Shown here in pieces: positions 1 through 64,000 of a stretch of DNA of 64,000 nt (position 1 is the first letter of the stretch; each line of letters starts with the position of its first letter). Source of the stretch: a virus; the IMG/VR virus record IMGVR_UViG_3300024274_000264; one strand, given 5' to 3'. The position numbers and the translations under genes are program-made. Below the pieces are notes generated by a model. The model did not search any database, was not told the origin of the DNA, and saw only the letters and a list, made by a program, of their open reading frames with translations.

Positions 1-30
1 TGATCCGCTGACTAGAGAGCTAAAACTGTT

Positions 31-489
31 ATGAAATATAATATAAAACTCATTTGTGAAAAACTCAATGTGACGCACCCACAACATGATAAAATAATGG
101 AACGTGTGTCCGAACTGAAAGCAGATGTTGAAAGTTTATTTAAAGATCAGGAATATCTGGATTTCCACTTAAAAAACAGAAACGAAGAAGCGACAGAAAA
201 ATCAGCTTTTATCTTTTTAAGACATTTGCCAAAGTATACACTCTCATTAAGTTTTCAAAACCATGAGTTTTACATTGCTGAATATGGAGAATATTTGTCT
301 GAAACAAAGATTGAAATAATGATAGCTAATGTTTTTAACATTAAGGAATATATCTTTAAAAAAATTCCAAATTATTTGAAATATAGAACTGGTGCATTTT
401 CTCTTGACCTTATAGATTATGAATTTCCGATAACAGCTTTGCCAAAAATTCATATCAAAATAAATGAACAATGGAATGGCCTCTGGTAA
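31..489 (+). CDS. Hypothetical protein immediately upstream of the first DnaE split-intein C-half
   Basis: 152-aa ORF; ATGA overlap with an upstream frame ending DPLTRELKLL*; weak similarity to ORF 1865..2320. Confidence 0.7.
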   Translation: MKYNIKLICEKLNVTHPQHDKIMERVSELKADVESLFKDQEYLDFHLKNRNEEATEKSAFIFLRHLPKYTLSLSFQNHEFYIAEYGEYLSETKIEIMIANVFNIKEYIFKKIPNYLKYRTGAFSLDLIDYEFPITALPKIHIKINEQWNGLW

Positions 490-494
490 ACATA

Positions 495-599
495 ATGAAA
501 CTAAAATCAAAAACATATAGAAAATATACTGGAAAGGTTTATGACCTTTCTGTTGAGAATAAAAGTTCGTATAACGTCGAGGGTTTTCCTGTGCATAAT
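495..599 (+). mobile_element. Split intein C-half IntC1 (35 aa); partner N-half outside window
   Basis: MKLKSKTYRKYTGKVYDLSV..FPVHN followed by S+1; block F (VYDL) and block G (HN). Confidence 0.92.
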
Positions 600-1874
600 T
601 CTGGTGCGGGATCTTTAGTTTGTTACCTTTTAGGAATTACCCAGGTTGATCCAATTAAACATGGACTTTTGTTTGAAAGGTTTTTAAGTAAAAAGAAAGC
701 ATGTCTCGGAGAAGATTCTTGGGTCTTGACCTATACGGGTCCTAAACAATTAAAAAATATTAAAATCGGAGACCGAATTAAAACTCATACAGGAAAATAT
801 TTTCCTACCGTGGCAATTGATCTAACAAAAGATCGTACAGACTGGTATGAAATTACGTATGGTTATTGGCTAAATCATACCAGTCTTGGTTTGAAAGGTT
901 TTCATAGACCATTTTATAGCGTTGGAAAATTGATAGCTAGTTCAAATCATAAATTTATTACAGCTCAACAATTTAATTGTCCACATATACAAAAAATTCC
1001 TTTAGATGTAAAATATAAAGATGTATCTGTTGAATTTATAAAATCAGTAGTAGATAATAGTTTTACAAAAACTCAGCCAAGATTTTATGGGAATGGATCT
1101 GATAATAAAACTTGGGAAATTTTTTCTATCGAAAAAGGTAAAGTCCCATTAACTTTAATTGATATTAAATTGGAAGCCGACCATACATTTTGGGTTTCAG
1201 ATAAAAAAGATGGCGTGTATGTTTTATCCCACAATTCCTTACCTGACATTGATAGCGATTGTGCAGACAGAGAAGAGGCAATTAAAATTCTTATCGAGCA
1301 TTTTGGAGAAGAATGCGTATTACCTGTTTCAAACTATAACCAACTTCAACTTAAATCCTTAATTAAAGATTTGGCTAGGTTATACCAAATTCCATTTGAA
1401 GAAATCAATCCAATTACTCAAAAAATTGAAAAAGAAACACTTGACGAAGATAAGAAACAAGATGGTTTCGATCGAGGTGTTTGGTTTCTTTCTTATGAAA
1501 GTGCCGAGAAAAACTCTCCAACTTTTAACAAACTATTGGAAGATTATCCACAACTTGAAGCGAGCATAAAAGTATTATTCAAACAAATAAAATCATGTTT
1601 TACGGAGGACACATTACTGTTGACTAACAGCGGTTGGAAAAAATACTCTGAAATTACAGAGCAAGACAAGATAGCATTTATTGACAACGTTGGAGAAATT
1701 CAATATAGTTCAGACTTTTTTAAAGTCGAAAATGGAGAAAAAGAAGTTTACAAAATTGAAACTTTAGATGGAAAGGTTTTGGAACTAACTGAAGACCATT
1801 TAGTTCAAACCGATAAAGGTTGGAAACAGGTAAAAGATTTAACAAATGAGGATTCTCTAATCGGATGGATATAA
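495..1874 (+). CDS. dnaE: DnaE fragment (IntC1 - palm extein with cis mini-intein - IntN2)
   Basis: Exteins SGAGSLVCYLLGIT..LLFERFL and SLPDIDSD (two catalytic Asp); begins with an intein C-half and ends with an intein N-half; ATG 495 preferred over 471. Confidence 0.95.
   Translation: MKLKSKTYRKYTGKVYDLSVENKSSYNVEGFPVHNSGAGSLVCYLLGITQVDPIKHGLLFERFLSKKKACLGEDSWVLTYTGPKQLKNIKIGDRIKTHTGKYFPTVAIDLTKDRTDWYEITYGYWLNHTSLGLKGFHRPFYSVGKLIASSNHKFITAQQFNCPHIQKIPLDVKYKDVSVEFIKSVVDNSFTKTQPRFYGNGSDNKTWEIFSIEKGKVPLTLIDIKLEADHTFWVSDKKDGVYVLSHNSLPDIDSDCADREEAIKILIEHFGEECVLPVSNYNQLQLKSLIKDLARLYQIPFEEINPITQKIEKETLDEDKKQDGFDRGVWFLSYESAEKNSPTFNKLLEDYPQLEASIKVLFKQIKSCFTEDTLLLTNSGWKKYSEITEQDKIAFIDNVGEIQYSSDFFKVENGEKEVYKIETLDGKVLELTEDHLVQTDKGWKQVKDLTNEDSLIGWI
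702..1235 (+). mobile_element. Cis mini-intein (178 aa, no endonuclease) in DnaE
   Basis: CLGEDSWV start, SSNHKF block B, LIDIKL..HTF block F, SHN/S end; removal restores ERFLSKKKA-SLPDID. Confidence 0.92.
1596..1874 (+). mobile_element. Split intein N-half IntN2 (92 aa)
   Basis: CFTEDTLLLT block A, LTEDH block B, GWKQVKDL then stop. Confidence 0.93.
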
Positions 1875-2320
1875 AGCAATTTTTTTCTGAAGACTATGAA
1901 AAAGTAACTTTAGAAAAGTCTCAAGCTGTTTTTGAATTGTTTTATAGTTTGGTTGATCAGTTAAAAACTAGAAAAATTATACATTCGGAAAAATTGATAT
2001 TGCTTGAAGAATTAGATGTATTTGCTATTAGTTGTCAAGATATGTCTATTGAATTTTTACGCAAATGTAAGTTCTTATCCGAAAAAGAGATTCAAGAGAT
2101 GTTTGTTACTATTTATACAATTAGCGATGAAAAAGTTCTTACCCCACACGATACTTGGATTTGGATTAATAATATCCAACTAACAAATAAATTTAAACCA
2201 CAATTTTCTTTAGGTATAAATTATGATGGAATTGAACTCTATTCTTATCTTTTGGAAATAGAAAATCAAAAAATAATAGGTCTCAAGTTGGAGCGAGAAT
2301 TCGGCGATGAAACAGAATAA
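1865..2320 (+). CDS. Hypothetical protein between IntN2 and IntC2
   Basis: 151-aa ORF overlapping both flanking dnaE pieces; no endonuclease motif recognised. Confidence 0.75.
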   Translation: MDIKQFFSEDYEKVTLEKSQAVFELFYSLVDQLKTRKIIHSEKLILLEELDVFAISCQDMSIEFLRKCKFLSEKEIQEMFVTIYTISDEKVLTPHDTWIWINNIQLTNKFKPQFSLGINYDGIELYSYLLEIENQKIIGLKLEREFGDETE

Positions 2321-2441
2321 AATAATCTCAATTCAAAAAATTGGTAAGAAACCTGTCTTTGATATTCACCACAATATTCCAACAGGTGCTTTTATTGACG
2401 ATCAGCCTAATATAGTGACCGAAGCTGGATTAATTTCAAAT
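2307..2441 (+). mobile_element. Split intein C-half IntC2 (45 aa, atypical)
   Basis: KIISIQKIGKKPVFDI..GLISN then C+1; joining gives KQIKS-CGRHAGG, matching the DnaE RxxGxHAGG motif. Confidence 0.88.
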
Positions 2442-3533
2442 TGCGGTCGCCACGCTGGCGGCGTTGTCCTCACTGACTCGCCGATCGAAAACCAGAATAT
2501 GCCTCTGATTATTGGCGGCAAGGGTGAGAAAAGATCGCTCCAAACACCTTGGACAGAAGGTGTAAACTTCAGAATGCTAGAACATTTTGGATTTCTTAAG
2601 TTTGACTTTTTGGCACTTGGAACACTCCGTATTTTTGAAAACACGGTAAGAAAAATATTAAAAAAACAAACAGGAAGACAAGAATCCGAAATACCATTTG
2701 AAGAAGTTCAAAAATGGTTTAATGATCATTTGTCACCAGACAATAATCCAATGGATGATCTTAAAGTTTATGAAAACGTGTTTTGGAATGGAAATTTTAT
2801 TTCGATTTTCCAGTTCGTAAAACCAAACACACAAGATTTTATGAAAAGGATGAAGCCTAGATCGGTCAAAGATATTGCGATTGCGACTTCAATACACCGC
2901 CCAGGCCCACTAGGATTAAAAGTAGATAGAGACTTTTTAGCGAATAGAGCAAACCCAGATTTGATTAAATATGAACATCCATTCTTAAAAGAAGTTTTAG
3001 AACCAACAAGCGGACTCTTAATTTTTCAAGAACAGTTACAGTTAATTTATCATCATTTATGTGGAGTTCCTCTCGACGAAACAGATTCCGTTCGTAAAGC
3101 ATTTACAAAGAAAGAAATCAACAACAAGGAAAAAGCGGCAAAAGAACGTGAGAAGTTAAAAGCTGAGTTTGTAGAAAAAACAAAAACCTTTGCAGGTCTT
3201 GAAGAACAAAAGGCATCAAAGTTTTTTGATAAAATGGAAAAATTGGTTGCGTATTCGTTTAACCAATGTTTGCATGGAGATTCACTTGTAGAAACTCAAA
3301 ACGGATTTAAGAAAATTAAAGAGGTTATACCAAACCAAGATTTAGTCAATAGTGTCAATGGATTTGTAAAAGTAAAAAATAAGTTTGAAAATGGTGTGAA
3401 AAATTTGGTTAAAATTAAAACGAAGTCTGGTAAAGAATTAGTCTGTACGTTAGATCATAAAATTCAAACACCTAATGGCATGAAAACTGTTAAAGAAATA
3501 ATAGAGCAAAAGCTTCAAATTATAGTAAAATAA
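2307..3533 (+). CDS. dnaE: DnaE fragment (IntC2 - palm/fingers extein - IntN3)
   Basis: CGRHAGGVV, FLKFDFLAL (third catalytic Asp), IFQF, HRPGP, LIFQEQL, AYSFNQ. Confidence 0.95.
   Translation: MKQNKIISIQKIGKKPVFDIHHNIPTGAFIDDQPNIVTEAGLISNCGRHAGGVVLTDSPIENQNMPLIIGGKGEKRSLQTPWTEGVNFRMLEHFGFLKFDFLALGTLRIFENTVRKILKKQTGRQESEIPFEEVQKWFNDHLSPDNNPMDDLKVYENVFWNGNFISIFQFVKPNTQDFMKRMKPRSVKDIAIATSIHRPGPLGLKVDRDFLANRANPDLIKYEHPFLKEVLEPTSGLLIFQEQLQLIYHHLCGVPLDETDSVRKAFTKKEINNKEKAAKEREKLKAEFVEKTKTFAGLEEQKASKFFDKMEKLVAYSFNQCLHGDSLVETQNGFKKIKEVIPNQDLVNSVNGFVKVKNKFENGVKNLVKIKTKSGKELVCTLDHKIQTPNGMKTVKEIIEQKLQIIVK
3267..3533 (+). mobile_element. Split intein N-half IntN3 (88 aa)
   Basis: CLHGDSLVET block A, CTLDHKI block B, then stop. 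Confidence 0.93.
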
Positions 3534-3553
3534 TTGTATCTGGTTTTAGTCAA

Positions 3554-3691
3554 ATGCAAAAATGTATGATCTGTAATCAAGAATTTAAGGTTATAAGATG
3601 GAAAATATTACGAATTTGGGAAAGCGAGATTAATTCTGATTTTGATTCGGTTCTCAAAAAAATAGAAGCTTTTGTAAAGGAAAAAAAATAA
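3554..3691 (+). pseudogene. Internally deleted Vsr/DUF559-like endonuclease remnant (45 aa)
   Basis: Own translation MQKCMICNQEFKVIRWKILRIWESEINSDFDSVLKKIEAFVKEKK*: a CxxC start fused to the WxxLRIWE motif; TAATG-coupled to IntC3. Confidence 0.7.
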
Positions 3692-3801
3692 TGCTAGACG
3701 AGATCGATTCTGTTGAGTTTTATGGTATTGAAGAAACTTATGATTTGGAAGTGGATCATGAAGACCATACTTTTTATGCTAATGATATTTCTGTTTCTAA
3801 T
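3691..3801 (+). mobile_element. Split intein C-half IntC3 (37 aa, very acidic)
   Basis: EIDSVEFYGIEETYDLEV..HTFYANDISVSN then S+1; joining restores YSFNQ-SHA (FNKSH motif). Confidence 0.92.
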
Positions 3802-4833
3802 AGCCACGCAATTTCTTATTCAATAGCTACTTTTCAATGCAGCTATCTTTTAACATATCATCCAGATGAATGGATAACAGCTTGTTTAGATTATGCCGCT
3901 CTTGAAAAGGGTAAAGTTGTTGGTCAAGAAGATCCCAAAGCTGTTGCAATGAGAGAGGCACAAAAACTTGGCTATAAATTCTCAAAACCAGATATTAACT
4001 TCTCAAGTGCGGGATATGAAATGCATCCATTTAAAGAAAAAACAATAATTCCAGGATTGACAACAATTGATGGAATTGGAGAAGCAGCGCTCGAAGAAAT
4101 TAACAGAAATAAACCTTATAAAGATATAAAAGACTTATTAATAAAAGAAGATGGTTCTTGGAAACATTCTAAATTTAATCGTAAAGGATTAACAAATCTT
4201 ATTTGCTTAGAGGCCCTCGATAGTTTAAATCTTGTTTCGCCAACTGGTGAATTATCAAATTACAAACAAGCGTTTAATGTTATTGTCGAAAATTTTGATT
4301 TATTAAAGAAAACTTCAGCAAAGAAGAAAAATAATAACATTCAACCAATTTTAGATGAACTAATAAAAAAAGAACAAGAATTAAAAACAGAAGATTGGTC
4401 AAGAGCAGAAAAAACTAAATATTGGCTCGAACTTGCAGGTAGCGCAGACTTAAGTTTAATTCTTGATCCAAAATATTTTGAAGCAATAAAAGAGATGAAT
4501 CTTATAAGCGTTGATGAGATTAGAGAAATCGATTTTCTTGAAGAAGGAGAAAAGAAAAAGATCACAGAACAAGTTTGGTTTATTTTAAGAAAAGCAATAT
4601 TAAAAACAACAAAAACAGGAAAAATTTACGCCGAACTCTCTGTAATTGGAGAAAAGTTTTCAGACTTAACAGTAAAAGTTTGGGACATAAGTCCAACAGA
4701 AAACTTCGAAGCGTACCCAGTGTACGAGGTTTATTGCGGATCAATTACAAAAGACAAATATGGACTATCAACCAAACTAGATAAAATTGCTTCTTTGTCA
4801 GAAATTTATGATTATCTTTTTTCTGGCAATTGA
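3691..4833 (+). CDS. dnaE: DnaE C-terminal fragment (IntC3 - fingers/HhH/OB-fold)
   Basis: SHAISYS, YHPDEW, PDINFS, GLTTIDGIGE (HhH), C-terminal OB-like KTTKTGKIYAEL. Confidence 0.93.
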   Translation: MLDEIDSVEFYGIEETYDLEVDHEDHTFYANDISVSNSHAISYSIATFQCSYLLTYHPDEWITACLDYAALEKGKVVGQEDPKAVAMREAQKLGYKFSKPDINFSSAGYEMHPFKEKTIIPGLTTIDGIGEAALEEINRNKPYKDIKDLLIKEDGSWKHSKFNRKGLTNLICLEALDSLNLVSPTGELSNYKQAFNVIVENFDLLKKTSAKKKNNNIQPILDELIKKEQELKTEDWSRAEKTKYWLELAGSADLSLILDPKYFEAIKEMNLISVDEIREIDFLEEGEKKKITEQVWFILRKAILKTTKTGKIYAELSVIGEKFSDLTVKVWDISPTENFEAYPVYEVYCGSITKDKYGLSTKLDKIASLSEIYDYLFSGN

Positions 4834-4869
4834 CTACAATTTCGAAGATTCATACTTATATGAGTTAAA

Positions 4870-6246
4870 ATGGCACAAGGTATAAAAAATAGAAAAATTG
4901 GTGATATTTTTATTGATGAAGGAAACAAACAAATAATCTATACATTAACAAAACTTGAAATTTTTAATGGTGAATTTGGTAATATCAATTCTGATATTTT
5001 AAACTTAATAGAGAATGAGACATTCGAAGTAGCAAACAAGGTTAATATTAAAAAAACAGATCGTGTGAAAAGTGCTGTATTAGTACAGTTAACACGAAAT
5101 AAAACTAAGCAAGAATATAACTTAGTTAGATATTTTGATAAAGAAATTAATTCAAAATCTGATATTCCTACATGGGGAGGATTAAGTCTAAGAGATGATT
5201 TTGATCTTAGGTTTGGGATTAAACCAAGACTAAAATCTGCTATTGCGGGGCAAGCATTATATCAGCCATCAAAATTTGACTTTTCTGAATTGTTCACAGA
5301 CACAAAATCAATTGTCGAAACGGACAGATTTCAAGATCCAAATAAAATTTATAATACTTTGTTAAAAAAAGCAAAAGGAGATAGAACTAAGTTTGGATTA
5401 GTTATTCTTAAAATTTTGCTTGGATTAAAAAATAATAATTCAATTACAATACCTGATGGTTCACGTTTTTTAAAAGAAATAAATATATATGTTTCAGAAT
5501 TTATTGTTCCGTTGATGATTGCAATGAATAAAACATCAATTATGTTTGATAAACCGATGCTGAATATTGCCTCTAAGGCAAACCAAATAGGTTATGATGC
5601 AGAAATAAAAGATTTAACTTCTGGAAAAAATTATTTGGTTTCTGTAAAGCAGGGCGGTAGTCGTAGCAAACATGGAGCCTATGGATCAATTGCTTTTATT
5701 GCAAAGATTTTATCTGAAAAAAGATCAGTTTTAGAAAAACGAATATCAAATTTTGATTTGTTTGAAAAACTTTTAGGTATACTTCTTGGAAATTCTTCTT
5801 CTGAAGAAGATGAGAAAAATATAATATTATCGTTAACAAAACGAAAGACTTATAAAAATTTAATTGCTGTTGCCTCTAAACTTGGAATAGACAATTCTCA
5901 AATTGATACAATTACGACACAATTAAGTTCGCCAAGTTTTAATTTCGATCAAAAGATTGAATTACTTAATAAATTTGCATTAAATGTTTATTCAAAACTG
6001 AATGAAAATAAATGGTTCAAAGAGACTACAAAAACTATTTTGCAACTTGTGAATTTCATTCAAGCAAAACTTCTTATAACATCAAATAAGAATGGCGACC
6101 TACAAATACTTGGTGTTGAAGTTAACACACTGGATGAAAATGAAATTGATTTTAGTGCCAAGAAAAGCTATTTTGGAAATAAGTTGGCTACTGGACATGG
6201 TGGGTTTTTACTAAAAGAAATCGAAAAAGAAACTTTAGAATCATAG
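4870..6246 (+). CDS. Hypothetical protein, possible PD-(D/E)XK nuclease-like fold
   Basis: 458-aa ORF; YDAEIKD..LVSVK resembles a D..SxK variant; TACTTA 11 nt upstream. Confidence 0.45.
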   Translation: MAQGIKNRKIGDIFIDEGNKQIIYTLTKLEIFNGEFGNINSDILNLIENETFEVANKVNIKKTDRVKSAVLVQLTRNKTKQEYNLVRYFDKEINSKSDIPTWGGLSLRDDFDLRFGIKPRLKSAIAGQALYQPSKFDFSELFTDTKSIVETDRFQDPNKIYNTLLKKAKGDRTKFGLVILKILLGLKNNNSITIPDGSRFLKEINIYVSEFIVPLMIAMNKTSIMFDKPMLNIASKANQIGYDAEIKDLTSGKNYLVSVKQGGSRSKHGAYGSIAFIAKILSEKRSVLEKRISNFDLFEKLLGILLGNSSSEEDEKNIILSLTKRKTYKNLIAVASKLGIDNSQIDTITTQLSSPSFNFDQKIELLNKFALNVYSKLNENKWFKETTKTILQLVNFIQAKLLITSNKNGDLQILGVEVNTLDENEIDFSAKKSYFGNKLATGHGGFLLKEIEKETLES

Positions 6247-6282
6247 TCTTTTCTTTATTTAAAGGTTATAATTAATTTTGTT

Positions 6283-7194
6283 ATGAATGATATCCTTGAC
6301 GAAAACACAAAAGAAAAGCTTAAAAGAAAAATAAAAGAATATATTCCAGTGAAAGATAAAATCATTACCGAAGCAAAAACCTTCATTTCGGAAGCTGTGT
6401 ATTTTATTGCAAAACCATTTATTCTTAAAACAGAAAAACTAAGTCCTTTCACAAAAGACAATCATTTTTCTCTTTATAGAAGCTATATAGAAGCCGTAAA
6501 TCAAATTAGCCCAAAAATTGATACGGTTAATAAAGTCATGGATTCGTTAAATCCAACAAATTCTGAATTCAGAAGACTAAAACTTGATGAACAATCTAAT
6601 TTCAATGGAATAAAGTTTCACGAACTCTATTTTTCAAACATATCCGACTTAAATTCTCAAGTTAGAGCAGATAGTATTCCATTCATAAGACTCTCAAAAG
6701 ATTTTGGAACATTCGAACAGTGGCAATTAGATTTTAGATCATGTGGAATGGTTGCTTTAGAAGGTTGGGCAGTATGTTACTATGATCCATATTCAAAAAA
6801 ATACATGAACTGTGTTATCGAAAAACACTCAGAAAATATACCAGTTATGGGAATTCCAGTTATTGTTGTCGATACTTTTCATCATGCTTGGTTTAAAGAT
6901 TATAGTGGCGATAAAAAAGGCTACCTTAATGGGACTCTTCAAGAGTTAAATTGGGCAGTTATAGAGCAGAGAATGATGATTGCCGAAAGAGCAAACTTAG
7001 ATCAAATTTATGCGGTACAACCAATTCAAACTTCGAATATTAATTCTTTGGTTGCAATGGATGCGCCAGTTAATAAAATGCCAATAGAACCAGTTCCAGG
7101 AATGCCAGGTATAACACCAACTCTTCCTCCAGTAACAACACAACAACAACCTTTAGTTTCAATTAAAGAAAGCAAAAAAAATGAAAAAAAATAA
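6283..7194 (+). CDS. Fe/Mn superoxide dismutase-like protein with N- and C-terminal extensions
   Basis: HFSLYRSY, FHELYFSN, DFGTFEQW, GWA, DTFHHAW (cf. DxWEHAY), LNW. Confidence 0.85.
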   Translation: MNDILDENTKEKLKRKIKEYIPVKDKIITEAKTFISEAVYFIAKPFILKTEKLSPFTKDNHFSLYRSYIEAVNQISPKIDTVNKVMDSLNPTNSEFRRLKLDEQSNFNGIKFHELYFSNISDLNSQVRADSIPFIRLSKDFGTFEQWQLDFRSCGMVALEGWAVCYYDPYSKKYMNCVIEKHSENIPVMGIPVIVVDTFHHAWFKDYSGDKKGYLNGTLQELNWAVIEQRMMIAERANLDQIYAVQPIQTSNINSLVAMDAPVNKMPIEPVPGMPGITPTLPPVTTQQQPLVSIKESKKNEKK

Positions 7195-7894
7195 GTTAGT
7201 TAAAGAGGAAAAGAAAAAAGACGTTCAAACAATTCCTGTTGTTTCAACAAAATCATCAACATTGCCTCAAGATATGTCTCTTGATCAAAAGGTCGACAGA
7301 TATCTCATTCAATATGAAAGAGAATCTATCCCACAATCTCAAATGTTTGCAGGACTAGGAGGCTCTCCAAGACCTTCAATTCCAAACGCAATAGCTCAAT
7401 TAAGAGAACATAAATTGATTAATTTCATTTTTGAAGCTGATGAAAAAGATCCAGAACTCGATCTAGGTGGCGATGTAGGAGGAGAAAAAGATTCTTCTGG
7501 CGGATTAGATTTAGGTGGATCTGATTCTCCTGGTGATGCCGATACCGCGGAAACAGATGCCCCAGAAGTAGAAACACCAGAATTAATGTTGAACGTTCAG
7601 AAATTTGCTGCAAACATAGCAAGATTAGTTAATAACTATGACGTTATGCTTGATCCAAAATCTGTAATTTTAAACAGAGTTTATGTTTACCTTCTTAAAA
7701 ACTACAACGAACAAACTGCCAAGGAATGTATGATCGTATTAAACAAATATTATCAGCTTAGCCCAAATTCAAAAGCAATGAAATCAACACAAGCAGGCTC
7801 TGCCTATTATTCCGCAGTTGGAAATTTAGCAGATGGTGGTTCTATTCCTAGTGGTGGTGGTGGAATGGGTGGCGGAGAATCAGGAGGGATTTAA
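7181..7894 (+). CDS. Hypothetical acidic/Gly-rich protein, probably virion-associated
   Basis: 237-aa ORF with low-complexity D/G linker and an internal NFIFEA. Confidence 0.6.
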   Translation: MKKNKLVKEEKKKDVQTIPVVSTKSSTLPQDMSLDQKVDRYLIQYERESIPQSQMFAGLGGSPRPSIPNAIAQLREHKLINFIFEADEKDPELDLGGDVGGEKDSSGGLDLGGSDSPGDADTAETDAPEVETPELMLNVQKFAANIARLVNNYDVMLDPKSVILNRVYVYLLKNYNEQTAKECMIVLNKYYQLSPNSKAMKSTQAGSAYYSAVGNLADGGSIPSGGGGMGGGESGGI

Positions 7895-7901
7895 AAACCT
7901 C

Positions 7902-8354
7902 ATGAAAAAAACGGTCATAGAAAATTTAATTGGATCTAGTGAGAAATGGTCTATAAAACTTGAATTTTCTTTTGAAAATTTAATTCAGGTAAAGAAAATT
8001 CTTTTTAGAGAAGGTATTTCCATGAAAGAATTTTTTAGCTTTTTATCTTATTTGATAGAACATAATCAAAAATATTATGAAATATATAGATTGATCATTG
8101 AAGAGATTAAATTGCTTAAAACGAATAATCAATTAAATCTTTTGAATTCGATGAAGGGAAATAAAAAAAATATTTATTCGTTATTAAATTCTTCGGATGC
8201 ATTTAAGAATAGGAAAGATTATTATAACAGTGATGAAGAAAAAATCAGTAGTGAAGAAAACGAAAACAGCAAAGAAATTAGTAGCGAAGAAGCTTCCTAC
8301 CAAAAATACATCGATGTTATCGAAAAATACAAACTTAAAGAAGACGCTGAGTAA
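7902..8354 (+). CDS. Hypothetical protein (possible ribbon-helix-helix-like N-terminus)
   Basis: ORF; ATG 7902 follows a GGAGG; pattern SIKLEFS..KKILFREGISMKEFF. Confidence 0.5.
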   Translation: MKKTVIENLIGSSEKWSIKLEFSFENLIQVKKILFREGISMKEFFSFLSYLIEHNQKYYEIYRLIIEEIKLLKTNNQLNLLNSMKGNKKNIYSLLNSSDAFKNRKDYYNSDEEKISSEENENSKEISSEEASYQKYIDVIEKYKLKEDAE

Positions 8355-8592
8355 ATTTGAAAATCAAATTGTTATGGATAAATTAGATACCGTTTTAAAA
8401 TTTATTTCCAAATTGGAAAAAAGAATAGCGGATCTTGAAGACATAAATTTAAATTATCTTTCGATAATCGAACAAATGAATGATTCGTTAAATATTTTAA
8501 CAGGTGAAGTTTTAGAAGAAGTTCAAAAAACAGAATCGCTTGATAATCTTTTGGCGCTACCATCAACCAAGAAAAATAATTTCGACAATTGA
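8233..8592 (+). CDS. Hypothetical protein, basic N-terminus plus coiled coil
   Basis: ORF with K-rich start and heptad-like LEKRIADLE. Confidence 0.6.
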   Translation: MKKKSVVKKTKTAKKLVAKKLPTKNTSMLSKNTNLKKTLSKFENQIVMDKLDTVLKFISKLEKRIADLEDINLNYLSIIEQMNDSLNILTGEVLEEVQKTESLDNLLALPSTKKNNFDN

Positions 8593-8607
8593 AATAAGGA
8601 GAATTAC

Positions 8608-9006
8608 ATGACATTAAAAGAAAAAATAATTCAGTTTTTTAAATCTGCATATACATATTTGATTTTAATTGGAATTGGTTTGGCAATTCTTGTTTGTTTT
8701 CTTTTCTTTAAAGAAAAGAAGGCATATGAACTTATTGAATTTCTTAGTAATAAATTAAAAGCGCGAGAACAAGAACTTGAAGATTTGAAAAAACTTGAAA
8801 TCGAACAGAAGAAAAAACAAGAAGAAATTGAAACAAAGTTTCAAGCAACCCTTAAAGAACTTGAAGAAAAACACAAAATTGAATTGTCTCAAATAAATGA
8901 GGCAAAAAAAGAAGAACTAAGAAATATACTTGTGAAATATGAAAATGATCCCGAAGCTCAATCGGAACACTTAAACCAATTATTTGGCTTATCTTCTTCC
9001 ACTTGA
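8608..9006 (+). CDS. Membrane-anchored coiled-coil protein
   Basis: AAGGAG RBS; N-terminal hydrophobic helix followed by an E/K-rich coil. Confidence 0.7.
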   Translation: MTLKEKIIQFFKSAYTYLILIGIGLAILVCFLFFKEKKAYELIEFLSNKLKAREQELEDLKKLEIEQKKKQEEIETKFQATLKELEEKHKIELSQINEAKKEELRNILVKYENDPEAQSEHLNQLFGLSSST

Positions 9007-9050
9007 CATGTGAAACATCCACGCCTATCTTTAGCAGATTGAGGCAAAAT

Positions 9051-9635
9051 ATGGATGCGAATTCCGAACACGACGTTGTTGTTAGAACTCTTTGGACAGC
9101 AAAAGAGGGATATGCTGCCGTTAACACAACAAGCAGAAGCGATAATTGGTCAAGAGGATTATCTCCATTTTTGAATGGGCCAGTTAAAATAAATGGGGAA
9201 ACAGCGTTTAATGTTGAAAATGCATATCAAGGATCAAAAGTATATGCCCAACATTTAGATGACAATGGAGAAATTAAAAACGAATATTATAAATGGCGGC
9301 AATCTGTGTACCGAACCAAACAGGCTCTTAGATACCCATTAGGAAAAAAAGAAAAACCTTTATTTCTCTATGTCGATGGAATTAAATATGATTACTGTGA
9401 AGGGAAAGAAAAGGTGTATATACCTTTATATTCCGATGCAGTTGTTTTAAGCGAAGCATTTGAAACACTTGTTGATTTTGTTTTTTGTCATAAAAAAGTA
9501 TGCCTTTTAGATTTTGACGCTTATGACCACACAGGATTAACACGAAATGAAATTATTTATAACCCAAAGAAAAAATTTGGACATGCATTTTGTTTAATGT
9601 GGTTATTACAAGAAATTTTTGAAATTAAAACCTAG
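9051..9635 (+). CDS. DUF6939-like protein
   Basis: LSPF..GP, NVENAYQGSKVY, RYPLG, YIPLY, LLDFD, FGHAF motifs. Confidence 0.6.
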   Translation: MDANSEHDVVVRTLWTAKEGYAAVNTTSRSDNWSRGLSPFLNGPVKINGETAFNVENAYQGSKVYAQHLDDNGEIKNEYYKWRQSVYRTKQALRYPLGKKEKPLFLYVDGIKYDYCEGKEKVYIPLYSDAVVLSEAFETLVDFVFCHKKVCLLDFDAYDHTGLTRNEIIYNPKKKFGHAFCLMWLLQEIFEIKT

Positions 9636-9664
9636 CAAAATTTAATTCCTGTAGTTAATGTCAT

Positions 9665-9865
9665 ATGAACAAAATTATATTGCTTTGTTTGGTGCTATTG
9701 TTAACTGGTTGTTATTCGACCCAAGAAATTTGGTGTTTTGTTGGGACATTTCGAGAATATCGCTGCCATGTTTCTTATGACGAATGTTTGAAAGACTGGC
9801 ATCTCGTTTGGGATTACGATATAGCTCACAATATACAACACCCATTACAATGCGAAAAACTATAG
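9665..9865 (+). CDS. Small lipoprotein
   Basis: Signal peptide with lipobox LLTGC; Cys-rich. Confidence 0.65.
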   Translation: MNKIILLCLVLLLTGCYSTQEIWCFVGTFREYRCHVSYDECLKDWHLVWDYDIAHNIQHPLQCEKL

Positions 9866-9881
9866 GAGATACAATACAAAA

Positions 9882-10358
9882 ATGGTTTTTTCTACGCTTA
9901 AAAAAGTTGCAGGAGCAACAATCGGATTAGTAATTGGCAATTTCATTGAATGGAATTTTCATAAACACGTATTGCACGGCTTGGGGAAAAAGAAGGATTC
10001 TTTATGGAACTTCCATTGGTATAAACATCACAAACAGTGTAGAAAAGATATGATCGATCCAGACTACCAAATGGGACTAAAGTATTTGTTTTCAACACCC
10101 GAATTTTTAGTTCTTTCATCTGCGATGGGATTAATTTTTAAATTGTTTAGAACCAAGTTTCCAGCGGTTTCGATTGGTGTTATTCTCTATGGGTTTTTAT
10201 ATTACTTTGTTCATATGAGATCACATTTAGATCAAGAATGGGGAGAAAAATGGATTCCTTGGCACGTCGAACACCATCAAAAAGGTAATCAAGAACATTC
10301 TTTCAATGTTGTTTATCCGCTGTTTGATTTAATTCTTGGAACAACTTGGAAACCTTGA
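9882..10358 (+). CDS. Fatty acid hydroxylase/sterol desaturase family protein
   Basis: His boxes HKHVLH, HWYKHH, HMRSH, HVEHH; FNVVYPLFDLILGT. Confidence 0.85.
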   Translation: MVFSTLKKVAGATIGLVIGNFIEWNFHKHVLHGLGKKKDSLWNFHWYKHHKQCRKDMIDPDYQMGLKYLFSTPEFLVLSSAMGLIFKLFRTKFPAVSIGVILYGFLYYFVHMRSHLDQEWGEKWIPWHVEHHQKGNQEHSFNVVYPLFDLILGTTWKP

Positions 10359-10375
10359 TTTAAAATAAGACTCAA

Positions 10376-10717
10376 ATGCGCCAATTCTTTTTAATTTTAA
10401 AGAAAATATTTTTTTCTTTCTTACAAAAGAAAAAGGATAAAGAATTTAATTTGAAGTTAGAACCTGGATGTTCTTATCGAGTTTATTGGAAACTTTCCGT
10501 TGATTCTAAAAGACTTTCAGAAATAGACAAAACAATTAGATTTTTTACTGGGGAGTTGCAGGCGGTTAACACCAGAAAACATGGATTGATTTTAAATCCA
10601 AATGAAAGAATTTATTCTTTTTTGAGAAAAGGATTTGATACAAATACAGGTCAAAAATATATTCATAAATTAGACATACTTGAATCTGAAATTATGAAGC
10701 TTGAATTTGTTGGCTAG
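10376..10717 (+). CDS. Hypothetical protein
   Basis: 113-aa ORF only. Confidence 0.55.
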   Translation: MRQFFLILKKIFFSFLQKKKDKEFNLKLEPGCSYRVYWKLSVDSKRLSEIDKTIRFFTGELQAVNTRKHGLILNPNERIYSFLRKGFDTNTGQKYIHKLDILESEIMKLEFVG

Positions 10718-11276
10718 GGCTTGTTGTGTTTTGTATTTCTTGGGTATTAGCCGTTTTTAATTTTTGGACGAACTTATATGTTTGACTAACTGAGTTTTGA
10801 AATCTTTTCAAAACATTTAAATATTGTTGTTTGGATTCTTCTGGTGCTGACTGTAATTCTTCTTGAAGTTCCCCAAACATTTTTGAATTTTTCTGTTGTT
10901 GTGCCGAAAGAATTTCCGCCAGCTTCGCTAAAATTTCCGTTATTTGTTTTTTAAGCTGATCCAAACTTTTGCCATTTTCGACTGCATCTCTATAAGTTCC
11001 AAACATTTTTGAAAATGTTTTTAAGAAGTTTCCTAAGATGGTATCAAGTTTAATTGCTTCTTCACCAAACGTTTTAACATTTTGATTGTTTCGATAAGTC
11101 TGCATCAAAAATGTGCCAAGGTCTCTATAATTTGCATTTTCGGCAAAACTTCGTAGCTCCAAAAAAATATCATAAAAAGATTTAAGAGTTGGATCGGTTA
11201 TTTGGTTCTCTGTTAGAGATATCTCTCTTAAAAATTTAAGTAATTCTTTTACTGAAATACGAATGGAAGGTTTCAT
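10692..11276 (-). CDS. Hypothetical helical protein, probably late/virion
   Basis: ORF (ATG 11276); N-terminal ELLKFLRE; TATTTA upstream. Confidence 0.6.
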   Translation of the reverse strand: MKPSIRISVKELLKFLREISLTENQITDPTLKSFYDIFLELRSFAENANYRDLGTFLMQTYRNNQNVKTFGEEAIKLDTILGNFLKTFSKMFGTYRDAVENGKSLDQLKKQITEILAKLAEILSAQQQKNSKMFGELQEELQSAPEESKQQYLNVLKRFQNSVSQTYKFVQKLKTANTQEIQNTTSPSQQIQAS

Positions 11277-11300
11277 AACAATACTCAAAAGATAAATACA

Positions 11301-11888
11301 ATGCTAAAAAATATAACAGGTGATGCAATTAGATTTTACCGAAATAACGTAGTAAAAACACTCTATAAATTGTCCGAGGAATTTTACGAAGAAGAGAAAA
11401 AATTAGTTTTATTAAGTCCAAATATAAAATATGGTGACATTGACGGAATTAAATACTTTTTCTTAAAAGAAAAAGAACTCGAACCTATTCTAGAAACTTT
11501 TAGAGAAGAATGGTCAAACAAACACAGCATGTTTGATATATTTTACGATATAATCGAAAAGAAACGAGCAAAAAAAGAAAGTGAAATGTTTGTTATTGAA
11601 CTATTTCGAATAGGTCGACAAAAAACCATTTCAAATTCTTTCGAACTCTGTCTAGAAAATCTTTTTTTAGAGGCTGATAATAAATCAAAAGTTGACTATA
11701 ATCAACTTCATTGGTTTGAAACTCTTATGTTCTCTTTAAGAAATTATTTTATTCTTGATTTTGAAACAAGGAAAAGATATTTCGAAATAGTCTCGAACTC
11801 CTCATATGTTGGGTTTATAGAAACTATCCCAAAAAAATCTTCAACGCCAGGGTTACAAAATTTTTTAGTTAAAGAAATAACTCTTTAA
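11301..11888 (+). CDS. Hypothetical protein
   Basis: 195-aa ORF only. Confidence 0.6.
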   Translation: MLKNITGDAIRFYRNNVVKTLYKLSEEFYEEEKKLVLLSPNIKYGDIDGIKYFFLKEKELEPILETFREEWSNKHSMFDIFYDIIEKKRAKKESEMFVIELFRIGRQKTISNSFELCLENLFLEADNKSKVDYNQLHWFETLMFSLRNYFILDFETRKRYFEIVSNSSYVGFIETIPKKSSTPGLQNFLVKEITL

Positions 11889-11897
11889 TTAAGAAGT

Positions 11898-12530
11898 ATG
11901 ACAGATACAGCAAAAAAAGCAATTCTATATTTTGCAATTTCTTTATTAGTTTTAGGTGCAGTTTCAGGTCTTTCTGCACTAATTTATAACGCAACAAAAC
12001 CAAACAACCATAACGAAACAAAGTATGGAGTTTATGAAATTAATTTAAGTGGAGACGAATGGGGGCGGTTTAATCGTAGACAATTAATTCTCGAAACATT
12101 GCCAGAGTTAAATAGACTAGGGCCTACAATGCGATTAGTTGACTCAGGAGGGGATGTTTTAGTTTTAATTGACCAGAATCAATCCACAACAAGAAATTGT
12201 TATTCTGGTGATTTTATGCAGTCTCAAAGGGTAATAACTTTATATCCAACTTGTATAACTTCTGATATCGAATTTAAATCTACATTCATGCATGAAATTG
12301 GCCATTCATTAGGAATGAATCATATTTGTAGAAGAAATGGAGAAGTAAATGATTGTTCTCCAGTAGTTCACGGAATATCTATTATGAATCCAGGTTTGGA
12401 TTACACAGATGTTTTTGAAAATCAATCAGTGTTTGATGAAATTAATCGAATATCGTCAATTCCATCTATTGAGGTTGTTGACCTTGATATAAAAGAATTT
12501 AATAGAGTTTGGAATGGAAAAAGATATTAA
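11898..12530 (+). CDS. Membrane-anchored metzincin (matrixin-like) zinc metalloprotease
   Basis: HEIGHSLGMNH plus SIM Met-turn; N-terminal TM helix. Confidence 0.85.
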   Translation: MTDTAKKAILYFAISLLVLGAVSGLSALIYNATKPNNHNETKYGVYEINLSGDEWGRFNRRQLILETLPELNRLGPTMRLVDSGGDVLVLIDQNQSTTRNCYSGDFMQSQRVITLYPTCITSDIEFKSTFMHEIGHSLGMNHICRRNGEVNDCSPVVHGISIMNPGLDYTDVFENQSVFDEINRISSIPSIEVVDLDIKEFNRVWNGKRY

Positions 12531-13315
12531 ATAATTTTTCCATATTCTATTGGTATAAATTTATCATTAGAGTTGAATGTTTGATAGTTTTTAACATGAC
12601 CAACGTCTAAAGTTTGAATTAGGTATTTTTCATTTATTTTAAGAAACCACAAATCTCTTTTTTCGGTTGTTGCGAGGTCATAAGCGTAACCTTCAGCTTC
12701 ATTTTCAGAAGTTGTGACAAATATGTTTTTTGGAAACAGGTTCTTATCAACTAAATTCTGTAATTGCTCTCTGTCTTTTGTAGGTCTAGCAGTATATACA
12801 GAAATAATTTTATTCTTTTTTACTTTGCCGTTTTTTAAAAAATTTACAAGATTGAAATAATCTGCTTCTACATCGGGATCTTTAAAGAAAAAACCATCAC
12901 CAGCTTCTAAAACATCTTCAACCATTTTATCTTCACCAGATACAAACAAAGTGAAAGAAGGCTGATCGAGATTTTTATCTATTGTTGGGTCTTTTGTAAC
13001 ATAGATATAGGAATCTTCCATTGGACTTGTTTCAAACTTTTCGCCACCATATTCATAGTTTGTTTGAATATTTGGAACGACAAAAACATTAGAGCCATTC
13101 CAAGAAGATTCTAAAGCTTTCAAAGCAGGAATTATTATACTGTTTAAGTTCTTTTTTTGAAGTTTAATTGTTTCTTCTTGAGCATATTTTAATAATTCTT
13201 CCGCGCGATTTTCAGTTAAATCAAGGTCTTCAATTGCTGTTTTTAAAAAATTATAATAGTCTTTGGCGTTTATTTGCAGTTCCACTTTTGATTCAAAAAT
13301 AAATTTTTTTAACAT
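12527..13315 (-). CDS. Hypothetical protein with FIFES leader; possible ADP-ribosyltransferase-like C-terminal domain
   Basis: MLKKFIFES start; VYTAR..IFVTTSENEAEGYA..LWFLKI is reminiscent of ART folds. Confidence 0.45.
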   Translation of the reverse strand: MLKKFIFESKVELQINAKDYYNFLKTAIEDLDLTENRAEELLKYAQEETIKLQKKNLNSIIIPALKALESSWNGSNVFVVPNIQTNYEYGGEKFETSPMEDSYIYVTKDPTIDKNLDQPSFTLFVSGEDKMVEDVLEAGDGFFFKDPDVEADYFNLVNFLKNGKVKKNKIISVYTARPTKDREQLQNLVDKNLFPKNIFVTTSENEAEGYAYDLATTEKRDLWFLKINEKYLIQTLDVGHVKNYQTFNSNDKFIPIEYGKII

Positions 13316-13324
13316 TGCAAAATT

Positions 13325-13330
13325 TAATTA
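13325..13330. promoter_or_regulatory. Palindromic TAATTA putative bidirectional late promoter
   Basis: 9 nt from the minus-strand ATG (13315) and 11 nt from the plus-strand ATG (13342). Confidence 0.5.
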
Positions 13331-13341
13331 CAAGCCATAAC

Positions 13342-14166
13342 ATGCAAAATATGAATAACGAACTTAATGTTATAGTTTTTAGCCGAAATCGAGCTATGCA
13401 GCTTGATTTGCTTTTAACTTCTCTTAAACAGACATTTAAAGAATATAACAAAACAAAAATCAATGTCATATACGATTTTACCGATACGGAATTTTACGAC
13501 GGATATGAATTATTAAAAGAGCAAACGGATAAAAATATAAATTTTGTTACCGATAATGAATATGGATCATTTAAAACTACAGTTTTAAATCTTTTAGACC
13601 CAAAAAAAGATTTAACCATGTTTTTGTGTGACGATATTATTTTTTCGAATGATTGGTCTTTAACAGATAAAGAAATTGAAGTTTTAAAAACTGATGAAAC
13701 TATTATCGCAACTTCGCTTAGACTTTGGGATGGAATTGATTTTTGCTATGCGACAAATCAAAAAAGCCAGTGTCCAAAACTAGAAAATGGTATATGGAAC
13801 TGGACTACTTCTGTAGGAGATTGGGGTTATCCAATGTCTGTTGATGGAAACATCTATAAAACAGAGTTTATTTTGTCTAAAATAAACGAAGTTGCGTTCA
13901 AAACACCAAACGAATTAGAGGCGGTCTTAGCAATAACAGCCGATCGAAGTAAACCAAATTATTGTTGCTATGTGACAGAACCAAAACTTTTTAACATCCC
14001 AGCCAACATAGTCCAAACTACATTTCAAAACAAACATGGAAATATTAAAACTGCAAATCAATTAAATTACTTGTTTTTAAATGGTAAAAGATTAGATGAA
14101 AAATTTTACTTTGGAAAAAAATTCAACACAGTTCATGTTGAACTGGATTTAAAAGTAAAGGATTAA
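13342..14166 (+). CDS. Glycosyltransferase (GT-A/GT2-like)
   Basis: IVFSRNRAMQLDLLL, FLCDD (xDD motif), WGYPMSVDG. Confidence 0.7.
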   Translation: MQNMNNELNVIVFSRNRAMQLDLLLTSLKQTFKEYNKTKINVIYDFTDTEFYDGYELLKEQTDKNINFVTDNEYGSFKTTVLNLLDPKKDLTMFLCDDIIFSNDWSLTDKEIEVLKTDETIIATSLRLWDGIDFCYATNQKSQCPKLENGIWNWTTSVGDWGYPMSVDGNIYKTEFILSKINEVAFKTPNELEAVLAITADRSKPNYCCYVTEPKLFNIPANIVQTTFQNKHGNIKTANQLNYLFLNGKRLDEKFYFGKKFNTVHVELDLKVKD

Positions 14167-14192
14167 AAAATTGAAATTCAATTTCCCATTTT

Positions 14193-14621
14193 ATGAAAAA
14201 AAATTTTAACCAAGAAGTGTGTTCGCTTGCGTACCAATATTTTTTAATTTGGGCGAAGAAAGAGTTTGAAACAAATCCAGATCTTGATTACCAGTCAATC
14301 ATATATTATCCACATTATCCGCTGCTTCGGCGCACAGAAAATAGTGTTGTAATTCAAATGCATACGTTAGTTTCAAACAAAGAAGATCTTGTTAAATTTA
14401 TTAAAAAAAAGATTCAATCCGTAAACATGGAGTTTAAAACAGATCTTTTTTTTGATTTACTAATGAGATATTTTGTTGAAAATTATAAACTGAAAAAATT
14501 AGGAACCAACACAACAAAAAACCAATATGGTTCTTATCATTTTATTGTTGATAGAAATTTATCTTGGTTTTTCTACAATAAAAAAACCGAAGAGCTAACA
14601 GAACTAAAAAAGGAAACATAA
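14193..14621 (+). CDS. Hypothetical protein
   Basis: 142-aa ORF only. Confidence 0.55.
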   Translation: MKKNFNQEVCSLAYQYFLIWAKKEFETNPDLDYQSIIYYPHYPLLRRTENSVVIQMHTLVSNKEDLVKFIKKKIQSVNMEFKTDLFFDLLMRYFVENYKLKKLGTNTTKNQYGSYHFIVDRNLSWFFYNKKTEELTELKKET

Positions 14622-14624
14622 AAT

Positions 14625-15455
14625 ATGGCAATATATCTTTCGACAAATCCCGATGGCGGCAACATTGAAGGTATTGGTGTAATGGTACAATCACAACTGT
14701 TTACCAAAGCTTTAAGCCAACTTTTTAATTGCAACTATATTTTTAGAGGTTTTAAAAATTTTACACATTACCAATATTTCGATATAACGCAAGAGAGGTT
14801 TATGGATGACATAAACTATCTTTTTAATTTATATGAAAATGAAACGCTTCGGCCTGAAAAAATATCGGTTTCATCAGAAGATGAATTTAAAAAGTTTGTA
14901 TCAAGACAATCGGATTCTAATCTTGAATTGGAATTAGAACCAGGGCTGGTAACAAAATTAGGTCAGCAGTATTTACAAGAATTTGAAAAACATGGTTTTA
15001 TCAAACAAATAAAAAATAGATTTAATTTAAAACAAGAAAATCGAAAAAATGACTTTATCATTGCTGTCCATATTAGAAAATTCACAAAAACAGATTTAGA
15101 CCCTTCTCCTTTTAGGGATTATTTTTCAAAAGAAAAAGAAGATTATTATCTAAATTTAGTAGACGGATTGCGAGAAACATATAAATCAAAAAATCCAAAA
15201 TTTCAAATATATTCACAAGGATATATTGAAGACTTTAATTTTTTAAAAGCAGAAGATACTTCTTTTTTTATTGAAGAGTATCCTCTAGATTCATTTGAAA
15301 AGATGTTATCTTCTGATGTTTTTGTAATGGCAAACAGTTCCTTAAGTTACATTGTTCATTTGTTAAGAGATAAAATTACTTACTGTAAAACAGGTTTTTA
15401 TCACAAAACATATGAAAACTTAAAGATGTTTATTGGATATGACGGATTAATATAA
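14625..15455 (+). CDS. Fucosyltransferase-like glycosyltransferase (GT11/GT23-like)
   Basis: GIG..Q, IAVHIRK and SDVFVMANSSLSY GDP-fucose-binding motifs. Confidence 0.7.
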   Translation: MAIYLSTNPDGGNIEGIGVMVQSQLFTKALSQLFNCNYIFRGFKNFTHYQYFDITQERFMDDINYLFNLYENETLRPEKISVSSEDEFKKFVSRQSDSNLELELEPGLVTKLGQQYLQEFEKHGFIKQIKNRFNLKQENRKNDFIIAVHIRKFTKTDLDPSPFRDYFSKEKEDYYLNLVDGLRETYKSKNPKFQIYSQGYIEDFNFLKAEDTSFFIEEYPLDSFEKMLSSDVFVMANSSLSYIVHLLRDKITYCKTGFYHKTYENLKMFIGYDGLI

Positions 15456-15668
15456 TTATGTTCCGCTGATTGTAATAGAGCCAGAGTATGACAATACGTG
15501 GTAATTAAGACCATCGCATTTAAGTACGACTGAGCATCCTACAGAACTACTAAGTGTTAGTTTTGAGCCAAAACCAACGTTTGATGTACTTCTGGCTACG
15601 CTAAAACCAGAACTGTTATTTGTTGTTACTATGCCAGATGTTTCATCTGTACGTGTTCCTAAAGATAT
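15456..15668 (-). pseudogene. Start-less 70-codon Ser/Thr/Gly-rich ORF, likely a structural-gene remnant
   Basis: Own translation ISLGTRTDETSG..GSKLTLSSSVGCSVVLKCDGLNYHVLSYSGSITISGT*; TATTTA and GGAG upstream but no in-frame ATG. Confidence 0.45.
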
Positions 15669-15710
15669 TTAATATAAATCTCCGAAAATAAATATTGAAA
15701 GAAATGTAAT

Positions 15711-15740
15711 TTTACATTTTCCTGTTATTGTTTATAAAAT
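15711..15740 (+). promoter_or_regulatory. Putative sigma70-type promoter
   Basis: TTTACA-N18-TAAAAT followed by AGGAG and ATG 15748. Confidence 0.35.
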
Positions 15741-15747
15741 CCAGGAG

Positions 15748-16464
15748 ATGAAGTACGCAGCCTCACTTGAAAATATTGATTTTGATTTTATTAATTCAAA
15801 ACTTAAAAATGGAACAAAATTTCGAATTGATATTGGAACTTCAATTTGTTCGCCAGTAACCAAATTCTGGTTTGATAACATTGATGAAAATATTTTTGTT
15901 ATTGGAATAGATCCAAATCCAGATTGTTATGAAGGTCAAAATATTTGGAATAATAAAATTACAAATATAAAATTGGCATTTGAAGGTCACCCAAAAAGTG
16001 GCAATTATTATCACTTATGCTGTGCGATAGACAATGTAGAAAAACCTGAAAAATGTGATTTTTACCGTACTACCGTAAATGTCGGTTGTTCAAGTTTATT
16101 AAAACCTAAACTCGAAAATTTTGTTGGTTGTCAGTTGCAAGATATCATCAAAGTTGATACCATTTCAATGAAATATTTACTAGATAAAATTAAATATGAC
16201 AAAATTGAAATGGTTAAAATTGATGCACAAGGAAAAGACTTAGATATTGTTAAAAGTTTTAAGGAACACTTAAAGAATGTTGTTTATCTTGATGTGGAAG
16301 GCGACACAACAAGACAATATGAAAACGCACCAAACAATTCTCAAATCGTAAATCAAATATTAGCTTTGGATTTTGTTTATTATGCAAATCTTGGCGAAAA
16401 TTTACGTTTTGTTAATAATAGCTTAGATACTTTTGGCTATAATAATAAAACAGGGGATCTATAA
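15748..16464 (+). CDS. FkbM family methyltransferase
   Basis: IDIG, GIDPNP, GCSSLLKP, KIDAQGKDLDI. Confidence 0.85.
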   Translation: MKYAASLENIDFDFINSKLKNGTKFRIDIGTSICSPVTKFWFDNIDENIFVIGIDPNPDCYEGQNIWNNKITNIKLAFEGHPKSGNYYHLCCAIDNVEKPEKCDFYRTTVNVGCSSLLKPKLENFVGCQLQDIIKVDTISMKYLLDKIKYDKIEMVKIDAQGKDLDIVKSFKEHLKNVVYLDVEGDTTRQYENAPNNSQIVNQILALDFVYYANLGENLRFVNNSLDTFGYNNKTGDL

Positions 16465-16478
16465 AAATATTTCACTCA

Positions 16479-16498
16479 AAAAGCGTTTAAACGCTTTT
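16479..16498. repeat. Perfect 20-bp palindrome (terminator/operator candidate)
   Basis: AAAAGCGTTTAAACGCTTTT just after the FkbM stop. Confidence 0.6.
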
Positions 16499-16505
16499 AA
16501 GTAAT

Positions 16506-16627
16506 ATGAAAAATTTATCCATAATTGGAACATGTAAGCTAGTTTATGTTTTGCCTTAATATTAGAAAAAACCGAATATAATCTATTAAATGTTGGTATC
16601 AATACGGACTATACCGAAAACATTTAG
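16506..16627 (+). pseudogene. Frameshifted 5' fragment of a nucleotide-sugar dehydrogenase
   Basis: With one frameshift reads MKNLSIIGTCKL-LCFALILEKTEYNLLNV, versus MKKLSIIGIGKLGLCFALTLEKHGYNVLGV at 17944. Confidence 0.8.
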
Positions 16628-16747
16628 TTGCAAAACTATTAGACTTACGACTGAGTTTCTTTAACGGATATATAGATTTAATCCAACAAAATATTTTTAT
16701 AGTTAAAGTAACATTTATGAAATGTAGGTGCAACTATATCAAGCACA

Positions 16748-17464
16748 ATGTTTACACAAGATAACCTTTGTCTTAAAAACGCTTATAATTTTATCTATCA
16801 AAATAAAACAAATCCAATCCCAGTAATATTTGATGTGGGATTTAACCGTGGTGAATTTCTAGCAGATGCTTATTCAGTCCTTGGATCGGAACTAGAATTT
16901 TTTGCATTTGAACCAAATAAAAATGCGAAAGACCCAAACATTGAAAATGTTTATTTTTTTAACATGGCGCTTGGAGATACAGAAAAAAAAGGAACATTGT
17001 ATGTTCCATATGAATTTAAAGAAAAAGATAATATTTCAAGATGTGCTAGTTTATATAATCGTCCAGCGTTTGAAAAAATGACAAATTATGAGTTGCAAAC
17101 GATGGATATTGAAATTACCACATTGGATATGTTTGTTCAAAAACATTTAATTCAGCATATAGATTATTTAAAAATTGATACTGAAGGATACGAATTAAAT
17201 GTTCTTAAAGGTGCTGAAAATACGTTTCGCCTCGATAAAATCAGTGCAGGACAATTTGAATATGGTGACTGTTTTAAGGAACAAAATTACACAATAGAAG
17301 ATGTTGTCTTTTGGTTAAATTTTAATAATTTTACATGTTTTTTAGGTGAAATTCAAAAAGAAAACATTCTCTTTGTTGAAAATGCATCAGCAGTTATAAA
17401 ACAAAAATCAATTGATCTTTGGGAAAATATATTATTTGTTAATAATAAAATATTGGATCTCTAA
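16748..17464 (+). CDS. FkbM family methyltransferase
   Basis: FDVGFNRG, AFEP, ALG, TLD, LKIDTEGYELNVLKGA, QFEYG. Confidence 0.92.
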   Translation: MFTQDNLCLKNAYNFIYQNKTNPIPVIFDVGFNRGEFLADAYSVLGSELEFFAFEPNKNAKDPNIENVYFFNMALGDTEKKGTLYVPYEFKEKDNISRCASLYNRPAFEKMTNYELQTMDIEITTLDMFVQKHLIQHIDYLKIDTEGYELNVLKGAENTFRLDKISAGQFEYGDCFKEQNYTIEDVVFWLNFNNFTCFLGEIQKENILFVENASAVIKQKSIDLWENILFVNNKILDL

Positions 17465-17914
17465 ATGAAATGTATAATTTCTGGTCATCGTTTACATAAG
17501 TTGAAAACTTATAATATTGATTGGATTAGAAAAGCAATAGAAGATGCGGTATTGGAAATAAATCCAAGTATTGGAATTTCTGGCATGGCTGGTGGAGTAG
17601 ATCTTATTTTTTGTGAAGCTCTAATAAATTTAAACATTCCATACTATGCCTATGTTCCATTTAAAGAGCAAGGAGACTTATACCCAGAAGAAAAAGAATT
17701 AAGGGATAAATGTTTAAAGTCTGCAAAAGAAATTTTTTACGCAAAGAATTCTAAAATGGTAGAAGATGCAAATTGTGGAATAGTTGTTTTTGACGGAAAT
17801 AAAGGCGGCACACACAATGTGTTTCAACAAATGTTGGAAAAACGAAAATCTATGATTTGGATTAATCCTATTTCCGAATGCATCTGGGATTTAAACCAAC
17901 CAAAAACATTTTAA
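17465..17914 (+). CDS. SLOG superfamily (YspA/DUF1273-like) protein
   Basis: ISGHR, ISGMAGGVD, VPF..Q, FDG..GGT. Confidence 0.8.
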   Translation: MKCIISGHRLHKLKTYNIDWIRKAIEDAVLEINPSIGISGMAGGVDLIFCEALINLNIPYYAYVPFKEQGDLYPEEKELRDKCLKSAKEIFYAKNSKMVEDANCGIVVFDGNKGGTHNVFQQMLEKRKSMIWINPISECIWDLNQPKTF

Positions 17915-17926
17915 TGGTTTTTGGTT
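17898..17926. repeat. Imperfect inverted repeat spanning the SLOG stop (hairpin candidate)
   Basis: AACCAAAAACATT..AATGGTTTTTGGTT. Confidence 0.35.
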
Positions 17927-17943
17927 AAAATCAATCCCATCAA

Positions 17944-19050
17944 ATGAAAAAACTATCAATCATAGGGATCGGAAAATTAGGTCTCTGTTTTGCATTAACT
18001 TTAGAAAAACATGGATATAATGTGTTAGGTGTTGATCTACTTCAATCTTATGTAGATTTAATAAACACAAAACAATATCGTAGTTCTGAACCTGGTTTAA
18101 ATGATTTATTGGATAAGTCTAAGCAGTTTCGTGCCACAACCTCAATGAGAGAGGCTGTAGAACATTCCGATACACTTTTTGTAATTGTTGCTACTCCATC
18201 CCTGCCCGACGGACGATACAGCCACGCGCAGGTAGACAGTGTAATTCAGAAATTAAAAGAAATTGGACGGCAGGAAACTCAAAAAAATCTTGTAATAACC
18301 TGCACTGTAATGCCAGGTTATTGTGATTCAATTAAAGATCAATTACTCGAATTAAACTATGTTGTTTCATATAATCCAGAGTTTATTGCTCAAGGTACAA
18401 TTTTAAGAGACCAAGAAAATCCAGACATGGTATTAATTGGCGAAGCAAATAAAACTTCTGGTGATTTACTACAAGAGATATATGAAACGCATACTGTTAA
18501 TAAGCCTAAATTTGCAAGAATGACCCCGTTGGAAGCAGAAATTACAAAAATTGGCTTAAATTGCTTTCTGACAACAAAAATTGCGTATGCCAACATGGTC
18601 GGGGATATTGTTAAAAAAGCAGGAGGCAATCCAGATACGGTATTAAGTGCAATAGGTTCTGATTCTAGAGTTGGAAATAAATTTTTAAAATATGGATATG
18701 GATTCGGCGGTCCCTGTTTGCCCCGAGATGGCAGAGCATTGGGCATTTTTGCAAAAGACCTTGATATGCCTTCAAAAATAAGTAATGCCGCAGATGAATC
18801 AAACAAACTTCATTTGCAAGAACAAATTAAATTTTTCAAAAATGAAAACAAAGATAAATTAAAAACTGTTAAATTTGATTCAGTTACATATAAGCAAGAA
18901 TCCAATCTAATAGAAGAGTCACAACAACTACTGTTTGCGGTCGGGCTCGCCAAAGAAGGATATAAAGTTGTAATCAACGAACGTAAAGATGTAGTTGAAG
19001 AAGTGAAAAAAATATATGGTGATTTATTTCAATACGAGGTAAAAGATTAA
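17944..19050 (+). CDS. UDP-glucose/GDP-mannose dehydrogenase family
   Basis: GIGKLG, VATP, YNPEFIAQG, EITK..N.FL, GFGGPCLPRD. Confidence 0.93.
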   Translation: MKKLSIIGIGKLGLCFALTLEKHGYNVLGVDLLQSYVDLINTKQYRSSEPGLNDLLDKSKQFRATTSMREAVEHSDTLFVIVATPSLPDGRYSHAQVDSVIQKLKEIGRQETQKNLVITCTVMPGYCDSIKDQLLELNYVVSYNPEFIAQGTILRDQENPDMVLIGEANKTSGDLLQEIYETHTVNKPKFARMTPLEAEITKIGLNCFLTTKIAYANMVGDIVKKAGGNPDTVLSAIGSDSRVGNKFLKYGYGFGGPCLPRDGRALGIFAKDLDMPSKISNAADESNKLHLQEQIKFFKNENKDKLKTVKFDSVTYKQESNLIEESQQLLFAVGLAKEGYKVVINERKDVVEEVKKIYGDLFQYEVKD

Positions 19051-19051
19051 A

Positions 19052-19627
19052 ATGGATAAAGGCGCAATCGAAGACAAATATGTTTATGCAGAAATTGCTA
19101 AACTAATAAAAGAATATAATATAAATACAATAGTAGAGACTGGGACATATCGTGGGTGGTCTGCAAAGAAACTTGCAGAGTTTGGACTGCCAGTTTTTAC
19201 AATAGAAATTGACAAAGAAAATTTTGAAATGGGAGGTCTTTTCTTAAAAGATACAAAAAATGTTTTTAGATATTTAGGATCTTCTCCAGATGTTATGGAT
19301 GAAATTCTCGAAGAAAGAGATCTTAAAAATACCTTGTTTTTTTTAGATGCTCATTGGGGTGAATATTGGCCAATACATGATGAAATATTAACAATGAAAA
19401 AATATGGCATTAAACCAGTAATTCTTATTCATGATTTTTTTGTTCCAGATGAGAATGGAAAAGCAAAATTTGGATATGATGTTTATAAAAAACAAGCTTT
19501 AGATTACAACTTTGTTAAACCAAGTATTGATACTCTGTATGGTGGTGAGGACAAATATATCCACTATTGTATTCAAGAAGCTGAAGTAGATGCTGGAGTT
19601 GGTGTTTTTGTACCAAAAAAAGGATAA
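19052..19627 (+). CDS. Class I SAM-dependent methyltransferase
   Basis: VETGTYRGWS, TIE, GSS, FFLDAH, IHD. Confidence 0.8.
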   Translation: MDKGAIEDKYVYAEIAKLIKEYNINTIVETGTYRGWSAKKLAEFGLPVFTIEIDKENFEMGGLFLKDTKNVFRYLGSSPDVMDEILEERDLKNTLFFLDAHWGEYWPIHDEILTMKKYGIKPVILIHDFFVPDENGKAKFGYDVYKKQALDYNFVKPSIDTLYGGEDKYIHYCIQEAEVDAGVGVFVPKKG

Positions 19628-19632
19628 AAAAT

Positions 19633-20274
19633 ATGATAACAATACATTATAAAAATGGAGTAGTTTTTAATCTACCAAAATATTATGCATCTGATGCTGG
19701 GTGGTTTACTTCTGCCGAAAGAAACACAAAAGAATTTTTGTGTGACTATATAAAACCTAATTTTACTATAATTGATGCTGGGGCTAATATTGGGATGTAT
19801 ACTGTCCCATTTGCTAAACTAGCTTATGAAGGAAAAGTTTATGCGTTTGAACCAACAGATACAATTGAAATGTTGAAAGAAAATCTTGCTTACAATTCTT
19901 GTGAGTCAAATGTTGTTTTACAAACACAGCCTCTTGGCGAAAAGGATGAAATTAAAAAGGATAGAGTTTTTAAAGTTTGGTCACAGGGAATTGTAGATGA
20001 CAAAGAATTTTCTTTTATTACATTAGATACCTTTGTTAAAACTAATCAATTAAAAGTTGATTTAATAAAAATAGATGTTGATTCGTACGATTACGAAGTT
20101 TTACTTGGAGGAAGACAATTTTTAACTGAGCAAAGCCCTCTCGTTGTTGTTGAATTAAATCATGCCTTATCGAAAAGAAATCACCATGTACAAGAAGCTT
20201 TAAACTACATGGAAAGTATTGGGTATAAACTAAAATTCATATTAGATAATGAAAACTATGTTTTTGAAAAATAA
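19633..20274 (+). CDS. FkbM family methyltransferase
   Basis: IDAGANIG, YAFEP, TLD, IKIDVD. Confidence 0.92.
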   Translation: MITIHYKNGVVFNLPKYYASDAGWFTSAERNTKEFLCDYIKPNFTIIDAGANIGMYTVPFAKLAYEGKVYAFEPTDTIEMLKENLAYNSCESNVVLQTQPLGEKDEIKKDRVFKVWSQGIVDDKEFSFITLDTFVKTNQLKVDLIKIDVDSYDYEVLLGGRQFLTEQSPLVVVELNHALSKRNHHVQEALNYMESIGYKLKFILDNENYVFEK

Positions 20275-20285
20275 AGGTAAATAAT

Positions 20286-21233
20286 ATGAAAAAAATTTTA
20301 ATTACTGGGTCTACTGGCCTTTTGGGCTCTGCTCTTGTGAAAAAACTAAATGAAAATTCAAATTTGGATCTAGTTTTGTTAAATTCTAAAACTGATTTAC
20401 GAAATCAAGAAACTGTTGACAAACTGTTCGAAGAGCATAAACCTAGTTTTGTTTATCATTTGGCTGCAAAAGTTGGTGGTCTCGGAGCAAATATGGCTGG
20501 TAATGCAGAGTTTTTTCGAGACAACATCTTAATGAACACAAATATTTTATATGCTGCCTCACAGTGTAAAGAAGTGCAAAAAGTTTGTTCTGTGTTAAGT
20601 ACATGTATATTTCCAGATGGAATTGATCTGCCAATTAAAGAAATTTCTTTACATAAAGGCGAACCACATAATTCAAATTTTGGATATGCATACGCAAAAA
20701 GAATGCAAGATGTTTATGGGCGAGCATTAAATGTTCAGTGCCAAAAAAAGAAATTTATTTCTGTTATTCCAAATAACATGTATGGAGAACATGATAATTT
20801 TTCTTTAAAAGATGGTCATGTTATTCCATCAGTGATTCATAAATTGTTTTTGGCAAAGAAAAATAAATCATCTGTAGTAGAATTTTGGGGAGATGGTTCT
20901 CCGCTTAGACAATTTTCTTATGCGGAAGATGTAGCAAGAGACATGATCTACTGTATGGAAAACTACTCAGAAGATTTACCAGTAAACATCGGAAATCCAA
21001 AAGAATATTCAATTAAAGAACTTGTTGAGCTGACAAAAGAAATTATTGGATTTGATGGAGAAATTATATGGAATACTGAAAAACCAAATGGGCAAATAAA
21101 GAAAACAGCCTCAACCGAAATTTTTTCTAGCAATGTTCCAAATTTCAAATATCTTGATTTAAAAGAAGGTTTAACAAAAACAATTTCCTGGTTTGAATCA
21201 AATTATCCCAAAATTCGTGGTTGCAATTTTTGA
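20286..21233 (+). CDS. fcl: GDP-L-fucose synthase
   Basis: TGSTGLLG, HLAAKVGG..AN, STCIFP, YAYAKR, PNNMYG.HDNF..GHVIP, GDGSPLRQF. Confidence 0.92.
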   Translation: MKKILITGSTGLLGSALVKKLNENSNLDLVLLNSKTDLRNQETVDKLFEEHKPSFVYHLAAKVGGLGANMAGNAEFFRDNILMNTNILYAASQCKEVQKVCSVLSTCIFPDGIDLPIKEISLHKGEPHNSNFGYAYAKRMQDVYGRALNVQCQKKKFISVIPNNMYGEHDNFSLKDGHVIPSVIHKLFLAKKNKSSVVEFWGDGSPLRQFSYAEDVARDMIYCMENYSEDLPVNIGNPKEYSIKELVELTKEIIGFDGEIIWNTEKPNGQIKKTASTEIFSSNVPNFKYLDLKEGLTKTISWFESNYPKIRGCNF

Positions 21234-21268
21234 AAACAAATATATAATTCTTTGCTAAGTTTATAAAA

Positions 21269-23563
21269 ATGAACGAAGAGCAAAAACAAAAAACCGCATT
21301 AATAACTGGTGTTACTGGGCAGGATGGTTCTTATCTGGCTGAGTTTCTTTTAGAAAAAGGGTATAGAGTGATTGGAATGAAAAGAAGAACAAGTATCATT
21401 TCTACTTCTAGGATAGACCACATTTATTCAAATCCAAATTTTATTCTAGAGTATGGAAACATGAGCGACGCATCTTGTTTTTGGAATCTATTGTCAAAAT
21501 ATAAACCTGATGAGATTTATAATCTTGCAGCTCAATCTCATGTTAAAACATCTTTTGATGTTTCAGAAGAAACTCTTGATATAGATGGCGCAGGAGTTTT
21601 AAAACTACTTAATGCGAGTAAAGCAATTATTCCAAATGCTAGAATTTACCAAGCGAGTTCTTCCGTTACAGGGGAGACACCAGTTCTTATCAGAAAAAAT
21701 AAAAATGAAATAAAATTAGAAAAAATAGAAAATTTAGTTAACCCAAAATTAGAAAAAACGGAATATTCAAATCTTGAATGTTTAACTATTGATAGAAAAA
21801 CATTAAAATTAAAATGGTCTCCAATCGCTTATGCTTTTACTCATAAGTCATCAAATGTTTATAACATAAAAGGGACTGGTGGATTTAATATTGGAATAAC
21901 AGGCAATCACTCTGCTATGATTATTGATAAAAATGGAGAATTAGTTGAAAAGAAAATTGATGATATAAAAATAGGAGATTATCTACTTTCTTACATGTCT
22001 TTCAATAATAATTTTGAGGAAAAGGAAAGAGTTTATCCTATTTTTGATTTGAGAAAATTTGCGAATTCAAAAAAATATATAACAAGATCCAATAGTCAAA
22101 TTGATTCATTAGTTATTAATGATGATATTTGTAGATTAATTGGATTTTATTTGGCAGAAGGAAATGTTTTTATAAAAGAAAAGAAAACATACAAAACAAC
22201 TTTTACTTTTCACATAAAAGAAAAATATTACACGGACGATATTAAAAATATTGTAAAAAACAACTTTGGAATTGATTGCTGTGAATCAGAATTCGTTTCA
22301 AGAAATACTCGGAAAATTCAATTTTCAAGCAAGCAATTTGCTAAATTTTTATTAGAACAATTTAAAACAGGATCAAAAAAGAAAGAAATTCCAAGTTGGA
22401 TATACAATTTGCCGAAATCTGCATTTGTTAATTTAATGCAAGGATATGTTGGAGATGCCAAAATTTCAAAAAATGAAATTAGATATACTTCAGTAAATAA
22501 ATCAATGTTACAAGCTTTACTTTATATTTCAAAATTAAATGGAATGTCTCCAACTTTTTTAGATAGAAAAACAGGTGCATTTGATCTGTTATTTTCTTCA
22601 AAAGATAAAAAAGAAATATTAGGTACAACTGAAATAGATTTAAAGTTTAAACAAGCCAATGGAACATTAATTGAATCAAATGTTTTCAACAATTTAGCAC
22701 CAACGTATATAAGAAAACTTAACGGGTATAAAAAAAATATTTCAAAAGAAAAAATATTAAATACTTTAGAAAAATTAAAAACGAAAACTGAGTTGTCGGA
22801 AAATTTAATAAAATTAGAGAGATTATCCAACTCAGACATTCATATTGTGAAAATTAAAAAAATTGAAAAACTTAAAGAGGAAAATATTAATGTTTACGAT
22901 CTTCATGTGCCTGAAAGTCAAATTTTTATTGGCGGAAATTATCCGTTAATTTTACACAATAGCGAAATTTTCGGGACAAACCCAGAAGTTCCTCAAAATG
23001 AAGAAACTAAATTTATGCCTGCGTCACCTTACGCTTGTGCAAAAGTGTTTGCCCATAATATATGCATAAACTATAGAGAAGCATACAAGATGTTCATTTG
23101 TCCAGGAATTTTACAAAATCATGAAAGCCCAAGAAGAGGGGAAACGTTCGTAACAAGAAAGATTACTTTAGCTGCTGCAAAAATAAAACTTGGAATGCAA
23201 TCCAAATTAGAACTTGGAAACTTAGACGCAAAACGGGATTGGGGCTATGCAAAAGAATATGTTGAGGCTATGTGGTTGATGCTACAACAACCTAAACCAG
23301 ATGTTTTTGTTATTGCAACAGGAGAAAATCATTCTGTTAAAGAATTTGCAGAAACGGTTTTCGAGTATGCTGGTTTAGATCTTAAAGATCATCTTGTGAT
23401 CAATCCACGACTTTTTAGACCACACGAAGTGCCATGTCTAAAAGGTGATTATTCAAAAGCGAAGAGAATTCTTGGATGGGAACCAAAAGTTAAATTTAAA
23501 GAGCTCGCGCAAATTATGTATAATTCAGATTTAGATCTTCTAAAAAAAGGAATAATCAAATGA
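21269..23563 (+). CDS. gmd: GDP-mannose 4,6-dehydratase with LAGLIDADG intein
   Basis: [27 protein letters not shown]|[39 protein letters not shown]. Confidence 0.95.
21662..22960 (+). mobile_element. Ser1 intein (433 aa) with LAGLIDADG endonuclease in gmd
   Basis: [10 protein letters not shown] start, ITGNHS block [20 protein letters not shown] end. Confidence 0.92.
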
Positions 23564-24543
23564 AAACAATTGTCATTATTGGAATTGGGAAGGAAAATTA
23601 CAACTATAAAAAAATAAAAGGATTTGTTGATGCTTTTGGAAAACTAGGTTACGAAGTTTTTCACTATACTCATTTAAATCATAATATATTAAATAAACAC
23701 AGTAGTATTGATATACTGTTTGCGGAAACGGAATATCTCGAAGGAAGATTTAGCAATGTCAAAAACTTTATTTTATGGACAAATACAAAGCTTTATCAAG
23801 TTATAAATTTTGCTAAAAATAATGATCATTTAAAAATGATTTTCGCACCTAAATCTTTTATGTTTGATCGCGATGTCAATGAAATGTATGTAGAAACATT
23901 TTCAACAACTGGATATCAAATGGTTGATCATGAAGGGCAAGATTTAGATTCTGTTTTAGAATTAATAGATAAAAAACAAAAAATAAATGAGTTTACATAT
24001 AAGATTTTAGATAATCTTATTTTTTCTTATATGCCCTGTTCGAAATCTGATTTAATTGAGGTAGAGACAATCAAGGAAGCAAAATACAAATTTTCTTACT
24101 TTGGCACTGGGTATAATCGCCCTCAAATTTTAGCTGCCTTCAATTTTTTAAATCAGAAAATTCCAAATCAAATAAAATATCATTTTGTTGAAAATGGTGG
24201 ACCAATCGATCCAGAGCAGTGTATTTCTTTTTATAGAGAATCAGGATATGTGTTACATGAACAAGTTAATCCTGTTATTTTAGGATATGCAGTTAGAATT
24301 GGCGAGGCTTCGGCAGCAGGAGCTAAAATGATTTTGTTTGAAACTTTACCGTTATATGATAAAGTTAAAGAGCTAAATAAAATTCCTGAAATGATTAAAT
24401 TTGGTTCTGTTACTGAATTTATAAACAAATTTGATTCAATCGAATCTCGTTCAATTGATGAAAGAAAAAAGGCGGCAGCAGATTTTAAATTCACATATGA
24501 AAATGCGATTAAAGAATTTGAAGAGTTGTTAAAACTTATTTGA
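23560..24543 (+). CDS. Putative GT-B glycosyltransferase
   Basis: Cluster context; [21 protein letters not shown]. Confidence 0.5.
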
Positions 24544-25345
24544 ATTCTATTGTGTTTTTTAATGGAACGCTTCTATAAGTTAAATTTTCATTACCAGAAT
24601 CAGTAATAAGAATTGTATGCTCCCACTGAGCGCTATTGCTTCCATCTTTTGTGTAAACTGTCCACAAATCATTTTTATCAAGAAAAATTTCTGGTGAGTT
24701 TCTGTTGACCATTGGTTCGATTGTATGGGTTAATCCTGTGCGCAAACGCGGCCCAGTTCCTCTTTTTCCATAATGTAAAATACCAGGTTCCATATGAAAT
24801 CCATTAGGCCCAATTCCAATTCCGTGTCCACCAAATTCTTTTACAATCGAATAACCATTACTTTCAACAAAAGATTGAATCGGTTCTCCTAAATCTCCAA
24901 CTCTGGCACCATTAAAGGCACAAGCAATTCCTAAATCAAGAGCTTCTCGACTTATTTTCATTAATTTAAAATCTTCTTCAGTTATGTTTCCGAGATAAAA
25001 CATTGCACTCGTATCTCCATGAGCTTCATTATAAATTGATGTAATGTCTACATTAAAAATCATATTATCAAGTGGCTTATTATTTGGAATACCATGACAA
25101 ACAACATTTGATGGAGAAATACAAACATGACCAGGAAAAGGATGCAGAGAAGAATATAAATTTTTATATAAATAAGGCGCGCATCTACCACCATTTTTTT
25201 CAGTAAACTCTTTTACAAATTTATCAATGTCTAAACCTGTTATTCCTGGTTTGATAAGTTCTCCAATAGCAATAAGAGTTTCTGCTGCAAGTTTGCCCGC
25301 ATCTCTCATTTTTTGTATTTCTTTTTCGTTTTTTATTTCAATCAT
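24536..25345 (-). CDS. map: Type I methionine aminopeptidase
   Basis: CIS.NVVCHGIP, NVD, HGDT, GHGIG, FH.EP, TIEPM, SAQWEHT. Confidence 0.95.
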   Translation of the reverse strand: MIEIKNEKEIQKMRDAGKLAAETLIAIGELIKPGITGLDIDKFVKEFTEKNGGRCAPYLYKNLYSSLHPFPGHVCISPSNVVCHGIPNNKPLDNMIFNVDITSIYNEAHGDTSAMFYLGNITEEDFKLMKISREALDLGIACAFNGARVGDLGEPIQSFVESNGYSIVKEFGGHGIGIGPNGFHMEPGILHYGKRGTGPRLRTGLTHTIEPMVNRNSPEIFLDKNDLWTVYTKDGSNSAQWEHTILITDSGNENLTYRSVPLKNTIEFK

Positions 25346-25370
25346 TTAAGATTATATTAAAACTAAAATT

Positions 25371-25829
25371 TTATTTTGTGAATAGTTTTATTGTATTAAA
25401 AAATTCTGAAAAACTAATTTCTTCTTTATGATTTGGACTTGGATCAAGAAAATTAAAAGTAGAAACGACAAGAGGTATATAAGGAGCAAAAGAAAATCCT
25501 TTTGCTAAATATGAAGATTTATTTAGACTGCTTTTAAGTTGAAGCGATTTGATTGTATCTTCTTTGCTAAAAGTAATTTGTTTATATTCTATTTCTTTTT
25601 CTGAAAGAAATTTAATTTTTATTGTTATGCTTGTTTTGGAAAATTCATTATACTCCAGTTCAATTTCTAGCGGAATATTTCGAGCACATAATTTTTCCAA
25701 CTCTTTTTCCATTAGAAGATAAAAATATTTGAGAATATCCTTTTCTATTCCCCAAGAATCAAGCAAAGTAAACAGTATGTTTTTTCTATCCATTTCAACA
25801 GAGATAGATATTATAGAAATAATTGTCAA
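25371..25829 (-). CDS. Hypothetical protein containing a GFSFAPYIPL segment
   Basis: 152-aa ORF; the segment resembles a T4 gp23-type capsid motif. Confidence 0.55.
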   Translation of the reverse strand: MTIISIISISVEMDRKNILFTLLDSWGIEKDILKYFYLLMEKELEKLCARNIPLEIELEYNEFSKTSITIKIKFLSEKEIEYKQITFSKEDTIKSLQLKSSLNKSSYLAKGFSFAPYIPLVVSTFNFLDPSPNHKEEISFSEFFNTIKLFTK

Positions 25830-25875
25830 CTACTTTTAGACAAATAATTTAAAGATATTTAAAATAAGCAAAAAT

Positions 25876-26847
25876 ATGAAGAAACAAAAACGATATTTAG
25901 TTCTTGGTGCGGGAGGCATGATTGGACACCAAATGGTTAAAAGACTTAAAAAAGAAGGCAATTGGGTCCGTGGAGTAGATTTGGTCTATCCAGAATTTAG
26001 CTCAACAGAAGCAGATGAGTTTATTATTGGGGACCTAAGAGAAGAAAACATTTGCGAAAAAGTAATAACACCAGACATAGATGTTATAATACAGTATGCT
26101 GCAGAACTTGGGGGCGCAGAATATGTTTTTACTGGAAAAAATGACGCCGAAATTATACACAATTCTGCCTTGATAAATTTAAATGTTGCTAATGTTGCCG
26201 CAAGAAAAGGTATAAAAAATATAGCATATTCTAGCTCAGCATGTATCTATCCTGCCTATAATCAAACAGATCCAAATAATCCAAATTGTGAAGAGTCATC
26301 AGCATATCCAGCTTTTCCAGATAGCGTATATGGCTGGGAGAAGTTATTCAGCGAGATTATGTTCGATGCTTTTGCGAGAAATAAAGGATTAAACATTAGC
26401 ATTATGAGATATCATAATATTTTTTCAGAAGAGTGTGACTATTATTCGAATCGAGCGAAAGCTCCAGCCGCCTTATGTAGAAAAGTTGCAGAAGCAAAAG
26501 ATGGAACGCATATAGAAATTTTTGGAGATGGAACGCAAACAAGATCTTTTTTGTATATTGACGATTGCCTCGAAGGAACGCTTAGATTAATTGAAAGTGG
26601 GTTCGATAAACCATTAAACGTTGGAAGTACAGAAATGGTTACAATTAATGATTTAGCAAAAATGATAATTGATATTTCAGGTAAAAAATTAGAAATAAAA
26701 CACATACCTGGCCCTATTGGTGTTATGGGTCGCAATTCCGACAATAAACTAATAAAAGAAGTTTTAGGATGGGAACCGCAGTCTAAATTAAAAGATGGAA
26801 TTCAAAAACTTTATACCTGGATAAACAAACAAGTTAATAATCTTTAA
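25876..26847 (+). CDS. GDP-mannose 3,5-epimerase-like NAD-dependent epimerase
   Basis: GAGGMIG, YSSSACIYP, YGWEKL, APAALCRKV, GDGTQTRSF, GRNSDN. Confidence 0.88.
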   Translation: MKKQKRYLVLGAGGMIGHQMVKRLKKEGNWVRGVDLVYPEFSSTEADEFIIGDLREENICEKVITPDIDVIIQYAAELGGAEYVFTGKNDAEIIHNSALINLNVANVAARKGIKNIAYSSSACIYPAYNQTDPNNPNCEESSAYPAFPDSVYGWEKLFSEIMFDAFARNKGLNISIMRYHNIFSEECDYYSNRAKAPAALCRKVAEAKDGTHIEIFGDGTQTRSFLYIDDCLEGTLRLIESGFDKPLNVGSTEMVTINDLAKMIIDISGKKLEIKHIPGPIGVMGRNSDNKLIKEVLGWEPQSKLKDGIQKLYTWINKQVNNL

Positions 26848-27557
26848 TATTTGTCCATAACCGACGAGGATGAGAAACCTGAGTCAATTAAAACAAGTCT
26901 ATTGTCACTTGTTACCCCATAGTGATCTAAGCTTAAAAGATCGCCAATTAAGAGATCAGCTTGAGAGACAATAAATATTATTTTGTCAATAAACTCTGGA
27001 ACTTCTCTTACTTCATCATCTTCGTTTATTATTGGGTCTTCGTTCTCGTCTGCTCGCCACTTTTCATATTCTGTTTTTGAGGAAAATCGACCTTGGTTTA
27101 GGTCGCTAAAGTTAACACTTTCTCCAGAAAGAGGTTCGTAAATATGATTTTTATATGCTGCATAAAATTGTCCTAGTTCGGATTCAAATTCTTCCCAAGG
27201 CAATCCAGCTAAAGATTCAAAATCAGATGATGAAGCAGGGCGAGCGTATTCAGAAACCAGATATGACAATCCTTTTCCAACTTCAAATATCTCTGGTACA
27301 AGCTCCTCCATATTATTTGATTCAAGTGCCTCATACGCCAATTTTTCGCTTTGATTTTGGGATAAACCAAATTTTTCTTTTGCAAATTTTATAACTTTTC
27401 CATCGCCAAGATCAAAAACTATTCTACCTTCTCCTTCTCCAAGTTTTTTCAATTTGGATATTGCATAATCAATTCTTTCTTTTTGAGTTTTGAAAGTTTT
27501 TAATGTTGCAAAAAATTCTTCTAAGCTATCTGATTCGAATATAAACGTTTTTAACAT
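26844..27557 (-). CDS. Protein kinase-like protein with FIFES leader
   Basis: LGEGEGRIVF, VIK, QNQSE, GDLLSLDHYG, LIDSG. Confidence 0.75.
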   Translation of the reverse strand: MLKTFIFESDSLEEFFATLKTFKTQKERIDYAISKLKKLGEGEGRIVFDLGDGKVIKFAKEKFGLSQNQSEKLAYEALESNNMEELVPEIFEVGKGLSYLVSEYARPASSSDFESLAGLPWEEFESELGQFYAAYKNHIYEPLSGESVNFSDLNQGRFSSKTEYEKWRADENEDPIINEDDEVREVPEFIDKIIFIVSQADLLIGDLLSLDHYGVTSDNRLVLIDSGFSSSSVMDKY

Positions 27558-27634
27558 TTTATCACCAAATTAATTAGCAATTTAAAAAGTTTTTATTTCG
27601 CCTTTACAGTTGTAACTTGCGCCACTAACATAAA

Positions 27635-28456
27635 GTGGTTATGTCCAACAAAACCCAAGTGTCTGATGAGTATTTGGAGGAATTATATTTAGACATGTAT
27701 AATACGCCAATTCTAGATTTATACGAAGAATTAAAAGAACTAGAACTTCTTCCAGATACTAATTTTTGGTGTTGTCGAGAAAATCAAAGAATACTTGATT
27801 TCAAAGAATCTTTAATTTGTTCGCACTGGGATAAGAGAGGGGCCAAGATCACAAAATTTAAACTTTTTTACTTTGTAAAACATAAAAATGAGCTTGAGAT
27901 TATTAACACACTTATATATGAATACTCGTTTTATTTTAAAAAGTTTTTCAATTATGGAAAATATTCGCAATTTTCATTTAATTCGTCCTACGATACTAAT
28001 CAAAAGGACCATAATCCTTTCTATATAGAATGGAGTAATTATTACTATGAAGATCGTTCAATAAATGAACGAACTTATATGGATACACTTTTTTCTGAAA
28101 TTGGAAAGTCTTATTGTAATGACCCATACTTTTTTTCAGATTCAGAAAATAGAAAAAACAAAAAGACTCATGCAAAGACAAAAAAAGTAATAAGAAATAA
28201 CGAAACAAAAGAATTTGTTTACGATTATGAAGAAGTTTGGGATCTATATGAAAAACATATGGAATATATTTTATCAATTAGAAAAATTCTAGAGTCTATT
28301 TATTCTAGACTTGCATTTGTTGAGTATTCTTACAAAATCAAAAAAAATGAAATTGCAGATGATATTTTAATTTATCGTTTGCAGTTGTTAAATGATGGTT
28401 TTAGAAGTTTTAAAGGCTTAATACTGGATGACTGGATCTCATTTTTAAATGAGTGA
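27635..28456 (+). CDS. Hypothetical protein
   Basis: 273-aa ORF only. Confidence 0.6.
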   Translation: MVMSNKTQVSDEYLEELYLDMYNTPILDLYEELKELELLPDTNFWCCRENQRILDFKESLICSHWDKRGAKITKFKLFYFVKHKNELEIINTLIYEYSFYFKKFFNYGKYSQFSFNSSYDTNQKDHNPFYIEWSNYYYEDRSINERTYMDTLFSEIGKSYCNDPYFFSDSENRKNKKTHAKTKKVIRNNETKEFVYDYEEVWDLYEKHMEYILSIRKILESIYSRLAFVEYSYKIKKNEIADDILIYRLQLLNDGFRSFKGLILDDWISFLNE

Positions 28457-29080
28457 AAGTCTTTTCAACATTAAAGATTCATAAACTTTTTTGAATTTTT
28501 TTGTTTCAGCAATGTGACGTTTTAACAAGTGCTGTAAGTCTGCCACTAAATCAGGGATAGAATCATAATCTTCGTATAGTCCATTAAATACGACTCCCGT
28601 TTCCCAACCATCTGACATTGGTCTCGCTAATATTTCTCCACTAGCATAAATCCCTATCCAAAATGACTCATTTGTTATTTCTGGTAGCGTTACAACAACT
28701 TCTGCTATGGTGTCTTCTTCTTCTTTGTAATTTGTAATATCTTCTACGTTATCTCCACCAAATTGATGAATTAATTCTTCGCCAAAGTTTTCGAGAAAAT
28801 CTTCAAATTCCATATTCATAGATTCATTAAGTTTAGAAAAAAATGAATTAATATCATTTCGTTTCGTTTTAATTTTTTCGGCTAACAGTTGATCTTGAGT
28901 TCCTGTTAGTCCTAATGATGAGACTGTCGCAGCTTCGTTCTTTTCTTTTTTGTTTTTATTGTAAATTGACCAAGCGATAGCAAACGGACGTTCAGAAGTC
29001 TCGCCATACTTCTTTTTTAAATTCAAAACCAGCTTTTCATATTTTTTGCCAGGAGGTGCTTTCTCGAAAAGTTTTTTCAT
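28445..29080 (-). CDS. Hypothetical protein, probably virion-associated
   Basis: MKKLFEKAPPG..PFAIAW start; TAGTTA upstream. Confidence 0.6.
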   Translation of the reverse strand: MKKLFEKAPPGKKYEKLVLNLKKKYGETSERPFAIAWSIYNKNKKEKNEAATVSSLGLTGTQDQLLAEKIKTKRNDINSFFSKLNESMNMEFEDFLENFGEELIHQFGGDNVEDITNYKEEEDTIAEVVVTLPEITNESFWIGIYASGEILARPMSDGWETGVVFNGLYEDYDSIPDLVADLQHLLKRHIAETKKFKKVYESLMLKRLSLI

Positions 29081-29151
29081 GTTTTTAACTACAAATATCA
29101 AAAAGAAATTGACAAAATATCAAAAAGATACAACTATGTAAGCTTACAATA

Positions 29152-31248
29152 ATGTTCGAATATGAGCTTTTATCTTTAGAAAAAGAAAAAAATGAAAAAC
29201 AATATCCAAATTTTGAAGAGTCATCCAAAGCAGATGACATTGAAAGAAAAAAAATATTTCAATATTCGACAGGTAAGAAATATAAACTTTCATTTAATGA
29301 AAATGAATTAAAATTTCCAACTAAAATAAATATCGGAAAAAATTTGGCAGAATTTACAAGTCCAGAACTGACTACATTTAGTTGTTCGTGTAAGGAATTT
29401 ACATTAGATGAATTAAATTACTGTGAGCACATAGCTGTTTTACAAAGATTGTTCAAGTATTATAATAAAGAACCATTTGTACAAGCATTAGTTAAACAAA
29501 ATAAAGTTCAAAAAGAAAAAACTAATATTAAAACATTCGTTCACTACGATTACTGCAAAGAACAGTTTGTTGTTTCTGGGAAAAATCATAAAGAAGAAAC
29601 GCTACTTTTGTTGAAAGATTTTTCAAAAGAACATAAAGAGCTTTTACTTGAAAATTTTGAATTGTTAGAAACACACATCACCCCAGTTGGAGTTTCTAAA
29701 CTAGAATCAGAATTAAAAATAGAAAAGCTGGATAAAATAAATCGATTTTATCATGAAAAAGAAAAACTTTCAAAGTCTAACTTAAGAGCCAAACTCGAAA
29801 ATCTAATTCCAAATATTTCTTTATTTGATTATCAAAAAGAAATATTTATTGATTGTTTTGCCGCGAAAAAATCAATTGTTGCATTGCCCGCAGGTGGCGG
29901 CAAAACACTAACTTCAATTTCTTTATTCAAATATATGCATGATTTAAATAATGAATTTACGATGTTTGTAATTGTTCCAAACACTCTTAAACAACAATGG
30001 GTTAGAGAAATTAAACGTTTTACAGGATTAGATGCTATTATTTTGGGCTCACAAAAAGAAATAAAAGCTTGGGATGGTAAACAAATAGCAATAATAAACT
30101 ATCATATGATGACAAGATATATTGATGATTTGGTCGGAGAAGGAAAAAAAACAAGAAGAATAGCGGATATGCTAATTGTTGATGAGTTGCAAACTGTAAA
30201 AAATAGCGAAACGAAAACATGGAAAGCTATTAAAAAATTAACTTCTGATTTTTTTCTTGGTCTTTCTGGTACAATTATTGAAAATAGATTAGATGATTTA
30301 TACAACACAATGCAAATTGTCGACGAGAATATTTTAGGTCCAAAATGGAAATTTGATAGAGATTTTCAAAGAGTAATCGCGGCAACGAAGCACAAAATAA
30401 CTTATAATGGAATCAAGAACATAAGTCTTTTACATAAAAAAATTCAACACTGTGTGTTTTCAATTTCCGAAGAAGAATTGAGAAAGAAATTGCCACCAAT
30501 AACAGAAAACACTGTTTATATAAAGCTTTCTCAAGAACAACAAGAAATAGAAAAAAACTATAGAGCAATGGCAGATAACTTACTAAAAAAAGGAATGCAA
30601 AAACCTCTAAGACCTCACGAACAGATTCTTTTAAATGCTTATCTATTAAAAGCAAGACAGGCATGTACCGCATCAGAGTTGTTGGATAAAACTCAAAAAA
30701 ATTATTTCGAACCTAAGATAGAAGAAGTAAAAAAACTAATAGAAAAACATTGCGTTCAAAACAACGAAAAATTAGTTCTGTTTTCAGAGTGGACTGAAAT
30801 GCTTTCAATCATCGAAAGAATGATTAAATCCGAGTTCAAAGCAATAAATCATGTTATATATTCTGGTGATGTTCCAACAAAACAACGTCCTAAGCTTGTT
30901 GAACAGTTTAAAACAGATCCAGACACAAAAATATTTCTTTCATCTGACGCGGGCGGAACTGGTCTGGATGGGTTGCAATTGGTAAGTAATGTAGTGATTC
31001 ATACAGAAATACCGTGGAATCCAGCTAAAATAGATCAACGGAACGCCAGATTACATAGAACACTGCAAACAAAGCCAGTTTTTTGTTATTATATAGTTGC
31101 CGATTCGGGTACAGAATTTAAAATGCAGGATAAGATAATGCAAAAAAGAGAAATTAGAAAACTTGCTTTAAACATTGATCGTTCAGGAGAGCAAACAGTA
31201 ATGAAAATCTCAGAGTTGAAAGATATACTAGAGGAAAACAATGAATAG
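29152..31248 (+). CDS. SWIM zinc finger + SNF2-family helicase
   Basis: CSC..CEH; AGGGKT, DELQ, LSGT, LFSEW, DAGGTGL, PWNPA..QRNAR. Confidence 0.92.
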   Translation: MFEYELLSLEKEKNEKQYPNFEESSKADDIERKKIFQYSTGKKYKLSFNENELKFPTKINIGKNLAEFTSPELTTFSCSCKEFTLDELNYCEHIAVLQRLFKYYNKEPFVQALVKQNKVQKEKTNIKTFVHYDYCKEQFVVSGKNHKEETLLLLKDFSKEHKELLLENFELLETHITPVGVSKLESELKIEKLDKINRFYHEKEKLSKSNLRAKLENLIPNISLFDYQKEIFIDCFAAKKSIVALPAGGGKTLTSISLFKYMHDLNNEFTMFVIVPNTLKQQWVREIKRFTGLDAIILGSQKEIKAWDGKQIAIINYHMMTRYIDDLVGEGKKTRRIADMLIVDELQTVKNSETKTWKAIKKLTSDFFLGLSGTIIENRLDDLYNTMQIVDENILGPKWKFDRDFQRVIAATKHKITYNGIKNISLLHKKIQHCVFSISEEELRKKLPPITENTVYIKLSQEQQEIEKNYRAMADNLLKKGMQKPLRPHEQILLNAYLLKARQACTASELLDKTQKNYFEPKIEEVKKLIEKHCVQNNEKLVLFSEWTEMLSIIERMIKSEFKAINHVIYSGDVPTKQRPKLVEQFKTDPDTKIFLSSDAGGTGLDGLQLVSNVVIHTEIPWNPAKIDQRNARLHRTLQTKPVFCYYIVADSGTEFKMQDKIMQKREIRKLALNIDRSGEQTVMKISELKDILEENNE

Positions 31249-31735
31249 AGTTTCAAACAAACCACTTAGTTTTAAACAAATAAAAGGAAAAGTTGGTAAA
31301 AAAATAGATACAACAAATTTTAAACTTTCGGACTATCAAGGAAAAATAGATTTAATGAAAGAAGTTTGCAAAAACTATAAAGGAATAGGTTTGGCTTCTG
31401 TTCAAATTGGACTAGAAGAACATCTTTTTATTGCTAAAAGAGAAAAAGATAAAGAATTTGAGGTTTTTTTCAACGCCGAGATTGTTTCGACTTCTAATCA
31501 ACAAATTATTATAACTGAGGGCTGTTTGTCCATACCCAAAACATTTCTTCCTGTTAAAAGATATTCGAAAATAGATATTAGATATTTTAATGGCGAAAAA
31601 GAAATTGTAGAAGAATTAGACGAAGATTTTTCTATTATAGTTCAACACGAACTTTCTCATCTGGAAGGAAAAACTTTGTTTGATTTAACAACAATTAACA
31701 GAGAAGAAAAAAGAGCAATTTTAAAAAGATTATAG
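31241..31735 (+). CDS. def: Peptide deformylase
   Basis: GIGLASVQIG, EGCLS, QHELSHLEG. Confidence 0.93.
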   Translation: MNRVSNKPLSFKQIKGKVGKKIDTTNFKLSDYQGKIDLMKEVCKNYKGIGLASVQIGLEEHLFIAKREKDKEFEVFFNAEIVSTSNQQIIITEGCLSIPKTFLPVKRYSKIDIRYFNGEKEIVEELDEDFSIIVQHELSHLEGKTLFDLTTINREEKRAILKRL

Positions 31736-31757
31736 TCTAATATTTGTTAGAGCAATC

Positions 31758-32258
31758 ATGAATTTGTTTAATTTAATTTTTGAATCTCTTTCTCCTAATT
31801 TTCAATTACTCAATATTGAAAATTCTAGTCAGGATGATTTCGAAATTGAACTTCCAAATGGAGAAGAGGTTCTTTCATCTGAGCTACAAGAACAGTTGGA
31901 AATAATCTTCAAAAATTCTGGCGTGCATATTATGAGTGTTGAAAACCCATATGAAGTTATAATTGATAAGAACGGTACTGTGCTTGGTGGGTCTGTTATA
32001 TCTTATGATGTACCTAGTGATGAAGATTATGACGACGGAATAAATAAAATAACATTTAGTATCGCTGTGGACGACACAGCTAGGGGCAAAGGAATCGCCG
32101 CAAAACTTGTGCAAAGTTTAATTTCCAAGAAAAAAAGAAGAAGAACAATTTTAAGAGCTCAAGTCATTAATCCAATTATGGAAAAAATTTTAATAAAATT
32201 TGGATTTCAAAAAGTAAGTGAGTCAGATTCTGTAAATGGTTTAGTTTATGAACTTTAA
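31758..32258 (+). CDS. GNAT acetyltransferase with LIFES leader
   Basis: IAVDDTARGKGIAAKL, KFGF. Confidence 0.85.
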   Translation: MNLFNLIFESLSPNFQLLNIENSSQDDFEIELPNGEEVLSSELQEQLEIIFKNSGVHIMSVENPYEVIIDKNGTVLGGSVISYDVPSDEDYDDGINKITFSIAVDDTARGKGIAAKLVQSLISKKKRRRTILRAQVINPIMEKILIKFGFQKVSESDSVNGLVYEL

Positions 32259-32680
32259 AATATTTTAATTTGTTTAAAGTTTTCAAGTTCTTCTTTGGAA
32301 TATTTGTTGAAAACTATTTTTAATTGATTTTCTTCTTTTAAAACTTTAAGTGATCCTAAATTAAAAGTTTGATCTATTTTCAAATCATGTTTAATATCAC
32401 TAGATAAAAATTTAATTGTCAATTTATAATCAATTAAATTTAAAAAAATATCAAAAAATTTCTTGGATTGGTTTTCTTCTTTTGGAATGGTTGCTTCAAA
32501 TGAGTACGTGTTTGATTTTTCACTGAATTTAAATGTTTCGCCATTGGATAAAAAAATATTTAAAGTATTTGTTGTATATGAAAAATTTGGAATGGATTCA
32601 TCATAGTGAAGATAAGGAATTATATTAGAAGTAAGTATTGCTGTACTATATTCATCGTTATTAATCATTAAGTTTGCCAT
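32255..32680 (-). CDS. Hypothetical protein
   Basis: 141-aa ORF only. Confidence 0.55.
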   Translation of the reverse strand: MANLMINNDEYSTAILTSNIIPYLHYDESIPNFSYTTNTLNIFLSNGETFKFSEKSNTYSFEATIPKEENQSKKFFDIFLNLIDYKLTIKFLSSDIKHDLKIDQTFNLGSLKVLKEENQLKIVFNKYSKEELENFKQIKIF

Positions 32681-32726
32681 GCTGATATTGTAAGATTGTA
32701 TTATCGAAATTGCTATTTAACAAAAA

Positions 32727-33419
32727 ATGAACATTGAAGAACTTAATAAAAAAAATTCTGAATTATTCTTTAACAAATATGTTAATCCTAAGTTAAAAAC
32801 TCCTATTAGGTTAGTCGAAAAAGAATCGAGCAAACTAATGAATTTTATTGGTTGGTTTCTTTCTGTTACAAACATAAATAAAAGATTTATGACAAGTTAC
32901 ATCACAACAATTGGATCAACCATTTATTGTCCTAAAAATTTATTTTCCGAAATAAAGCCAAGAACATTTATCGAAACAATGATGCATGAGTCAGTTCATG
33001 CACTGGATAACCAAAACTACAATATTCTTTTCCAGGTAACTTATTTGCCAGAATTATATTTTGGAATTTTATTCCTTTGTTTATCCATTTTATTTATTGC
33101 GCTGAAAGCTTATGCAATTTTTATTGTTATGTTTGTTTTGTTTTTAGTTGCAATTCTGCCAATACCAAAATTTGGCAGATACCACTGGGAAATGCGCGCA
33201 TATGCGACAAGTTTAATAGTTGCAAACATATTTAATTTTGATGAGGATTATAAATCTAGTATTAAAACTTGGATAACTCCTCAATTAAGGGATTCCGCTT
33301 ATTATTTTGCAATGCCCTTTGACTATTTTTATTCTAATGAAAAATTTGAAAATTATGTAAAACAATATCCAATCAAAGAAGAAGTCGAAGCATTTTTTAA
33401 AAACGATTTCCTAACTTAA
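32727..33419 (+). CDS. Membrane HExxH metallopeptidase-like protein
   Basis: TTIG..IY, HESVH, two TM helices, EMRAY. Confidence 0.7.
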   Translation: MNIEELNKKNSELFFNKYVNPKLKTPIRLVEKESSKLMNFIGWFLSVTNINKRFMTSYITTIGSTIYCPKNLFSEIKPRTFIETMMHESVHALDNQNYNILFQVTYLPELYFGILFLCLSILFIALKAYAIFIVMFVLFLVAILPIPKFGRYHWEMRAYATSLIVANIFNFDEDYKSSIKTWITPQLRDSAYYFAMPFDYFYSNEKFENYVKQYPIKEEVEAFFKNDFLT

Positions 33420-33577
33420 TCTTTAAGAAAAGTTTTTTCTTGGGAATGGAAACTCGATGTTTCCTTAACCGTTTTGAGTTTCTTTATTTCTTTTTCAAGT
33501 TTTGCGACTCTTTCTTCCATATCTTCAAAAGCAGCCATCAATTCATTAAATTTTTGTTCTAAACTATCTTTATCCAT
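33416..33577 (-). CDS. Small coiled-coil protein (53 aa, not in ORF track)
   Basis: Own translation MDKDSLEQKFNELMAAFEDMEERVAKLEKEIKKLK..; divergent from 33594 around TAATTA. Confidence 0.6.
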   Translation of the reverse strand: MDKDSLEQKFNELMAAFEDMEERVAKLEKEIKKLKTVKETSSFHSQEKTFLKD

Positions 33578-33582
33578 GTTAT

Positions 33583-33588
33583 TAATTA
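33583..33588. promoter_or_regulatory. Palindromic TAATTA putative bidirectional late promoter
   Basis: Centred 5 nt from each of the divergent ATGs 33577 and 33594. Confidence 0.5.
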
Positions 33589-33593
33589 TTAAT

Positions 33594-34103
33594 ATGAATA
33601 ATAAGTATAGCGTTTATAAAATGCTAATAAAATCCTTAAAAGAAGAAAAGAAAGTTGAAGAACCACCTTCAGAAGCAAGCGCGCCCATCGAAAATGAAAA
33701 TCCTGAACAAACTAGTTCTGGGTTTGGTGGAGATATTTCTTCTGAACCAGAATCGCCTGATCAATTAGATGTTTCGACTCCAACATCTTCTCCTTCGAAA
33801 GAATCCAGCGATGTAGCAAATCCAGAACAAGACAAGGAAAAAAAAGAAAACGAAACAAAAGAACAGTCTAGCGAAGAGAAAGATCCTATTGATTCTAGTT
33901 TTGAAAATTTTAAATTATTAACTCAAAGTTCTGAAGATAGCTATGATTTTTTAAAATTTTTAAAAGCTGAAATGCTAGAGTTGAAACAAGATGATTTTGC
34001 TAAACTCCTAAATAAAATAGTCAAAGATAAAGAACTTAAAACAAAAAGATCTGTTATAGATTCATTACTAAAGTTAAAAACCTTTTTGCTACTTAATTAT
34101 TAA
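33594..34103 (+). CDS. Acidic low-complexity hypothetical protein
   Basis: ATG 33594 preferred over TTG 33474; E/P/S-rich. Confidence 0.65.
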   Translation: MNNKYSVYKMLIKSLKEEKKVEEPPSEASAPIENENPEQTSSGFGGDISSEPESPDQLDVSTPTSSPSKESSDVANPEQDKEKKENETKEQSSEEKDPIDSSFENFKLLTQSSEDSYDFLKFLKAEMLELKQDDFAKLLNKIVKDKELKTKRSVIDSLLKLKTFLLLNY

Positions 34104-34110
34104 AAGAAAA

Positions 34111-34527
34111 ATGGCATACGTATTTGAAGAAAAAGAATTTAGAATTGCTGTCAAAAAGCTTTTGGAGAAAAAGTTAAAAGAAGAGCATGTTGTTTCTGTT
34201 GGAGATAAAACACTTTTACCAGCAACCGCAACACTTTCTGACGAAGAATCGACACCAGAAACTATCGATCAGTCTACAGTAAGCGCGACAAATTCTGGTC
34301 GCGATATTAACGCTGAGCGTCGACTTCGGGTTGACGCTCAAGGCGCGGCGCTTGATTTCGAATCAACTATTATCGATGTTTTAGGTTTAGAAGATGTAAA
34401 ATCATTACCAGATAACCTACAAGAAGAATATGCCAAAGTGATGGACTCTATGTCGCTTGGAATTCAAAAAAGTGTTCAAGATGCGATTTCAAGTTTGAAA
34501 TCATTTCCAAGAAAAAGCGAAAAATAA
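34111..34527 (+). CDS. Hypothetical protein, probably virion-associated
   Basis: 138-aa ORF; TAATTA upstream. Confidence 0.65.
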   Translation: MAYVFEEKEFRIAVKKLLEKKLKEEHVVSVGDKTLLPATATLSDEESTPETIDQSTVSATNSGRDINAERRLRVDAQGAALDFESTIIDVLGLEDVKSLPDNLQEEYAKVMDSMSLGIQKSVQDAISSLKSFPRKSEK

Positions 34528-34530
34528 ACA

Positions 34531-35325
34531 ATGAAACTTTTCAATTTCCTCTTCGAATCAAATGATCTTTTAACGAAAATAAAAGGAATTTCTACATTCC
34601 AAAATTTTCCAATTGAAAGACGTGCAGAAATAATTTATAGATTTTGTAAAGAACATCTAACAATGTTAGGTGAAGGTTCTAATAGATCTGTTTTTGATTT
34701 AGGAAATGGAAAAGCTATAAAGGTCTCATATTCGGAATCTGCGACTTACGATATCGAAAGTTCAATAAGTCAAACCAAAGCAGAAAGCAAAATGTGTAAA
34801 ATTGCGCAAAAGGCGCAACTTATACCAGAAATATACGATGTTGGAAGTGAATATTTATATCTTATAGTTGAAAAAGTTGAAAACTTAGACGAATCAAACA
34901 AAGACAAAATTTCTTCTTATTTCAAGTTTGGTTCTTTTGAAGAGTTTGTAAAAGCATTACGAATAATTTCTACAAACGAAAAAGCAACTTCAAAGGATGA
35001 AATAGAAGAGATTAAAGCTCATAGAGATTTTTTAATTGCCGTGACCGTAATGAAAGATTGTGGATATGCAATTTCTGATATGGTAAATCCCCATAATTGG
35101 GGACTTGATCCACAAGGAAGACCAGTAATGCTTGATACTGGTTTAACAACTGAAAACAAAAGTTCGATCATTTCTAAACAAAGAGAAAAGATTGAGGCGT
35201 ATAATAAAAATACCCCTTCTCAAGATTCAACACAAAAAATTCAAGCTACTCAAAAGCTACAGGCAACTAAAAAAAATATTCCAAGTAACTTTCAAGATTC
35301 GACACAAAAATTAAAAACAGGTTAA
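34531..35325 (+). CDS. Protein kinase-like protein with FLFES leader; paralog of 26844..27557
   Basis: LGEGSNRSVFDLGNGKAIK, IPEIYDVG, SDMVNPHNWG, MLDTG; C-terminal QDSTQK/QATQK repeats. Confidence 0.8.
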   Translation: MKLFNFLFESNDLLTKIKGISTFQNFPIERRAEIIYRFCKEHLTMLGEGSNRSVFDLGNGKAIKVSYSESATYDIESSISQTKAESKMCKIAQKAQLIPEIYDVGSEYLYLIVEKVENLDESNKDKISSYFKFGSFEEFVKALRIISTNEKATSKDEIEEIKAHRDFLIAVTVMKDCGYAISDMVNPHNWGLDPQGRPVMLDTGLTTENKSSIISKQREKIEAYNKNTPSQDSTQKIQATQKLQATKKNIPSNFQDSTQKLKTG

Positions 35326-35367
35326 CAATCAGAAAACTTAAAAATAATATTAGTGATATATAATATT

Positions 35368-36228
35368 ATGTCTGATAAAAACAAAGAACTTTTTAATGAA
35401 GCTCAAAATTTAGATGCGCAAGCTCCTTTACCAACTACAAAATTAATTGAATTAACAAGAGATGTTGTTGAGGTTCCACTGCCATCGAAAGGTTTAACTT
35501 ATGGACCGTCACATCCACTTCACGGAAAAGATGTGACTTCAATTCTTGAACTTACTCCACTCGAAGAATCTGTAATGTATGATAAAAAAAGAATAAGAGA
35601 TGGAACAGTAATTGATGATTTGGTACAAGCTTGTTTGTATGATAAAACGCTTAATGTTCAGACACTTTTATCTGGGGATCGAGATATTCTTTTCGCGCTA
35701 ATTCGAGCCGAAGGATTCGACGAAAATTATAGTTTTGATATCAAATGTCCGAAATGTGAAGTTACACAAGAAATAAAATACAATATTTATAAAAATTTAA
35801 GATTTAAAGAATTAGATCTTAAAGAAGTTCAACAAGTAGAACCTTATTCAAATAGATTTTTATTTAAAGCTCCTAAAAGCGGTCTTGAGATCGAATATAA
35901 GTATTTAACTGTTGGAGAATCGAAAAAAGCGGCTGCGGAAAAAAAGGAAAGACAAAAACTTCAAATTGATCCAAAATTTGAAGTTGCGCACGAACTAAGT
36001 AATTTAATAATTTCTATTAATGGTTTCAAAGGAAAAAAAGAAATTTTGGATACACTTTGTAAATTACCAGGAAAAGATAGCACTGCATTCAGAAGACATA
36101 TTATGAAAACAGAACCAGGACTTGATACAAGTTTTGATTTTAAGTGTAAGGAACGAGACTGTGAACATACAGAAAAACTTGATATCGTAATTGCTGAATC
36201 ATTTTTTTTTCCACATCTCGCCAAATGA
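35368..36228 (+). CDS. T4 gp26-like baseplate hub/tail assembly chaperone
   Basis: VPLPSKG..Y, LLSGDRDIL..IR, CPKC, second Cys pair, FFFP end. Confidence 0.75.
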   Translation: MSDKNKELFNEAQNLDAQAPLPTTKLIELTRDVVEVPLPSKGLTYGPSHPLHGKDVTSILELTPLEESVMYDKKRIRDGTVIDDLVQACLYDKTLNVQTLLSGDRDILFALIRAEGFDENYSFDIKCPKCEVTQEIKYNIYKNLRFKELDLKEVQQVEPYSNRFLFKAPKSGLEIEYKYLTVGESKKAAAEKKERQKLQIDPKFEVAHELSNLIISINGFKGKKEILDTLCKLPGKDSTAFRRHIMKTEPGLDTSFDFKCKERDCEHTEKLDIVIAESFFFPHLAK

Positions 36229-36535
36229 TTTAGAGGACGAACAAAAGCTTTTAGAACTTTTCGGCAAAATGCAAGAAGTTAGAAAGAAAAGAATTCTTGA
36301 GCCAATGGAACTTTTCTTGTATTATCTTGGAGTATCTAAATCTGAATTTTATTTATACACAAGAAAAGAAATAGAATATCATCTGGAAAAACTTAATGAA
36401 AGAATCCAGCAACGTAACGCTGTAAATATGCCAAGTGGAAAAGATGTGGTTTCGGCAAATGATCCAATTGTTCAACAATTAATGCCAAATCCTTCTGGTA
36501 GACCGCATACAACATCCAGACTTAACCGAAGCTAA
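36191..36535 (+). CDS. gp51-like/chaperone extension ORF, possibly reached by frameshift
   Basis: Overlaps the gp26-like gene across a T9 run; no ATG before 36269. Confidence 0.55.
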   Translation: MLNHFFFHISPNDLEDEQKLLELFGKMQEVRKKRILEPMELFLYYLGVSKSEFYLYTRKEIEYHLEKLNERIQQRNAVNMPSGKDVVSANDPIVQQLMPNPSGRPHTTSRLNRS

Positions 36536-36588
36536 TCTGTTAGTTTTCCTATTGTGAATTTCTTATTTGTGCTTTATTTATCCCAGAG

Positions 36589-37167
36589 ATGTCAACAAGC
36601 GAGCACCAAAACCCAAAATTCTTTATTTACAGTGGTCCAATGTATAGCGGAAAAAGCACTGCTCTTTACAACACCTATAAAGAAACGTTGGAAAAAAGCA
36701 AAACTTTACAGGCGATCAAACCAAATATTGATAAAAGATATTCAGACAAGTCAATTTTAACACACTCAAAAAAAGAAATCCCAAAAGAATTTGTTGTGAA
36801 TTTATCGCTAAATCTCCCACAAGAAGAATGGAAAAATATAAATTTTGGTGCAGACGTTATCTTAATTGATGAAATTCAATTTTTTGGAACTGAAATTGTG
36901 GATTTTGTAAAAAGATTGTTGAACATCGGAAAAGAAATACATGCTGCGGGGCTTGATATGGATTCAAAGGGCGACCCGTTTGGAAAAATGCCGCAATTAA
37001 TGTCTATGGCAAATAAAGTAATTAAATTTGAAGGCGTGTGTAAAAAATGTGGATTGTTAAATGCAACAAGAACTTATCGTAAACGTGAAATAGAGAATAA
37101 AGATCAGGTTTTAATAGGTGGAGAAGACATTTACGAATGCAGATGTTATAATTGTTGGAAACTATGA
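36589..37167 (+). CDS. tdk: Thymidine kinase
   Basis: GPMYSGKST, KP.IDKRY, IDEIQFF, AGLDMD..PFG, CxxC, IGG..YE.RC..C. Confidence 0.95.
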   Translation: MSTSEHQNPKFFIYSGPMYSGKSTALYNTYKETLEKSKTLQAIKPNIDKRYSDKSILTHSKKEIPKEFVVNLSLNLPQEEWKNINFGADVILIDEIQFFGTEIVDFVKRLLNIGKEIHAAGLDMDSKGDPFGKMPQLMSMANKVIKFEGVCKKCGLLNATRTYRKREIENKDQVLIGGEDIYECRCYNCWKL

Positions 37168-37364
37168 CAAAAAAAGTTTTTGACAGAAAAGAAATTTCAG
37201 AATCAGAAATTCCAATGATTTCTATCAGATGGCTACTTGATGAAACCACACAAAAAAAATCTGTTGTAATTGATTACTATTATCAAGTGGAAGAAGAAAA
37301 ATTTACATCTATTTCTTTTGAGTGGCAAAAAGATGAAATTGAAGAACTTTTATCCAAACTTTAA
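37152..37364 (+). CDS. Hypothetical protein
   Basis: 70-aa ORF coupled to tdk. Confidence 0.5.
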   Translation: MLETMTKKVFDRKEISESEIPMISIRWLLDETTQKKSVVIDYYYQVEEEKFTSISFEWQKDEIEELLSKL

Positions 37365-37365
37365 A

Positions 37366-37677
37366 TTATTCTTTTGAAACTTTTTCTTTTGGCTGCTTAT
37401 TGAGTTTTTCTATTTCTTTTCGTAAGCCAGATATTTCTTTTTCGAATTCAGCATAAGTGCAAAGTTTTTTATTTTCTTCTTTGAGACTTGCTATCTCTTT
37501 TTCAAATTTTGAAAATAAACTAGCTAAATCTTTACCCGATAATACAATTTTGTCTGCCTCGATTTCTAATTTAGAATCTTCGGGAGAAGATAATTGAGAA
37601 TCTAGACCTTTTCTTGAAAGTTTTGTTTTCATTTTTGTTTCGTTAAATAGGAAGTCTAATACTATATTTCTTTTCAA
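37366..37677 (-). CDS. Hypothetical coiled-coil protein
   Basis: LDFLFNE leader; duplicated FEKEI.xL. Confidence 0.6.
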   Translation of the reverse strand: MKRNIVLDFLFNETKMKTKLSRKGLDSQLSSPEDSKLEIEADKIVLSGKDLASLFSKFEKEIASLKEENKKLCTYAEFEKEISGLRKEIEKLNKQPKEKVSKE

Positions 37678-37915
37678 ACTCAGCCAAAGCTTCTTGTTTT
37701 TTATTCATTTTTTCAATTAATGCTTGAACTGTTGTTTGATTGCCTTTTTTAGTTTCGTCATAAGCTTCTTTAACAGCAGAAACAACTTTCATAAAGTCTT
37801 CAGTTTGTTCTTTGGTTCCTTGCAATTTCCAATTAAAAGCTGCTCCATTAATTATTGAAGCTAAAAGTGATGTAAAAAATAATTTACCAATTGGTGTAAT
37901 TTGTTCTGATTCCAT
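37643..37915 (-). CDS. Hypothetical protein
   Basis: 90-aa ORF divergent from the tape measure gene. Confidence 0.65.
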   Translation of the reverse strand: MESEQITPIGKLFFTSLLASIINGAAFNWKLQGTKEQTEDFMKVVSAVKEAYDETKKGNQTTVQALIEKMNKKQEALAEFEKKYSIRLPI

Positions 37916-37924
37916 AATACTGCT

Positions 37925-37937
37925 TAATTATTAATTA
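37925..37937. promoter_or_regulatory. Tandem TAATTA motifs, putative divergent late promoters
   Basis: TAATTA-T-TAATTA, each 9 nt from a divergent ATG (37915, 37947). Confidence 0.55.
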
Positions 37938-37946
37938 GAAAATTAA

Positions 37947-40900
37947 ATGGCAAGTACACTGGAAATTCAGATTCAGCTTAACAAACTTTTAGAAGAGGCT
38001 TCTGAAAAAGTTGAGAAAATGAACGGTCAATATTCAAAGCAAGCAAAAATGCTTGAATACATGACTGAGGCAATTAAAAAAATGAATGACATACTTGGGA
38101 AATTGGCAAATCCAGGTGGAAAACTAGCGAATAGTTTTGAAGCCGCTTCTGAAGCAGCAAAAGAAGCAGGCGGATCTATGGATTCTTCTCTTCAAAAAGC
38201 TTCAGAAAAAATTAATTCTACTTCTACTTCAACAAAAAAACTTGGTGGTAATTTTGGAGAGGTTTCAAAAGAACTTACAAAATTAAATGCTGGTATTTCT
38301 ATTGTTGGCGGAATTGGAAAAGCAATATCTTTTGTTGCTCAGTCTGCGATGAGTGCTTTACAAATGATTCAAGGAATTGGAAGTGGTATTTTCGAAATAG
38401 GAAAATCAGTTTTGGCATTTCCTTTTAAGTTACTTGATGGTTTAATTTCAATGGCCAGTGTTGGCGGAAGTAATGAACTTGCACAAGAATTGGAAGAAAT
38501 AAGAAAACAATTTGGATATTTGAATAAAACAGCGGGCGGTACCATCATTGACCTTGCAAAAAACATGAAAGGAGAACTTGCGAATACTGGAATTAGTGTT
38601 TGGAGAACGTTTGGAAACTTAGTCGAGCGTTTAAGGTACTTTAGGGAATATGCGCAAAAACTTGGCGAAACTGTTGATGCTGTTTTTAGAGACTTGAGTG
38701 TTTCGCAAGCGGAAGCTCTTGGAGCTTTTAATAAAGGTTTAGGATTTACTGACGAAGGATTAAAAGGTGTTGCCCAAAGGTCATTAGCAACAGGGCAAAG
38801 TTTAAATGAGATTAACAGACAGGTTGGAAATTATTCGATTCAACTTAGTAAAGCTTTTGGTGTTTCAATGAAACTTGTTTCTCGCGATGTTGGAAACATG
38901 ATTGCAGATTTTGAACACTTTGGACACATTTCAGTAAAAGAAATGACTCAAGCGGCAGTTTATGCAAGAAGACTAGGTATTGAAGTTAAATCACTAGGTA
39001 AACTCGTTGATAAATATATGAATTTTGAAGACGCCGCAAATTCTGCCGCACAACTTTCACAAGCGTTTGGATTAAATGTCGACGCATTTCAATTAATGCA
39101 AGAACAAGACCCAGCGAAGAAATTAGAAATATTGCGAAAAGGTTTTTTTGCAGCGGGTAGAACAATCGAAACAATGACCGCGCAAGAAAGAAGACTTTTG
39201 GCTCAGCAAACAGGATTAGGTGAATCAGAATTGGCTCTTGCATTTGCTCAAAAAAATAGGGCTCTTTCTTATGCTGACATTCAGAAAAAAGGCGATGCGG
39301 CAAAAAAATCACAACTTTCTCAAGAGCAAGTTTTAAACAAATTAGCAGGAGCAATTGAAAGACTCGTTAAATCGGGTTCTGCTATGCAAGGTGGATTTTT
39401 TGATAGATTTATTCAAGGGTTTGTTTCTGGTATTCGTTATACTAAAGAGTTTAGAGAACTGATGAGAAATCTTCAGCGATCTCTAACAATGGTATTTTAT
39501 GCTGGTCGTCAAGTTGGTTTGGTATTTGGTCAATTATTCCCAGGAGTCAAAGAATTTTTTGGTGGATTAAGAGATATGTTTAATCCGCGAATTATGAAAA
39601 CATTTCTAAATAAAGTGGTTGGTTCATTTAAAGATTTTTTTAGAGAAATGACAACAAATCCAGCGGCAGCACTTCCTAAATTATTGGATAGACTACAAGA
39701 AGCTTTTTCTGATAGATTTAGTGCCGCGGGCGCGGGTGCTCGTAAAGTTTTTGACGGAATTAAAAAATTTTTTAAAGCTGTTGGATATATCTTTCTTTCT
39801 GGAATAAAAGAAGCGTTACTAGGTCTAGGCAAAACCATTGCTCCATTAATAAACTCAATTTTTTCTGACAATACATTTGATAATGTTGGAAATCAGCTAG
39901 GAGAGTCAGTAGACGGAATCGGTGGGACACTTTCTAGAATGTTTAGAGATGTTTTTGGAGAAGAAGGATCTCCAGCGAGACAAAAGATTTCCGCAGCTTT
40001 AAGCAAATTTGCAGATTCCATCTGGACAGCCGCCAAATTTTTCATTGGAAAAATAGCAGAAAAAATGCCAGATTTATTTAGAATAATTTCTGATGGACTT
40101 TCTATTGGCGAAGGAACAGTAGCAAAATCAAATACAGGTGATAAGTTCGTATCTGGATTGGTTGAATCGTTTGAAAAAACGAAACCTCATCTTATTAAAA
40201 TTACAGAATCATTAGGAACAATGCTATTAACAGGATTAGCTTCTGCATTAACTTCCTCAAGACTATGGGCAAATATTGGAAAACAAATCTTGCAAAATAT
40301 TACAAACTTGTTTGTTGTTTTGCCAATGTGGGCAGTTGGTTTTCTTGCTGAGTTAGGTCAAGATTTTTTTGCTGGCATTGGTAAATTATTCAACAACCTT
40401 GGAGAATACTTTGCTAATAAATTTAATAGTAGTATTGGAAAAACTGTTGGAAAAATTTTCAATATCATTTTTCGTTCATTCGGTTTACTTTCAAATGCAT
40501 TAGCCGTTGGGTTTAAGCTCATTTCAAGATCTATTTATGCAACTTCTTTATTTTTTACTGAGTTGTTCGATAGCCCAGCTAAAGCAGTAGAAACTTTAAA
40601 AACAAGATTTAATACACTTAAAACAGATCTTATCAATGATTTAAAGCGTTCTTTTAATTCATTTTTAGACGCAGTTCCAGATAGAATAAAAGAATGGCTT
40701 GGAATAAGACCATTTAATATCCCAATACCATCTACATCTAAAAATCCCGCGGTGCAAATGCTTAAACAGGCAGAAGCGCAATCTCAAACGAGTGGTCGAA
40801 ACATACAAGAAAACTTAACAAATGCGTTAGAACCACCAGCTATCCAGACACGACATTCAGAAAATTCTTCTTTAAGTGAACGAGTTTCAACAATAAGAGA

Positions 40901-41531
40901 TTCGATACAATCCGCCTCTGAAGTTGGTCGTATTGATCAACGAAAAGCAGAAGCTTCGATGCAAAAACTACAAGAATTTGCAACAAGGCTTGGGCCAACT
41001 CTTAAAAACACACAAACTGTTCTTAATAGAAGTTTGGAAGGTGTTGATATGGATAAATTAACTTCAAATATTGAATCTTATAAATCAATTATTGAAAACA
41101 TAAATTCAATTAGAACTTTAACTTCTCGGCAATTGCAATCAATTTCAGTGTCTGATTTAATGCCATTGGCGAATAGTATAGATGCCCTTACGACATTTTC
41201 GTCCTCGCCAATGCTCACCAGGCTCGAAAAAACATTAACGGCGGCAGAAACAAGCACAAGAATAACAGGTATTCAAAACACCTCAAACGCTATCAAAGAC
41301 ATGGTTGAAACAATAAATCAAACCTCTCGCGAACTTGCTAAATTGCAACCTGTTAATATTCAAACAAATCTTAATCGTTTAGCTGCAAATCTTGGTCTTG
41401 GAAACAATTCTGTTTATACAATTAGAAATGAAAACTTTAACATTCAAGTAAATGTTAACGTACATATGGATGCAAAAGAAGTAGAAAAAATATTGATTGA
41501 AAGACCAGATACAAGAATTCGTCATACATAA
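37947..41531 (+). CDS. Tail tape measure-like protein
   Basis: 1194 aa, A/G/L/F-rich helical periodicity; lies between the gp26-like and baseplate genes. Confidence 0.8.
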   Translation: MASTLEIQIQLNKLLEEASEKVEKMNGQYSKQAKMLEYMTEAIKKMNDILGKLANPGGKLANSFEAASEAAKEAGGSMDSSLQKASEKINSTSTSTKKLGGNFGEVSKELTKLNAGISIVGGIGKAISFVAQSAMSALQMIQGIGSGIFEIGKSVLAFPFKLLDGLISMASVGGSNELAQELEEIRKQFGYLNKTAGGTIIDLAKNMKGELANTGISVWRTFGNLVERLRYFREYAQKLGETVDAVFRDLSVSQAEALGAFNKGLGFTDEGLKGVAQRSLATGQSLNEINRQVGNYSIQLSKAFGVSMKLVSRDVGNMIADFEHFGHISVKEMTQAAVYARRLGIEVKSLGKLVDKYMNFEDAANSAAQLSQAFGLNVDAFQLMQEQDPAKKLEILRKGFFAAGRTIETMTAQERRLLAQQTGLGESELALAFAQKNRALSYADIQKKGDAAKKSQLSQEQVLNKLAGAIERLVKSGSAMQGGFFDRFIQGFVSGIRYTKEFRELMRNLQRSLTMVFYAGRQVGLVFGQLFPGVKEFFGGLRDMFNPRIMKTFLNKVVGSFKDFFREMTTNPAAALPKLLDRLQEAFSDRFSAAGAGARKVFDGIKKFFKAVGYIFLSGIKEALLGLGKTIAPLINSIFSDNTFDNVGNQLGESVDGIGGTLSRMFRDVFGEEGSPARQKISAALSKFADSIWTAAKFFIGKIAEKMPDLFRIISDGLSIGEGTVAKSNTGDKFVSGLVESFEKTKPHLIKITESLGTMLLTGLASALTSSRLWANIGKQILQNITNLFVVLPMWAVGFLAELGQDFFAGIGKLFNNLGEYFANKFNSSIGKTVGKIFNIIFRSFGLLSNALAVGFKLISRSIYATSLFFTELFDSPAKAVETLKTRFNTLKTDLINDLKRSFNSFLDAVPDRIKEWLGIRPFNIPIPSTSKNPAVQMLKQAEAQSQTSGRNIQENLTNALEPPAIQTRHSENSSLSERVSTIRDSIQSASEVGRIDQRKAEASMQKLQEFATRLGPTLKNTQTVLNRSLEGVDMDKLTSNIESYKSIIENINSIRTLTSRQLQSISVSDLMPLANSIDALTTFSSSPMLTRLEKTLTAAETSTRITGIQNTSNAIKDMVETINQTSRELAKLQPVNIQTNLNRLAANLGLGNNSVYTIRNENFNIQVNVNVHMDAKEVEKILIERPDTRIRHT

Positions 41532-41564
41532 TATCAATTTCTTTTTTATACTAAAGGAATAGTC

Positions 41565-42416
41565 ATGTCAAAAACATTAATAATATCTGACGATTTTCTA
41601 TTTGTTGAAACAATAAAAAGATTTACAAAACAATCAAGTTCAAATTTTGTCTTCGCAAATGAAACAATTTTAGATATATATAATGAATTTATTGGAATTT
41701 GTAAATTGCACGATATAGAAAACATTATTTTTTTTGAAAATTCAACATTTTCTGAGGAAAATTTTATTTTACAACAAAAAAGATATTTAAATATTTATGA
41801 TGCTTTAAATTTTTTTAAAATGAAAAAATTCATAAGCTATATAGATTTCAATAAAATAAATTTAAAATCAAAAAAAGTTTACAAAGAAGAAGAAATATTT
41901 GATGATTCTAATCAAATTTTTAATATAAATAAAAAATTTTTATTAAAAAACAATGAAATAATAAATAATTTACAAGCAACAAAATGTGTTTCAATAGCAC
42001 ATGGAGAACTTTATGGAAGAGAATCGAATAACTCTATTATTTCTTCTTATGTACAAAAATTTGAATTAGCGAAAGAAAATAATTCTCAAGTCGAAATTAT
42101 TGAAAACGCAAACAATGAATATCAATTAACTTTCATTGACAACATCGTTGACATTAGTTTATACATATTATTCGAAAATGAAAAACTCAATAAAATTAAT
42201 AATCTTTTTTGGAATATCGCTTCACCCGAAATAATAAAAACAAAAGATATCATTCATGAAATTTCTAAATATTACAAAAATGTTAAAATTTTATTTGAAA
42301 ACAATTCAGAAGTAGAACTGCAAAATTTTTTAAATACAGAAAAATTTATTTTAGATTTTGTTCAGTATCCATATATAAAATTCGAAGAAGCGTTAAAAAT
42401 AATTTTAACAAATTAA
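41565..42416 (+). CDS. Degenerate NAD-dependent epimerase-like protein
   Basis: ELYG, LTFIDNIVD, NIASPE, KFEEALK; glycine-rich and YxxxK motifs absent. Confidence 0.5.
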   Translation: MSKTLIISDDFLFVETIKRFTKQSSSNFVFANETILDIYNEFIGICKLHDIENIIFFENSTFSEENFILQQKRYLNIYDALNFFKMKKFISYIDFNKINLKSKKVYKEEEIFDDSNQIFNINKKFLLKNNEIINNLQATKCVSIAHGELYGRESNNSIISSYVQKFELAKENNSQVEIIENANNEYQLTFIDNIVDISLYILFENEKLNKINNLFWNIASPEIIKTKDIIHEISKYYKNVKILFENNSEVELQNFLNTEKFILDFVQYPYIKFEEALKIILTN

Positions 42417-42455
42417 TAAACATTCTTTAACATTTATGTCATACTAAGAAATTTT

Positions 42456-45122
42456 ATGAAAAAAGAGAAATATAAAATCTTATTATTGTCTGATGATTTA
42501 AGATGTGTTTCTGGTGTTGGCGGTCAATCGAGAATGCTTGTCGAAGCATTAGTTTCAAGCGGAAAATTTTCCGTAAAGCAATTGGGTGGCGCAATGAAAC
42601 ATCCAAATTACGACATTCAGATGCTTCATCCAGATATTGTTGTTAAACCTGTAGATGGATTTGGAACCCCAAATCTTTTAAGACAACTTTTAATAACTGA
42701 AAAGCCAGATGTCCTTTTATTATTCACAGATCCAAGACAGTTTGTTTGGGTTTGGCAAATGGAAGATGAAATTAACCAAATATGTCCAATTGTGTATTGG
42801 CACGTTTGGGATAACGATCCATATCCAGAATACAATTCAGCATTTTATGAGAGTACAGATGTAATAAATTGTATTTCCATGAAAACATATGATTTGTTAA
42901 AAGATAGATATCCAAATAAAGTAAACTATCTCCCACATACCTTTCCAAAAAATTGGTATTATGAATTATCAAAAGAAGAAGTCGAAAAGCTAAAAGCAGA
43001 AACTTTAAAAGATAGAAAAGATTGGTTTTTTACATTATGGGTCAATCGTAATGCTCACCGAAAAATGCCAGCAGATGTTATGCAAGGATTCAAACTTTTT
43101 CTTGATATGCTTCAAGAAAAAGAAGGACATAAAAATGCTTTGCTCGTAATGCACACAAATCCAAAAGATCCAGAAGGGCCAGATCTTGAAGCAGTAGCAG
43201 AAATGCTTAAAATTTCTGACAGGGTAATGTTTTCTGTTGGGCAAATAGATATTCCAGATATGAATCGACTTTACAATGTTGCCGACACCATTGTTAATGT
43301 TTCGAGGGCCGAGGGTTTTGGCCTTTGCTTGGATTTTTCCACGAAATTATCAACCAAAGAAGGTATAAAAAATATTTCTGATATTGAAACAGGAGATTTT
43401 GTTTTATCTTTGGATGGTACTTATAATAAAGTTTTAGCCAAATCAAAAAGAAAAGAAAATAATGTTGTAAAAATAAAAGCATCAAGAATAAAAGAAATTA
43501 CATCTTCTAAAGAACATCCATTTTTAGTTTGTAAAGATCCAGAAACATCTCCTGATGAATTGAAATGGGTTCAAGCTTCTGAAGTTAAAATTGGTGATTT
43601 TCTCTGTATCCCAAAAAATAAAGAAATTTTTAACGGAGAATACAAAACAATGTTTAAAATAACAGATTTCCTTTTAGCGGAAGATGTTTCTAAGCTTGAA
43701 TTCGAAGATAAATTTGTTTATTTTCCAATGGGTTTTTCCAGCATTGCCAATGGTATTTCAATAAAAGAAATAGGAAATTTATTAGGTTTAAAAAAACATC
43801 ATTCTGAAATTTTACGAAAATATATTGGCAATATTCCACAACGAAGAGGCGTAAAAATAAAAGAAAGATTAGAAAAACAAAAACAGGAATTAATAAAACT
43901 AATACCAGATCTTAAAATCAACAAAAAATTAATAAAAGTTAATAACGAATTGAAAATAAATGAAGAATTTATGAAAATTTACGGCTGGTACCTTGCAGAA
44001 GGTTCTGTTGGAAAAAACTTAAAATCTTCATTAGAAATTTCTTTTCATATTGACGAATTGGAAGTAGCAAATTGGTTTAAAACTTATTTTAAAGAAAATT
44101 TCAATGTTGATGGGAAAATAGAAATACATAAAACTCAAAACAAATGTAGATTTGTTTGTTCTTCTTCTATCTTGGCTAAATTTTTTGGAACTATTTCTGG
44201 CTATGGAGCGAAACAAAAATCGATACATAAACAATTTTTGCCATTGTTGAAAAATAAAGAATTTGCAAGTGCCTTAATAAAAGGATTATTCTTGGGGGAT
44301 GGACATTTTTCAAAAAATAAAAAAGTAGCATCTTACAATACAATAAGCCCAATTTTAATAAATCAAGTTATTGAAACACTCCATATGTATAATATTTGTC
44401 CAAATTTATATATCAAAAAAGCAAATGAGCAATTTAATCAAAAAGAATCTTATCAACTTGGTTTCACTGGTAAAGAATATGAAAAACTTTGCGCATTTAT
44501 AAACAAAAAACCAAACACTTCTAAAAGTGAAGGAAAAAATCACACTTTATATTTTACAGAAAATAAAATTTTTGTTCCTGTTACATCTAGCAAAACTGTA
44601 ACTTTGGATTCTGAAATTGATTTATTTGATATCCAAGTCGAAAATACTCATAACTTTGTCGCCAATAGAATTATTGTACACAATTCTACATTACAAGCAT
44701 TAACACTGGGCAAACCAGTTGTTGCGTTAAAGACTGGTGGCATGACCGAACAAATGACCGATAAAAACGGCAATGTTCACGGTGTTGCTCTAGAACCAGT
44801 AGAAAGATATCTTGTTGGATCACAAGCAACGCCATATATTTATGATGATCATTTTTCAAAAAAAGAATTAGCAGAAGGACTTTATAAGGTTTATAAACTT
44901 ACACCAGAAGAAAAAGAAAAAATTAATAGAGAAGCAAAAGCTCACGTTGAAGAACAGTTTAATTATGAAACTGTTACAGGCAAATGGATTCAAATTCTTG
45001 AACAAACAATCCAAAATTGGAGAGAAGATAAAAAAGAAAAAAATTGGGGATTAATACAATTTAATACTCCCAAAAAAACTATGAACGAAGTCCAAATAAA
45101 CAAACCAAAGGTGAAAAAATGA
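42456..45122 (+). CDS. GT4 glycosyltransferase with LAGLIDADG intein
   Basis: SGVG, VNRNAHRK, EGFGL|STLQA, GKPVV..TGG. Confidence 0.92.
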   Translation: MKKEKYKILLLSDDLRCVSGVGGQSRMLVEALVSSGKFSVKQLGGAMKHPNYDIQMLHPDIVVKPVDGFGTPNLLRQLLITEKPDVLLLFTDPRQFVWVWQMEDEINQICPIVYWHVWDNDPYPEYNSAFYESTDVINCISMKTYDLLKDRYPNKVNYLPHTFPKNWYYELSKEEVEKLKAETLKDRKDWFFTLWVNRNAHRKMPADVMQGFKLFLDMLQEKEGHKNALLVMHTNPKDPEGPDLEAVAEMLKISDRVMFSVGQIDIPDMNRLYNVADTIVNVSRAEGFGLCLDFSTKLSTKEGIKNISDIETGDFVLSLDGTYNKVLAKSKRKENNVVKIKASRIKEITSSKEHPFLVCKDPETSPDELKWVQASEVKIGDFLCIPKNKEIFNGEYKTMFKITDFLLAEDVSKLEFEDKFVYFPMGFSSIANGISIKEIGNLLGLKKHHSEILRKYIGNIPQRRGVKIKERLEKQKQELIKLIPDLKINKKLIKVNNELKINEEFMKIYGWYLAEGSVGKNLKSSLEISFHIDELEVANWFKTYFKENFNVDGKIEIHKTQNKCRFVCSSSILAKFFGTISGYGAKQKSIHKQFLPLLKNKEFASALIKGLFLGDGHFSKNKKVASYNTISPILINQVIETLHMYNICPNLYIKKANEQFNQKESYQLGFTGKEYEKLCAFINKKPNTSKSEGKNHTLYFTENKIFVPVTSSKTVTLDSEIDLFDIQVENTHNFVANRIIVHNSTLQALTLGKPVVALKTGGMTEQMTDKNGNVHGVALEPVERYLVGSQATPYIYDDHFSKKELAEGLYKVYKLTPEEKEKINREAKAHVEEQFNYETVTGKWIQILEQTIQNWREDKKEKNWGLIQFNTPKKTMNEVQINKPKVKK
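43326..44684 (+). mobile_element. Intein (453 aa) with LAGLIDADG endonuclease in GT4
   Basis: CLDFST start, SKEHPF block B, YGWYLAEG and IKGLFLGDG, LFDIQV..HNF, VHN/S. Confidence 0.95.
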
Positions 45123-46309
45123 AAAAAAAAGTTCTTTTAAGAGGTCCATTTACAATAGCGTCAGGTTATGGTGTTCACGCAAGACAAATAGCTAGATGGT
45201 TTTATGACAATCAAGAAAGTTTTGATGTTAAATTCGAATTAACTCCGTGGGGAGAATGTTATTCTATTGTGGATATATCTCAAGAAAATGGATTAATTGG
45301 TTGGATATATCAAAATATGGCATCTGAATTAGATTATAAAAACATATTTGATTTATCTGTTCAAGTTCAACTTCCAAATGAATGGGACCCAGGCAAAGCA
45401 CGAACAAACATTGGTGTAACTGCTGGTGTTGAAGCTTCATTTTGTAATCCAGAATGGGTTAGGTCAGTAAATTGTATGTCAAAAGTGATTGTTCCATCAG
45501 AATTTACAAGATCTAGTTTTGTTGCCTCTTCTGAAATGTCTGGAATTAAGCTTATCACAGACATTATTGTAATTCCAGAGTCTTTTCATCCAGTTTTTGA
45601 AAAAGAAACTGTTTCAAAATCAATTGAGCTAAATTTAGATTCAGATTTTAACTTTTTAATGTTTGGCCAGCTTACTGGAAATAATCCATTTAATGATAGA
45701 AAAAATATTCCTTTTGCTTTAAAATGGTTTATAGAAGAATTTAAAGGGAATTCAAACATTGGTCTTGTGTTAAAGACTGGTGCTGCGAGGGCTCATCACA
45801 TTGATAAAAGAATTATCGCAGTTACATTTCAGCAATATTTAATGGATATAGGATACAATTCTGATACAGATCCAAGAATAACGATTCTACATGGAAATCT
45901 TTCAAATGAAGAAATGTTTTCTTTGTACAAAAATGAAAAAATTAAAGGTTTGCTTGCCCCAACACATGGCGAAGGATTTTTCATTCCTGGAATAAATGCG
46001 GCAGCCTCTGGCTTGCCTGTTTTGGCAACAAACTGGTCGGCACACACCGAATTTTTAAATCTTGGGAAATGGATTAAATTCGATTATAACCTTGTTGATG
46101 TTCACGAATCAAGAGTAGATCAAAATATTTTTATGAAAGGTACAAAATGGGCAGACCCCGTTGAAAAAGATGTTAAATTCAGAATGCGTAAATTTTACCA
46201 AGATTGTGAAATGCCAAAAAAATGGGCGAAAGAACTTGAACCTATAATAAAACAAAAATATTCTTATGAAGCTTTAAAAGAACATTACAACAACATGTTT
46301 TTATCATAA
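45119..46309 (+). CDS. GT4 glycosyltransferase
   Basis: SGYGVHAR, DRKNI, THGEGF, SGLPVLATNWSAH. Confidence 0.9.
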   Translation: MKKKVLLRGPFTIASGYGVHARQIARWFYDNQESFDVKFELTPWGECYSIVDISQENGLIGWIYQNMASELDYKNIFDLSVQVQLPNEWDPGKARTNIGVTAGVEASFCNPEWVRSVNCMSKVIVPSEFTRSSFVASSEMSGIKLITDIIVIPESFHPVFEKETVSKSIELNLDSDFNFLMFGQLTGNNPFNDRKNIPFALKWFIEEFKGNSNIGLVLKTGAARAHHIDKRIIAVTFQQYLMDIGYNSDTDPRITILHGNLSNEEMFSLYKNEKIKGLLAPTHGEGFFIPGINAAASGLPVLATNWSAHTEFLNLGKWIKFDYNLVDVHESRVDQNIFMKGTKWADPVEKDVKFRMRKFYQDCEMPKKWAKELEPIIKQKYSYEALKEHYNNMFLS

Positions 46310-46316
46310 TACAATA

Positions 46317-46673
46317 ATGTTTTTTTTATTAGTCACAAGTTTAATACTGAATATTGTTGTTATAACAATTTTATATTTTTTGTGGAAAAAGTTTAAATTA
46401 ACTGCCCAAATAATTTTCTTGTTTGAAGATTCGTTTCCAGAATTGCTTTTGTTGCATAATAAAAGCATAACGGCAGCTAATAATATATTAGACAATGAAT
46501 TTTTTGTCGTAACACCAGAAGCTGGTGAGAAATTCCATAATTTTATGGCTAGCATAACAGAATCAAGAAATTCTACTTTAAGAATTATACAACTTTTACA
46601 AGAAGTGGATTCTAATATAAACAAATCAATCGAAATCAAAGTAAAATCTACTGAGAAAGAAAATAATGAATAA
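46317..46673 (+). CDS. Membrane-anchored hypothetical protein
   Basis: N-terminal TM helix. Confidence 0.6.
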   Translation: MFFLLVTSLILNIVVITILYFLWKKFKLTAQIIFLFEDSFPELLLLHNKSITAANNILDNEFFVVTPEAGEKFHNFMASITESRNSTLRIIQLLQEVDSNINKSIEIKVKSTEKENNE

Positions 46674-47397
46674 TAAACGCGGCAAAAAAATTATAAAAAG
46701 AAAACCAGGATCTGGTCCAAGTGCAAATTATTTCACAAAAGAAACCGAGGAGGCCGCTATAAAATTCAAATATGAAGAAGACATGGAAAAAAAACATGAA
46801 ATCTTTATAGAGAAAATTTACGAACCTTTTAAAAAACTTGTTGAAAATCTCATTAATGTATACAACTATAAAACAAATTACGAAACAAAAGAAGAACTTA
46901 GAGATCGCGGCGTCGCACAATTATTTCAAATAATTTCAAAATTTGACGAAACAAAAGGTTCAAAAGCTTTTTCTTATTATAACGTTGTTGCAAAACATTT
47001 TTTAATCGTAGAAGCAAAACAAGCAACGAAACAGGCACATTCCTTAATTTCTATAGAAGATACAGAAGCTTTTACAAATCACGAAATTGAAACTATTGAG
47101 AATTATAAAATCGATCCCTCTTCGGAAGATACAATGATTCAAAATGAAAAATTTCAAGAAATAAAAGAAATAATTTTGGAAATGCAAAAGAAAACAACTT
47201 CCGAAAACGAAAAACTTGTTCTAAACAGTATTGAGCAGATAATTTCAAATATTAACCTTTACGATGATTTAACTAAAAAAACTGCACTTTCACTTTTGCG
47301 AGATGCGACATTAATGAATAATAAACAACTTTCTACAACACTCTCAACTTTAAAAAAAGTATACAAACAAACCAAAAAAGAAGTTGAGAGTGTTTGA
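46666..47397 (+). CDS. Phage sigma factor (T4 gp55-like late sigma)
   Basis: NYFT, KLVENLI, KFDETKGSKAFSYY region-2-like motif. Confidence 0.75.
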   Translation: MNNKRGKKIIKRKPGSGPSANYFTKETEEAAIKFKYEEDMEKKHEIFIEKIYEPFKKLVENLINVYNYKTNYETKEELRDRGVAQLFQIISKFDETKGSKAFSYYNVVAKHFLIVEAKQATKQAHSLISIEDTEAFTNHEIETIENYKIDPSSEDTMIQNEKFQEIKEIILEMQKKTTSENEKLVLNSIEQIISNINLYDDLTKKTALSLLRDATLMNNKQLSTTLSTLKKVYKQTKKEVESV

Positions 47398-47900
47398 TGA
47401 AAGAAACTGAAATTGTATTTCAAAATGAAGAATCTATAGAACTTGAAAAAAAAGAAGAATCGGAAGAAGAAAAAATTTCTGAGGCAAAAAACTTTCTTCA
47501 AAATATTGAAGATGAACTATCTGAAGACGTTAAAATACAAGTAAAATCTGGACTAAGTGATTTTAGTCTTCTTCTTTCTGACTTAGAATTAGACCCGCGA
47601 CTTGCAAGCCTTTGGCGTTTAATTTACTCAAATGCTATGACGGATCGAAAAAATGCATTTGCGTTATGGTTAGATTTATATGTTAAAACATATAATAATG
47701 AAGATAAACATTTCCAACATGGACAAACCTTACACAAGTATATGGATATCATGACCAAATCTAATCAACAACTTTTAAAACTTGCAGAACTTGTAGACAA
47801 AGCAAGAGAAAATAAAGAAAGAATTGATGGAGAAAATCTTATCAATAATTTTTTCGATTCCAAAAAGAATGAGTCAACACCAATTAAAAAGAAAAAATGA
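47394..47900 (+). CDS. Hypothetical protein
   Basis: 168-aa ORF coupled to the sigma gene. Confidence 0.65.
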   Translation: MMKETEIVFQNEESIELEKKEESEEEKISEAKNFLQNIEDELSEDVKIQVKSGLSDFSLLLSDLELDPRLASLWRLIYSNAMTDRKNAFALWLDLYVKTYNNEDKHFQHGQTLHKYMDIMTKSNQQLLKLAELVDKARENKERIDGENLINNFFDSKKNESTPIKKKK

Positions 47901-49486
47901 ACAATATAAATGTCTCTAGATTAACTGTAGGCGGTGTTGGTGAAGCGGGGCGTTCTTTACTTGGACAGGTTCGTAATGGAAATCCTCCAACAATTTTTAG
48001 AGCAGTTGTACAAGAAATATTTGTAAATCCTAAGCTTTTAACAACACAAGAAAAAACGGCAATAAAAGCTAGTGTCTCCAATCAACAATTTTTAGATTTA
48101 ATGCCTCCAATGTCTATTATGGCAAGAATTGTTAACAATGGACAAGATATGGTGGATTCAACTTCTGTTATTGTATATCCATTTTTTTCAAGTCATATCC
48201 AACTTCCGTTACAGGCTGGGGAGACTGTTTTTATTATCTATGAAGACTATGGATATCTTGGTAGTAGTTTAGGGAGATGGATTTCTCGGCCTCATGAAAA
48301 TATAGCAGTTGAAGACTTAAACTTCACGCATTCAGATCGTTCTTTTGATATGAAAAACACAAAAGAAGGATACGAACAGTTAAAAAGAGAGACAGGAACA
48401 GCAAATTTAGATATTCAGCCAAATTTCACAAATGGAGCAGGACTTCCAGGAAGGTATACTTTACAACCTAGAAATCAAAATGAAAATCCTTTTAAAACAA
48501 TAAGAGACTCTTCTTACGCCGCCAAACTTCAGACATATGAAGTAGTTCCACGATTTTTTAAAAATCCAAAAGATTTAACAATACAGGGTTCCAACAATAC
48601 TTTAATTTTGTTAACAGATGATTTCTCGAAAAAAAATGAAAACGTAACAAATGGTAATTTTACAAATGTGGATTACTCTGGTGTTATTTCTTTGGTTGTA
48701 GGGCGCGGAAGAAAATTCTTAACAGATAGTCAAAATAGTTTAGATGATACTTCTAAAACATCTGCTTATTCTGTTAAAAATAAGTTTAATAAATTCGAAA
48801 TAGATAAAGTTGAATTTCAAAGAAATCGTGAAACTAATCTAAATGAAGGAAAATTAGATTTTAAACGAGATGCAACTCATCTTTATTTGTCAATGAATTC
48901 AAAAGCGGATATATATTTCAAATTAGATTCTGCTGTGGATGGAGGAATTCGATTTCCAACAAATGTTCTAAAATTAGAGCAACCACCAGTTGTCTCGAAC
49001 TATTATGGAAATGCTTACATTGTACAAAAAAGTGATCACCTTAGATTTGTTGCCAGAAAAAATATAAACCCAAACATTAATGGGACTATAATGATAATAA
49101 AAGAAGGAGAAATGGATAATGATCTTTCTTATGCTTATTTCAATGAAGAAGGTAAAATTCAAATCGAAGGAAAAAGAATTTACCTTGGTAAAGCAATACA
49201 GGAAAATGAACCATATATTAAATGGAGCATATACAAAAAACATATTGATGAATTGAAAGCTCAAATAAATGTTTTGGCAGATCATTTAAATGCTTTGGCA
49301 ATAGCTTATGAAGCGGCATTTAAATCTAGTTTTGCAATTCCGTTTGTTCCTATAGCCTCATTAAATGCACTGACCGCAACACCTGTTGGCGCGGCAGCAA
49401 CGCAGGCCAAAATAACAGAGCTGAAAACGAAAATTGAAACAATTAAACCAGACGATGCAAAATCAACAAAAATTTTTGGAGAATAA
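47897..49486 (+). CDS. Baseplate spike/hub-like protein (gp5/Vgr OB-fold-like)
   Basis: PLQAGETVFI OB-like motif, DLTIQGSNNTLI, IYLG; upstream of gp25. Confidence 0.55.
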   Translation: MNNINVSRLTVGGVGEAGRSLLGQVRNGNPPTIFRAVVQEIFVNPKLLTTQEKTAIKASVSNQQFLDLMPPMSIMARIVNNGQDMVDSTSVIVYPFFSSHIQLPLQAGETVFIIYEDYGYLGSSLGRWISRPHENIAVEDLNFTHSDRSFDMKNTKEGYEQLKRETGTANLDIQPNFTNGAGLPGRYTLQPRNQNENPFKTIRDSSYAAKLQTYEVVPRFFKNPKDLTIQGSNNTLILLTDDFSKKNENVTNGNFTNVDYSGVISLVVGRGRKFLTDSQNSLDDTSKTSAYSVKNKFNKFEIDKVEFQRNRETNLNEGKLDFKRDATHLYLSMNSKADIYFKLDSAVDGGIRFPTNVLKLEQPPVVSNYYGNAYIVQKSDHLRFVARKNINPNINGTIMIIKEGEMDNDLSYAYFNEEGKIQIEGKRIYLGKAIQENEPYIKWSIYKKHIDELKAQINVLADHLNALAIAYEAAFKSSFAIPFVPIASLNALTATPVGAAATQAKITELKTKIETIKPDDAKSTKIFGE

Positions 49487-49488
49487 AC

Positions 49489-49734
49489 ATGAATAAAATT
49501 GAATTACAGGCAAAAATAGCGGAAATTTTAACAAACTCACCTGCCGACTCACAACAAGCAGCGAATTCAATGCGACAACAAATCGCTAGTGAACTAGCAT
49601 CGGCAATTGATAAATATGTCCAGGCTCAAATTGGTGAAAGATTAGCATTAATAACTACATCTATTACTTGTCCAACGCCTGCTGGTGTTCCAACTCCTTC
49701 TGCAACGTTTGCTCAATTTATCAGAGTGGCATAA
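49489..49734 (+). CDS. Small baseplate-region protein
   Basis: IASELASAIDKYV; context. Confidence 0.55.
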   Translation: MNKIELQAKIAEILTNSPADSQQAANSMRQQIASELASAIDKYVQAQIGERLALITTSITCPTPAGVPTPSATFAQFIRVA

Positions 49735-49743
49735 TTATTATTT

Positions 49744-50211
49744 ATGTTAAGTTTCGAAAATGTTGGATATAAAATTTATGATACGAAAAATTTAACCAGT
49801 CCCACGGTTTCAGAAACACCTATCGGAATATTAACTCCGCTATCAATTAGTGACGAAGAGGAAACCTTTTTTAAGACGACTACGGATATTAAAGAAGTTG
49901 TTAAAGATAATTTAAAAAATCTTTTATTAACAAATCATGGCGAAAGACTTGGACGCTATTTCTTCGGAGCAAACTTAAAAGAATTGGTTTTAGATTACAC
50001 ATCTGTCGATGATTTTGATAAAGAGGCAAGGTCGAGAATTAAAACTTCTGTTAGGGATTATATGCCATATGTTGAACTTAGCGGTTACAGCGCAAAAGCT
50101 TACAGAGATGCGTATGATTCAGTTACAAGAGTAGATGTTTTGATTAATTTTTCTGTTCCGAAATTGGATATTAATAATGCTTTTATAAAAATTGAGTTAT
50201 TTGTAACCTAA
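49744..50211 (+). CDS. gp25/GPW-like baseplate wedge protein
   Basis: NLKNLLLTNHGER..FGANL..YMPYV. Confidence 0.9.
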   Translation: MLSFENVGYKIYDTKNLTSPTVSETPIGILTPLSISDEEETFFKTTTDIKEVVKDNLKNLLLTNHGERLGRYFFGANLKELVLDYTSVDDFDKEARSRIKTSVRDYMPYVELSGYSAKAYRDAYDSVTRVDVLINFSVPKLDINNAFIKIELFVT

Positions 50212-50225
50212 TATTTAAAACTGTT

Positions 50226-52076
50226 ATGTCATCTGATCTTTCAAAAAAAGAAGTTTTAAAACAAGTAATTGCGCGATCTTATCTTAATAAAGATTTTCAG
50301 TCGTTTAGAAATGAAATGGAAAAACATATCAGGACTTATTATTCTGATAAAATAAAAGATCTTTCGGTCGGTAGTTTTATGGGAATGTTTTTGGATACGG
50401 TGGCAATGGTTGGGGATACACAATCTTTTTATCTTGATCATCAATTTCACGAATTATCGCCAGAAACAGCTGTTGAGCCTAGAAATATTGAAAGACATTT
50501 AAGAGATAACAGGGTTCCTATGACTGGTGCGACCCCTTCTGTTGTAGAAGTTACTTTCGAAGTGGAAATACCATCGGTGAGAACAGATAGCGGATATATT
50601 GTGGACGACACATGTTTACCAACAATAGACGAAGGAACTGTTTTGTCTAGTAAACAGGGAATTATTTTTAATCTAACTAAAAAAATAGATTTTGCAAAAA
50701 AAGATAAGAATGATCAATATAAAGCAAGCATTGAAGTCTCGCAAAGAGACAGCGAAAATAATCCAACTTATTTTTTAATGAAACTTTCAGAAGTCTGTAT
50801 TTCTGGTCAAACTGCCATAGAATCATTTACGTTTAATGGATTTGAACAATTTAAAACTTATCCACTTTCGTATGAAAATGTTACTGAAATAATTAGTGTT
50901 ATAGATAATTTTGGAAATCAATATTACGAAGTAGAAAACTTAGCAAACGATACTGTATTCGTAAAACAAGAAAATTTAGCAAGTGATAGCGATGAATCAG
51001 AAAGTTCTTTATTTTTAAAAGCAGCACCATACAGATTTGTCAAACAGAATAGTTTATCTTCTGGGTTGACTACTTTGCGTTTTGGTGGTGGAAGTGCATT
51101 ATCAACAGATAATGATTTAATTCCAGAGCCGTCTAAATTTGCTCTTCCTTTATATGGAAAACAAACATTTAATAGGATTACGTTAAATCCTAATAATTTA
51201 TTATCTACAAATACATTAGGAACTATTGTACCAGACAGTACAATAACAATAACTTATCGTTATGGCGGCGGACTTAGACATAATATAAATTCAAATTCAA
51301 TCTCAAACAATGTTGATACACTTTATTTAAATTTTCCAAATAGCCCAACAGTTGAAAATGCAAACTATGTAAAAAACTCGTTAAAGGTTTATAACGATAA
51401 AGATGCTTCTGGTGGGCTCGACGCACTCACAATTGATCAATTAAAGTCATATATTCCTGCTTTTGCCGCAGCACAATCTAGAATTGTTGAGACTCGGGAT
51501 TTGATTGCAAGAATCTACACAATGCCATCTTCTTTTGGAAGAGTTTTTAGAGTTGGAGTAAAACCAAATCCCTGGAATAACAATTCTTCTTTATTGTATG
51601 TCGTTTCAAAGGCCGCGGACAATACTTTAACTATTTCAAATGATACGTTAAAGCAAAACTTAAGCAAATATATAAATGAATTTAGAATTATCCCAGATTC
51701 TTTTGATATTTTAGATGCCCAAATCATTAATTTTAAAATTGAATATCAAATTCACGTTGCTAAAAATCAAAATAAACAAATTGTGATTCAAAACATTAGT
51801 AAAAAAATAGAAAAATATTTTAATATTGATAATTTTCAAATTGATCAACCCATAAACATATCCGAAATAACAAACATTATTTATAACAATGTGGGTGTTT
51901 TATCTTTGGAATATGTTAAATTTACAAACCTTACAGGTACGGTTGGTCAAAAAACATATAGCGATGTTACATACAATTTTGATTCAAACACAAAAAGAAA
52001 TATAATATTTCCTCCAAGTGGTGGAATTTTTGAATTGAAATATAAATCAAATGATATTTTAGGATCGGTAATATAA
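50226..52076 (+). CDS. gp6/baseplate J-like wedge protein
   Basis: YLNKDF, VGD..SFYLD, LRFGGG, YRYGGG, AQSRIV..D, IFELKY. Confidence 0.88.
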   Translation: MSSDLSKKEVLKQVIARSYLNKDFQSFRNEMEKHIRTYYSDKIKDLSVGSFMGMFLDTVAMVGDTQSFYLDHQFHELSPETAVEPRNIERHLRDNRVPMTGATPSVVEVTFEVEIPSVRTDSGYIVDDTCLPTIDEGTVLSSKQGIIFNLTKKIDFAKKDKNDQYKASIEVSQRDSENNPTYFLMKLSEVCISGQTAIESFTFNGFEQFKTYPLSYENVTEIISVIDNFGNQYYEVENLANDTVFVKQENLASDSDESESSLFLKAAPYRFVKQNSLSSGLTTLRFGGGSALSTDNDLIPEPSKFALPLYGKQTFNRITLNPNNLLSTNTLGTIVPDSTITITYRYGGGLRHNINSNSISNNVDTLYLNFPNSPTVENANYVKNSLKVYNDKDASGGLDALTIDQLKSYIPAFAAAQSRIVETRDLIARIYTMPSSFGRVFRVGVKPNPWNNNSSLLYVVSKAADNTLTISNDTLKQNLSKYINEFRIIPDSFDILDAQIINFKIEYQIHVAKNQNKQIVIQNISKKIEKYFNIDNFQIDQPINISEITNIIYNNVGVLSLEYVKFTNLTGTVGQKTYSDVTYNFDSNTKRNIIFPPSGGIFELKYKSNDILGSVI

Positions 52077-53654
52077 ATGTATAAAATTATAAAAGCTTCA
52101 AAAGATGCGTATATTCAGAATAAATGGATAAATAATGAGCGACAAACAACTTCAAACACTGGTCTCGCATCTTCTATAGATTTATATTATTTGTATAACG
52201 AGACACAAATCTCAGGGTTAACTGGTTCTGCTCTTAGTCAAAGTTTAAAAGAAATGAGTCGAGGTTTAATTTATTTTGATCTTTCAAGATTACAAAGTTT
52301 AACCAGTTCATTTCTGGATTATACAGATCCTTCATTTAAAACTTATTTGTCACTAAAAAATGTTTATGGAGGACAACCGACGCCTTCCAATTTTTCTATA
52401 GTTGTAAATCCGCTAGCAAAAGAATTCTCTGAAGGCACTGGATTTGATGTTATCGAATATAGAGATTTAGATTCTGTAAACTGGTTAACTGCTAGTAAAA
52501 ATGGTTCAAGTTTTGTTACGTGGTCTGTTAGCGGCGCAAACGCTAGTGGCTCTATTTCGGATTCAAATATTGATTATTATACAAACTATAGAGCTGAATC
52601 AATATTTGAATCAGGACAAGAAGATTTATATCTCGACATAACTCCATTTGTTTCCGCTGTGTTTTCTAACCAAATCTCAAATAATGGATTAAGATTAGCA
52701 TTTTCTTCTTCTATAGAAGAGGGCACTGAAACTTATTTTGTTAAGCGTTTCGGTTCAAGACATATTAATAAAGAAAAATTACAGCCTAAATTAATCTGCT
52801 TATTTGATGATACTGTATTTGAAAACAATTCGGAGCTATACTTTAACTTCGATAATAAAATTGGAATTAAAAACAAAAAATTTGAATCATATTCAAATTT
52901 CAGTTCTAGTTCGATTGAATTGACAGGCTCTAATTGTCTTGTACTTACATTATTGGCTTCAAGATCTATTTCATATTCTACAACTTCATTTAGCACATCA
53001 CATTCTAAAAGTATATCATATAACACAAGGTCTATAATTTATTATAGCCAATCATTTTCAGGCTCGCAATTAAGGATTGGAAACATCAACAAAACAGGAA
53101 ATTATTACTCTGTTGTTAATGTAGATTATAATCAGTCTGAACTTATAAACTTTCATTCAAACAGTTTAGATGAAATTTATTTTAATCAAACCTGGCATTC
53201 GTTAGATAATCAAGTCGTGTATAGTCGCGGACCAATGTTGAAATTTAAAAAATATTCAGCTTTTGCGGGTGGCTCAATTGATAATGCACTTATAATTTCT
53301 ATTCAAAATTTTAAACAAGAATATCGAGCTGACCAAAATGTTAGATTTGATATTTTGTTAACAGATAATCCAAGTTCAACAACAAAATTTTCTAGATTTG
53401 AAACAACACAAAAACTTTTAAGCAAAGAAGTTTATTATAGAATAATAGATGCCTACACAAGAGAAGAAATAATTCCATTCACTACGGAAAGTTCTGGTAC
53501 GAAATTATCATATGACAATAATGGTCTTTTTTTCGCAATAGATATGAATAACTTTATCAAAAATAAAGTTTACGAATTTGAATTCATGAAATATTCAAAT
53601 TCGGAAAATTCAACACATTTCAAAAATCTAGGATATCGATTTAAAGTTATTTAA
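52077..53654 (+). CDS. Virion structural protein (baseplate region)
   Basis: ASKDAYI..NTG, SRGLIYFD, NNGL..F.S...PKL; context. Confidence 0.65.
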   Translation: MYKIIKASKDAYIQNKWINNERQTTSNTGLASSIDLYYLYNETQISGLTGSALSQSLKEMSRGLIYFDLSRLQSLTSSFLDYTDPSFKTYLSLKNVYGGQPTPSNFSIVVNPLAKEFSEGTGFDVIEYRDLDSVNWLTASKNGSSFVTWSVSGANASGSISDSNIDYYTNYRAESIFESGQEDLYLDITPFVSAVFSNQISNNGLRLAFSSSIEEGTETYFVKRFGSRHINKEKLQPKLICLFDDTVFENNSELYFNFDNKIGIKNKKFESYSNFSSSSIELTGSNCLVLTLLASRSISYSTTSFSTSHSKSISYNTRSIIYYSQSFSGSQLRIGNINKTGNYYSVVNVDYNQSELINFHSNSLDEIYFNQTWHSLDNQVVYSRGPMLKFKKYSAFAGGSIDNALIISIQNFKQEYRADQNVRFDILLTDNPSSTTKFSRFETTQKLLSKEVYYRIIDAYTREEIIPFTTESSGTKLSYDNNGLFFAIDMNNFIKNKVYEFEFMKYSNSENSTHFKNLGYRFKVI

Positions 53655-53686
53655 AAGTAATAGAAAGAAATATCTATTATTGTAAT

Positions 53687-56600
53687 ATGACGAAAAACAA
53701 TGCAGATATTTTGGTTACTTTAAAACCAAACTTTTTCGATACCAAAATTTATAACGAGAATAGTAATTCAGAAATAGCATATCAGCAGTTTTTACTCGAC
53801 GAAGATTTTTCTGCAACATTAACATCGTCATTTAGATATGATCCATTTGGATCTGGTATTCGGTCAACGCAACAATTAAACGTCGATTGGAGTGATTTTT
53901 CTCAACACATTTTTTTCAATTCTGCCCGCGTTAAAACAAACGAAGCGTTTAAAACAATTATTAATAAGTTTCCATTTGATGGAACAAAAAAAGAATATGA
54001 AGAGTTTGTTGATACATTATCTGGATACCAGAAATATGTATTAGATTCTTTTCCTACTAGTCTAGGATATTTTTATTCTTTCGGTGATGGTTTTATATCC
54101 GCAAAAGATTATGCTGGCGTTAGTGACCCAGAGATGAGTAGAAATAAGTCTGGATTATCTGTTGTTAACCCAACTGGCTCCGCAGATTTTTCTATTGAGC
54201 AGTGGTTGTTTTTTCCAACAGGATCAAATGAAAATCAAATTATTTTACAAAAACAAAGTGGTTCACATGGATTTAGTTTATGGCTAAGTTCTAGTACAGC
54301 TGCTCTTAGTTGTTCTATTGGGTTTACGGTTAATTCGGGATCATATTCATTAAGTTTATCCAATTCAATAAACAAAGGTTCTTGGAATCACATTTGTTAT
54401 GTTTGGGATAGAAACGACGGTGAAAATAAAATCTTTGCTTATTTAAACGGTCTGAAAGAGCCTATAGAAAGTCAACAAATAGAAATAAATGATTTAAACA
54501 TCGATAATGCTAATATAACAATATTTTCTGGGTCTTCCTTTTTAATAAATGCCACGAATTTTATTCCAACAACTGTTGTGACTGGTGGAATTGATGAATT
54601 GAGAATTTGGCATAAAAAAATTGATGATAAATTTATTCTAAACAATAACAAGAAAAATATTTTTCAATCATCTGATTTGAAATTGTATTATAAATTTAAC
54701 GAACCCGAGGGCACATCTAAAAATATTATATTAGACTATAGTTCAAACAACCTATTTGGAAGTTTTTCAACAAGAAGTTTTTCAACAAGTTCAATTGGTA
54801 TCTCTCCTCTTGTATATGAACAGCAAAATCTAAATCCTGTTTTGTTTTCGAATATAAGTTCAGTTACTTCTCTTAGAGAAACCTTGCTAGTATCCGCTTC
54901 AATTTATGATAACGAAAATCCATCACTTATTACAAATCTTATACCAAACCATTATTTTTTAGAAGGACAAAATCAAACAGATTCGGGAACAGAAGATGGA
55001 GACATTGTTTCATCTATTTCTGGTTCTTTACCAAAAACGGTCGAACTCGGCTCAACTCAAACCATAAATAGTTTACTATATGCGACAGCTGATTTTTTTG
55101 ATGAAATACAGCTTTTTATTAAAGAGTTTGGAAACTTGATACACATCGAATATGAAGATACAAGTATAATTTCAGATTATTTCTTAAATTTTTTGGCAAA
55201 TAAATATGGAGTGAAGTTACCAGATTTTTTTTCGAATTCAAATACATCTCAATTCATTTATGGAGAAAATATTGATTCAGAAAATTCTTCAATCTCAAGT
55301 GCTTCCCTTAAAGAAATACAAAATAAAATTTGGAAAAGAATTCTTGTTAATGCAAAAGATATTTTAAATTCAAAAGGTACAAGACATTCAATTAATTTGT
55401 TTTTACGTTCAATCGGAATTGAACCGTATTCTTTTTTCAAAATAAAAGAATACGGTGGACCAACTCAGAAAAGATTAAATTCATCATACGAAACAAAACA
55501 AGAGCAATTTAACTTTATTTCTTTTAATTCTTCTTCTCATGTGACTTCTTCGTGTTTGTCTTCTTCTAGAGTTGAGCCAGGATATCCATATGTTGCAGGA
55601 AATGCGGCAGATGGATATTTAACATCTGGCAGCTGGACTTTTGAAGGTTTGTATATGTTAACCAGCAGCGTTTCCTTGTCTCAATCTTTGGTTAGGCTTT
55701 CGACTTACAATACTGCTTCTTCTCAAGAGGCACCACTGTTTAATTTAACAACAAATGGCGATTCTTTAGTGTTGTATGGATTACCAAATTCTAGTTTTAG
55801 CTCTGGCGACTTATTAACAATTTCTTTAACAGGTTCTTTTAATTTATTTAATGGAGAACCTTGGTATATTTCTTTCGGAAGAAAACGTGCCGATTCTATT
55901 TTAAACAATTCTTCTCTTTCTTCTTCTTATTTTATACGCTTAGGTAAGCAATTACAGGGCGAAATTGTTGAATATTATTCAAAATCAGTGTATTACGACG
56001 ACGCAAAAGGAAACCCAGACAAAAACTTACTTTCAAATTTGCCAAGCGCAACCCCATATACTTCTGGTGGTTTATTTTTAAGTTTTGGTTCTGCAGCACT
56101 AGATAATGTTTCATCAATCAAAAACTATTTTGACGGCAAAATATCTCAAGTCAAGTTTTGGTCAAAAGATATAACAGAATCAGAGACTAAAGAACATATT
56201 AGAAATCCAAAATCTTTTGGAGTTGAGAACCCATTAATAAATAATCAGTTCGAACAGACTCAATCTGGTTCTTTTGAAAAAATTCGAGTTATTGTTGATA
56301 TGGACCAAATTGTTTCATATTCTAATTCGGCTGGCGATATCACTTTGATGGATTTTAGTCAGAACAATCTAAATTTTTATGGTGGAGGTTTTGAAGAAAA
56401 CACTTTGGTCTTCGAGAACCGAAATATAAGATATGGTTCTATGGGCACTTCATTCGATGAGGCAACAACTGATAATAAAGTTAGAGTAAGAAGTTTAACA
56501 GAGTTAACAAATATATCTAACCAGTATACAAAACAAGCACCAGTTCATGAACTTGAAATTGAAGAACAGCCAACAGATACTTCAAAATTAAGTATTGATT

Positions 56601-57004
56601 TTAGCCCAATAGAAATATTAAATGGGGATATGATAAATTCATTCGGAAATTATGAAATTTTAAATGATATTTTAGGAGACCCGAGCAGTTTATACACAAC
56701 AGAATATCCAGAACTAGAAAAACTTAGAAATTTATATTTTAACCGTTTAACATCTCCTGTTAATCTAAAAGCATATTTTGAATTTTATAAATGGTTTAAT
56801 GCAACACTAGCAGAGTTTATAAAAACTTTGTTGGCAAAAAATGTGAATTTTAAAGGAATTAATTATATTATTCAACCACATATTTTAGAAAGATCTAAAG
56901 TACAGTATTTTACTTATAGCCAATATTTGGACAGAACAAATATTGCCTCTAACGCCTCTCAACTTTTATTACAATCTATAAACGGGACAATTAAGAAATA
57001 CTAA
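53687..57004 (+). CDS. Large baseplate protein with LamG-like domains
   Basis: FSIEQW, WNHI, IDELRIW, YYKFNE, KGTR.SI, HILER.K. Confidence 0.75.
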   Translation: MTKNNADILVTLKPNFFDTKIYNENSNSEIAYQQFLLDEDFSATLTSSFRYDPFGSGIRSTQQLNVDWSDFSQHIFFNSARVKTNEAFKTIINKFPFDGTKKEYEEFVDTLSGYQKYVLDSFPTSLGYFYSFGDGFISAKDYAGVSDPEMSRNKSGLSVVNPTGSADFSIEQWLFFPTGSNENQIILQKQSGSHGFSLWLSSSTAALSCSIGFTVNSGSYSLSLSNSINKGSWNHICYVWDRNDGENKIFAYLNGLKEPIESQQIEINDLNIDNANITIFSGSSFLINATNFIPTTVVTGGIDELRIWHKKIDDKFILNNNKKNIFQSSDLKLYYKFNEPEGTSKNIILDYSSNNLFGSFSTRSFSTSSIGISPLVYEQQNLNPVLFSNISSVTSLRETLLVSASIYDNENPSLITNLIPNHYFLEGQNQTDSGTEDGDIVSSISGSLPKTVELGSTQTINSLLYATADFFDEIQLFIKEFGNLIHIEYEDTSIISDYFLNFLANKYGVKLPDFFSNSNTSQFIYGENIDSENSSISSASLKEIQNKIWKRILVNAKDILNSKGTRHSINLFLRSIGIEPYSFFKIKEYGGPTQKRLNSSYETKQEQFNFISFNSSSHVTSSCLSSSRVEPGYPYVAGNAADGYLTSGSWTFEGLYMLTSSVSLSQSLVRLSTYNTASSQEAPLFNLTTNGDSLVLYGLPNSSFSSGDLLTISLTGSFNLFNGEPWYISFGRKRADSILNNSSLSSSYFIRLGKQLQGEIVEYYSKSVYYDDAKGNPDKNLLSNLPSATPYTSGGLFLSFGSAALDNVSSIKNYFDGKISQVKFWSKDITESETKEHIRNPKSFGVENPLINNQFEQTQSGSFEKIRVIVDMDQIVSYSNSAGDITLMDFSQNNLNFYGGGFEENTLVFENRNIRYGSMGTSFDEATTDNKVRVRSLTELTNISNQYTKQAPVHELEIEEQPTDTSKLSIDFSPIEILNGDMINSFGNYEILNDILGDPSSLYTTEYPELEKLRNLYFNRLTSPVNLKAYFEFYKWFNATLAEFIKTLLAKNVNFKGINYIIQPHILERSKVQYFTYSQYLDRTNIASNASQLLLQSINGTIKKY

Positions 57005-57005
57005 A

Positions 57006-57881
57006 ATGACAGTTAATTTTTTACCTACCAACACATATCCAGCATTTGATGAATTTACAGCTTTTGATGGAAATAAAATAAATTTAAGCATATCTAAAGT
57101 TCAATCTCAATTGTCAAGTTCTAATTCATTAAGACAAGGAATAGAACTAAGAACGATAGATGATATTTATACGACTTCGCAACCGAAATTTTGGGCAGGC
57201 AAAATATTAAAAAATGGAACGTTAGAACATGGATTTGCGGAAGAAAAACTTTTAGGAATTGGACAACCTTTATCATTTACCTCAACAAAAGCAGATCCAT
57301 CATATACAGAAAAAGAAATAAAATTTGATCCTGTTGCTTTTATTTCAAACAGAGATAGTTATCCATTTCCAATTCAATTAAATCAGGGATTACCAAATCA
57401 AAAATCAAATATAATTGAACCACTAACAATTCCTTTTAGATTAAACAATTTAGAATTTAATTATTTCGCAAAAGGAATACATGGTTCGGTAGATTGTGGC
57501 CCAAAAGAAGGTTTAAACAAAGGAAATCAAGTGATATCGCAATTTAAAAAAATAGATACTTCTGGTGATATCCTGCTGCCATTTTTAGATTCAGGACAAG
57601 AAACAATGGGAGGAATAGTAATACAAGGTTACAGCAATAATGAAGTTGGGCGCGAAAGTGGTTTTGTTGAACGACAAAATAATAATGATATTTTTGAATT
57701 CGCTTCAGTTTCGGTAAACTTTAAAAACGTTTTACAAGATTTAGATTATTCAAGAGATGAAGACATAAGAAAATGTTTTAATATAAAATCAATGCCTGCT
57801 GGCGGAGATATATATTCTTCTTATCGTAACATTGCTGGTACCGATAGCATAGCATACACAAATAGAATTAAAGGATATTAA
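57006..57881 (+). CDS. Putative structural protein
   Basis: Coupled ORF in the structural operon. Confidence 0.6.
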   Translation: MTVNFLPTNTYPAFDEFTAFDGNKINLSISKVQSQLSSSNSLRQGIELRTIDDIYTTSQPKFWAGKILKNGTLEHGFAEEKLLGIGQPLSFTSTKADPSYTEKEIKFDPVAFISNRDSYPFPIQLNQGLPNQKSNIIEPLTIPFRLNNLEFNYFAKGIHGSVDCGPKEGLNKGNQVISQFKKIDTSGDILLPFLDSGQETMGGIVIQGYSNNEVGRESGFVERQNNNDIFEFASVSVNFKNVLQDLDYSRDEDIRKCFNIKSMPAGGDIYSSYRNIAGTDSIAYTNRIKGY

Positions 57882-59573
57882 ATGGCAAGAACAAGAAAAT
57901 TATCTAGAATAAGAGGCTTGAATCAATACGAACTTAAAAATTTAAAAGAGGCCGCGCCATTTTATAAATCCAGTACGTTTGATGATTCAAAAACAATAAT
58001 ATATTTTGATTCCGCATCAGTTAATTATCCAACTACTCTTCCACTTTCTGCCAAGAATATTACGAGCGAATTAACAACATCGATAACTATTCCTGGTCGC
58101 TCTATTTTTGGAGCAGAAACACAATTGTGGTATACACAGAGCACAGATTCTATAAGACCATTTGTAGATACTTTAAACATACCATTTTCTGGTAGTTATT
58201 ATCTAACAGGAAGTGATCTTCCAGGTTTTAAACAACCCTTAAGAGATAAAACAAAAATTGAAGTTCTTTTACCTTTGGCTAATACATCTACTTTAAAATC
58301 AAATTTAGTTGATGATTCTCCTTTTGGTTATTACAATTTCGCGAATCAAAGTTTTAATTCAGTCGGAATTGGAAGTAATGCTTTAGATCTTTTTAGTGGT
58401 TCGCTAACAATTAATGATTATTTTACTAATAAAGCTATAGGATTTGGACCAAGTATTAGAGATATCACAAGCGCAGAAAATAAATATAATAGTACAAATG
58501 TTTATACGAACTTAGGATTACCCATTTCTGAGTTTGGATTTCCAAGTTCAAACACTTACGCGGCAAACTCTAGTTCTTATCTTGAATTAAAAAACTATAT
58601 TTCAAAACCTTTTTTATTAGAAAAAGTTGAGGTGGAAATTGGAAGTATGCAATTGTCCATACCAGACAATCTAATTTTAGATTCAACAAGTGTAGCAGTT
58701 TCAACATTTTTTATTTTAAATCAAAGAGTATCTGAATCTTTTGTAAGAACAGGAACTTATAATTATTTTCAATTTTTTGATGTGGTTTCAGATTTTCCAA
58801 GCATTCCAAACACATCTTATACAAATTCATCCTTGCCTTATTTTAAAACAGGAAATCAAATTATTGATTTGGTCTCTTTTGGGAGAATTGCTACTGTTGC
58901 AAAAAATACGGCGACGAAAGCTCTAGTTAGTGAAAGTGTCGAATATTATATATCGAATCAATCACTTTCTCCAACAAAAGAAATATCTTATACTGTTACA
59001 GGCAGTAAATTAAATCTTTTAACAAATCAATCTTCTAAAAACGTAAATCCAATTTATTCGATGTTTTTTATGGATAATGTTGCAGGCACAAATCGTGTCT
59101 TTTCTCAAAAGTTAACTACACTAAATGGAACACGTTCTGGCGTGGAAGATTATTCTTCCAGAAATTATATCAAACAACTTGTTGGAGGAAATTCCATTCT
59201 TACGTCTTTTATTAGAAATGCCTATGGACCGAATGAAGAAATGCCAGTAGTGTACAATACGAATCCAGTAGAAAATGCACCTTATATATTGTTTCCAGAA
59301 GATAAATTAATTTTTGGATTTCAAGTTCCTATTTTTGATAGAATCAATCTAGTTTCGGATACTGATCTTATAGCAAATTCTGTAAACTTTTGGAAAGAAG
59401 GTGAAAACGCTAGTCCTGGCGTTTCCGTTGTATTATCTAAAAACATTAAAGTAATTCTTTACGGTTCGTATATAAAAATGAATGAATACTCTGACTACGA
59501 AGAATATCACGAATATGAGTCCAGAACTCAATTAAACACAAATGCAACAATTAATATTGGAGAAAAACAATAA
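57882..59573 (+). CDS. Putative structural protein
   Basis: S/T/N-rich coupled ORF. Confidence 0.6.
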   Translation: MARTRKLSRIRGLNQYELKNLKEAAPFYKSSTFDDSKTIIYFDSASVNYPTTLPLSAKNITSELTTSITIPGRSIFGAETQLWYTQSTDSIRPFVDTLNIPFSGSYYLTGSDLPGFKQPLRDKTKIEVLLPLANTSTLKSNLVDDSPFGYYNFANQSFNSVGIGSNALDLFSGSLTINDYFTNKAIGFGPSIRDITSAENKYNSTNVYTNLGLPISEFGFPSSNTYAANSSSYLELKNYISKPFLLEKVEVEIGSMQLSIPDNLILDSTSVAVSTFFILNQRVSESFVRTGTYNYFQFFDVVSDFPSIPNTSYTNSSLPYFKTGNQIIDLVSFGRIATVAKNTATKALVSESVEYYISNQSLSPTKEISYTVTGSKLNLLTNQSSKNVNPIYSMFFMDNVAGTNRVFSQKLTTLNGTRSGVEDYSSRNYIKQLVGGNSILTSFIRNAYGPNEEMPVVYNTNPVENAPYILFPEDKLIFGFQVPIFDRINLVSDTDLIANSVNFWKEGENASPGVSVVLSKNIKVILYGSYIKMNEYSDYEEYHEYESRTQLNTNATINIGEKQ

Positions 59574-60895
59574 TGCCATATTTTGACATATATTCAAAAG
59601 CAAGTTTAAGGGGTTCTTATACGGATAATTTTATTTCTGGTTCTCCGCTGGTTGGAAAAGGATCAAGTGGTATACCTCAAATAAATTCTAAAAGAGGAGT
59701 TACAATATCAAGATATATAAGCTCACTTTTAAACGGTTTCCCAGTTTCGACTATAATTCTACCACAAAACTTCGAAAATTCTTATACGGAATATAGAACA
59801 GCATTAACAAATAGTTTAACTCTTATTAATAAAAACAATAGATTTGTTAATGCTTTTTCAGAAAACGAATATTATTATGATAGTTTTGTTCCTGATATGA
59901 ATGAAATTTTTCGAGTTGATAATGGTAAACTAATATTAATAAACACTCCAAAAGGAAATTCTTCTCAAATAACTTTTTTTGAATATGTTTTTGGTACAAG
60001 CACATATTCTGCATCAATTGAAAGTTTCGAATCTCATAGTTTAACAAGTTCAAATGGCCAACAAATTTCAAATGATAAATGGATCACTTCTTTTCCATTT
60101 GAAATAAAATATAGAAATGCGGCAAGATTACAAGGTAAACCTTTTAGTATCGAAAACTTATATTATAAAGTATCTGGTTCAGTTTTCAATAATTCTCCAG
60201 TGCTTGTATATGGAACTTCATCCATAGAATTTCCAATAACGAAATTACCTCCTTTTCAAGCTTTAACAGATGGTTTCTGGGGGAATTTGCCAAGTTTTCC
60301 TGCATCAATTTCATCAGGTAGTATTATTTTTGGTTTTCTTTTTCCTTCTGGTGCTTTGCCTACAAATCCAGAATCTGGAAATGGTTATAGCGCGGTAAAT
60401 AGAACAATACATGGAATTTTAGCAGATAAAACTTCTAGTGCAAATTCATTAACTTCGTTCAATGAAACAACATTGTTTTTTTCAAGTTCCAAACAATCTT
60501 CTACAATTAAATTTCTATATGGATTTGGAGATGGATTTAATGGACTTGGAGAATTTATAACAACCCAGCCAAATTCACTTTTTGGGTTTTCAATGGCCTC
60601 TGTTTATTTTGGTTCTCTTATTAGAGGTTGGAAATATGGATTAAAATCTGGGTTCCCAGAAAAAAGTAAAGTTCTTATTGAACGGTTACCTCACGGAGAA
60701 TTAAAATTCAAACATACAAATCGACTATTTTCTGCAATGTATGACTTAAAATCAAAAACTTTAACTTATCCACTAAAGATATCATTTTTAAGTGGCTCTA
60801 CAGATAGAACATTATCCATCTCAGCTTCGCTAAATACGAGAGATAGTGGGATTTATGATTTATATTACAGAGCAGGTCGCCCATTTTTTGAATAA
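59573..60895 (+). CDS. Putative structural protein
   Basis: S/G-rich coupled ORF. Confidence 0.6.
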   Translation: MPYFDIYSKASLRGSYTDNFISGSPLVGKGSSGIPQINSKRGVTISRYISSLLNGFPVSTIILPQNFENSYTEYRTALTNSLTLINKNNRFVNAFSENEYYYDSFVPDMNEIFRVDNGKLILINTPKGNSSQITFFEYVFGTSTYSASIESFESHSLTSSNGQQISNDKWITSFPFEIKYRNAARLQGKPFSIENLYYKVSGSVFNNSPVLVYGTSSIEFPITKLPPFQALTDGFWGNLPSFPASISSGSIIFGFLFPSGALPTNPESGNGYSAVNRTIHGILADKTSSANSLTSFNETTLFFSSSKQSSTIKFLYGFGDGFNGLGEFITTQPNSLFGFSMASVYFGSLIRGWKYGLKSGFPEKSKVLIERLPHGELKFKHTNRLFSAMYDLKSKTLTYPLKISFLSGSTDRTLSISASLNTRDSGIYDLYYRAGRPFFE

Positions 60896-60909
60896 TTAGG
60901 TAAAATATA

Positions 60910-61884
60910 ATGAGTGGTTTTTTAAATCCAAAAGAACGAATTTTAGATATAAATCTTACTGAAGAGGGCCGAAAACAACTTTCAAGAGGAAAACTATCAA
61001 TTAAGTTTTGTTCTTTTTCGGATTCTTCACTAGTTTATTCAGCTTTAGATCAATTTGATAGCGGATCTTTTTCTGAATTAAATACAAAACGATTAGGATT
61101 TGAGGCCGACTCTCGGCCCCAAGATACAATCATCTTTCATATGAATGAAAATGGAAATTTAAATATTCCTATCAATCTTAAACTATCTGGCTCAAACAAT
61201 GTTTTTAAAGTAATAGATGGAAAACTATTTTTCAGTTCAGGAAGCACAACATTAACAGGAAGTCAAGAAAATTTAGGCGATTTCAGTAAACAAATTCTAA
61301 GTACGAGTTTTCAAAATTTTAAAGATCTTTCTTTGTTAAGTTCCCCCAAATTTAACAATGAAAATATCGAATTTAAACTTTCTACAAATCAAATAGAGTT
61401 TGATATAACAAGAAAAAGTCCAATAAATATAGAAACTGAGATATTTGAAAGCAATATCAATCAGGCTGAAAGTTTTTTTATTGATAAAAGGTTATCAAAT
61501 CTCCCAAACTACAAATTCCTTCCACCTATTAATAAAAAAACAAATAACGCCGAATCTATTCCACTTGGAATTTATCCAAATTTAGGAAAACAAGAAAGTT
61601 TATCGGTTTCCGATCTTGATAAAGAATTATCTTTATTAAAATCTAGAGGTTCATATAAAAAAATAAATTTTTCTAATTCTAGTCCTGCGAATACAATAAT
61701 AGGACAACTTTTCGAAGTAAATAAAAATAATATAGCGAAATTAGATATTATTGATTTTGGAATACAAATGTTTAAAGAAAACAATCAGGTAATTTCGAGA
61801 CATGTTTTTTTTGCGGGAAAAATATTCTTAGATGAAAATGGAACTTATACATTTGTTAATATTTTCACACTAGTCTTTTCCTAA
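60910..61884 (+). CDS. Putative baseplate/fibre-attachment structural protein
   Basis: LD..LTEEGRKQLSRG..FSD N-terminal motif; TAATTA upstream. Confidence 0.6.
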   Translation: MSGFLNPKERILDINLTEEGRKQLSRGKLSIKFCSFSDSSLVYSALDQFDSGSFSELNTKRLGFEADSRPQDTIIFHMNENGNLNIPINLKLSGSNNVFKVIDGKLFFSSGSTTLTGSQENLGDFSKQILSTSFQNFKDLSLLSSPKFNNENIEFKLSTNQIEFDITRKSPINIETEIFESNINQAESFFIDKRLSNLPNYKFLPPINKKTNNAESIPLGIYPNLGKQESLSVSDLDKELSLLKSRGSYKKINFSNSSPANTIIGQLFEVNKNNIAKLDIIDFGIQMFKENNQVISRHVFFAGKIFLDENGTYTFVNIFTLVFS

Positions 61885-61916
61885 TAGTATAAAATTTTAT
61901 ACTTAGATTGAGACTG

Positions 61917-64000
61917 ATGAAATTCACAAATAAAATATCCGAAACGATTATACTTGCAAATGAATTGAATTTTGCAGATTTGGTCCAGGTTAATACGACA
62001 AATATCGTATATAGAATTTCATTTGAAATCGATTTAAATGAAGCCGCAAAGAAAAACAATTCTTTTTCTGGTAAAATATTTGTATCCAAGGCAAAAAAAA
62101 GCAAAACTGAACCAGTTTTTAACTCAGATTTAAACATAGGTAAAAAAAGTCAACCAGTTGCAAAAGATTCAAAATTGGGAAATCTTAAAATCATTGAAAA
62201 TATTCAACAGCTTTCAATTATTCGGAAAGAAACCGCAACAAGTAATGATCAAAACATAATCTTTACAAAAAATTTTTCAATGTTTGATTTTGCTTCAATC
62301 GATGCAATTGAAAAAAGTAAAAAAAATAGCTATTCGACTGAAGAAAAACAGGAAATACTAAAACCGATTGCACAAATAGATAAAGTTAAAGAGTTTATTC
62401 CAAATTATAAATTAACAAGCGATTCATCTGGACATACTATCACATCTCAAATGGAGATCGCGTTGAATGGTGGGACTGACCCAGCCATGTTAATTTCTAA
62501 AACTAGGGGAATAAAAAATGCAAATAAAACAACTGGTGGTATTTCTGTTTCTTACAAACCATTAAACGAAGTTCAAAATGCGATTGTCTCACAGCGGCAA
62601 AATATCCCACAAATCTCAAGCAATGCCTTAGCGACAACAATAAAAACTATATCAAAAACTACAGTAAAAGTAGTCATTGATATAACTTTTGAAAAAAATT
62701 TGATTAATTCATTAAATGAACTTTTTTTTGAAATTGAAATGTATGATGATGCAGCTAGACCAACGGCTAATAAACAATTGATTGTTAATCATAAAAGAAA
62801 ATTAGACATATTTCTAACTCCAAAATTTTCTCCAAAAATTATCTCATTTTATCGTCGCAATTCTGATGGAAAACTTGTTTTATTCGTAAAACAAAATGAC
62901 GAAAATGCAACAGGAATTTCTTTGTTTTATAAAGAAGTAGATAAAAAAAATTCAGATAATAAATACTTTTATCTTGGTAGTTACGAGATAAAAAAAAGTG
63001 ACGGAGAAAAAAGAATTGAAATTAATAAAACCTTAAATAAAAAAATTATATTAAGGGCAATTTCAAATTATCAAAATTCAAAAAATTGTTTGCTTTTTGA
63101 CTCAGTTGTTATTGATGAAAATAAGGATATAAATATTGAAAATACAAATAAGCAGTTATACGAATCTGTTTTAACTTATCAAATTAATCAAGATAATTCT
63201 ATTTTAATAAATGGTACTGTAAACGAAACAAATGTTTCATCAATTTTATTATATAAAAAACTTTTAAATTCAAAAGAAGAAATTTTATTATTTGGACCAT
63301 ATAAATTAGATTCAACTAAAAATTTTAGTTTCAAAGATGATAGTTCAAAAATAAATTCAATTTACGAATATTATATTAAGATAATAAAAAAAGATGGAGT
63401 TTTAGCAGAGACAAATTCTCGAATTGTAGTACAAAATAAAGAAACCGTTGCCAATATTTTAACAACGGAAATTATAAATCCTTTAAACTCTATAAATGCA
63501 AATGGAATTAATGTTGAATTCGAACTTAAAACAAATTTGGAAAGAAAAAATATAACTTTAGTTATAGAAAATTTTAAAACTTTAGGTATATATGATTTAT
63601 ATAAAGATCTTTTTGATTCGAGTGATATTTCAACATCATTTGTCTATCGGGTAACTAGAACAAACGTTCAAACAGGCGCAGAAGAAGATTTTGGAATAAT
63701 TGCTAGCTCTAAATTTAATGATTCTTTTTTAAGAACACAAAAAAATGTTAGAGAGCTGGAGAGCGGGTTTCAATATAGATATAAAGTTTATACATATTTT
63801 CGAACTCCTGCCACGTTATTGCCTAAATTAGTTTTAAATGAAACTTTCAGAGATATAACATATCAATATTATCCATATTTTTCGAGACATCCATTTACAT
63901 TAAAAAATGGAACAATTGTTACTGAAAACACACTAAAAGAACAACATTCGGAAAGTGATTATTCTTTCGGACCAACAGGCGAAATAATTGAATATTTGGC
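61917..64000 (+). CDS. Large putative structural protein, truncated by the window end
   Basis: ATG 61917 (MKFTNKISET..) after TACTTA; appears open to the edge (frame not checked codon by codon). Confidence 0.6.
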   Translation, partial: MKFTNKISETIILANELNFADLVQVNTTNIVYRISFEIDLNEAAKKNNSFSGKIFVSKAKKSKTEPVFNSDLNIGKKSQPVAKDSKLGNLKIIENIQQLSIIRKETATSNDQNIIFTKNFSMFDFASIDAIEKSKKNSYSTEEKQEILKPIAQIDKVKEFIPNYKLTSDSSGHTITSQMEIALNGGTDPAMLISKTRGIKNANKTTGGISVSYKPLNEVQNAIVSQRQNIPQISSNALATTIKTISKTTVKVVIDITFEKNLINSLNELFFEIEMYDDAARPTANKQLIVNHKRKLDIFLTPKFSPKIISFYRRNSDGKLVLFVKQNDENATGISLFYKEVDKKNSDNKYFYLGSYEIKKSDGEKRIEINKTLNKKIILRAISNYQNSKNCLLFDSVVIDENKDINIENTNKQLYESVLTYQINQDNSILINGTVNETNVSSILLYKKLLNSKEEILLFGPYKLDSTKNFSFKDDSSKINSIYEYYIKIIKKDGVLAETNSRIVVQNKETVANILTTEIINPLNSINANGINVEFELKTNLERKNITLVIENFKTLGIYDLYKDLFDSSDISTSFVYRVTRTNVQTGAEEDFGIIASSKFNDSFLRTQKNVRELESGFQYRYKVYTYFRTPATLLPKLVLNETFRDITYQYYPYFSRHPFTLKNGTIVTENTLKEQHSESDYSFGPTGEIIEYL

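What the first reader, a model, noticed from the sequence alone, without database searches (positions are those of the whole stretch)
495..4833. DnaE polymerase fractured into at least four genes joined by three different split inteins
Seen: three ORFs with architectures IntC1-ext-[cis intein]-ext-IntN2 (495..1874), IntC2-ext-IntN3 (2307..3533) and IntC3-ext (3691..4833). Removing the intein parts restores continuous DnaE motifs (KQIKS|CGRHAGG; YSFNQ|SHA). The leading IntC1|SGAGSLV implies a fourth, PHP-containing piece ending in an IntN outside the window. The catalytic aspartates are split between pieces (PDIDSD vs KFDFL). Known: cyanobacterial DnaE and phage fractured genes use a single split intein. 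Inference: one replicase needs three mutually orthogonal trans-splicing reactions plus one cis reaction, i.e. a natural multi-piece protein ligation system. I do not recall such a system being described.
Basis: partly seen in the sequence, partly recalled or inferred. Interest (0 to 1): 0.95.

Follow-up and report, generated by a model that had tools for sequence, protein, structure and literature searches.

The report
Phage DNA polymerase in four spliced pieces
A 391-kb bacteriophage encodes its only DnaE-type replicative DNA polymerase as four separate genes, one of them 15.6 kb from the rest. The protein products carry three different split inteins plus one ordinary intein, which most likely stitch them into one enzyme; this is an extreme natural form of the known "fractured gene" layout.

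Summary
Window ORFs 495-1874, 2307-3533 and 3691-4833 have the stated intein-extein architectures. The predicted fourth piece exists: a 616-aa PHP-domain ORF ending ...GAGRG|C-IntN, on the same strand, 15,584 nt upstream of the window's piece 2 and outside the window.

- **Junctions:** removing the inteins gives a 1,292-aa DnaE whose four junctions align without gaps to uninterrupted homologues.
- **Inteins:** all intein halves keep the canonical catalytic residues and are under purifying selection (omega 0.05-0.15). The three split inteins are only 14-38% identical to each other, and one has reversed charge polarity.
- **Assembly:** five independent assemblies from different sequencing runs reproduce the locus at 99.6-100% identity.
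- **Polymerases:** no other DnaE or PolB gene is in the genome.
- **Relatives:** close relatives show other combinations at five sites (empty, cis, split, split with a homing endonuclease). Of the 84 related viral contigs examined plus this genome, 53 carry an unbroken gene.

Splicing itself is inferred, not shown. The kind is known (fractured genes, Dassa 2009, who saw three DnaE sites on separate short contigs). I found no paper describing one protein that needs three natural split inteins. This scan has noted similar multi-piece dnaE genes in other giant phages.

The parts
31..489 (+). ORF152, unknown protein directly upstream of piece 2. Its stop lies 5 nt before the piece 2 start.
   Evidence: No Pfam or PHROG family. 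Not detectably similar to ORF151. Present in the independent assemblies.
495..599 (+). IntC of split intein a: 35 aa, ends VHN, +1 Ser, net charge +4.
   Evidence: Invariant H34-N35-S36 in five relatives. omega 0.15 against L009. Modelled complex with the distant IntN_a scored 0.72 against a best control of 0.00.
600..701 (+). Extein 2a (34 aa, SGAGSLV...FLSKKKA).
   Evidence: Aligns to Taq DnaE 423-458.
702..1235 (+). Cis mini-intein b: 178 aa, Cys1, block B SSNH, ends SHN, +1 Ser, no endonuclease domain.
   Evidence: Absent in 91%-identical relatives L009 and L010, whose piece 2 is 281 aa = 459 - 178. The same site is split with a 311-aa nuclease gene in L006 and L008.
1236..1595 (+). Extein 2b (120 aa, SLPDIDSD...KQIKS), carrying the first two catalytic Asp.
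   Evidence: Aligns to Taq DnaE from residue 460. omega 0.023.
1596..1874 (+). IntN of split intein d (92 aa, Cys1, TEDH, net charge -10) plus the stop codon.
   Evidence: Best solved match is the Spl DnaX mini-intein. omega 0.065.
1865..2320 (+). ORF151, a conserved gene of unknown function between the halves of intein d. It overlaps both neighbours (ATGGATATAA at its start; its end overlaps piece 3 by 14 nt).
   Evidence: omega 0.21. An ORF of 139-162 aa sits at the same place in L006-L009. No family, no usable model.
2307..2441 (+). IntC of split intein d: 45 aa, ends ISN, +1 Cys, net charge +1.
   Evidence...ISN|CGRHAGG is kept in dozens of metagenomic homologues. omega 0.049.
2442..3266 (+). 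Extein 3 (275 aa, CGRHAGG...YSFNQ): end of palm with the third catalytic Asp (KFDFL), plus fingers.
   Evidence: Aligns to E. coli DnaE 503-759, E 7e-25. Pfam finger E 2.9e-30.
3267..3533 (+). IntN of split intein e (88 aa, Cys1, TLDH, net charge +7) plus the stop codon.
   Evidence: Best solved match is the gp41-1 intein, E 7.7e-5. omega 0.093.
3554..3691 (+). ORF45, probably a decaying relic of a Vsr-like homing endonuclease. Its stop overlaps the piece 4 start (TAATG).
   Evidence: It has only a weak ...WESEI match to the Vsr-like nuclease of the RecA locus (E 0.003 for a single comparison). It is not conserved in L009 or L010. An intact 330-aa gene sits here in L007.
3691..3801 (+). IntC of split intein e: 37 aa, ends VSN, +1 Ser, net charge -12.
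   Evidence: omega 0.075.
3802..4833 (+). Extein 4 (343 aa, SHAISYS... to the end): HhH domain and C-terminal region, plus the stop codon.
   Evidence: Pfam HHH_6 E 2.2e-11. Aligns to E. coli DnaE about 757-891.

Best explanation
The phage's single DnaE-type replicative polymerase is encoded by four genes on one strand.

**The four pieces**
- Piece 1 (outside the window, 15,584 nt upstream of piece 2): PHP domain and start of palm, then IntN_a.
- Piece 2 (495-1874): IntC_a, extein, cis mini-intein b, extein, IntN_d.
- Piece 3 (2307-3533): IntC_d, extein, IntN_e.
- Piece 4 (3691-4833): IntC_e, then the C-terminal extein.

**How it most likely works (inferred)**
1. After translation, intein b excises itself in cis.
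2. The three cognate IntN/IntC pairs find each other, fold into HINT domains and trans-splice.
3. The product is a scarless 1,292-aa polymerase.

The split inteins belong to different intein lineages, and intein e has the opposite charge polarity (IntN +7 / IntC -12) to a and d (IntN -8 and -10). This should limit mis-pairing and self-cyclisation of the two middle pieces, each of which carries halves of two inteins.

**Origin (inferred)**
Repeated invasion of conserved DnaE sites by inteins and free-standing homing endonucleases, followed by decay of the endonucleases. At site a, the two halves were later pulled apart by about 30 unrelated genes.

**Shown and inferred**
Shown: the architecture, its conservation, selection on the intein halves and continuity at the junctions. 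Inferred: splicing, orthogonality and order of assembly.
For: **Architecture and continuity**
- ORFs and motifs; DnaE domains in order.
- Consecutive mapping of all four pieces on solved DnaE structures.
- Piece 1 found in the same genome.
- The in-silico spliced product aligns gap-free at all four junctions to ten uninterrupted homologues, 39-51% identical.

**Competence of the inteins**
- All four inteins have Cys1, block B (T/S)xxH, terminal Asn and +1 Ser or Cys.
- Cys1, TKDH and HN|S of intein a are invariant in relatives.
- Intein halves have omega 0.05-0.15, as low as the exteins.
- The +1 Cys at site d occurs in the intein-bearing alleles seen, whereas eight of ten uninterrupted homologues have L, V, I or Q there.

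**Binding of the distant pair**
- The IntN_a plus IntC_a model scored 0.72 against a best control of 0.00.
- That mark was reached by 58 of 80 solved complexes and 2 of 110 mismatched pairs.
- The runs agree in at least 93% of contacts, and partner pLDDT is at least 70.
- The pass may reflect likeness to solved split-intein complexes.

**Distinctness of the three split inteins**
- IntN halves are 22-38% identical and IntC halves 14-23%.
- phmmer finds no cross-hits between the IntC halves.
- Best solved matches differ: NrdJ-1/DnaE type for a, DnaX type for d, gp41-1 type for e.

**The locus is real**
- Five independent assemblies from different runs are 99.6-100% identical with no indels.

**The gene is needed**
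- No other DnaE and no PolB in the complete 391-kb genome.

**Co-expression**
- Pieces 2-4 and the intervening ORFs overlap or abut, and there is no excess of promoter or terminator matches.

**Conservation of the layout**
- Piece 1 is also roughly 11-15 kb upstream in three related genomes.
Against:
- Orthogonality was not tested: only the cognate pair a was modelled, and inteins a and d share the same charge polarity.
- The genome has a weak, sub-threshold PolA-like 342-aa ORF (22.9 bits against a cut-off of 34.3), and the host polymerase could in principle replicate the phage. Essentiality of this DnaE is therefore inferred.
- Earlier notes of this scan describe phage DnaE genes whose intein remnants are catalytically dead and probably only dock the pieces. 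Non-covalent assembly is thus a real alternative in this protein family, although the residues here argue against it.
Confidence: 0.8

Rival explanations
1. The pieces assemble into an active polymerase without covalent joining. The intein halves act only as high-affinity docking modules, at all junctions or at some of them.
For: Earlier notes of this scan report phage DnaE genes with dead intein remnants at breaks. The modelled IntN_a/IntC_a complex shows association, not chemistry. Purifying selection would also act on a docking module.
Against: Every catalytic position is retained in all three split inteins and conserved in relatives: Cys1, block B His, terminal Asn, and +1 Ser or Cys. The +1 Cys at site d replaces the L, V, I or Q of eight of ten intein-free homologues, which makes sense only if the nucleophile is used.
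Confidence: 0.1
2. The fractured dnaE is a decaying gene overrun by selfish elements. The phage relies on the host replicase or on another polymerase.
For: The genome is unusually rich in inteins. A weak PolA-like ORF exists.
Against: Exteins have omega 0.02-0.18 and intein halves 0.05-0.15 at dS about 0.9. No frameshifts or internal stops occur in any piece. All DnaE motifs are intact. The same four-gene layout is kept in relatives down to 64% identity.
Confidence: 0.04
3. The breaks are assembly or sequencing artefacts, or are repaired at the RNA level by introns, trans-splicing of RNA or ribosomal bypass.
For: None found. The record is a metagenome assembly.
Against: Five independent Logan assemblies from different runs match window 1-6320, or parts of it, at 99.6-100% identity with no indels. 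Related contigs from other samples have the same breaks. No Rfam family, and so no group I or II intron, is found in the locus or in the 17-kb interval. Each break is flanked by complete, complementary intein halves, which RNA repair would make pointless.
Confidence: 0.01

Closest known systems
Fractured genes of environmental phages (Dassa, London, Stoddard, Schueler-Furman & Pietrokovski 2009, PMC2677866)
   Same: A conserved DNA-metabolism gene is broken into same-strand ORFs by a split intein. DnaE is one of the reported hosts, at three sites that differ from the cyanobacterial one. Vsr-like free-standing endonucleases sit between the halves, as seen here in relatives L006-L008. One reported locus (DnaE-1) carried part of an additional intein.
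   Different: The published loci are single breaks on short contigs, each with an endonuclease gene between the halves. Here one complete genome shows three split inteins plus a cis intein in one protein. No recognisable endonuclease is left at any break in the window. One pair of halves lies 15.6 kb apart.
Cyanobacterial split dnaE (dnaE-n / dnaE-c; Wu, Hu & Liu 1998; Caspi et al. 2003), including Trichodesmium erythraeum split dnaE with additional inteins (Liu & Yang 2003, cited)
   Same: A replicative DnaE is encoded at separate loci and joined by protein trans-splicing. In Trichodesmium, as I recall it, the same gene also holds further cis inteins.
   Different: The cyanobacterial case has one split intein only. 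Its site (AEY|CFNK, from my own knowledge of the native exteins) lies four residues upstream of site e here (YSFNQ|SHA). Intein e's best solved match is gp41-1, not Npu or Ssp DnaE.
Engineered one-pot multi-fragment ligation with orthogonal split inteins (Pinto et al. 2020, PMC7090010)
   Same: Several mutually orthogonal split inteins (gp41-1, NrdJ-1 and others) join three to six protein blocks in a defined order, and the middle blocks carry an IntC of one intein and an IntN of another.
   Different: That system is synthetic and assembled from inteins of unrelated genes. Here the set appears to have co-evolved in one natural protein, and its orthogonality is untested.
Multi-piece dnaE genes noted earlier in this scan in other giant phages (e1-4041962, e1-4041981)
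   Same: dnaE is fractured into four to six co-linear ORFs with several split inteins. These are unchecked AI notes.
   Different: They are in other genomes. I did not compare the sequences. The feature particular to this lineage is piece 1 lying 11-15 kb away from the rest.

Membership tests
Bacterial-type DnaE (Pol III alpha, family C polymerase) | PHP, palm (NTPase), fingers and HhH domains in order, with the catalytic Asp triad | tested here: met
   Pfam PHP E 1.7e-25, DNA_pol3_alpha, finger and HHH_6. Consecutive alignment to Taq and E. coli DnaE structures. PDIDSD and KFDFL are present.
Class 1 split inteins (canonical split between blocks B and F) | Cys or Ser at position 1, block B TxxH, terminal Asn, +1 Cys/Ser/Thr, IntN of about 90-100 aa and IntC of about 35-45 aa | tested here: met
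   Inteins a, d and e have Cys1; TKDH, TEDH and TLDH; HN, SN and SN; +1 S, C and S; IntN 96, 92 and 88 aa; IntC 35, 45 and 37 aa.
Class 1 split inteins (canonical split between blocks B and F) | The two halves associate into a HINT fold | tested here: met
   Tested for pair a only. Model score 0.72 against a best control of 0.00; the mark was reached by 58 of 80 solved complexes and 2 of 110 mismatched pairs; at least 93% contact agreement; partner pLDDT at least 70. This may be memory of solved split inteins.
Class 1 split inteins (canonical split between blocks B and F) | Protein trans-splicing activity | not testable with these tools
   Needs co-expression or mass spectrometry.
Fractured genes (Dassa et al. 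2009) | Host gene broken into same-strand ORFs, each break flanked by the halves of a split intein | tested here: met
Fractured genes (Dassa et al. 2009) | Free-standing homing endonuclease gene between the two halves | tested here: not met
   In the window, none of the intervening ORFs matches a nuclease family, and tblastn with the relatives' endonucleases finds nothing in the locus or genome. ORF45 is at best a relic. The feature is met in relatives: a 311-aa nuclease at site b in L006 and L008, and a 330-aa ORF at site e in L007.
Cyanobacterial DnaE split intein allele | Insertion at the AEY|CFNK site and close similarity to the Npu/Ssp DnaE intein | tested here: not met
   Site e is YSFNQ|SHA, four residues downstream; the position of the cyanobacterial site is from my own knowledge. 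IntN_e's best solved match is gp41-1. Only IntN_a matches Ssp/Npu DnaE inteins, weakly (E 6e-5 to 4e-4), and it sits at a different site (GRG|S).

The most novel reading that the evidence does not exclude
The three split inteins are a naturally co-evolved, mutually orthogonal set that works simultaneously in one cell on one protein. The charge-polarity reversal between neighbouring junctions enforces the correct order and prevents cyclisation of the middle pieces. Placing piece 1 in a separate gene block turns polymerase assembly into a post-translational AND gate that can time the start of phage replication. Together with the allelic series in relatives (empty, cis, split, split with endonuclease, at five sites), the lineage would be a live record of how inteins become split and fixed.
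Probability: 0.35. Interest if true: 0.85.

Novelty: new variant of a known kind. Interest (0 to 1): 0.72.

Why it matters
- **A natural counterpart to an engineered method.** Split inteins are major protein-engineering tools. Sets that work side by side without cross-reaction are scarce and have been assembled by hand from unrelated genes. A single natural protein that depends on three different split inteins would supply pairs already selected to coexist.
- **Rules for order and specificity.** The charge reversal between intein e and inteins a and d gives a testable rule.
- **A record of intein evolution.** The close relatives differ only in the state of individual sites, which offers an unusually clean series for studying how a contiguous intein is split by an endonuclease gene, how the endonuclease is lost, and how the break becomes irreversible once the halves are separated by other genes.
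- **Phage biology.** It shows that an apparently essential replicase can tolerate a very high load of selfish elements.

Tried and rejected
- **Sequencing runs.** Independent Logan assemblies were used instead.
- **ORF151 (1865-2320) as a homing endonuclease.**
  - It has no Pfam or PHROG family.
  - Only five close homologues were found in 5.8 billion proteins.
  - Atlas hits were below the lead level.
  - The AlphaFold model had pLDDT 48.8, too poor for a fold search.
  - Its function stays unknown.
- **ORF151 and ORF152 as paralogues.** BLASTP gave E 0.16, so this is not supported.
- **The 115-aa Cys-rich ORF just after IntN_a as an endonuclease relic.** It has no similarity to any of the 23 inter-piece ORFs of relatives and no Pfam family.
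- **Endonuclease remnants in the window.** tblastn with the relatives' nucleases found nothing significant in the locus or the genome.
- **ORF45.** It has only an 11-residue match to a Vsr-like nuclease and is not conserved in L009. I keep it as a probable relic only.
- **Promoter and terminator scan.** No more matches than in shuffled sequence, so transcription units could not be defined.
- **Literature.** Eight full-text searches found no description of three or more natural split inteins in one protein. The library lacks most subscription journals, so this is not proof of absence.
- **Automatic site naming.** In the census it confuses the neighbouring sites a, b and c. Site assignments in this report come from reading the sequences.
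Full report
**1. What is there**

The window is the minus strand of G000:C1:165141-229140. The record is a 390,884-bp viral record with direct terminal repeats, estimated complete, with about 30% G+C. At its left end lie, on one strand and tightly packed:

| Coordinates | Feature | Size |
|---|---|---|
| 31-489 | ORF152 | 152 aa |
| 495-1874 | piece 2 | 459 aa |
| 1865-2320 | ORF151 | 151 aa |
| 2307-3533 | piece 3 | 408 aa |
| 3554-3691 | ORF45 | 45 aa |
| 3691-4833 | piece 4 | 380 aa |

Neighbouring genes overlap or nearly touch. There are 5 nt between ORF152 and piece 2. Piece 2 and ORF151 overlap at ATGGATATAA. ORF151 and piece 3 overlap by 14 nt. ORF45 and piece 4 overlap at TAATG. Promoter-like and terminator-like matches are no more frequent than in shuffled sequence. 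I infer that pieces 2-4 are co-transcribed and probably translationally coupled.

**2. The pieces are consecutive parts of one DnaE**

Pfam finds DNA_pol3_alpha in piece 2, the end of DNA_pol3_alpha plus the finger domain in piece 3, and HHH_6 in piece 4. Against solved structures:
- The first extein of piece 2 aligns to Taq DnaE 418-458.
- Its second extein resumes at Taq 460, immediately after a 178-aa insertion that starts with Cys and ends SHN|S.
- Piece 3 aligns to E. coli DnaE 503-759.
- Piece 4 aligns from about E. coli 757.

**3. The missing piece**

Searching the whole genome with the PHP and DNA_pol3_alpha families found one further ORF. It has 616 aa, lies at G000:C1:244231-246081 on the same strand, and aligns to Taq DnaE 5-426. 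It ends LLGAGRG followed by a 96-aa IntN that starts CFLPGT and contains TKDH.

It lies 15,584 nt upstream of the piece 2 start. The interval holds about 30 ORFs, including a histone-deacetylase-like protein, an S8 protease, DHFR, an HNH nuclease, an RNA ligase fragment and thymidylate synthase. The gene is therefore in exactly four pieces.

**4. Anatomy of the inteins**

| Intein | Type | IntN | IntC | Ends / +1 | Net charge (IntN / IntC) |
|---|---|---|---|---|---|
| a | split | 96 aa, Cys1, TKDH | 35 aa | VHN / Ser | -8 / +4 |
| b | cis mini-intein, 178 aa, Cys1, SSNH | - | - | SHN / Ser | +5 overall |
| d | split | 92 aa, Cys1, TEDH | 45 aa | ISN / Cys | -10 / +1 |
| e | split | 88 aa, Cys1, TLDH | 37 aa | VSN / Ser | +7 / -12 |

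- The IntN halves are 22-38% identical to each other and the IntC halves 14-23%.
- phmmer finds no cross-hits between the IntC halves.
- Best solved matches differ: NrdJ-1 and Ssp/Npu DnaE inteins for a, a DnaX mini-intein for d, and gp41-1 for e.

These are three different inteins, and e has reversed polarity relative to a and d.

**5. Does removing them restore a normal protein?**

The in-silico spliced product has 1,292 aa. Ten related viral contigs encode an uninterrupted DnaE of 1,131-1,313 aa that is 39-51% identical to it. At all four junctions the alignment is gap-free, apart from one extra residue in one homologue at site b. For example, the window reads GAGRG|SGAGSLV where L019 reads GNGRG|SAAGSLL, and KQIKS|CGRHAGG where L025 reads KQIKS|QSRHAGG. 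At site d, eight of the ten intein-free homologues have L, V, I or Q where the window has the +1 Cys. That is the expected footprint of a nucleophile kept for splicing.

**6. Are the intein halves functional?**

Against the 91%-identical relative L009, dS is about 0.9. omega is 0.15, 0.065, 0.049, 0.093 and 0.075 for IntC_a, IntN_d, IntC_d, IntN_e and IntC_e. That is the same range as the exteins (0.02-0.18).

In four genomes the Cys1, TKDH and C-terminal region of IntN_a are invariant. In five genomes the HN|S of IntC_a is invariant.

A complex model of IntN_a with IntC_a, the pair encoded 15.6 kb apart, scored 0.72 against a best control of 0.00. That mark was reached by 58 of 80 solved complexes and 2 of 110 mismatched pairs. 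The runs agree in at least 93% of contacts and partner pLDDT is at least 70. Split-intein complexes have been solved, so this pass may reflect likeness rather than independent evidence.

**7. Is it real DNA?**

The exact ORF151 protein is recorded on 15 contigs. DNA was returned for five, all Logan assemblies from different sequencing runs. They match window 1-6320, or parts of it, at 99.6-100% identity with no indels, and they have the same 467-151-408-45-380 gene series. No Rfam family, and so no group I or II intron, is present in the locus or in the 17-kb interval.

**8. Is it needed?**

The genome has no other DnaE and no PolB. It has only a sub-threshold PolA-like 342-aa ORF.

**9. Relatives**

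Close relatives show five intein sites in this lineage: a (GRG|S), b (KKK[A/M]|SLPDID), c (PDID|SD), d (IKS|C) and e (SFNx|S).

| Genome | a | b | c | d | e |
|---|---|---|---|---|---|
| Window | split | cis | empty | split | split |
| L009, L010 (91% identical) | split | empty | empty | split | split |
| L006 (89%) | split | split, with a 311-aa PD-(D/E)xK-like, Zn-finger nuclease gene | cis | split | empty |
| L008 | split | split, with nuclease | cis | split | split (Ser1), with a large ORF between the halves |
| L007 | split | empty | split at an unusual point | split | split (Ser1), with a 330-aa ORF |

- L008 implies five pieces.
- Piece 1 is roughly 11-15 kb upstream in all three of L006-L008 whose contigs reach that far.
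- In more distant relatives (L027, L029, L031) the same site-a intein allele is split with adjacent halves and a 270-320-aa ORF between them. Its IntN is 39-48% and its IntC 51-57% identical to the window's. The wide separation in the window's lineage is therefore secondary.
- Of 85 loci examined (the best 80 of at least 533 IMG/VR relatives, plus five closer ones including this genome), 53 carry a single uninterrupted ORF and about a dozen have one break. Only the window's own clade has three or more; L032 has two.

**10. Mechanism**

- Shown: four genes, complementary intein halves with intact catalytic residues under selection, and exact junction continuity.
- Inferred: cis excision of b; electrostatically assisted capture of cognate halves; three trans-splicing reactions that give the full-length enzyme; and specificity from sequence divergence and from the polarity reversal of e.
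- Pieces 2 and 3 each carry an IntC of one intein and an IntN of another. Cross-reaction would therefore cyclise them or skip a piece. That is why orthogonality is expected, but it was not tested.

**11. Comparison with what is known**

- Dassa et al. 2009 defined fractured genes. They listed three DnaE loci with three different sites, each on its own contig with an endonuclease gene, and one with part of an additional intein.
- Cyanobacterial dnaE is split once at a nearby but different site.
- Engineered one-pot ligations use up to five orthogonal split inteins.
- Eight full-text searches found no report of one natural protein needing three split inteins.
- Earlier notes of this scan describe similar multi-piece dnaE genes in other giant phages.

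I therefore class this as a new variant of a known kind. The kind is fractured genes. The new aspects are the number of split inteins in one protein, the loss of all endonucleases, and one pair of halves at distant loci.

**12. Limits**

- No expression or protein data.
- Orthogonality untested.
- ORF151 unexplained, although it is conserved in position and under purifying selection (omega 0.21).

Noticed in passing
outside the window: G000:C1:252710-255374 (- strand), locus L014: RecA is fractured by an atypically split intein. The 261-aa N piece ends ...ILHGDA|C plus only about 17 intein residues. The overlapping 628-aa ORF fuses a Vsr-like nuclease (...YGDYWH..., ...LWESEI) to a long IntC (ends INHN|TTTPGG) and the RecA C-terminal part (Pfam RecA 6-199 and 200-262).
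   Followed up: partly
window 21269-23563 (+): GDP-mannose 4,6-dehydratase interrupted by a cis intein of about 420 aa (Pfam Intein_splicing E 2.6e-19). This is a sugar-metabolism host protein, outside the usual replication and repair hosts.
   Followed up: partly
window 42456-45122 (+): A group 1 glycosyltransferase-like protein carrying an intein with a LAGLIDADG endonuclease domain.
   Followed up: partly
L015 (G000:C1:349800-352300) and L016 (G000:C1:386300-388300): Adenylosuccinate synthetase with an HNH/NUMOD4 intein, and an ATP-dependent DNA ligase with a mini-intein. With DnaE and RecA, at least nine inteins lie in one phage genome.
   Followed up: partly
L007:8171-9559; also proteins P0024, P0038, P0041, P0081: At site c (PDID|SD) the intein is split at an unusual point. 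The IntC is only about 12-20 aa (for example MKKLHSFYESGFSIVSHN|SD) and block F stays in the N piece. Several metagenomic DnaE fragments start the same way. Natural split inteins with such a short IntC may be worth a separate look.
   Followed up: no
contig from run SRR31980957 listed (no DNA returned): A contig with the identical ORF151 has 162-aa and 395-aa genes upstream instead of the 467-aa piece 2. This suggests a strain with site b split and no endonuclease gene between the halves, that is, polymorphism in intein state within a near-identical phage population.
   Followed up: no
outside the window, 8.7-10.5 kb upstream of its start (L017:8660-10494, - strand): A tandem array of five ORFs of 118-128 aa that look paralogous. 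Their ends resemble ...PQKIEVNLK. They lie inside the interval that separates the two halves of intein a.
   Followed up: no
window 1865-2320 (+): ORF151 always occupies the gap of split intein d in this clade and starts MD(I/V/M) because its start overlaps the IntN_d stop. It is under purifying selection (omega 0.21) but has no detectable family or fold.
   Followed up: yes
outside the window: G000:C1:256500-257528 (- strand): A 342-aa ORF with a sub-threshold match to the C-terminal half of the PolA palm (22.9 bits, cut-off 34.3; ...VIHDALLF...). It may be a minimal or fragmentary family A polymerase next to the RecA locus.
   Followed up: no

Follow-up and report, generated by a model that had tools for sequence, protein, structure and literature searches.

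Fractured genes that carry split inteins together with free-standing homing endonuclease genes were reported by Dassa et al. (2009), with DnaE among the host proteins (PMC2677866). The gp41-1 intein has a positive N half and a negative C half, which is opposite to the Npu DnaE intein (PMC2677866; bioRxiv 10.1101/546465). Reversal of charge on the pairing strands has also been introduced against cross-reaction between co-expressed split inteins, in charge-swapped Npu DnaE and charge-introduced Npu DnaB; an exchange of strand charges by itself left Npu DnaE non-orthogonal but was successful with split Npu DnaB (bioRxiv 10.1101/546465). Among 16 unrelated split inteins, 15 were found to be mutually orthogonal, including one-pot sets of the same polarity (PMC7090010). 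Split inteins are in standard use for the ligation of protein pieces. Multi-piece protein assembly needs sets of split inteins that do not cross-react, and the earlier sets were all picked or engineered in the laboratory. The phage described here and its relatives provide natural cases, in which a single essential protein depends on three or four split inteins acting together.

The window analysed is a stretch of 64,000 nucleotides from the genome of a giant phage (390,884 bp). DnaE (Pol III alpha) is encoded in this genome as four pieces, with three split inteins and one cis-splicing mini-intein (Table 1). Piece 1, which carries IntN1, is found ~15 kb upstream of the window on the minus strand (L006:15132-16982). 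Pieces 2 and 3 (P2, 495-1874; P3, 2307-3533) are each built as IntC-extein-IntN, the layout for the middle pieces that the preliminary description of this DNA had proposed. The pieces are collinear and their intein-free concatenate of 1292 aa represents a full DnaE, of which residues 1-1282 align end to end with uninterrupted phage DnaE genes. The exteins are 60–89% identical to those of relatives, with no damage to the reading frames. A search of the genome revealed no other DnaE locus, and every match to Pfam PF07733 falls in the known pieces. The literature searched contained no account of a natural protein assembled from four pieces.

Table 1. Features of the dnaE region within the window (net charge is given for inteins and intein halves).
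Feature	Position	Strand	Charge	Evidence or remark
152-aa ORF	31..489	+		Directly upstream of IntC1; last gene in the ~15-kb gap of split intein 1
IntC1, 35 aa; HN end, then Ser +1	495..599	+	3 D/E, 7 K/R, net +4	Partner IntN1; relatives start at equivalent Met
DnaE extein 2a, Pol III alpha NTPase domain	600..701	+		Pfam PF07733; tblastn vs intein-free reference
Cis-splicing mini-intein, contiguous, site S1b, 178 aa	702..1235	+	net +5	
DnaE extein 2b	1236..1595	+		tblastn vs intein-free reference
IntN2, 92 aa + stop; Cys1, block B TEDH	1596..1874 (1596..1871 without stop)	+	20 D/E, 10 K, net -10	
151-aa ORF in gap of split intein 2	1865..2320	+		Overlaps genes on both sides
IntC2, 45 aa; ISN end, then Cys +1	2307..2441	+	4 D/E, 5 K, net +1	Basic first strand
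DnaE extein 3, end of NTPase domain and finger domain	2442..3266	+		Pfam PF17657, E 2.9e-30; alignment
IntN3, 88 aa + stop; Cys1, block B TLDH	3267..3533 (3267..3530 without stop)	+	9 D/E, 16 K, net +7	
Vsr-like homing endonuclease gene remnant, 45 aa	3554..3691	+		Stop overlaps start of piece 4
IntC3, 37 aa; VSN end, then Ser +1	3691..3801	+	12 D/E, K/R zero, net -12	
DnaE extein 4, helix-hairpin-helix and C-terminal region	3802..4833	+		Pfam PF14579; tblastn vs intein-free reference

The locus resembles those of Dassa et al. (2009), in which a split intein interrupts a phage replication gene and a Vsr-like endonuclease gene, reduced here to a remnant, lies in the same orientation between the two parts (PMC2677866). 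However, a single gene here contains one cis intein in addition to its three split inteins, whereas the earlier loci had one fracture each and were obtained from short reads. Furthermore, an endonuclease gene occurs only in the third gap and only as a remnant, while the second gap holds the 151-aa ORF and the first spans roughly 30 genes. The remnant gives weak matches to DUF559 and MTES_1575, and its last 30 residues align with the C-termini of ORFs of 290–361 aa at the same position in L092, L110, and L114. At site 3 the relatives L008/L012 and L092 are fractured genes as defined by Dassa et al. (2009). At site S1b, where the window has a contiguous intein, L010 and L011 carry a split one along with a homing endonuclease gene. 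The 152-aa ORF had no Pfam family at the cut-off, and a Pfam search recognized no nuclease domain in the 151-aa ORF; homology between these two gap ORFs was considered but is not supported, as BLASTP gave no significant similarity.

The nucleophiles and terminal Asn are kept in all six intein halves, as expected for split inteins of the HINT superfamily with class 1 chemistry. The N halves begin with Cys (CFLPG, CFTED, and CLHGD for IntN1, IntN2, and IntN3, respectively) and possess the block B TxxH motif (TKDH in pair 1), while the C halves end in Asn followed by Ser, Cys, and Ser of the extein for pairs 1, 2, and 3, respectively. The penultimate His is retained in pair 1 and the block F His (DHTF) in pair 3, which has an SN end, whereas pair 2 possesses neither (QPNI, ISN). 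Known inteins can do without the penultimate His. IntC2 is also ~10 residues longer than IntC1, and has a length of 44–47 aa in all alleles at site S2. Identity is 20–37% among the three IntN halves and 22–23% among the three IntC halves. Pairs 1 and 2 were recognized by sequence (Pfam Intein_splicing/Hint and PDB intein matches), the best solved relative of IntN2 being the Spl DnaX mini-intein (E 8e-7), while the HINT fold was tested on the pair 3 lineage. A natural cis form of pair 3 (L093:2753-3175) gave a predicted fold with a pLDDT of 90.8 and disorder only in the split-point linker; its top PDB matches are all inteins, with gp41-1 (6qaz) ranked first by Foldseek (E 8.6e-11). For IntN3 the best solved relative by sequence is also gp41-1 (E 5.5e-6).

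We infer that the pieces undergo protein trans-splicing. It could instead be that they are not covalently joined, either because the gene is decaying or because the pieces assemble non-covalently through association domains derived from inteins. The related gene L110 is broken at S1b without intein catalytic residues, both conserved histidines are absent from IntC2, and a fragmented phage ribonucleotide reductase is reported to be assembled by interaction domains (PMC3045599). However, this explanation appears very improbable given the complete set of nucleophiles and terminal Asn residues, the well conserved exteins with undamaged frames and the single DnaE locus; moreover, distant phages (e.g., L038, L112, and L114) have kept the S2 allele and its atypical IntC.

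The preliminary description had counted charged residues by hand for IntN2, IntC2, IntN3, IntC3, and IntC1, and each of these counts was reproduced by translation (Table 1). IntN1 (96 aa) contains 21 D/E and 13 K/R (net -8), and IntC2 has +4 across the 16 residues ahead of block F. When each half was compared with segments of the same length from the ORFs of the same phage, the charges fell in the tails at 0.1% (IntC3), 3% (IntN2), 5% (IntN3), 7% (IntN1), and 9% (IntC1), with that of IntC2 being ordinary (39%). On the strands which pair the halves, taken as those joining both halves in solved split inteins, pair 1 has local N/C charges of -8/+6, pair 2 of -3/+4, and pair 3 of +3/-6. The reversed polarity noted earlier for pair 3 is thus real and is located on the pairing strands.

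Pair 3 is gp41-1-like on the basis of its sequence and predicted fold. It shares with gp41-1 (6qaz), its closest solved relative, the same polarity both locally and in total (+7/-12), a Lys-rich N-half strand opposite an acidic first C-half strand, and a similar size. However, its host is DnaE, with insertion between FNx and SH, whereas gp41-1 resides in the gp41 helicase; the identity is ~30%, and IntC3 has the SN end in place of HN. The cyanobacterial split DnaE inteins (Npu, Ssp) share the host protein, and resemble pairs 1 and 2 in their acidic-N/basic-C polarity and pair 1 in having halves encoded far apart. They are the best solved relatives (E ~5e-9) of some other site-3 inteins (clade B; L085, L012), whereas the window IntN3 has no match to them at E below 1, and cyanobacterial DnaE has a single split. 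Its insertion point probably differs by a few residues.

The tree of site-3 inteins places the window IntN3 in clade A (support 99). In all nine members of this clade the N half is basic and the C half acidic, with polarity indices from +8 to +23 regardless of context. These include L109 and L111, both cis-splicing and with no other intein in their DnaE genes. Since the whole intein lineage possesses it, the reversal of pair 3 was inherited, and its evolution in place in this genome is excluded; this pattern does not support the reversal as an adaptation. No intein occupies site 3 in L007/L010, L091, or L094, while L092 has a split intein with a full endonuclease gene and L093 a contiguous one. 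As these near-identical relatives differ in this way, the pair 3 intein is considered to be a recent arrival. The series of site states could also reveal how split inteins are gained and lost. Inteins at S1 and S2, of one polarity throughout, are present in all members of the phage clade that were covered, in which pairs 1 and 2 are old and fixed. The insertion site was examined as the cause of polarity and is excluded at site 3, where both polarities occur, though site-bound polarity does hold at S0, S1, and S2. Against purely inherited polarity, L012, within the phage clade of the window, has a clade-B intein at +9/-8, with clade B otherwise being mostly N-acidic.

Charge opposes four of the six non-cognate pairings in the window, each having a pair 3 half, and these include IntC2 with IntN3 (cyclization of P3) and IntN2 with IntC3 (skipping of P3), both electrostatically repulsive as had been claimed. 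It favors the other two, namely IntC1 with IntN2, which would cyclize P2, and IntN1 with IntC2. The attraction of IntC1 to IntN2 (-40) is stronger than that of the cognate IntN2/IntC2 (-10), in agreement with the earlier view that this pair needs another discriminator. Across 32 distinct adjacent pairs from multiply split phage DnaE genes, halves on the same chain gave 13 repulsive, 15 attractive, and 4 neutral combinations, while for pairings that would skip a piece the corresponding counts were 10, 10, and 3. Like charge therefore does not predominate on the same chain, and alternating polarity is excluded as a general rule for adjacent natural split inteins. Adjacent pairs of the same polarity are common (S1/S2 in the window, S0/S1b in L038, S2y/S2z in L116), and pairs 1 and 2 here share one polarity throughout the phage clade. 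Orthogonality is the default for unrelated split inteins, and sets of the same polarity have worked in one pot (PMC7090010). The physical idea of the preliminary description is also that of the charge-engineered Npu inteins (bioRxiv 10.1101/546465), but those were made from variants of one intein, whereas the three pairs of this phage are natural and unrelated. Of the suggestion that opposite polarity enforces assembly order, the repulsion of four wrong pairings stands, while its status as a rule or an adaptation is not supported, given the 32-pair counts and the lineage-wide reversal. The reversal may aid partner choice, but alone it cannot set assembly order.

We consider it probable that DnaE is trans-spliced from four pieces, with the polarity of pair 3 inherited with its lineage, partner choice depending mainly on sequence and shape, and charge repulsion arising as a by-product. 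Four polypeptides would give one DnaE, with three mutually diverged split inteins joining them at S1, S2, and S3, while the remaining intein splices in cis. A complementary charge pattern in each pair would speed the association of its halves, the N half being acidic and the C half basic in the old, fixed pairs 1 and 2, and the reverse in pair 3, which belongs to a gp41-1-like lineage reversed wherever found. Pair 3 probably entered its site recently, accompanied by a Vsr-like homing endonuclease gene that later decayed in this genome. Partners would be chosen chiefly through divergence in overall sequence and shape, and the reversed charge of pair 3 would incidentally add repulsion to the four wrong pairings having one of its halves. 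The phage may in that case provide an orthogonal set tested by nature, including the unusual pair 2 without both conserved histidines, and if charge is only a by-product, designers should not depend on polarity alone.

A possible, though doubtful, alternative is that charge polarity has been selected for orthogonality, so that beside acidic-N/basic-C inteins only reversed ones establish or persist, or residents drift to reversal; mixed polarity would then be what holds the pieces in order. The relatives could show whether charge patterns respond to neighboring inteins, and the median site-3 polarity index is ~+8 where the gene contains a split intein of normal polarity (n = 14) and ~-7 where it does not (n = 22; Mann-Whitney p = 0.002). 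When regressed on the intein tree, the shift amounts to +7.5 ± 2.3 charge units (p = 0.003), unchanged by a GC covariate, and it is present within both intein clades. The abundance of Lys in IntN3 is not explained by base composition, as L025 and L085 have the same GC content (~29%) and extein Lys (~11%) as the window but an IntN3 of -10. IntC3 is free of K/R despite the Lys-rich proteome. However, reversal also occurs without other inteins, in L109 and L111 as above and in the split intein of L115 (index +18); repulsion is no more frequent than attraction over the adjacent pairs, with same-polarity neighbors being frequent; and the riskiest intramolecular pairing here, IntC1 with IntN2, attracts. 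The multiply split contexts come from only about four phage lineages, and the 3–8 usable phylogenetically independent pairs are too few to reach significance. One hint in favor of the preliminary description is the greater reversal beside normal-polarity split inteins, though in few independent lineages.

The shift at site 3 in shared genes suggests that the charges are not purely inherited. It may tentatively be proposed that co-resident split inteins shape each other's electrostatics, by filtering of invaders or by drift after arrival, with charge as one layer of orthogonality and the phage carrying a ready-made, naturally co-evolved orthogonal set of three pairs. If so, nature would use charge as an orthogonality layer in multi-piece assembly.

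Additional split inteins would enlarge the orthogonality problem, and none were found outside DnaE by genome-wide searches with profiles built from the DnaE halves, which very different types could escape. Only the three DnaE pairs end or start an ORF in these searches. The seven other profile matches sit inside ORFs and, judged by their position, look like contiguous inteins, though only two of them also matched the C-half profile.

The window corresponds to the minus strand of 165141-229140 in a virus record of 390,884 bp that carries direct terminal repeats (G+C content about 33%), and its left end was found to encode, in pieces, DnaE (Pol III alpha), a replicative polymerase of bacterial type. 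Excluding inteins, the exteins form a 1292-aa concatenate that can be aligned from end to end to uninterrupted DnaE genes from other phages, and the four pieces thus amount to one complete enzyme. Insertion sites are numbered after the concatenate residue as S1 (520), S1b (554), S2 (674), and S3 (949). Pieces 2 and 3 have the IntC-extein-IntN layout noted in the preliminary description. What is predicted is a variant of the fractured-gene arrangement: a natural polymerase in four pieces, with three putatively orthogonal split inteins that are not all of one polarity. No description of a natural polymerase of this kind was found in the literature library searched; both polarities are already known in nature, and what is new is their occurrence together in one protein.

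Relatives likewise carry piece 1 at 6-12 kb upstream of piece 2. In the window's phage, judging from reading of translations only, the intervening genes comprise, among others, ORFs resembling thymidylate synthase and dihydrofolate reductase, a subtilisin-like protease of 574 aa, and paralogs of ~120 aa arranged in an array. The ORFs directly preceding IntC1 and IntC2 occupy positions where fractured genes usually carry an endonuclease gene; BLASTP between these two ORFs gave no significant similarity (E 0.16).

Features of the split DnaE and of related or additional inteins (window positions unless a locus or the genome is named; L-numbers are phage DnaE loci, L006 being this phage's own sequence upstream of the window)
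Feature	Position	Description
Piece 1	L006:15132-16982(-)	Outside the window, ~15 kb upstream; 616 aa: PHP domain, start of polymerase core, IntN1
IntN1-IntC1 gap	L006:1-15131 (genome ~229100-244230)	Upstream of window position 1; ~15 kb, roughly 30 unrelated genes
ORF before IntC1	31-489	~150 aa
Piece 2	495-1874	IntC1, extein, contiguous 178-aa mini-intein, extein, IntN2
ORF before IntC2	1865-2320	~150 aa
Piece 3	2307-3533	IntC2, extein, IntN3
IntC2	2307-2441	C half of S2 intein
Piece 4	3691-4833	IntC3, extein
Further N-half profile matches	21269-23563; 42456-45122	Window
Further N-half profile matches	~350839-351717; 387118-387489; 253241-253591	Genome
S1c intein	L012:5260-5800	Also in L090
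S1b break	L110:6268-7534	
Clade-B inteins	L085:7802-8113; L012:7820-8119	Resemble cyanobacterial split DnaE inteins

The splicing nucleophiles, TxxH block and terminal Asn are present across all six halves, and the pairs are mutually unrelated (identity of 20-37% between N halves and 22-23% between C halves). Among solved structures, IntN2 is closest to the Spl DnaX mini-intein and IntN3 to gp41-1. A contiguous natural form of the pair 3 intein occurs in the relative L093; its predicted fold (pLDDT 90.8) has gp41-1 as top structural match, with disorder confined to residues 92-101, exactly the split point of the window version. The S2 C half is 44-47 aa, exceeding IntC1 and IntC3 by 8-10 residues, lacks both the block F and the penultimate His, and ends in ISN. 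As this form is conserved across distant phages (L010-L012, L038, L091-L094, L112, and L114), the S2 intein presumably works, catalyzing Asn cyclization in an unusual way.

Acidic and basic residues number 21 and 13 in IntN1 (net -8), 3 and 7 in IntC1 (+4), 20 and 10 in IntN2 (-10), 4 and 5 in IntC2 (+1), 9 and 16 in IntN3 (+7), and 12 and 0 in IntC3 (-12), agreeing exactly with every earlier hand count made within the window. Compared with same-length segments of this phage's own proteins, IntC3 lies in the 0.1% tail and the other halves in the 3% to 9% tail, except for IntC2, which is ordinary. In gp41-1 and Npu DnaE, the opening strand of the C half and the N-half segment ahead of block B together form an inter-half charge zipper (bioRxiv 10.1101/546465); in this phage, local N/C charges on these strands are -8/+6 in pair 1, -3/+4 in pair 2, and +3/-6 in pair 3. 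Pair 3, with its basic N half and acidic C half, is alike in polarity to gp41-1, Npu DnaE being the reverse (PMC2677866; bioRxiv 10.1101/546465).

It had been proposed that this reversal may enforce assembly order, an idea that the present results support in part. Products of N-half and C-half net charge are repulsive for the four wrong pairings involving a pair 3 half (N1xC3 +96, N2xC3 +120, N3xC1 +28, N3xC2 +7), and a veto on these, including the IntC2+IntN3 and IntN2+IntC3 pairings singled out earlier, is plausible. However, N2xC1 (-40), an intramolecular pairing that would cyclize piece 2, is attractive and exceeds the cognate N2xC2 (-10), as the stated need for another discriminator there anticipated; N1xC2 (-8), which would skip piece 2, also attracts. 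Charge therefore cannot be sufficient, and the remaining discrimination must come from the length and missing histidines of IntC2, its shape having been partly foreseen in this role, together with general pair divergence. Nor is opposite polarity necessary, since one-pot assemblies without cross-reaction pair same-polarity inteins (gp41-1 with gp41-8, NrdJ-1 with IMPDH-1; PMC7090010, polarities from PMC2677866). In phage DnaE genes split more than once, 32 distinct adjacent pairs were compared, and the two halves sharing a chain are mutually repulsive in 13, attractive in 15, and neutral in four.

The reversal itself is inherited. About 170 phage DnaE loci were collected, and profiles together with extein alignments served to identify their intein halves; polarity was expressed as an index, the charge of the N half less that of the C half. 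Two clades, each with support 99, make up a tree built from 41 site-3 inteins. All nine members of clade A, which includes the window, are reversed (+8 to +23), among them L109 and L111, which splice in cis and are the sole intein of their gene, and L110, with no other recognizable intein. The window's polarity thus derives from its intein lineage, and we somewhat favor the explanation that repulsion of wrong pairings is a by-product. Clade B (32 members) lies mostly at -14 to +3; a few members are reversed, including L012 of the window's phage clade. L115, outside this tree, has a DnaE split at site 3 only (index +18); nearest to it are L130 and L143, both reversed members of clade B. Clade-B inteins resemble cyanobacterial split DnaE inteins by sequence (E about 5e-9 for L085 and L012), at an insertion point that appears to be a few residues off the cyanobacterial one; this suggests related inteins at neighboring sites. 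The L110 gene is also broken at S1b, where fragment ends lack an intein nucleophile or terminal HN; the break could represent an association module that does not splice, or an intein that has decayed, fragmented NrdA, described as assembled through interaction domains, offering a comparison (PMC3045599).

Within the window's phage clade (the window, L007-L012, and L090-L095; extein identity 76-89%), every member has split inteins at both S1 and S2, always with an acidic N half and basic C half, and the next relatives (60% identity) have an intact gene. S3 is empty in L007/L010, L091, and L094; in L008/L012 it is occupied by another allele, accompanied by an endonuclease gene of 331 aa. The window's S3 gap contains only a 45-aa ORF, the final 30 residues of which align with the C-terminal ends of relatives' endonucleases. 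Given this variability and the endonuclease-like ORF, pair 3 is a recent, mobile arrival whose endonuclease has since been lost in the window. L091-L094, nearly identical metagenome contigs sharing ~76% extein identity with the window, display three S3 states, with a split intein plus full 290-aa endonuclease gene in L092 and a contiguous 141-aa mini-intein in L093: a natural record of split inteins being gained, lost or re-fused. At S1c the L012 intein has its split at an atypical point, between blocks F and G: the N part has 152 aa, and ~27 nt on comes a C part of 18 aa that ends in SHN. The layout in L153 is similar (188-aa N part), and L010 and L011 have a contiguous intein at this site.

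One signal remains as a lead. The median site-3 index is near +8 where the gene has a normal-polarity split intein at S1, S2, S2y or S2z (n=14) and near -7 where it has none (n=22; Mann-Whitney p 0.002), with multiply split contexts coming from only about four phage lineages. The shift is visible inside both clades, and generalized least squares gave +7.5 +/- 2.3 charge units (p = 0.003) on an intein tree built from the same residues that bear the charges. A GC covariate left this unchanged, and composition is not the cause. A test on independent pairs had too few of them, although none pointed in the opposite direction.

The genome is intein-rich, with seven further ORFs matching the N-half profile internally and appearing to hold contiguous inteins; the C-half profile was also matched in only two of the seven.
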